DNA from: Atractiella rhizophila
Lineage: Eukaryota
DNA: 35,935 nucleotides
Direction: 5' to 3'
NCBI GenBank assembly: GCA_021432655.1
Contig: MU271645.1
Location: 1 to 35,935, forward strand
Below the pieces are notes generated by a model. The model ran no database searches. It saw only the letters and a list, made by a program, of their open reading frames with translations, and was not told the origin of the DNA. The stretch's first letter is position 1; the number at the start of each line of letters is the position of its first letter. The translations under genes were made by a program, and so were the position numbers. Shown here piece after piece: positions 1-35,935 of this stretch.

Positions 1-919
1 TCCTTGAACGGCTGTTCGACCGTCAACGACAATGTTTCCTTCTTCACGACTGGGAGCATAATCGCGACTTTGGCACCTGGCGTATTGACAATGCTCGCGA
101 GGGGCTTGACGCTACCCTCTTCACTCCCTATGCAGTCAACTACGACCTTGAAGCCTCCACTCTTCTTCGCCCAGGCTCCAATTTCCTCTAAAACGCTCGG
201 AGAGCGATAATCCAGACACTCGGTTGCGCCGAAGCTTTTCAGAAGGGGATGGTGTGAAGGTGAAGAAGTGGCTAGAATATTGGTGTATCCAGCGTATCGG
301 AGGAGCTGGATGAGGTATTGGCCCGTTGACGCGCTGGCACCCCATATAAGGATAGGGGTTGTGTTTTGTTCCACAGTTGTCAGAGTTGGTGGAAGAGGAG
401 GTGTCAGGTTGGAAGGGAGAGGAAGCGCAAGTTCAGTGAAGAGCGTGTTAAAGGCCGTGACGAGATTGTCCCCAATGGTAGCTCCTTGAGCCAGCGAGAT
501 GTGTTTTGGCAGCTAAAATCATCTCTCAGGGACGGACACTACTGTGGTGCGATGGAAACACGAACCTTTCCAAAATTATACTTGTTAGCAACCAGGAACT
601 CTTGAAAACAGTGTCCCTCAAGCGCGCCAAACTGGAACCCTTGCACTAGCTCTCCTTTCTCCAACCCATCCACTCCTTCCCCCAGTTCCTCCACCACACC
701 CGACCAAGTGTTCCCCATCACAGTCGGGACTTTGGTGAACAATAAACCCCAATCCCCATGCCAAATATACACTGGAGAGATGGCAGCATACCGCACGCGG
801 ATGAGCACTTCGTCCCTTCCCGGTTGGGGGGTAGGAAGGGAACGTAGCTCTATAGGAGCGGGAGTCGGAATGACAGTCGGAATGGTAGTATGAACAACGG
901 CTTGATGAGTGCGCGACAT
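1..919 (-). CDS. MDR-family enoyl reductase-like / zinc-binding dehydrogenase-like oxidoreductase; 3' end lies outside the window
   Basis: ATG at 919. The GroES-like N-terminus (PTPQPGRDEVLIRVRYAAISPV...GNTWSGVVEELGEGV) is followed, after an intron at ~515-565, by a Rossmann motif ILIWGASASTGQYLIQLL and FGATECLDY. Confidence 0.85.
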
Positions 920-1649
920 CTCTTTCGTTTCCACAATCCTTCAGCGTCAAGTCTCAGTGGGGACCAGTTTACTGAGGACTGAGGAGAATGGGGACCCTTA
1001 TATATCCCAATCAGGCGCCACAATTGACAGCGCTATATACAAACAAAAAGAGGGGAACCGCCTTCTCTGCCATGGACGCAGAGGGACGCGAAAGCCACAG
1101 GTGTCAGCGAAAAATGTACCGGGAGCTAGAGAGAAGGAAAGAGACTCGGAATATACGTCGGTGGCAGGACAAAATGTGAGTAAGCAGCTTGTCAGCTTCC
1201 GAACTTCGATGGGGAGGACTCATATCAAGAAAGATCACAATTGCTGAACATTCAGCTTGTAAACTGAATGACTCAACTGCTGATGGCTTGCACAAGTGTT
1301 TGGATGCAGACCCACTCCTTCTCCGCCACGGGACCGTTCGGCGTGCAGCTTGCCTTTCCTGTCTCCGTCAATAATCGGGAGAGGCCGTCTCAAGCACTCC
1401 AGGACCCCATAAGTGAGGAGAACGGGCCGCCGATGGCATCGACATATGTTCCCCGTCTAACAGGGGCCGTTCGGGATTCTTTTTACTTCCATGTAGCACT
1501 GACACAGTGTTTGTTCAGAAAGGAAGCTTTCAGCATTCTGAATATGAAACGGACAGGAAATTTCGGCAAACTTTGAGCACTCACAGACTAATGGAGAGAT
1601 TCCATCCATCAGCGGACACACATCAAAAACATTTTCCATTCCATCATGA

Positions 1650-4148
1650 TTACGATGGGGTTGCTAAAGGGAGTGTGATGGAGGGAGACGTGAGTGAATT
1701 TATGAGACTGCTACCGTTGACCATACCAGTCGTAATGACGACAAAATTTCTCCCTAGAACGCCGTGAGGATCGCATTATTCGGCCCAAAGAAATTGCACT
1801 ACCTATTTGTTGACCCAAAAAGCGCAGTGCGGATACTTCTGCGAACGTTACACCACCAATAAAACAGACGACGCTGGTTGGGGTTTGACGTGACGTCCTC
1901 AATTCTGATAGGCCATATCATGTCAGTTTTACGGAGCGGAGCATCTAGGCAAGTACTGACGCTTTGACTTGGCTTCTGTCGCTTGATTCTCTTGAACCTC
2001 GTCCACCACTGGTGTCGTCATGATCTTCAAGAGGTCTTCGATTGCCTTCCATCCAACAAACGTTCCGTTCTTGCCAAACGCAGCTTGCACAAGTCGAACG
2101 CTCAAGGGGGAGTATCCAGAGAAAACGTATGCGGCATCTTCCGGATTGAGCTCGTTGACTTCATCGACAATCAATTTAAGAGGTTTCCGAACGGCGGAGA
2201 AGGAAGAGCGGGACGAAGAGCTCTGACGGGAAAATAAGCCCAGTGATGATAGGGATATCATCGCAGGAATGTAATTGTAGCCATATGTCTGCAGGTGTTG
2301 TTAATGGGAGCAATTGCACCACAAAAATCAAGCGAACCTGTAGCAATTCCTTCTTAAGGTCTTCAAATGTCTTCGGCTTAAGTCCTCCGTTCACTAGACT
2401 GTAAAGACACAAGAGGCGAAGCACTATTCGAAGTGGAGCTTCTTGATTGATAAGGTTTCGAATCGTGTTCTCTTGAGTCGCAAGCTCCAACCCAGCAACA
2501 AGATCTGGCGGTCGTCAGGATACAAACTTTGATTGAAGAATGGGACGCCGCACTTTGTTGCACCTCGAGTATCTGACCAAACTCTTCCGATGATGTCGTC
2601 GACATAATCTCCTCCGCAAGGCCAGTATCTATGCCAGGCAGCGTTAGTTCCATCTTAGCTAACAAGAAAAGTCTACATACGAAGGCGCAATGCAGCGTGC
2701 TCTTCCGCTAATCCCGGCATCTGCCCAACAAAAGCTCTTAAGTCGCCAATGCTCCTCGCCTTGTGGCGTTTCTCATAATCTTCATTCAATTTGCGTGCGG
2801 TGCGATTGAGGAGAGGTCCGACAACGATGAAGTTTTGGTCTCGTAACTCGGCAAACAACGAGTCTGCCGTAGATGACAGCAAATGCTTCTTTCGGGGTGG
2901 CGGCTGTCCGGTGAAAGCTGGCTGGTGCGTTGAGCTGGGATGAACTCCTCCAAACCCAAAAGCGGCGTTTGGGACGGGAGAAGCAGATGTGGATGGGGTT
3001 GGCGGATTCAAGAGATTCTGGTCAACTTCGACGTGCGCTAACGAGTAGCGACTTAACTTATGACGATGATACGGATAAACGAGATGGGACAAACAGTTCT
3101 TGATCCCCAACAGCTCGTCGACCAGCCCTAAGTAGGTAAGCTGAGTGCAAAGGGTTGTGACCATGTCGACCTGCCGGTCAAGAAGAATCATGCTATCTAT
3201 GCTTCCTAAACCTAAGCCGAATCCACCGGCGTCTTCATCAATGGGTGCTTCAGCCCGTAGGCGGTTCAGCAGGGCAGCCAAACGCTGGATCATGAGTTAA
3301 CAAATTGACCCATCATGAACGGTTGAGTAGACCTACCTTCGAAGCTGCACCTAAGCCTAGAATTCGAGGAATTGGTCCAAAAGCCTGCTGTAATGTCATT
3401 AGGCATTTTCCCAAATCGTACACCGTCTCATAATCATTGTCCTAGTACTCATGAGCCAACGCACACGTGTGCCACGAAACGTACAAGGAATATCTTCCGA
3501 TAAACGGAAGGGTCCAACTCCATGCTCAAAAGGTCTCTTTCGAGGGTAAGCAATCCCAGAGGAAATTCATGGAGGTCAATAGAGCCATAGACGCCCAAGT
3601 CTTCTAGTGTTGTTTTGCAAAGAGAGGTAATACGCGGTGTGACAAAGATGGTATGGGTATGACGGTTAGGAGGTGAAGCACGAATCTGGTCTAAATCCTC
3701 ATTCGAACCCAATTGCTCGAGACAGATTGTCACTCACTTGCGATAATTGTTAGGAGCTTCTTCTTGGGTCGGCAGACATATATCAGATTTCTCTGGAAAT
3801 TAACATTCCAGCTCGAACCGGAGCTGAGGTCGTTTGCTTCGAGCCAAAACAAGCGGTCGACTCCATGAGCCTTTTACCCAGTTCAGACCAGCCGAACACA
3901 TTTTCAACGATACTTACGCGCAAACTCGAAATTTCAATGACTAATCCCAGTGGTCCAGCGAGTTCTGGATCGAGTAGAAGAGTCTTTGGCCCAGGAATGC
4001 GATCGAGGAGGTCGAGTAAGGACTTCTGGGCTATGGACTTGAAAATTGAGGTATCCGGGAAGGAGACATTAGCTGAAGGAGTAGAGTTTGAAGCTGCAGG
4101 AAGAGGCGTTGTTATAGACGGAGGGGTAGCTGTGAATGTTGGCTGCAT
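1650..4148 (-). CDS. VPS33: Sec1/Munc18-family vacuolar sorting protein Vps33 (multi-exon)
   Basis: Exons read LLDLLDRIPGPKTLLLDPELAGPLGL, LERDLLSMEL, ILLDRQVDMVTTLCTQLTYLGLVDE, AYVFSGYSPLSVRLVQ and VCFIGGVTFAEVSALRFL. ATG at 4148, TAA at 1650-1652. Confidence 0.93.
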
Positions 4149-4486
4149 GTCTTGAATCCGCAGCAGAACAAGGAAACGAAATCGTCCAACTTTGGAAGAT
4201 CGCGTCTCTGGTCGTGTCACATGTTTTTGGAGACGCGCTGGTTTAACCAGAAGCACACGCATTCACATTTAAGGCAATGGGTTGGCGTTCTACTTTGTTG
4301 GCGCTTTATAGACGTACAAAGAAAAGAAGTATGGGAGTATTGAGGCAGGAGGAGTGAAAGTCAAGCTTCTTTGTGCATCTTTCAATGTTGCCATGTTTAG
4401 GGAAGAGCACAGACGAGGTACTTTCGTAGTTCTACAGCGTTCGCGCCAATGATGCTGCAACCGGGGCGATCATCCAAACTAAGTTT

Positions 4487-6469
4487 TCAGAGCTTCCCTT
4501 TCGTTCCCTTGCGCAGTTCTTCAAGTTTTCTAAGTTCCACCCGTCTAATCTTTCCGCTAACCGTCAAGGGGAGGCTGTCAACAAACTCAATCTAGGGGGA
4601 CGTCAGCCTCTACTTGTTTCTCAAAAGAACAGTAAACATACCTCTCGAGGATATTTATAAGTCAAAAGCGGACGGGAGAACTCTGTCAGCTGTTGCTTCA
4701 GCCCACTTTCAGTTATTTCCCCGCTGTTCAACTTCGCCTTGAATTCTTGTGACAAAATGATGAAGGCTTTGACGATCGAACCTCGCTCACGATCAGGACT
4801 TGCAACTGCAGCACTCTCGACGACAGCCGGATGCCCCTTCAGGGTGCTCTCAACGTCAAATGGTCCAATTCGGTATCCTGCGCTTGAAATGACTAATAAC
4901 TGCTCTTCAGTGATTGCATGAAGGAGAAGACATCACCTACTATCGTCGTCACGCCCAATAAACCAAAAATAACCATCTTCATCTCGCCAGGCTTTATCGC
5001 CTGTAGAGTACCATTGCTTTCCATCTCCGCTTTCGATGTATGTGTTCATCAACTCGCCATTTTCGCCCTCATATCCAAGTGTTATGACACCACGTTCCTT
5101 CACATTGCTTCTTGCAACCTCGACACAGATGAAGCCTACATTCTGCGGACCTCGTTCCAGCACTTTTCCAGCAGGGTCGAGAACCTGGACGTCTAGTCCA
5201 GCAGCAGCAATACCCATGCTCCCCATCCTCACCCTAACGTTGGGAAAATTCCCAACAAGCGCAGTCGTCTCTGTCTGCCCAAATGCTTCCCGAATGATCA
5301 ATCCAGTGTGCTGCTCCCAAATCTTGATCACTTCTGGATTGAGCGGCTCACCCGCTCCGTTGCACCATCGAAGAGCTTTCGGAGGGCATCTTCTGAGTTG
5401 TTCAACAGCGGCTGTGGTCGTGAGAGACCGATAGACGGTCGGTGGGAAGCAAATATTCGTGATTGGGTGCTCGTGGAGGAGGGAAAGCGTTAATTCGGCG
5501 GAGAATGCGGACGGTGCTGGTGGTGAGAAGATGAAGATGGTCGCTTTGAAATAGAGGCTGCCGAAGGTGCTATAGCCTGCTTTGGCCCAACCAAGATCAC
5601 CAATGTTCTGTAAGAATTATGAGAATTCGAGACTCCTCACTAATCGAGAAACATTGACCCAAATGAGCGCGTTGTCACCCAGATTGTACCATTCTCCTGT
5701 GAGGCGATGCGCGAAAGGGTGATGGTGATTGTGAATAACTCGCTTTGGCTTCCCGGTCGTGCCAGATGTGAAATCTGCCGCTACATGATCACAGTGTGAT
5801 GTTGTGGACGAAGAAAATCAAACAGATGATTGAAGTGTCCGACATCTCTGGACGAGCTCCGCCCCACTTCTTATGCTGTGGAATGTTCGCCATGGCGTGC
5901 TCCCAGATGATTAGCTTCCTCAAGCTGTCCTGTGGAATGGTATCACGAGGTTCGAGATCTGGATCTCCAGCCACAAATACGACGTTTCGAACAAGAGGAC
6001 ATGATTCTTTAACTTGCAAGAACTTGGTGACAGCTGAAGCAGAACCGACGAAGGTGGTACATTTTGCAGCTTGCGCTCGGCATTCCAGCTCTGCCATGCG
6101 CCACAGATGTTATCAGACGGAGTGGAGAAGCAACTCAAGCTCACCTTTGGATGAAAGCAGAGTGGTGCAAGGGATTGGAATTCCTCCCATGCGCAACAGG
6201 CCCAAGACGACTTCGAACCAAGCCACTCCGCGAGGCAATTGCACCAGGACTCTTTCTCCCTTCCCAACTTTCAATTGTTCTCCAAAAACAATCGCAGCTC
6301 TTTCCGTTCTCTCTGAGAGTTCAGCGTAACTAATTTTTTGAATCGCTTTTCGGTTTGTAGAAACGTAGTAAAGTGCAGGGTGCGAAGGCGATTCTCTAGC
6401 ATGTTTATCTAGAACAGCATAAGGATATGGCTGAGATGGTTCGATGGTGGGAGTAGAAAGCGAAGCCAT
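4487..6469 (-). CDS. Medium-chain acyl-CoA synthetase (ACSM-like, AMP-binding adenylate-forming enzyme)
   Basis: A3 motif FTSGTTGKPK (~5745-5775), [47 protein letters not shown] and A10 motif LPLTVSGKIRR. The protein ends ...KGKL*. Confidence 0.9.
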
Positions 6470-6827
6470 GTTCTTTGACGAGCTTGGGGAGGATTCCAAT
6501 AAGTTCTAAAGCGATATTTAAGGGCAGAGTTAGCCCGTCAAGTTGTTCTGTCACCCAAATCCAAAATCCGGGGAAATTTCAAAATCGTAAATTCGAAATG
6601 ACCTTGCAATGTCTCTAGGCCAGACAAAACTAAACTGTCTAAGACCCACGCGAGGAAGGCGAGCACGGGAAAAGGGGGAGTGGAAATGCCTTTGAGAATA
6701 AGAGGAGCTGGAGAACTTGAGGTGGGGCTTCACTGCTTGATGGGTATTAGGTGTAGGATATATTGCACAAAAGGCTCCACAATAGCTAACAGGGGGTCGT
6801 GTTTTCATTGAACACATTATCATTAAT

Positions 6828-8563
6828 TTAAACATTAGAAGGTCGAAGTGTGGTCCCGAGCCGCCGCGGTCCTCGCTGGTTATCATCGCATACCAATGCC
6901 TCTCCCAGTCGCGGTCCAAGTACGTTCCTGAGGCAGTTCTTCTGTGCGCGCCTGTGAAGCTGGCGATCGTTGAAGAATTCGGCTGTGATATTCACCGGGC
7001 AACCGCAACTCATCCAACCGCTCCTTCTCTCTCTCTTTCTCTCTCTCCCGTTCCTTCTCTCTCCCTCTATGAGTGAGGGAGAGGTTGGGGTGCTAGCTGC
7101 CAAGTTACCCCCGCTCATCCTTTTGCTTCTGTACGGTCCTCTCCCAACCCCGATACTGTCGAGACTCGCAAGGGAGGAAGTCATCCCAAGGCTTGTTCCG
7201 AGACCAAGACCAACGCGTCCACTTCCTCCTAAGAACGCGGGGCTATACTCGTACAGACTGGGATCAACATCGGCTTCCGGATAACCAGAATCCTCGACAT
7301 CGTCGCTTGAAGGTGGGACGGATTCAGGGTGTGGTGAGGGAGGAGGGCGGATGATCACATAGTCACTTTCGGGCACAGGATCTTCATCTCCCTCGTCTGA
7401 AGAGGTTGAAGAAGATGAGGAAGGTGGTGATCGCGGGGCTGGAAAAGGGAGACCGATCGTTATGCTCGAGTTGACATACCTTCATCATCAAATCAGCCTA
7501 CATTTAGTGGACATGAGCCTGGCATACCGATCGACAATAACTGAACGTATTCGCCCAACGATGAGTTGTTCGACCTTCGGAATGTCCATTAATTTGGCTT
7601 TGCTACCGAGTAAACTTCGCGAGATGAGGGAGAGTTGGAAATCGGGAAGCAGAGAGATTTTGACAGTCGGTCCAATGTGAGTAGGCGCGTTCGTGGGGGA
7701 GACAGTCGCAGTCAGTGGTGAATCTGGAGGAGTGATTTCCAGAGACAGCTTTGACAACATTAGCTATTGCTTAAGAGGATATATGTAGACGTACCACGCC
7801 TTGGAATTCAACAAGATTCAAACAAAGTTCGACTGGAAGTACCGCGAAACGTGGGCGGGGGAAGTTCATAACAACTTTCGTTTCAAGCGAGATAGAGACG
7901 CGATCTTGGTAAGTAACGGAGAGATTTACCTTCTGTATCCTTCATCAGTTCGCCGTTAAGGGGTGAGGAGAATCAAGGAACCGCACCACTCGACCATCCT
8001 TCTCTTCACGGTCAACAACTTTGGCTCCCGTGACCCTTGGTGTGCGCTCTCCTAACTCTACGTCCTTCACATAAATCCAGTCGAGACTGATGAAACCGTC
8101 TTCCTCATTGCTATTATTCGTCTTCCCTCTATTCAAAATCTCTTCTATCCATTCCCGCCCTCCATTCTCCTTCCCAGGAGAGGACCAGACCAGGTGCCTG
8201 TAGGAGAGAACTGCCTGAGCGATGAGATAGGATAGCCAGGTGGTGGATTCACTTGAGGGAGGAGGGAGAAGTGAAGGAAATGAAGGCAGGTGATAGAGCG
8301 GTTTGAGATGAGGAGGCATTACAGGCGTCGGAGGTGGCTTTTTTTCGTGAAGAAGTTCTGGCTTTGACAGCGACCGGCTTGACGACTGCCGGTTTCAGAG
8401 AAGTAGACGATTCGAAAATTACATAGCGAATAAAAAGAATGGCAATTATAAGGCTGAACCTCTCATTACCCCTCTTTTCAAATCCTGTATGAAATAATGC
8501 TCACATCGATGCTTGTCCGAGGATGAATCCCTGGCTGAAAGTCAGCCTGCTACATTGCTCCAT
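6828..8563 (-). CDS. MMM1: Mmm1-like SMP-domain ERMES protein; apparent 1-nt frameshift at ~8363
   Basis: N-terminal LTFSQGFILGQASILIIAILFIRYVIFE transmembrane segment, ESTTWLSYLIAQ, NFPRPRFAVLPV, and SLLGSKAKLMDIPKVEQLI followed by a low-complexity tail. It could be an MMM1 paralogue. Confidence 0.78.
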
Positions 8564-8764
8564 ATTTCCTCCCCAATTTCACTCTCCGGTTAACCACGCT
8601 TAGCCCTGCCAGTTTACAATAATCCCGATGGCTGTCCTAACAAACCGATAGAATCCTGCCCGTCGTAGTAAACTAATTCTTTATAATTGTTTCGTCGCGA
8701 AGTTCGTGAAATTCATGTTCGCGTTCTCGTCGTGTATGCACGTACTCTCGGCAGGTCCTTATCG

Positions 8765-8771
8765 TGACTCA
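8765..8771. promoter_or_regulatory. TGACTCA AP-1/Gcn4-type bZIP site in the divergent MMM1/DnaJ promoter
   Basis: Exact TGACTCA at 8765-8771, next to TGACGTA and GAA/TTC-rich HSE-like units at ~8699-8726. Short motifs like these can occur by chance. Confidence 0.25.
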
Positions 8772-8897
8772 TTTATGACGTACTTCAGACTGGAGGTCTT
8801 CAAAAACGTCCACGTCTTCGTACCTATATCCCTTAACAGCTTGGGCAATTCAACACCCTGAGAAGCTCTAAGCCGCCTACTTAATCCTTTTGCTAGC

Positions 8898-9730
8898 ATG
8901 GCCAACGATTTTCCTGATTACTACGTGACTTGTGTTCTTGTGTCGCTCGCTGATTGACTGACGTTTGACCTGCAGGCCATTCTCGAGATTTCTCCTTCCG
9001 CCACCCAGAGCCAGATCAAGGCTTCATATAAGCGGTTGTCCCTCATCCACCACCCCGATCGTATTAACTCTGGACCAAACGTCGCTCAGCGCGTCGGGAA
9101 GCCACAGTCCAGTTTCAGAAGATAGCTGATGCCTACTTTGTATTGAGCGACGATACGCGCAAAGCCAATTACGATCGTTTGCGCCGAACAAGAATGAGTT
9201 CCGGAGCTTCGACGACCGATGAGAGCAGCAAGAGCTACTTTGAGCGATTCTTCAATTATGCTGGTAACGACACGGCGGATCCTGCTGAGGAGGAAGTGAG
9301 AGATGAGCCCAGGCCAGATCCAGGGTCTGTGTTTGGGGACGTATTTGAGGAGCTGGTGAGTTGGTTCCACTCTTTGTGTTTGGGAGTTCTTGTTAAGGGA
9401 TTGTGTGGCTCTGTTTCTAGTTGCGTCCGGAAGTGGAGAGCAGAGTACCGCTTTGGACATGGGCTGGTGCTGGAGCCGGAGCTGTGATGGGGTTTATTGT
9501 GGTTTGTCCTTTCCTTGTTATGATTTCTCGATTTGAACAGGCGTTGTTAGGGGAATCTGCCTGGTGCTGCCGTCGGCGGTTACGGCGGTTCAAAGCTTGG
9601 AGCCATTAGAGACGCCAAAGGGAAGGCGGTCTATCACGTCTTCATGGACCTTGGTGCTGACCAAAAGGCTGAGATTCTAAGGAATCTTGCTTTCAAAGTC
9701 CTCGGTAGCGCCGCTTCTTCTCTGGGTTAA
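8898..9730 (+). CDS. J-domain (DnaJ/Hsp40-type) protein with a Gly-rich hydrophobic C-terminal segment; apparent frameshift at ~9090
   Basis: MANDFPDYY|AILEISPSATQSQIKASYKRLSLIHHPDR contains the HPD motif. It continues REATVQFQKIADAYFVLSDDTRKANYD and FGDVFEEL|LRPEVE...AGAVMGFIV|GNLPGAAVGGYGGSKLGAIRDAKGK. TAA at 9728-9730. Confidence 0.88.
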
Positions 9731-9887
9731 AGAACTCGGCGTAGTGTCAATCTCTTTGCGTCTACAACTATTTGGGTTTACGATTGTGGATATTTCGGTG
9801 CGGTAAGGATCATGTACTACCACGACTCAATTGACAAGGAACCTGTTGCAATTTATGGACTTTGTTACACTACGTCATTCAGTTTGA

Positions 9888-10666
9888 TCAAGCTTGGTGT
9901 CCCGGAGTCGCCAGCATCTTAGGATCGTATCCTTCTGCTCCCAAAACCTTGTCCCCAACCTTGGCTGGATGAGAAGCTGTTCCATCGAAGAAGTCAGAAC
10001 GAACGTCGAGTCAGGATCGAAATACCTTACCAATGGAGACAAAAATGATGCGGCACCACGATTCTCCTTTATTGATCCATCCATGCGTCACGCCTGAAAC
10101 GTTTAATGAGTGGAGGGCAGGTTATAACATGAGCTTGAGACTATGCACCACGTTGGATGAGTATATCACCAGCACGTATCACCGTTTCTTCCCCAGAGTC
10201 AAGCACCGCAGTGACTTCTCCATGCAGGACAATGGCGTAATCCACAGTCTCAGTTCGATGCATGAACGCCTTCTCTCCTTTCGGAGCCATATCCGCAACC
10301 CTCAAGATCGTACCCTCTTTGTTCCCGATGTCGCTCAGAGCATTGAACATGGGGTCTTTGAAAGGGTTATCATTGTTCGCTAGATATTTCCTTTCAGTTT
10401 GGCATGAGGCGACGAACAGCCGGATGCAGACTCACCAGGGGTCTTCTCCGTCTCGTACAAAGCCTTCCCATCCGCGAAGTCGTGAATATCTGGACAACTA
10501 TTCATGTACTGGAACGTACCTTAAATCCAAGCCTGCCAGAAGGACCAACTGGATCAGTGTTGAAGGATTCATCGCTGACGAATATGGCTTTCCCCTCGTC
10601 GTTGTGCCCTGTCACGATTCGTCGAGTTGCTGGTAGGTCATTTGGGACCACGAAAGGAGCCGACAT
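9888..10666 (-). CDS. Cupin_2 (RmlC-like) barrel protein, 5 exons, intact parent copy
   Basis: MSAPFVVPNDLPATRRIVTGHNDEGKAIF...GFK|ALYETEKTP|ANNDNPF...MHRTETVDYAIVLHGEV...GDILIQRG|VTHGW...; TGA at 9888-9890. Confidence 0.88.
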
Positions 10667-11881
10667 GTTGAGTATGATCGATCGATATATCTGTGCCTCT
10701 CAATGAGTTTCGGGATGGAAGGGCTGTTGAGTGTCGTGAATGTCATGAAATGGCTGTCTCTTAAATAGTTCTCCACACTACAGACTTTCAGAGGCACTAG
10801 GAATAGCCTGATCCTGCCTGACCCGAGGTGGTGGAGGTCGATTACATGGTAAGTTGCCTGATGGCTATGTTGAATATGAAGCTTAGGTAAAGAATCGAAC
10901 TTGCTTAGCCACTCAGGTTCGCAAGCTCGCTTTGCAACAGTGTTTATCTCCTTCCGCGTGTGGTGTTTGAGAGTTGGACGCCGAAGTCGGACATTTCACA
11001 GAGTCAGCAAACTAGCATGTGCACAGTGACTGAATGTGGAAACCGGACTTCGTTATGGGAGCAAGTGGGAGAAACGCCTCTTTAGCTGGAGCTAGGCAAC
11101 TTCCCTAAAATAGCTGAATGGATAGATGGGATAGCAACCACTGTGAATGCTGAGTGGGAGGAACCGAAGCTGACAACAGCAAGCAGCAGATACATCATTT
11201 CAACTCGGAAGGAGCCTCTTTGAAGATAGTTGATCGATAGAACTTGAGCTCTGCTCCGTTCCATGATGCCGCGAACGCATGAACAAAAGAATGCTCACCA
11301 GCAATAGAATGCAGAATATCCGTCAGAGCCCTAATAGGGTGAGAAAGAATACCTGGAGGAGAGAACCAAATACCTGTGATCATCCTTCCCTTGCGATTTA
11401 ATAACCTCCAAGTCAGGATACCATCTCTTGCAAAGCTCCTTGATGCTAGAGACGTCCACGATGCGGTAGTGGAGGTGGTCGTGAACGCGAGGCATGTCTT
11501 TCTTCAAGAACGCCTTGTCTGCGTGAACAGTGTTGCCTGCGAGAATCGCAGTGCCTCGTCTCGGAATATGGCGCTCGATGTATCGAAGAACTCGAAGTTC
11601 GACTTCTTCCATCCTATCGCTCGATTTGAGACAAGCTTCCGTTAACCCAGACTAGCCGAAACGATCAAATAACGTCGTATCAGAAGGGATGGGACAAGCC
11701 TGCCCATGCTGTTTCGTGCACCTTCCGGCATGAATTCGTTAAATTTTGGCATATCAAATCGGAAGACAAACCATTCTCCCATTCCGTCCAAAACACTCTT
11801 GTCCGTTTGGATCACGAAAGTCAGACCGTCATCCAAAGGGTTAAGATCTTTGTCTGTGACTATAACTGCAATTTCCAGTAC
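10423..11881 (+). repeat. Tandem direct duplication, copy 1 (~1459 bp)
   Basis: Starts GATGCAGACTCACCAGGGG at 10423 and ends ...ATTTCCAGTAC at 11881. It matches 11883-13338 at roughly 95-96% identity by eye. Confidence 0.97.
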
Positions 11882-12126
11882 AGATGCAGACTCACCAGGG
11901 GTCTTCTCCGTCTCGTACAAAGCCTTCCCATCCGCGAAGTCGTGAATATTTGGACAACTATTCATGTACTGGAACGTACCTTAAATCCAAGCCTGCCAGA
12001 AGGACCAACTGGATCAGTGTTGAAGGATTCATCGCTGACGAATATGGCTTTCCCCTCGTCGTTGTGCCCTGTCACGATTCGTCGAGTTGCTGGTAGGTCA
12101 TTTGGGACCACGAAAGGAGCCGACAT
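11195..12126 (-). CDS. Chimeric cupin(5')::oligoribonuclease(3') gene spanning the duplication junction; new gene or pseudogene
   Basis: Cupin ATG at 12126 and exons 1-2 run in frame across the junction as ...ALYETEKTPGESAS|VLEIAVIVTDKDL... All downstream Orn exons are open to the stop at 11195 (...KEAPSELK*). The ExoI motif WVDLEMTGLD is missing. Confidence 0.65.
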
Positions 12127-13338
12127 GTTGAGTATGATCGATCGATATATCTGTACCTCTCAATGAGTTTCGGGATGGAAGGGCTGTTGAGTGTCGTGAA
12201 TGTCATGAAAGGCTGTCTCTTAAATAGTTCTCCACACTGCAGACTTTCAGAGGCACTAGGAATAGCCTGATCCTGCCTGACCCGACGTGGTGGAGGTCGA
12301 TTACATGGTCAGTTACCTGATGGCTATGTTGAATGAGGCTTAGGTAAAGAATCGAACTTGCTTAGCCACTCAGGTTCGCAAGCTCGCTTTGCAGCAATGG
12401 TTATCTCCTTCCGTGTGTGGTGTGAGAGTTATGACGCCGAAGTCGGACATCTCAGAGTCAGCAAACTAGTATGTGGACAGTGACTGAATGTGGAATCCGG
12501 ACTTCGTTATGGGGGAGAGTAGGAGAAACGCCTCTTCAGCTGGAACAACGCAACCTCCTTAAAATAGCTGAAAGGATAGATGGGGTAGCAACCGCAGTGA
12601 ATGCTGAGTGGGAGGAATCCAAGCTTACACCAGCAAGCAGGGATACATCATTTCAACTCGGAAGGAACCTCTTTGAAGATAGTTGATCGATAGAACTTGA
12701 GCTCTGCTCCGTTCCATGATGCCGTGAACGCATGGATCAGGGGAAGGCTCACCAGCGATAGAATGCAGAATATCCGTCAGAGCCCTAATAGGGTGAGAAA
12801 GAAGCCCTGGAGGAGAGAACAAATAAATACCTGTGATCATCCTTCCCTTGCGATTTAATAACCTCCAAATCAGGATACCATCTCTTGCAAAGCTCCTTGA
12901 TGCTAGAGACGTCCACGATGCGGTAGTGGAGGTGGTCGTGAACACGAGGCATGTCTTTCTTCAAGAACGCCTTGTCTGCGTGAACAGTGTTGCCTGCGAG
13001 AATCGCAGTGCCCCGTCTCGGAATATGGCGCTCGATGTATCGAAGAACTCGAAGTTCGACTTCTTCCATCCTATCGCTCGATTTGAGACAAGCTTCCGTT
13101 AACCCAGACTAGCCGAAACGATCAAATAACGTCGTATCAGAAGGGATGGGACAAGCCTGCCCATGCTGTTTCGTGCACCTTCCGGCATGAATTCGTTAAA
13201 TTTTGGCATATCAAATCGGAAGACAAACCATTCTCCCATTCCGTCCAAAACACTCTTGTCCGTTTGGATCACGAAAGTCAGACCGTCATCCAAAGGGTTA
13301 AGATCTTTGTCTGTGACTATAACTGCAATTTCCAGTAC
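11883..13338 (+). repeat. Tandem direct duplication, copy 2 (~1456 bp)
   Basis: Starts GATGCAGACTCACCAGGGG at 11883 and ends ...TTTCCAGTAC at 13338. A single A at 11882 separates the two copies. Confidence 0.97.
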
Positions 13339-13464
13339 CCTATCCTTTGTGAGATCCAATCCAGTCATCTGTAAACAGTCTGTAAAAAGTATGGCTTGGA
13401 GAATGGGGAAACTGACCTCAAGGTCTACCCAGACGAGGTTGGTGCTAGGATCGGTTGATGACAT
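12648..13464 (-). CDS. REX2: Oligoribonuclease (DEDDh exonuclease, Orn/REX2/REXO2), intact copy
   Basis: MSSTDPSTNLVWVDLE|MTGLDLTKDRVLEIAVIVTD, LAGNTVHADKAFL, HLHYRIVDVSSIKELCKRWYP and HR|ALTDILHSIA|ELKFYR. TGA at 12648-12650. Confidence 0.95.
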
Positions 13465-14495
13465 TCTAAGGTTCAGGAAGGGGCTAGAAAAATATCTTTT
13501 CTTGATGATTGTTAAAGATCCTGGAGTAGGTTTGCGAACTCGAGAGTAGTAATGACAAGGTGCAATCGTCAGAATGGATCGCTTTGACGATTTCAAGGTG
13601 GAGCGACTGCGAATGATGGAGGCAGGAGCGAGATCTCTCACAACGTGACAAGATATGCTATGTCGCAGGGTTGAAATAGCCAGAGTGAATGTGAGCAGCG
13701 CAGGAATGACGACAATACCTAGCACAAGGCTGATTGTGACGAAACTTTGGGATTCTCAAACAATGACAATGCGCAGTCGTACTTGATAAGATTTCAGGAC
13801 CTTCTTATCCAGAACAACGGATCATCAACCACGCAGTTCCAACTCCATGTTCATGTTCACATTGTGGCTAGAAATGAAATGTGGGATATCGTTTCTGGGC
13901 CCGGAGAGCAATACGCGAGACGCCTAGGGTAAACTTCGCCTTTGAATCAGAGTATGGTTATCTACCATTTCACAGTTCAATACCAGACTGTCAAGCCTAG
14001 GTAAATTGGCGAGTGCGTGATGTCATGAAATACCTCCACATCGCAAACATGCATCTCAGGTTGAACGCCAATGTGCAAATTCGACAGCACGCACCTCAGC
14101 CTGTAAGACCTACATGCTAGACAAGTCAAGCTGATTCAGCTGATTCGATCAGAATATCTCCTTATGCTATGCTAATGTGCTAATGTCATGATGAGGCGGT
14201 CGGAACAGCGGTCGGATGTCCATGACTAATTGCTGAGCAGGCTGAGCCAAGTTGTGCAACGTCCGCACACGCAACAACCATTTTCGATAACACTTTATGA
14301 TTATTCTGCTAACCATCGCCGACTAACTCTTTCCTCTCTGGCTAGCGCCACTCTGATTTGTGCGCTTTCCCTACATGTCCAAGGAGCGAGGTTGCTCAAT
14401 TGGCACACAGGCATCTAGTCATCTCGTCACAATCCTTGTCGTAGGAAAGTTGGATTAGGATTTACATTGCTTGTATTAGTAATTTAGGTGGTTTG

Positions 14496-14586
14496 GTAAG
14501 TCTCTTCTGTTCCTCTGCTCATGGGATCGGTGGCGTCACTTCCAGCCTTTGACTCTCGGCTGATTCGTTTTATGTGGTGTTCACAG
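14496..14586 (+). other. Probable 5'-UTR intron of the arrestin-like gene
   Basis: GTAAGT donor at 14496, CTGAT branch-like motif at ~14560, and TCACAG acceptor at 14586, 4 nt before the ATG. Confidence 0.55.
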
Positions 14587-14590
14587 GAAT

Positions 14591-16784
14591 ATGGCGGAGC
14601 CACCACAATACACGTCGTCCTCGTCTTCACACCAGCTATTCGAAGACCCCCCTGAAGAAGGAGGGGTGTCGACTGTTCTCTTCAACATCACGCCCCTGCC
14701 TAACTCCGTCTCTTTTCAAACCGGTTTCCTCGGCCACACCGACTCGGCACTAAAGGGAGAATTGCAGATCAAAATTATTGAAGGTGGTGGCGATTCGAAA
14801 GCAAACGCTTCGAAGGCGGGGAAGGGCAAATTCAGCAAGGTGGAGATTCAATTTCGAGGGATAGAGAGGGGGAATGGGGAGGAGGTCGAACTGACCGAAC
14901 AGTCCAAAATCCTTTGGGAGAATTCGCTCCAAGTCGCCCAAGCTGCGAGAGCCGCTGTTGGACCTTCCACTTTGACTCAAGAAGAGGTGGAGCCAGACGA
15001 TGGACCTCCTTCGACGCTCCCCTTCGAGTTTGAGCTCACCTCAGACCTCCCACACTGCGTCCACCTGACTCACGATCCGTCGAGTTCTAACCTCGAATAC
15101 TTTCTTAGAGCCCGCCTGCACTTTGCTGACCCTTCCATTCCTCCTCTGGAACGTGATGTTCCCATTCACCTCACTCGTTATACTCCTCCGGGGCCTCTGC
15201 CTTCCGCGTTCTCCTCAACATCTACAGCCGACTATAATCCTCAGACAGTGACCGCACAAGAACCAATACCCGTCATTGTCAAGCTTTCCAAAACTCGACT
15301 GAGGAAAAGCGACAACCTTCAGGTCGTCGCGAAGATTCCACCACCTGTCGGGGACATAGTAATCATCAAGGAGCTTCGCTTGAGAAACATCACAGCTGAG
15401 ATCGTGCGTGTCGTTCCGCACGCTCAATGCGCCCTTCGATTCGGACGACGAAGACGGCTCTGAACCGGATTTTGCAGCTCAAGAACTAGAAACCGTTCTG
15501 TGGCGCTCAGGAAAATCGTGCCGACTTTCCCCAACTCGCCCCATTGTCATCAAGCTTCAACTCCATCTCCTCTCCTCCCTCGAATCCTCCGGCTCCCCTT
15601 GTGAAACTATTAGCCAGGGCACAATACTTCATGAAGTCGAATTTTATGTCAGGGTGACAGTCGCTATGACTAGTGGATTGGGTGATCGTAGCGAGCGACG
15701 GGATGTGGTGGTGGAGAAGAGACTGGAAATTTTGCCAGATGTTCCTCCACCGGGAATTTCGAGCGAGAAGCAGAGACTGATGGATGAGGAAAGCCTACCT
15801 GATCCGCCTGCTTGGGAGGACCTGCAGACCCCATTGAGAACGGATAATCCTAACACTGTCCCTGCTTACCGAGAGTCGTGGTTGGAAGACAGCAACGCGT
15901 ATGCTGGCACCTCAAGAAGCCGAGCCGGTGGTTGGATGGAAATTGATAGCTCTGTGGATGGGGAGGAAGAATTCGATGGCTACGAGGAACTATCGACAGG
16001 TGCCGATCTTTGTTTGCCGCCTCCTACGATTGATGAGGACGAGTCACCTCCTCCTGCGCCGGGAATGACTACCGCCTACAACACATCTGGGAGCTCGTCC
16101 AGCAACGATGGACACCAGCAAGCGGAACCGTCCAATGCGTATCCTCCACAGCATGTTCACCATCCCCACCGATCTTCCTTTGGATCTGGTGACAGTTCGA
16201 GGGAGAGCTTCATGTTAATTCCCATCAACGCATCCAGCCTTTCCCTCGCTCTACAAGGCGGCAATCCGATGGATGTGCCCTCTCTAGAACACGAACATCA
16301 TCTTCAAACCCACAGCTCGGCTGTCAACAGCCCTCCCCAAGTCTACGCCGAATCCGAACTCGAAGGCTTTGTAGAAATGGACTTGAACGAGCATCATCGG
16401 TTCCTCCACCATCATCGTCATTCTCCATACCCCTAGAGAAAAATGTCACCCCCACGTAACAACCAAGTGACTCAGCATTTCATCTCACCTGAAGGCATGA
16501 ATTCGAGCTACTCCAGCTCTGGCTCAGAACGGCATCGAGGCGAGGAGGAGTCTGAATCCGAAGTCGACATGGATGACCGCGACGTGAGACCACCACCTTA
16601 CGCTGGTTCTCCCATGACACCCCATCATCATCACCATCCTGAGGTGGAGGTCAATGTCAGTGGTCCTCCTCCCCCTCAGGCCGGTCCACCACCGTCGTAT
16701 CACGATTCAAACACGGAAAGTATGCCCACAGAGGTGTTGGGAATGATTGCGAGAGATGGACGCGTCGGAGTCGTAATGCTTTGA
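14591..16784 (+). CDS. Alpha-arrestin-like adaptor with C-terminal PY motifs, broken into three ORFs by apparent indels
   Basis: Arrestin-like segments FSKVEIQFRGIE, LPFEFELTSDLPHCVH, LEYFLRARL and ISQGTILHEVEFYVRVTV. The disordered tail carries PPPY and PPSY. There is a frameshift at ~15416 and an in-frame TAG at 16434. Confidence 0.7.
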
Positions 16785-18440
16785 GCTCCCGGATTTAAGT
16801 TCAAACTGTGGATATCAGATCATGCTAGAGAGAGACCATTGTCACTTTGTCATTGCATTGCTTATGTACCGAAGTTTGTACAATATCCTAGGATAAATAG
16901 ATTCACAGTCTTGTCAATGCTTTTGAATTAATGTGACTATAGTACAGAATCCTTCCGAGCTCGTGGTTTCCAGGCATCATTTCGGGCATGGTTTCTTTTA
17001 TTGTGAAACTGACGATTGCGAACAACGTTCAAGGGTTCAAAAGAGGTTCGCTTGGTTTGTTATGAGAAATGAAAAGGCCAGAGTCAATGAAGGAGAACAT
17101 GGCGAAAGATTATGGGGAATTGAGTCGTTCGAGTTGTAGAAACTCTCGTCCGACTCGGTGAGGTGAGCCTTGTTTCTCTATACTTCAAGTGACCATTTAT
17201 CTAGCGTTATGCGAACTGTGCTGATGGAAGGAGAGGTATGGCTGAAGCGTGCCTCACAGTGGATGTGTTGACACATGAAGGCTAGGCACCTCTCTCCTGT
17301 TTGCAGGCCCTTAGGTCTTCGCTGAAGAATTTTCTCAAATTCGTGTTCATACAGTTTCTTCAACGCACATGGAGATTATATGACGACACTCTCAAAGCAT
17401 GTGAAGGCATGATATGTCCAACCTGATGAAGGACGCCTCGCCGTTCTGCCTACCAGACTGCGTCTGTCAGTCACAAAAGCTCGTCCCTTTCTTCCATGGA
17501 CGGTCAACACTAATACTAATGTCTAGGGCTAGACATGCCCTGAATTGAGCTGGAACAGGGTTCACCAGATCATCTGACACTACTGCTTCGACATTGTTAA
17601 TGTTTTGCTATGCATTGTCATGCATGAGGAAACTAATACCGCAGACGTACTCGGCTAAAGCTGGTAATTGATTCAAGTTGACAACAACTTGTAACCATGC
17701 TGAGAGGTGGAATGACAGTTTCTGTATCACCGCTCATCCAAAGTCATAGAGCAGAATCAAATTCATATCGTACGATTGCCGATTGCGGGAACACAGTCCT
17801 GCTAGTGCTGAGTGTTTGTAGTTCGCATCTTCCATAACTTCGGTGAAAGACTCCATCCAAAAACACGTCTTCACTGCCAAGGCCACATCTGTAAAAGTTT
17901 ACAGTTTTGGGCTCTGGGAAGTGAGTCAGTGGGCGAGCTGGTGAGATATTATTCTTTAACCTTTCTTCCTTAGGATCCAGTCCTCTTCCGACTGCGGTCA
18001 AGCTCCGCGAGCACATTTGCCCTCTGGCTTGGCTGGCAGGTCTGAATTGTAAAGTTCGGCTCCAGTGGAGACGAAGCAGCATTATGCGTTCTATGATTGC
18101 AAGCCAAGAAGGTTGACAGAAGCCAGTCATTCATGACCATTCAAATGTTCAATAAGCGGGCGAGATCCTTTTCAGTAACCAGTGCACTGTTTCTGATGGC
18201 TTCCCTCATAAAAGGGCGGCTTCGCTGAAAGTAGAACTGTGACATTCAGTAATAAGAGCAAATATGTGGGATGACGAAGGGTGGAGTGATGCTGCTTCAA
18301 ACCGCTCCAGGCACTCCTCCATCAACCACCACCAAGCGATACGTTCCGCTCAGTCCCATTTGCACGGTTCGTTTCACCTCCTCTCCTGCATTCTTCCGCT
18401 CATTCCGTCGCTACCGTGGTAGCGTCATCACAAGACTATA

Positions 18441-18975
18441 ATGTCTCCCAGCTATCATTTCTCCTGCACCCTCCCACCCCTCATGCCACCCCAGTCAGCA
18501 ACTCATCCACTCCTTCCCGCGCCGTTACCACTCCCCTCAACTCCAGTTCTCCCGAACTGAGCCCACGTGTAGGACGACGTTCATTGTACATGTCGATGTT
18601 CAAGTCAGAGTCAACTTGGAGTAGTAGTGCAGAAGAAAAGGAGGCAGTGGAAGAAAAAGTGAAGAAGTCGAGGAAGCGAGTGTCGAGACTGTTCCCCTGG
18701 TCAAAATCGGGTGGAGAGACGTACGTCGTCCTGTTTATTCTTTCCCGCGGGGGCTGAGGTCATTCAGCTCGGGTCGACCATCGCTTCCCATACCATCAAA
18801 TTCTCCATCGAAGAAGCAGAGGCAAAAACAAAGTCAAAATGGTTCCTGGTGGCTTCCAAAGAGTGGGGCACGGGCTGAAGGGAACGATCAAGTGATGTTT
18901 CAAGTGAAACCGGAAGAGCGTGAGAAGGGCAGGAAAGTTGCTGCTTCATGGAAGCGCGTCTCTACCGCCTTTTAG
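18441..18975 (+). CDS. Small Ser/Lys-rich hypothetical protein, 2 exons; start uncertain (18441 requires a frameshift; in-frame ATG at 18590)
   Basis: The ORF ...SPELSPRVGRRSLYMSMFKSES...SGGET is joined by a GTACGT..CAG intron (18721-18768) to an in-frame exon that stays open to TAG at 18973-18975. Confidence 0.5.
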
Positions 18976-19264
18976 ACCTCAGTGTGTTTTTTGATGACCG
19001 TTCTTGGTTTTTCTCTTTGCCAAGTATTTCGTGTTTTGTGTAAAATATTTAACATCCATTGCATTACGAGGTGAATGTCCTCATAATTACCTCTTTGGCT
19101 GCATAAACTCCGTTAAGAACGCTTAACACCTCATGTCATCAACTAGTTTACTACATCGAGACCTCATACAATATCCATCCAACATATGTTAATCCGATTA
19201 TTGCAAAGGTTGCAATAAAAAATCGAACAGTCGAAGTAAACAACGAAGCGAGCAAGTATCAGAA

Positions 19265-22200
19265 TCAATAACTGAATTCTTCCTTTTTATCCTTAACCGT
19301 TTTCTGGAAAGAACTGAGAAGATCAAAAGTTCCGGTTCCTGCTTTCATAGTTTTACCAATAGCAATATTGGCGGAAGGATTGAGTAGATCATCGAAGTCG
19401 CCATGAAGAACAGCCTCGGACAAGAAGTCAGCCGTTGTCTCAAAGGACGCCTTCGCAAAAGGGGAGGAGCTTGTAGCTATTCCGCGTCGACTAAAAGGCT
19501 TGAAGCCACCTTCCGAAGTCTAACAAAGGATCAGATAGCTGGTTGTCTTGGAATTTCAACGCACCATATAATCAGCAATCAAAGAAAGATGGCGGAAGTC
19601 AACGTCGATTTTGTAGGCTTTAAAGATGCCACGCATCTCCGCAATGATGTTAGCTCTACCTGCTTCAACTCCGTACGTCTCTAGTATGGCCGCAATATCG
19701 TTGGACATTAGCTTAGTCAAGTCTGCAGTACCAAACGCGAATTCCCAACAGGCCCGAATGTTGGCTCCTTCTGTGAAGAGATGTCGCTGAAATAAGCGTC
19801 AGCCATTGATGCAACACATATAGGCGTGCCTACCTCCTCATTTTTGTTTTCGGGCTCTATTAGGTAGCAATTTGCGATTCCCGGAATGGCTCGAACGACT
19901 GCCTTGGAACAAGCTTTCTCAGCGATACCAACTAATAGAAGTTTAGGTTGATTCGCTCCGAGCTGATACAACTTCTGTTTGAGCACTTATGTAGAGGAGT
20001 AATGCGTACCTCGAACTGCATCTTGCACCATTGGCCAGCATCCTTATCGAACTGTACCTGGGAGACGTATTTATAACGAGAGGAAGTAACGATTTCGCCT
20101 TCTAGCGCACGCATCCTCTCCATTTTCGACTTCGATCTATTTTTCGATATAGCTCTCGCAGGTGCGCGACTTTCTGCATCAGTTTGATCCCCAGCTGATC
20201 CTGCCGAGACCACAGACATCTCGTCATCGCTTCCAGCAGCGGCCGTGTCGTCGTCGTCGTAATTGACCTTTTGCCTCGACTGTGCTGCCCGTTTCGCATC
20301 GTCGGCATCGCCGTCTTCAGGGTCCTTATCGTCGTCACCTTTTCTACCAATGGGACGGTCTTCTTCTTCCGCTGAGCGTTCGCCTCCTGCCGCTTTGAGG
20401 GGACGACCCTTTCCTAGAGTTGTCCCTGAATTTTTGGACTCCCTGTTCCGTTGACGCAGCTCCTTGTTGATGTCGGCTTCAAAAATGGGCACGAAGCTGG
20501 TGTGTAGGCTGGAGAGAACTGTTTCAGAATCAATGTGAAATTCCTCCAGATACTCCACTTCAGGATAGAAGTTGAGATGAATGTCGTAGATCCTCGTTCG
20601 CCCATCTTCTCCCTGGGATTTATCGGACAGCCGTTCTTCTACGACAACGGACTCAATAATTTGGCTGAGATGGAGAGCGGAAGTCTTGGTGCAAAATCGT
20701 CTCAGTCGATCCTGATCGTTTTGAACGTCGGGAGGAAGGAAGAGACGCATTGTCGGTGTTTTTGGAGTTTGGGAGGCAGTCATGATAATTTCTCGGAGAC
20801 GAGGGATACCCAATGTCACATTAGCAGCTCCAAAACCTGAAGCGGACTCAACGTGAGAAAGGAATGAAAGATGGAACGCACCAGATAAATGAAAGGTGTT
20901 CAATGTCATCTGCGTCGACGGTTCCCCAACACTAAATGTCCCTCAGTTGTTGACAGATTTAACTGTCGATGACACAACTCACCTTTGAGAGGCCAGCAGG
21001 CCGACTGATTCTCCCGCTTCCACCAAGCTACGCATATACCGCACATCCAGCATACTTTGGAAGGCCGATGGTCGAATCATCTTTGCCAACGCCTTTTCCG
21101 TGATTTCGCCTCTTTCTTTTTTCTTCGGCTTGAGTAGTTTGTTAGGATTCGTCTTGAATGTAGGCTTGCGCTTCCGCGTAGTATTTCTCAGACGTACTTC
21201 CAAGGTATGCCGTTGGATTGAACTTCGATAAAGCTGTTTCCATCGACGAGGAATCGGGTGACTTGAAGATACTCTTCGCGTAATGCCCTGCAATTTCATC
21301 AATAACTCTGCCTTGAAGATCTCTGGGTCTATAGAACTGAGCGAGAGAGTCGTAGTTCTTTGCTACGAATTCGAAATCATACAGCAGCTTCTGCTTTGTG
21401 ACGTCGAGAGAATCTTCGCCGTAATTGAATTGGAGAATGGTCCTATCGCTATTCCGAACGGTGTGGTCGTAATGAACTCGAATCCCTTCTAAATGTTTGA
21501 TGAGACATCGTTGAAGGTAGCCAGATCGACTAGTTTTGACGGCGGTATCGATGAGACCCTCCCGCCCTGCCATACAATGGAAGTAGTATTCCTGTGGCTG
21601 GATCCCCGTTAAGAAACGTTGCGCAACAAAACCACCAGCTCGAGGACGCGTCTCAAAGGCTTTGAAAGATGGGAGGGTTTTTCCACTAACCATCGTCGGT
21701 ACACGACGCCCTTCGAGCGCTTGCTGACCTAACGAAGAGGAGATTTGAGAGGCATTGACAAGACTTCCTTTCGCTCCCGAAATCGTCATTAGCTGCATTT
21801 GATTGCGCGGGAACAGTTTCGAGAGACCAGCTCCAGTGCAATGCTTGTTCGCCTCTGCCCACAATCCTGCCATAGCTGTTGAAATAGTCGTATCCAGACC
21901 AGCTGACTTTCTGTCGTCCCTCAAAACTTCCTCCATCCTCACTCGAAGGTTCGTCTCAAACTCTGGGGTATCCCTCTTGGCTTTGTCTAGTCCTACAAAC
22001 TTATACAACGCCTCTAATGTCCGTTCATGAGCTTCCCCAAGAGTTTTTTTCCTCTTCATCTCGGCTTCAGGTTGAAGTACGAGATCTTCGACACCGCATG
22101 AGAACCCTCGATGCTGGAGGTACTTCGTGAAGAGTCGACTGAGGATGCTGAGCAACTTTCCTGCCACTGAAGCACCGAAAACCTCGTACACGGCATGAAC

Positions 22201-25200
22201 GAGTCCGTTACCTCCAAATTGGGCTTTATCGAGGATACCGCAGATGTGTTCCCCATCCGAGATGATGAACTTGTCCTCCTTTGATTCAGGACCCCAATAT
22301 TTTGCCTCAACCTTCGTCCCAGAGGACATGTTGAGTCCGCTAAACTTGCGAGGAGTGATATTTCTCAGGACTGTCGAGATCTGGTGGAAGACATGAGGCT
22401 CCAGAATTAATATAAGTAAAGAGGAACGAACTATTTGCTTTCCGGTCCATAGCTTCTGAGGTTTCCAAATCGTCGGTGGCAAGGTGATTATCCTCCCCTC
22501 CCCAGTGTAGTCAGATTCCGGTCTTAACGCGCCATAAATGAGTTGATAATACTCCTGGCGAGTGAAAAAGGTCTCCTTGTTCGTCATCCAGACCGCAGCA
22601 ACAATATGGTCCTGGATGAGACCACGGATCGGACCTCCCGAAGTCGGAACGAGGTATTGGTTATCTGTATTGGCGATGAGGCGAGCTTCAGCTTGAGCAA
22701 TGACGTTTTGAGGGAAGTGCATGTTCATTTCGTCTCCATCGAAGTCGGCATTATATGAATTGCTAAAATCATCTTCAGGAAATAGGTATCAGGGAAAGAT
22801 ATGGAGTGCAGACCAATTGGCGTAATGCATTCGAATTGTCTTTTCTCCGGTCAAGACCTTCGCAACATGACACATCATACTGGGCTTATGAAGAGTGGGT
22901 TGACGATTCAGAATGAGAACATCTCCGTCCCTTAAATGTCGATATACTTTCTTCGGAACTGGTGATATCTTCGTCTGCGGGACTCCACTGGCAACACGGC
23001 CGGTATTTCTCTCTATCGAATCCGTAACCTGAAGGGCGTTGGCATGTGCTTCCCTCTCTTCCTGCGTCAAAGTGGCTAGGGAAATGAGGATTCCATCTTC
23101 GCGTTGAATAAATGAAGCACCAGGATAGTTATCGCCGTTCTTGACTAGTACCTGCATTTCCTTCAGATTGTGGTTTGTCACCGGTTCGGGAAAGGTGAGC
23201 TTCTTTGCAAAGATTGGTGGGACACCAATCTCATTCGTTTCAATGTTGACGTCTGGAGAAATAACTGATCTTGCAGCGTAATTGACCCGCTTCCCCTAAA
23301 CATGCAGTCATGAGTTACTTGAAGAAGGCAAGTATGGGACAGGCGAACCATCATGTTTTTCCGGAACAATCCCTCCTTCTTCTCTAATATCTGTTTCACG
23401 CCCATCGGCGGCAGTTTCCCTTGTTTGAGAGGCATGGGGTTCTTGGTGCTGTCCATCATCGAATTGACGGCAATCTGGAGTCCCAGGATGGCATCGAAAA
23501 GCTGACCCTCGAGCCTCGTCCGGTCCACAGGCTTCTCTTTCTCTTTCTCTTTCCCCTTTCCTCCCTTTCTCTTCTCCTTCTTCTCCTTCTCTAGCTCTTG
23601 CCTTTCTCTCTCCTGCTCTTTCAACGCGTCCTCTGTCGTACGAGAAAGAGCAACGTTCAGATCGCGTATGAGGATTGTTTGCGTGAGAATTTTGGACAGA
23701 AGGCCATTCTGGGGATTCTCAAAAAGCTCTGTTCCGAGGGTAGAGGCAGGACGGAAGCGGGAAGGAGGCGTCGAGACGACGTCCATGAAGAATACGTCAG
23801 CAGACGCCCTGAGCCTTCTTCCGGCAATCGTGAGGCCGAAAGGGGTGACATATTCGTCTTGCTCTGTCGACGACGAAGCAGTGGATGTGTAGACGGGTCC
23901 ATGAGGCGAGTAGATGAGGGAGCAAAGCTCGGCTTCGTTTTTGAAAAGAAGGCGGAGGTGGGACTGGACTTCAGTAGGTAGGAGGGTGCGTTCTGTTTGC
24001 TTTTCGGTCTTTCGAGCCCCTATCGCTTTGCTTGCTGGCTCATCATTGACCGCATGGAGATCTTCTCCTTCATCGTCCTCCTCTTCCTCTTCCTCAGAAT
24101 CAGGCCCTTCTTCATAACCTTCATCTTCCTCCTCTTCCTCCTCACTTTCAGAATCCTCCTCGAAACGCCGTTTCCTCTTCTTTCCTTCCATATCTTCGTC
24201 CTCATCACTCCCACTCCCTTTCTCAACAAAACCTTCATCGCTCTCCTCCCCTCCCCTTCGTTTCCCAACACTCTTATCTGCCAATCGTTTCAAAAACGCC
24301 GCATTCTTCCTCTTGATTCCTCTCGCCCTTTGAAAGTCCCTCTGCTTCTTTGTAAGCGAAAACTCCACTATTTTAGTTGCTCCATCCTTCTTCAGTCGAT
24401 GCACATGAGCCTCGCAATGCGAGCACCTGTTCCTCGCGCTCTCCTTGAAAAAACTCGCCAACAGCTTCCTACGCTCATCATGGACCATTGAGCCGCTCTG
24501 CTTGTACGCATCCCGGTCGTAACTCTCCTTCGGTGCGTCATCTGAACTTGAAGTGGATTGAGAGGTCGCGATTACCCTGCGTAGGGAGACGTCGACCCAG
24601 GTAGCGACTTTCGATCGTAGCATCTCAACTGAAGAATGGACCGCGCCAATGTCCTCTCCCGTATCCTCCTCCGTCTCTTCTCCCTTCCCTGTCTTTCTCT
24701 TAGCTTTCTTTTCCTCTTTGTCTGCTTCTTCGCCTGCCGCTGTGAAGAGGTCAACAGACATGGCTGACGTGAGAAGACCGTGTTCGAGTAGAATGAGCTT
24801 GGCTGTATATCTCACAATCTATACTTCCTCAGCAAGCGTCCAGGGAAAGAAAAGAACACTTGCAGCAGCCTCTGTAGCTAAGAAGCGATGACAGTTCGTA
24901 CAGCTCGCTCTGAGGACAGCAAAGCAATTCTTCATGAAAAGGGGATTGTAGACAGGAAAGGGGAGCTGAATGTGTCCGAAATGTCCAGGACAGTTAAAGC
25001 TGGTCAAGCCGCAAGTTGGGCAAATATCCCCATGGGTCGTAGGTCCAAACGCTGGGTCATATAATCCTCCTGAAGTCGGAACATTGGTGTTATCGAAGAG
25101 TTTTGGGTTCTGGACCTGCTTTACGCTCAGAGCCTTCACTTCAGCTGAGGTAAGGAAGGTGAAACTGGTGCTGGTGATCGAACTCGTTATTGGTTTGAAA

Positions 25201-25208
25201 GGGTCCAT
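19265..25208 (-). CDS. RPA190: DNA-directed RNA polymerase I largest subunit; apparent frameshift at ~21157
   Basis: Zn ribbon [58 protein letters not shown], catalytic YNADFDGDEMNMHFPQ (~22715-22760), bridge helix [31 protein letters not shown] and C-terminal GTGTFD. Confidence 0.97.
24060..24250 (-). repeat. Acidic low-complexity (poly-Glu/Asp) insertion within RPA190
   Basis: Encodes EEDSESEEEEEEDEGYEEGPDSEEEEEEDDEGED; TCC/TCT-rich on the + strand. Confidence 0.75.
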
Positions 25209-25473
25209 TCTTCGCTTCTGCTGACACTCCGGACTATAAATCGATGCCCTAGCACCCTTCCTACACGACACAGGACTCTACAGCATGAAGCAAGTTATCA
25301 AAAAAATTTGGAACGATTTATCCCCAAGGGGTATATTATTCTTCTGTCACCTGCTATTTCGCACAACTTTTCTCTGAGTCTACTTCAGTTCTCTTCCTTT
25401 CTTATTCCAGTTCTCTTTGGCTGCATTTCCTAGCTTTTTTTGCGCGTTACTTTCTGTCAGATTTCAAAGCAAA

Positions 25474-27504
25474 ATGCTCGCTTTGAGGTCTTCAGCGTCC
25501 AGTGCCAGTCAGTCGTCTCCCGCTTTTTCATAGCATCGCTCATTAGTCTTGATAATAAGTCGAAAGGTCTTCTTTTCGCTCATATTCTACAACCGTCGTA
25601 CGTCGAACTACTTTTATCTTCATGAAATTCAAGCTCTGCAGCCGTATTGCACGAAATACCTTCGTCCGACTCATCCTGACCCCTCCCCCCTTTCCCACGC
25701 TCAAACTCGTCATTCTCTGCCGGTTTTTGCTCGCGTTCCACTCAAAGTCTCCCGTGGGAAGGGATGTACCATTTGGGACGATAGCGGGCGACAATATCTA
25801 GATTGTTCTGGTGGGATTGCTGTAACTGCTCTTGGGCATGCTGGTGCGTCCGGACTGCTCCTCGCCCTTTCCATGAACAATAATGCTTTCAAATATGCCG
25901 CTATGCTGCCTGTCGTGGCCCTTATATTCGTCTAAATCGGTGACTTTGCTCGAGTTTTGGTGTATTGATACAGGATAGGTAGGAACAGAAACCGCGAACA
26001 GACTCCATGTTTGCTTGATGATCTCTACTACATCTATTCATCCTCTAGTGACTTTAGAAACATTGAACCAGTCAAGAATACGTTGACTTGTGAAATTCTT
26101 TAAACTAGCGCGAAGATAGAATATTTCATCAACCAAGATATGAACGTGTCACTGATGTTGACCCTGGCGCCAGATGAAGGCTTGACAAAGATCCTTGCGG
26201 ACCAATCTTCCCGACTTGTACACTGTTCCAACCTCTTCTGGACAGAGCCCTCGCTCAAACTAACGGAAGATCTTGTCCGTCTCACGCTTCACCATGGAGG
26301 AGTTGGCTTTTCTCCTTCCACTGAACAATCAGGGGACGCAGGATCGGCATCTCTGAAAGCTTTCATCACGAACTCGGGTACTGAATCTAACGAAGCAGCA
26401 CTAAAATTCGCACGGATACACGGCAAGACTCACAGCCCTGGAAAGGGGAAGGAAGAAATTGTGTCTTTCGAAAACTCTTTTCATGGAAGGACATTCGGGT
26501 CTCTTTCCGTTACCAATCAAGCGAAATATCAGGAACCTTTCGCCCCATTACTACCTGGTATCAAGGTTGGCAAGTTCAACGATATTGCCTCTCTGAAGGA
26601 TCTGATAACGGAGAAAACGTGTGGTGTCATCCTTGAGCCAATTCAGGGAGAAGGTGGGATTGAAGGAGCAAGTTTGGACTGGTTGAAGGCTGTTAGGGCC
26701 CGATGCGTGCGTCTTCGCCCTTTCACTCTCCAAATGATATTGATGATCATAACAGGATGAAGTTGGAGCGGTTCTCATTTACGACGAGATCCAAGTCTGT
26801 TTTCCATGGGCGATGAAACACGAAGTTCTTATTCATGATTGTGACAGTGTGGTCTAGGTCGAACGGGAAAGCTATGGGCGCACTCCTCGTTCCCGACGAG
26901 CGCTCACCCTGATATCGTCACTTCAGCAAAGGCGTAAGCCTCCCTCCCAATGTTCAATTTCGCACTCACTATCCATTCTGGAGACAGACTAGGCAATGGA
27001 TTCCCTATTGGGGCCGTCATCCTTCGTGATTCACTCGCATCCAGTATCACAACAGGTTCGCACGGCACTACGTATGGTGGCGCACCGTTGCAATCGGCAG
27101 TGGGGAGCTATGTTCTTTCTCGAATATCTGAAGCTAGATTTCTGGCACATGTTCAGGAGATGGGTTCGTACCTTGAAAAGAGGTTACAAAAGATGCTAGA
27201 GTGGTTTCCCGAGTTGGTACAGGGAATTAGGGGGACGGGATTGATCATGGGTCTCAGAATGAAGAGGGAGGGACTGGAGAAGACCGTGATGGAGGAGATG
27301 AGGCACAGAGGCGTTATTGTCCTGACTGCAGGCAGGAACACGGTCAGGTGAGACCTCTTGGTCTAGATTCACGCGAATCACGGAGACTGACCACACCCCT
27401 GCAGGATTGTACCCAGCCTAATTATCACCAAGGAGGAAATAGATCATCTTTGCGACGTTTTTGAGAGCGTCCTCAGTACTATGGATAAGGGGGAGAGTAA
27501 TTAG
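25474..27504 (+). CDS. ARG8: Acetylornithine aminotransferase, mitochondrial (class III PLP-dependent)
   Basis: [82 protein letters not shown] and HGTTYGG. The N-terminus MLALRSS... looks like a presequence. TAG at 27502-27504. Confidence 0.95.
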
Positions 27505-27724
27505 ATGGTAGACTCTATGTGCTGAACATATTAGATATCAAAAGTCACGATGCATTAACAAGATACTCTGTCGGATATGACGATTACAAATAGATGAGCA
27601 TAGCGCACTGTGCACGGATATGTTGAGTATGGACGGACGAATGCTGATTGGACGAAGTGCCTGTGTGTGAAGATGGTGAAATGGCGACTGCCGCCAAATT
27701 AAAGAGGAGTTGAAGAGTCGAAAA

Positions 27725-28773
27725 TCAGTGATTGCCTTGCTTCCGTAGCCAGTTCAAGAACATGACCACATCCTGTGCGATCGTCTTCGGCAGCGTGCTC
27801 TCAACAATAGAAGTAGGTATCGATCCTCCCGGCGTCGAAGACGTTGCCATCCTGCGTACACTTATCGAAAACGTCGCACGGCTGAAGTGCAGGAGCTCAC
27901 CTCCATTCCAGATATTTGCTCCCAGTTTCCGGGTCCTTCACCTCTGCAACCACCTCTGCAGACACATACTTCCCTCGGACATATTTCTTTGCATGGGGGA
28001 ACTTCGGATCATCCACCGGAAAACTGAATATCGCAAATGCTCGTTCAACGTTTCCGCCTAGAGTCTTGCGGTCGTCTTCAGTCAACTCCTCCGTAATGAG
28101 AAGCTCGACAAAGTCACGATTTGTTGTCGGAAATGGAAGGGAGTAGAAGAGCTGCCAGACTGGTGAATTCAAATGTCAGGTCTGAAAGCCGGAAGCAATG
28201 GCGAGATATCACTTACTTTCTACTCGACCTGATTCCATCGTCCCCAACATCTCTGCCTTCGATAGGGAATGTATATACTCCACCTCCTGTTGGCTGTGTC
28301 GAATAAGTAAAGCATCCCGAAACTGCTCATAGGAAAACTCCTTATGAGTGCTATGTCGAAGATGCCAGCCTGAAGCAGAATGCTCGTCGTAAACGGGGCC
28401 TTTGTTTTTGTCGTCAAGACCAGACCCTTTGCGAGCACTCTTGCTGCTCTTTCCCGATATTGTACGCGCTAGCGCAGCCGGTATATCACTTAGAAACGAG
28501 AACTGGTGTCCTCTTCGTGAGCGGGTCTCAGTCTTTGCCTCTCCAGAATTGTAGGACTTTCCAGTTTGCCAATTACGAGAATCTTCACAGGACCACTCAT
28601 GAACCTTCCTAAAATAACCATGATAGACTCGTACCGTTGATAATATTCAGCCCACTGCTGACCACGCACTTGATAAAAGAATTGTACTCTGATGTTCCAG
28701 CCTTTGGGATTTGATCGTAGGCTAAGCCTTGGAGGCTGAGTGGATTGGTGAGGAGTACAGGTGCGTTGACCAT
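27725..28773 (-). CDS. START/SRPBCC-like DUF3074 family protein
   Basis: VWQLFYSLPFPTTNRDFVELL, YVRGKYVSAEVV and LEWR|MATSSTPGGSIPTSIVESTLPKTIAQDVVMFLNW. ATG at 28773, TGA at 27725-27727. Confidence 0.78.
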
Positions 28774-29020
28774 GCTGCTTGAGTAACGTTGATTGCGGAA
28801 ATGGGGACGTTCTGCTCTGAGTTCTTTTAAAGAAGTATTCTGGAAGTTGTTGCTGCTGCACTCTGCTACTTATATGTTCAGCGGTTCGGGTGAATCTTGT
28901 GAAACCGAACGCGTTGGTTTCCAAAGCGCCACGTGACCTTGATGGCTGCAGCACGCTCGTATAATTTACAGGGACAACAGGTTACTGAACATCCAGATTA
29001 TTACTACGTTAATATTACTT

Positions 29021-32000
29021 TTACCCTAGCAAGTCTGAAAGTTCAGGGTTAGCCGCCATTGCGATCAGCATATCCTGGAATAACATGAGAGGTTGGACAA
29101 AGGAGCATTACTGGACTGGCGGCTTACCTGTTCAAGGTACTTGCTGACTGAAACAACATCGCCTAGACCTAGCATACCATCTTAGTACTTTCGTAGAGGC
29201 AACAACCAAGGACTTTACCTTTCCGCCGTCGGATCTTCAGCAAAACATCCCTACTAAGAGCATTTGCAGAGCTAGGTTCGAGTGGGCGAAGTTGAATGGT
29301 TTTGTCTAGCGGATCACCTGGAACAGATTCGTAAGATTGTCGAGTTTCCCGCAGGTACTTCAGCTCACCAGGTACGATGGACCAATGATCAAAGGTTTGG
29401 AGCACCATTGCCTGTCCAAGCGTATGCGTTCTCAAGTCCGTCTCGAAACCCGCCGAATCAAGCACGGGAATGTAGGCTTGTACTGTATAGAGTGGACTAC
29501 CGGGTTTCGGTATGTCTTTCGTGACATGCCCACGACGTCTTGCAAGGACAGTATAGACGTCCGATACTGATTCCGCTGGACAAACGATCTCGCAGAAATA
29601 CACCGGTTCCGTTAACCGTGGTGTCGACTAGCACATGTCGTAAGGAGGGGGAAGAAAACAAGGGTGGCGACTCACAAGCAAAAAGGAGGAGTAACAGACT
29701 CGACGAGCTGTTGGAATAATTTGACCCCCTCCACGGAAGATGGGCTCAGGTGCTATTGTGGCATCGAGTAATCGGAACTTGACATTTCGCATCGCTGTGC
29801 GAACCCAATCAGGTTATGTGAGAACAGTTGTTGAGATAGCATCTCACGCTCGTCACATAGCGGCCCTTCACGACTTGCCCATTGGAAGCCTTGCTTAACA
29901 GACTCTTTGATACTGAAAAGGAGCTTCTTGTCAACCTGTTCGGCAGAGGTCAGTAAGCAAACTTCTATGGAAATAAACTTGCCTCTGATGGAAGTGTGTC
30001 GTTCACAAGGATATTAGGCCCCAAATCGTCAGGTCCGAAAGCCCATATCGAACGCGAGGCCAAAAGATCCCAGCCGTACTTCTTCTGGAAATGGTTACCC
30101 AGATCTTTCGGCGCCATCTTGATGGAGACCCGTCCCGTTTCGATATCCTCGGCAATGCCTTTCTCCAAAGGCTCAGATATCATCGTAATTTTGTTCCTAA
30201 GTCACAATCAATACTGCACACAGATTCAGACAAGCTGGCGTAGACACGCACTTCTTGTTAGGGGTTTCAGCGTAGACTTTCAGCGCACTGGTGTCGATCA
30301 CTGTCTCGCAGAATCGTACGACAGGATCTGATACCTTGATTTCGATCTCGGCAAACATTCTCCTCAAGTCGTGCATCACACTATCGAGGTAGAGTTCTCC
30401 CGTTCCCATGAGAACGTGTTCTCCGCTCTCTTCAACCTTCGTCTCGACGAGTGGATACGTTTTGTTGATCTTCCGCAAGCCGTCCAGCATTTTCGGAAGT
30501 TCAGAAGGATTCATGGGTTCTATTGAAATCTTGACGACAGACTGCGTCATGTGCTTCAGAGGTTTGAAGATGTAGAGATCGGAAGGTGGGATGTTGGGGT
30601 CCACGATAGTTGCTGTCTTGTTGATAGAATTATCGACTCCTCCAAGCAAGACATAGTTGCCAGCTGAAAGGCCATTCGTCTCGACATTATAGCTACTTAG
30701 GCGTCAGCATCAACAAGCTCCGAGTTTGACAACGTACCGAGATTCACATATCCAAACACCGTTGACCTTCTGCATCAACATGTCTTCTTCGTCCTCCTGT
30801 GAGTACCCCTCGCCCAATACCTTGACTTCCTGACCCGGTTTAACTGTGCCACTCAATATTCTACCGAAAGTCCGGAACTCTTGCGCATCGTGAGTGGGAT
30901 ACAACTTGGCCGCATGCACAATGAGCGGCCCTGCTGGGTCACAGGCACGAATGGCTTGAGCCATAGGAGAATCCAGAGGTCCAGTAAATGTTGTCTCAAG
31001 CTGGGAAAGAGTGAGCAACTGGCTAGACGAGAAAGCAAACTGCAGACCTTGGCTGACGCGCCTTCGAGTGGATTGGGAATATTGTCGACTACTAGATCCA
31101 CCAGGCCAGTTGAAGGTCCGAAGAATTGACCAAGCACGACTTTTAAAAGCGGTCGAACATCCATTTTGTACATGACAGGCTTGAGGTAAATCTTCATCCA
31201 TCCAAGTGTTTCTTTCAACTTATCCTTATCGGACGCAAGAACCTGCACACCTCCCATAAGCCCCATCGCCTCCAAACAAGAGAGTCGAACCTGTGTATAA
31301 AGCTTGTACAATGGCTCCAAGATGAAATGATCAAACGACCTCTTCTTCGTCCCTCCGCCTTGTTTTGAAAACTTCTTTCTGTCCCCTTCCGCCTCAGGAT
31401 CGTAGAAAATATCTCCCCACAATCGCAAAGCGAACTGCTCGATGTCCATGGAACCTATGTAACCTTCAACACTTATAATATCAAGGTACCATAGAGGACA
31501 TACCGAACGTGTCGGCATACATTTTTGCAAAGCTCCTCAATGTGAAGCACCAGCCCATTGATGAGGATGCGAATGCGACGTTGCCCTTTTCTGGTGACAG
31601 ACGATATTTGGGATCAGGGTTAATTGAGCTGTTGGTTACGCCTAAGTTCCGAACAGTTGGAAAAGCTCGATGCTCACCTGATGACCGTGTTGACTTCCTC
31701 AATAGTATGCCGAATTTTGAAGTACGCGTCCGAAGGAGGTAGTCGTAATTCAAGGATGAGGCGATCCATCTTGTTGAGGACCAAGACCATGGGTACTGAT
31801 TGGGTCATTAAATGTTTGATAACCCGTTGCGTCTCTAGAAGTACCTGTATCATAACTACTTGTCAAAAATATTTCATTGAGCATAGAAGGGTAAATGTAC
31901 TCCTTCAGCCACGTCAACGATAACGATAGGCACCGTCAGCTAGTCGTACTGCTGCGGCAGTTTCATCTTCGAAGTTAACATGTCCCGGTGTATCGAGCAT

Positions 32001-32958
32001 ATTGAAGAGATAAGACTTCTGTTTAGAATTTTGGAGGACGAGAGACATGGGAGAGGATTTGAGAGAGATGCCACGCGCTTGAGAAAGTGTATGGGTCTGT
32101 GTATACCGTAGCTGTTTCCAACACTTAGAAACGCAAATCTAGGTTGAAAATCAGGAACTAACCGGTCGTTCTGTGTCCCAATCGATCTTGTGCGTCTCGT
32201 AAACAAGCATATCTATCAGACTCGTCTTCCCATGATGCAAGTGTCCAACGACAGCAACATTTCGTATGCTCTCTCGATGCGTTGCGAGGAAGAGCATGAA
32301 ACTAGCATACTGTCAAATCAAATAGGAGAAACAGGCATCGTTCGCACTCTTTGTCAAAACGCGTCTCTGGTCCCTCTTTCCGCTTGTCCACAACACTGAA
32401 TTTGACGCCTTTATTGACTGGCGCAATAATTGGCTCCGAGAGTGGTTGAGCGTCCTCTTCTTGCACAAGAGTCTCAACGTCCGGCCCATACGTCTCTTCC
32501 AACCTGATAACTCTTCAATGCACTTCCCGCCACCGAGAGCAAGCTTACGTCGAGTAATATTTCTTGTCATCATGAAGCACGACCTGATTACTTGGTCCAG
32601 GTTCTACATTCATAAGACAGCATCACCTCCCAAACTGAGGAAGAGAAGAGAAAGCGCACCATCAACTTGCATTAAGCTCATGCCACCACCACCTCTCCCA
32701 TCCATAGGCTCATCCTCCTCAACCTCCATCAGCCCTTCTTCGAACCTCCGCCTCGCGTCTTTCTGTGTTTGTGCCTCCTCCAGCTCCTCCGACCCCTCAC
32801 GCGATGACCCCTCGCTGTCTGAAAGCTGCCCAATGAAGTTTCCGAATCTGCAGACCAGTTAGAGGCGTGTATGTCGCGACAAGCACGAAGAGCATACTCA
32901 TCGTCTAAAGCAAGGGTTAGCACAGAATAGGACTAAGGAGCTACGCACAATCATCCAT
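29021..32958 (-). CDS. SNU114: U5 snRNP GTPase Snu114 / EFTUD2
   Basis: [83 protein letters not shown] and [13 protein letters not shown] at 29021-29023. Confidence 0.97.
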
Positions 32959-34152
32959 GCTGTTAATGCAAACCTGTAACTCTGTAAGTGGGTCTGAAGT
33001 GTCACTACTTTGGGACTTTGGACGGCGAAAGCGAAAGAGAAGTTTTGGGTTCCCCCTCAGCATGGTGCAGGCCCCACAGGTCAGACCCTTGACAGAATCC
33101 AGCTGAACAGGAGTTGATATTGTGGCATGCACAAAACGCTCGAGAGCCGCTACGTGGGGAAAGGACTGTTTTGTTTCTGTGACGAGTAGGGAACGAGGGC
33201 ACCGAACTTTGAGCTGAAAAGGGTACTGAGCGTGAATTATATGGTGCGCTTCATATAATTTGGATGATGGGTGCTCGACGAGGAGAGCCTTATTCTGCAT
33301 TGTTACGTGGAGGGCATGCGGAAAGTCATCACGTTGTGCTTCATGATTTCCTGAGCAAATCATCCAGCACATTTCCTGCCATACTGGTTCCTTTGTGTTC
33401 CTTTGTATTGCAATCAGCGCGCCGCATCTCTTGATGTAAAATAGGACCCAAAAAATTGCACCTTTCGATGCTAGCTGTTTGCACACAGATTGGCACAAAG
33501 CCCCGCTTATATTCACTCGCAGATTGATTTGACCAAGCATTCATGCCGTTACTATGTTCCATGATGGACAACGAATTTTCAATACTTCCTAAGCACGCTG
33601 AGCACCTGTTCTCAGCTCTCGCGCCTTATGCTTTGCCTGTCCACCTCAATTAATTTCCATGCATTATAAAAACTACTCTCCAGCTGATATCTGCAATATG
33701 TTGTCGTCCTGGCACACAGCAATTTAGTTCTCAAGCAAATCTTTGGCGGAGTCTGCTTGGTCACCACAATTGTCATACTGCTTTTCTTACTTCTCTTTCA
33801 TTTTCTCAATCCCAATCTCAGTTCTCCTCAGAACACAGATCACTTTTGTGTTCCAGAATGATACTTCGAGTTCTCCGATGTAGCCCCATTATGTGTGAAT
33901 CTCTTCCACGGTAAGTATGCCCTTTATCTTGTCATGACCCGCTCTGTTCGACGCTCTAGATTCCTCCCTCCATCCCTTACCCCATACTGTTACATCCTCC
34001 AGCCGCAGCGGTGTCACTGCGCAGTCGTTCGTGGCCGCAGCATGAGTTGTTGATGCTGCGACTACTGCGTATTTTTGGAGCATTGGCTGAAGGAGAATAT
34101 AAAATGGACGCTTTCTCTCCAACTCCATCTCATCATCATCCTGACCTGCAAG

Positions 34153-35418
34153 ATGAGCATTCAAAAGCTTCCAACCGAGATCCACACTTCCATTCTCCGA
34201 CTAGTCTGTGCCTCTGCTCGCGACACTCTTCGAAGCCTCGGTTCGACTTCGACAGACAAATCCAGTCTTGAAACTCCTCCTGCTGCCTATGCATGCTCTC
34301 TATGGCATGAAATCATCAGTCAAGAATGGTTTCGCGACCTACTTCTCGCTTCAGAAGCGGATATCCCACGTCTACGAGTATTTCTAAAGTACTGGCCTGA
34401 GGAGAAGAGAAGGAACGTTCAATTTCTGGAGATTTTGAGGCTTCCTAGGTGGGAGTGGAGCACAATTGGAGAATTTTTTACGCTGTTACCGAATTTAAGG
34501 AAGTTTGAGTTGACCATTGGATTTTACGTACGAAGGTCAGCAGCCTGTCATTCATCATCGAAGGACCTCGTCTTACCCTTCTATGTAGATCATTTGATTG
34601 GCCGGTCTTGCCTCCTCTCGAGAGCGTCATCATCAACTTTATCCCTGGACACCTTGAAAGGTTCATGGGACAGCTGACTCCGCCATCCAACACAAAATTT
34701 GACGTGGCTGTTGCGACTTTCATGTCGCGGCTCACGACATTAAAACACCTCCAACTGAACCGGTATGTGGCTTTCTCTCACGATGGAGGGAATGGTCTCG
34801 ACTCCTGAATGTAGATCTCCATATTTCGGCTTCCCCAACTTCAAGGAGAAAGCTTTGGCCTCCTTCCCATCCTTACGTTCTATACGCATGTCTTCGAATT
34901 CTCTTCCCAAGCCGTCTTTTCGCCAACTGCTCATCCAAAGCTGCGGCCAGACCCTTCGACAGCTCCACATCTACGTTGACCCTTCCACTCTACAAGTCAT
35001 ACCCACACGAGTTTACGTAGATTTCATCACTTCTTTCTCATCCACGCTCGAAGAACTCTCTCTTAACCACCAAGACGAGTCTTCCCTCACTGCAATCGCA
35101 GTTGGTGTCCTTCCAATGCTTTCCCAACTCCGATCCCTGAACTTTTCTGGCATCGCGCCCGACTTTCAGCATCTCTCTTCTGCTTCAGTAGAGAGCTTAT
35201 TTGTCAATGACGAGAAAGGGAAACATTGGCATGGCTCACTGGTCTGGTCCATCACTTCGGGCAACTGGCCAAATTTAAAATCAATGCACTCGTCCTCAAA
35301 ACCAACCCTTCTGTTGAAAGACGTGTGTTCCGAAAGAGATATCTCTTATGTCGTTGTCCCGTGGAGTGACGAGGTTGATCGCCGGCAATACTACACCAGG
35401 GTTGCTAAGCAGGTCTGA
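34153..35418 (+). CDS. F-box-like / RNI-like LRR protein, 3 exons
   Basis: F-box-like start MSIQKLPTEIHTSILRLV...ACSLWHEI and LRR-like units LPNLRKFEL, FPSLRSIRM, LEELSL and LRSLNF. Introns 34536-34588 and 34762-34814 keep the frame. Confidence 0.7.
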
Positions 35419-35630
35419 TTCTGTTTCCTTATCATTCTACTTTTTTTGTTCGCTTCATGCGCATGCTCTTCTTATACTTGATGTAATATATCTTCGGTCG
35501 GTTCCAGAGCAAAAAATTGAGATTTTGCAGAATGAGTGCAGACGGAAGCTACGATGGTTTGGTGTGTACGAAGGGAGATGGAGCAATCAATAAAGTAGTT
35601 CTACGGTCCTTCTATCATGCTTTGTCGATA

Positions 35631-35935
35631 TCATGAGCGTAATGACTGGTATCCTGCGATGACAAATTCGTTGAAAACAAGGGTAAGAACCTAACACGTA
35701 TGCAAATGATCAGTTACCATCAAAAGAACATTTGTGCCTCTCTTCGTTAAGGGAAGGGAAGACAAACCGTATGCGGTGCTATCCGCAATAAGTGCGCTGT
35801 CGAGCCTTTATACCAACCTCTTATACCTTCTACTTTGAATGTCTTCCATAAACAATCAAACGGATTCTTATAAAGCAGCCCTCGCGGCTTTCCATCTGGT
35901 CCCAGAGCATCTGGCGACTGATTGTACATTCTCGT
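35631..35935 (-). CDS. OAC1: Mitochondrial carrier, OAC1-like oxaloacetate carrier (3' end only)
   Basis: RMYNQ...LYKNPFDCLWKTFKVEGIRGWYKGSTAHLLRIAPHT|VLTLVFNE; TGA at 35631-35633. Confidence 0.75.

Follow-up and report, generated by a model that had tools for sequence, protein, structure and literature searches.

Two intact genes flank a hybrid locus

In the window, by which we mean the whole stretch of 35,935 bp of Atractiella rhizophila DNA that was analyzed, an oligoribonuclease (REX2) gene and a cupin gene lie on the minus strand with a hybrid of the two between them. The genes and the intergenic region are as follows:

12648..13464, minus strand: parent REX2/oligoribonuclease gene, intact, 191 aa, six exons (splice model compared with the database protein P0002)
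12127..12647, minus strand: intergenic copy B, serving the REX2 parent as 3' flank and the chimera as upstream (promoter) region
11195..12126, minus strand: chimeric locus, read-through model, 228 aa, six exons (frame reading and protein comparison)
9888..10666, minus strand: parent cupin gene, intact, single domain, 185 aa, five exons (model identical to the database protein P0122)

As the first-pass annotation had claimed, the genes on both sides of the hybrid are intact. The REX2 parent is spliced from the exons 13464-13417, 13368-13229, 13178-13157, 13108-12831, 12784-12753, and 12703-12648, with a GC donor at its third intron, and the product differs from P0002 at 1 of the 191 residues (S2P), the REX2 of the window having Ser at residue 2. 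P0002 matches the Pfam family RNase_T (5.1e-32) and, across residues 8-188, human REXO2 (6n6i; 3.4e-55). An N-terminal extension of REX2 was considered and rejected, as the frame 5' of 13464 is open but has no in-frame ATG. The cupin parent has the exons 10666-10520, 10463-10436, 10379-10149, 10093-10031, and 9976-9888, and its spliced product shows no difference from P0122 over the 185 residues. In P0122 the Cupin_2 (Pfam) domain occupies residues 88-154, and the match to PDB 3es1 (1.9e-27) is aligned over residues 9-158; in the 3857 family representatives found at E up to 0.001, the alignments mostly begin near residue 10-14.

Both proteins come from a second contig. When exon 4 of the REX2 copies was compared with longer proteins, 258 of the 300 candidates matched, and among the best 120 of these 258 a single one was 100% identical, namely P0002, a 191-aa "ribonuclease H-like protein" of A. 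rhizophila encoded on a contig of 125,764 bp. The search with cupin exon 1 (two candidates) returned one protein, the 185-aa P0122, from the same species and the same 125,764-bp contig. This contig, which belongs to the same assembly, thus carries a second version of the REX2-cupin pair, with an identical cupin and a REX2 that differs at the one residue given above. No database protein corresponding to the window's own REX2 parent (Ser2) was present among the matches listed. Because the spliced models match P0122, P0002, and P0123, the last being a public model described below, the intron positions in the window are confirmed.

The hybrid starts at the ATG at 12126 and ends at the native REX2 stop (11197-11195). 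With the joint read through, its exons are 12126-11980, 11923-11772, 11721-11700, 11651-11374, 11330-11299, and 11250-11195, and the predicted product consists of cupin residues 1-58, five linker residues encoded by an intron remnant and a filler base, and REX2 residues 27-191 carrying V185A, so that residues 64-228 of the hybrid equal residues 27-191 of P0002 with this one change. The locus inherits the entire 521-nt cupin upstream region along with the cupin ATG and cupin exons 1-2; after these come REX2 codons 27-191 with their introns, while REX2 codons 1-26 are missing. The first-pass annotation had placed the cupin promoter and 5' end, through exon 2, in front of the REX2 body and had found the frame open through the GTGAGT at 11895-11890 as far as the native stop; we obtained the same arrangement, with both parts in the same orientation and 228 codons in six exons, and the junction peptide that it gave is present in the translation of 11774-11923. 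The splice sites are intact at all four REX2-derived introns, and no stop, frameshift, or lost splice site was found in the REX2-derived exons and introns. Since the 263 nt 5' of the hybrid ATG are 98% identical to their counterpart at the cupin parent, transcription of the hybrid is plausible. At a joint placed at random the frame would be kept in about 1 of 3 cases, so the open frame alone is unremarkable. Further genes in this region, whether on the opposite strand or in another frame, were also considered and rejected: the five long open frames gave no Pfam match.

The hybrid was created by a tandem duplication

The hybrid lies at the boundary between two copies of one unit:

11883-13338, minus strand: duplicate unit copy B, 1456 nt, comprising codons 27-191 and the stop of REX2, the intergenic region (521 nt), and cupin exons 1-2 with the adjoining 13 nt of intron 2
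11882, minus strand: junction base, a single T matching neither parent (direct reading of the sequence)
10423-11881, minus strand: duplicate unit copy A, 1459 nt, matching copy B in content

This direct tandem duplication of 1456/1459 bp is the single one in the window, and no other repeat family of at least 60 nt was found over the whole 35,935 bp. Copy A supplies the body of the chimera with its REX2 part and the 5' end of the intact cupin gene with its cupin part. Over 1452 aligned columns, 53 substitutions (3.65%; 96.35% identity) separate the two copies, along with seven indel events. A transposon or other repeat as mediator was ruled out, there being no further repeat of at least 60 nt and neither inverted repeats nor tRNA genes in the 35,935-bp window.

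In REX2 the break is at the first base of codon V27 in exon 2 (11881, equivalent to 13338 in copy B), and in the cupin gene it lies behind nucleotide 13 of intron 2. In minus-strand order, the joint consists of nucleotides 1-13 of cupin intron 2 (11895-11883), the T at 11882, and REX2 from 11881 onward; the breakpoints proposed earlier, in cupin intron 2 and REX2 exon 2, were confirmed and located to the base (11883/11881). Comparison of the sequences at 11882 revealed no microhomology or other shared sequence. Because one untemplated T is present and shared sequence is absent, the joint appears to be a trace of end joining rather than of homologous unequal crossing-over or of an assembler overlap. 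The duplication itself is far beyond chance, and we regard it as a real event in A. rhizophila, a tandem duplication of about 1.46 kb, of end-joining type, that ignored gene boundaries.

It is improbable that the arrangement is an artefact in which two haplotype versions of one 1.46-kb segment were strung together in a heterozygous assembly. Three points speak for such an error: at 35,935 bp, the window is a complete but small contig of the public assembly; this assembly has a second version of the locus, on its 125,764-bp contig; and the copies diverge in an allele-like manner, little in exons and much in non-coding DNA. The joint, however, connects unrelated sequences with zero overlap and one extra base, whereas assemblers join on overlaps, and there are no Ns in the window. 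A collapsed bubble would not duplicate the identical or near-identical unit ends of 325 nt and about 240 nt, and 53 substitutions against seven indel events are unlike raw long-read error.

Splicing at the orphaned donor

The joint left a splice site without its partner, and the use of that site decides the reading frame:

11890..11895, minus strand: GTGAGT, the orphaned consensus donor of cupin intron 2; the branch point and acceptor of that intron are missing from this copy
11642..11644, minus strand: premature stop TAA that results from splicing donor 11895 to the REX2 intron-2 acceptor at 11722

The GTGAGT donor is a perfect consensus and is used in the cupin parent, as the match to P0122 shows. 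Eight AG sites 3' of donor 11895 were examined, with YTNAY 6-40 nt upstream taken as the branch-point criterion. The five that keep the frame would define introns of 30, 36, 42, 48, and 120 nt, and a YTNAY motif is found in none of these. The three sites that do have one (CTGAC, or the TTAAC of REX2 intron 2) would define introns of 98, 100, and 174 nt, and all are out of frame, giving reading frames of 86, 76, and 68 codons, respectively. For comparison, all 11 introns confirmed by database proteins contain YTNAY, and their size is 43-56 nt. The in-frame hybrid therefore needs the GTGAGT to be ignored, or a short intron without a branch motif to be spliced.

The 68-codon frame arises from the 174-nt intron between donor 11895 and acceptor 11722. 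For this splice the first-pass annotation had predicted a shift to GARNSMGR; the shift is correct, and the final R is obtained only when the next intron remains unspliced, splicing giving S in its place. A weak REX2 donor at 11771 competes with donor 11895 for the same acceptor. If the 11771 donor wins, the upstream donor is read through, an outcome that the recognition of short introns in fungi might favor. Judged by the sequence, either splice may prevail at the hybrid.

A public gene model covers the 3' part of the hybrid

One annotated protein maps to the hybrid:

11195..11612, minus strand: public gene model P0123, 108 aa (exons 11612-11374, 11330-11299, and 11250-11195)

It was found when exon 4 was compared with proteins of similar length (34 matches among 41 candidates), as the one 100% identical match, and it is encoded on the window's contig. 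The spliced model and P0123 agree at all 108 residues, including the chimera-specific Ala. The first residue of P0123 is a Met within exon 4 (11612), residue 84 of the parent, and its ATG lies 30 nt downstream of the stop (11644-11642) that the 174-nt intron creates. Its residues 5-91 match positions 77-163 of the 164 of the Pfam RNase_T profile, and it is without beta1 to beta3, about half of the domain being missing.

Among the A. rhizophila proteins found, P0123 is the sole public model at the hybrid locus. Apart from P0002 on the other contig, no protein of at least 162 aa containing exon 4 was present among the matches listed, and, apart from P0122, none of at least 87 aa containing cupin exon 1 among the candidates searched (n = 2). 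Had REX2 exon 2 been in frame, an earlier Met would have given a frame of at least 132 codons, and for this reason the model fits a frame that is broken upstream. The "gene birth" of the first-pass annotation is thus only partly supported, as the frame depends on leaving a consensus donor unused and the public model is a 108-aa fragment.

We consider it highly improbable that this annotated C-terminal REX2 fragment is expressed, from its internal start, as the only product of the locus. P0123 is a public gene model and does match RNase_T over most of its length, but it lacks the three strands mentioned above, no independent promoter is evident, and in a message from the cupin promoter its ATG would sit behind the 68-codon upstream frame. 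In our judgement, models of this kind are common products of the automatic annotation of truncated copies. If the hybrid is inert, the 108-aa "ribonuclease H-like protein" calls for caution in annotation, as it would be a fragment of a truncated copy.

What a hybrid product would lack and keep

The residues at stake were taken from REXO2, in which, according to the available text of PMC6613908, the acidic motif is made up of D15, E17, and D115, with H162 as the general base; the two bases have L21 as a wedge between them and W64 and Y132 stacked on them, Y132 being donated by the partner subunit; and S111, R133, and S138 form the 5' phosphate cap. By alignment, the fungal equivalents are D14, E16, L20, W63, T111, D115, Y132, R133, S138, and H162, plus D167. 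D14, E16, and L20 lie upstream of the V27 breakpoint and are absent from the hybrid, which in consequence has no first exonuclease motif (D-x-E). W63, D115, Y132, R133, S138, H162, and D167 are retained, and with them the second and third motifs (D115; H162 and D167). Homology of RNase_T type is still recognizable in the Pfam matches of exon 4 (1.2e-10) and of P0123 (4.7e-14).

In an AlphaFold2 model of P0002 (alignment of 32 sequences, pLDDT 91.6), beta1 covers residues 10-17 and beta2 residues 27-35. The REX2 part of the hybrid would therefore begin exactly at beta2, with beta1 and the beta1-beta2 loop gone and the five-stranded sheet incomplete. In the RNase H-like fold the strand order is 3-2-1-4-5, and beta1 is central. 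Because the central strand of the sheet is missing, a read-through fusion would probably be misfolded. The first-pass annotation had pointed to the loss of WVDLE with the first two acidic residues of DEDDh. Both residues, D14 and E16, are indeed upstream of V27, but the loss is larger, since the entire beta1 and the L20 wedge loop are gone and folding is doubtful.

Its further claim, that the product would be catalytically dead, is supported by the loss of D14 and E16 together with the inactivity of DEDD-motif mutants of Vibrio cholerae Orn (PMC6613908, available text), and on these grounds a hybrid product can safely be inferred to be inactive as a nuclease. At the other end of the molecule, the cupin barrel (88-154) is absent, and residues 1-58 are about the first third of a single-domain cupin; since the barrel lies at 88-154 and the homologs and 3es1 align from about 9-14, these residues are a fragment of one domain. 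Hybrid exon 1 and the junction exon gave no Pfam match. The proposal that the locus may be a pseudogene agrees with the truncation of essential parts, while the REX2-derived part shows none of the usual disabling marks (stop, frameshift, or lost splice site).

The hybrid could be a functional new gene whose 228-aa (or 212-218-aa) fusion, under cupin-type regulation, acts as a dead subunit that pairs with REX2 or holds dinucleotides uncut, a reading that we think unlikely. In favor of such a gene, the frame is open and every splice site is kept. The residues of the dimer interface are also there in sequence: E. coli Orn has an interface salt bridge between R130 and E139 (PMC9676404, in the portion available), the counterparts of which, R133 and E142, are retained in the hybrid along with the cross-subunit Y132, and the inactive D12A protein of V. 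cholerae Orn is still a stable dimer (PMC6613908, as far as its available text describes). In the hybrid, however, a whole strand and not just two side chains is gone, which makes a stable RNase H-like fold doubtful in view of the structure model, and the cupin piece amounts to a third of one domain. The frame of such a gene requires a consensus donor that stays unused, and its only public model is the 108-aa fragment. A mixed dimer would keep one complete site, as the hybrid would still donate Y132, and any dominant-negative effect would probably be weak.

Divergence between the copies

The 53 substitutions are unevenly distributed. A central patch of 775 nt (13013-12239), the limits of which were set after the data had been seen, holds 51 of them; the remaining 681 nt of the unit hold two, none being in the first 325 nt. 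The intergenic region has 38 substitutions in 521 nt, and divergence within the repeat is highest in the first 258 nt or so past the REX2 stop. Within the patch, 5 of 271 coding positions differ versus 46 of 504 non-coding positions (Fisher 5e-5), so that exons are 5-fold lower and non-coding DNA is about 9% diverged. All seven indel events are non-coding (p 0.049). The coding differences comprise four synonymous and one non-synonymous in 165 codons (pN/pS 0.07), and the sole replacement, V185A, falls in the low-confidence C-terminal tail of the AlphaFold2 model. Repeat-induced point mutation was ruled out as the cause of the divergence, as there are 32 transitions and 21 transversions and the directions of the transitions are about even (17 vs. 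15).

These numbers bear on the possibility of a functional gene. Four synonymous differences against one non-synonymous are in its favor, yet a test on these five differences alone gives P 0.05-0.2 under a model with one neutral copy, too few differences to separate the models. Its strongest point, if the patch diverged in place, is that the exons of the patch are free of indels and diverged 5-fold less than the non-coding DNA; for a neutral hybrid diverging in place about 15 coding differences are expected versus the 5 seen (Poisson P of 5 or fewer = 0.002, with the patch limits chosen post hoc). The conservation of the exons can, however, be explained otherwise. Introns 2 and 3 have no differences in 98 positions, while introns 4 and 5 have 9 in 91 (Fisher 0.0011), and because of this difference the repeat is a mosaic, young in some parts and old in others, a pattern that exon selection alone cannot explain.

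There are two explanations for the low exon divergence, either that the chimera is under selection or that the patch was brought in from an allele. In the second case, with one copy having received its patch from the other version of the locus, the argument from selection loses force, since both lineages would have been ordinary REX2 while diverging. Given the near-identical gene pair on the second contig, such an origin is plausible, whether by conversion from the homolog or by a duplication between two haplotypes. The hybrid had also been described as possibly young; this is not supported, the non-coding DNA in the middle of the repeat being diverged by about 9%.

The hybrid as a probable inert by-product

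We favor, at a probability of about 0.6, the reading that the hybrid is an inert by-product of the duplication from which no working protein is made. The tandem duplication would have left an intact REX2, the hybrid locus, and an intact cupin gene. When used, the GTGAGT donor would pair with a site that has a branch motif, and none of the three sites of this kind keeps the frame; the message of the spliced hybrid would then end at 68-86 codons and would probably be degraded. A fusion produced by read-through would be dead as an enzyme and probably misfolded. The low divergence of the exons would stem from the history of the sequence, that is, from an allelic central patch or gene conversion, and not from selection on the hybrid. 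This reading is supported by what is reported for chimeric duplicates in Drosophila yakuba, where 76 chimeras were found among 1116 duplications and loss is described as their prevailing fate (PMC5460883, available text). Several observations count against it: the open frame, the kept splice sites, the 4:1 ratio of synonymous to non-synonymous differences, the exon-poor divergence of the patch, the fact that the frame is kept by read-through and by the four nearby AG sites that would give introns of 30-48 nt, and the retention of R133 and E142. If the hybrid is inert, it is an ordinary structural variant and a marker that separates the two versions of the locus in the assembly.

A more specific proposal, which we regard as quite unlikely, is that the hybrid is an expressed and selected pseudo-enzyme under the cupin promoter, pairing with REX2 or sequestering dinucleotides. 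Were this true, the last step of RNA decay or the levels of dinucleotides would be tuned under the conditions that induce the cupin, and the 5-fold lower divergence of the exons in the old central patch would be purifying selection on a new gene. An expressed and selected hybrid would be a cleanly resolved case of a fungal gene that arose in one step, with both parents present and the joint known to the base, and a natural "dead" partner of an essential-type dinucleotide nuclease.

Comparison with known systems

In its origin, a tandem duplication across gene boundaries that leaves a 5'-cupin/3'-REX2 hybrid between intact parents, the locus belongs to a well-described class; the event is of a known kind, and the function is unproven. 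In our literature search no earlier description of an oligoribonuclease-cupin chimeric gene was found. For the A. rhizophila genome, one paper credits it as unpublished data, and the literature on the assembly gave no sequencing method or ploidy.

Among the closest counterparts are the chimeric duplicates of Drosophila, in which, as the available part of PMC5460883 describes, two neighbors on the same strand are partly copied, the 5' end and promoter of one are joined to the 3' end of the other, and the parents are kept, as is the case here. Unlike those, the present hybrid is found in a basidiomycete (Atractiellomycetes) with introns of 43-56 nt. Its breakpoints lie in an intron and in an exon, so that the frame of the fusion hangs on the orphaned donor; its copies are a mosaic of 0% and about 9% divergence; and it is known from sequence alone.

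The hybrid resembles both of the protein families from which it was assembled. With oligoribonuclease, REXO2, and yeast Rex2 (DEDDh, RNase_T PF00929) it shares motifs 2-3, the phosphate-cap region Y132/R133/S138, and the R133/E142 pair; unlike these proteins, it is without beta1 (D14 and E16) and the L20 wedge, and it is not a functional member of the family. With the Cupin_2 barrel proteins (PDB 3es1 and 8x0u) it is linked by its first 58 residues, its upstream region, and its intron 1, all of which derive from the neighboring cupin gene, but it has no barrel (88-154). Finally, as a 5'-truncated copy of REX2 that stands beside its parent with essential residues missing, the hybrid is like a duplicated pseudogene. 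In contrast to such pseudogenes, it is free of stops and frameshifts, carries few replacements, and has gained a promoter and a start codon from its neighbor.

Genomic context and public annotation of the parents

The window, a complete small contig of the A. rhizophila assembly, has a counterpart: a second version of the REX2–cupin pair is present on a 125,764-bp contig of this species, where the encoded cupin is identical to that of the window and the encoded REX2 (oligoribonuclease) differs at a single position. It is therefore possible that the window represents, for part of the larger contig, either the other haplotype or a segmental copy of recent origin. No database protein corresponding to the window's own REX2 parent (12648–13464, minus strand, with Ser at residue 2) was found among the search results, and the database record of the cupin protein, whose parent gene lies at 9888–10666 (minus strand), is placed on a single contig, the 125,764-bp one. 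Both intact parents may thus be absent from, or mis-modeled in, the public annotation of the window contig, even though the truncated copy was called.

Introns and upstream sequences of the two copies

In both copies, intron 3 of REX2 has a GC donor (GCTTGT...TAG; 13109–13156 and 11652–11699, minus strand), and this splice was confirmed by the spliced translation, which matched the database REX2 (P0002) exactly. A small cluster of differences distinguishes intron 5 of copy B (12735–12746) from that of copy A (11282–11292): four C/T differences within 8 nt, with C in copy B and T in copy A, plus a 1-nt indel, making this the densest spot of differences in the whole repeat. Each copy also retains a putative TATA-like element, which lies about 90 nt ahead of the cupin-type ATG.

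Upstream elements of the cupin-type ATGs
12209–12216 (approximate), minus strand: TATTTAAG
10763–10770 (approximate), minus strand: TATTTAAG

Flanking genes

The locus is flanked by pieces of ordinary housekeeping genes, the first of which is interrupted by the contig end; the list also includes the RNA polymerase I largest-subunit gene.

Flanking genes and gene pieces
3–512: zinc-type alcohol dehydrogenase
2673–3296: Sec1-family protein
4933–5616: AMP-binding enzyme
19932–25277, minus strand: RNA polymerase I largest-subunit gene, with Rpb1 domains 1–5 across successive open frames
26104–26760: class-III aminotransferase
29169–31219: EF-G-like GTPase

Within the RNA polymerase I largest-subunit gene, a 546-aa open frame (23178–24818) returned no Pfam match; it does match yeast RPA190 (4c2m_A, 3.6e-31).
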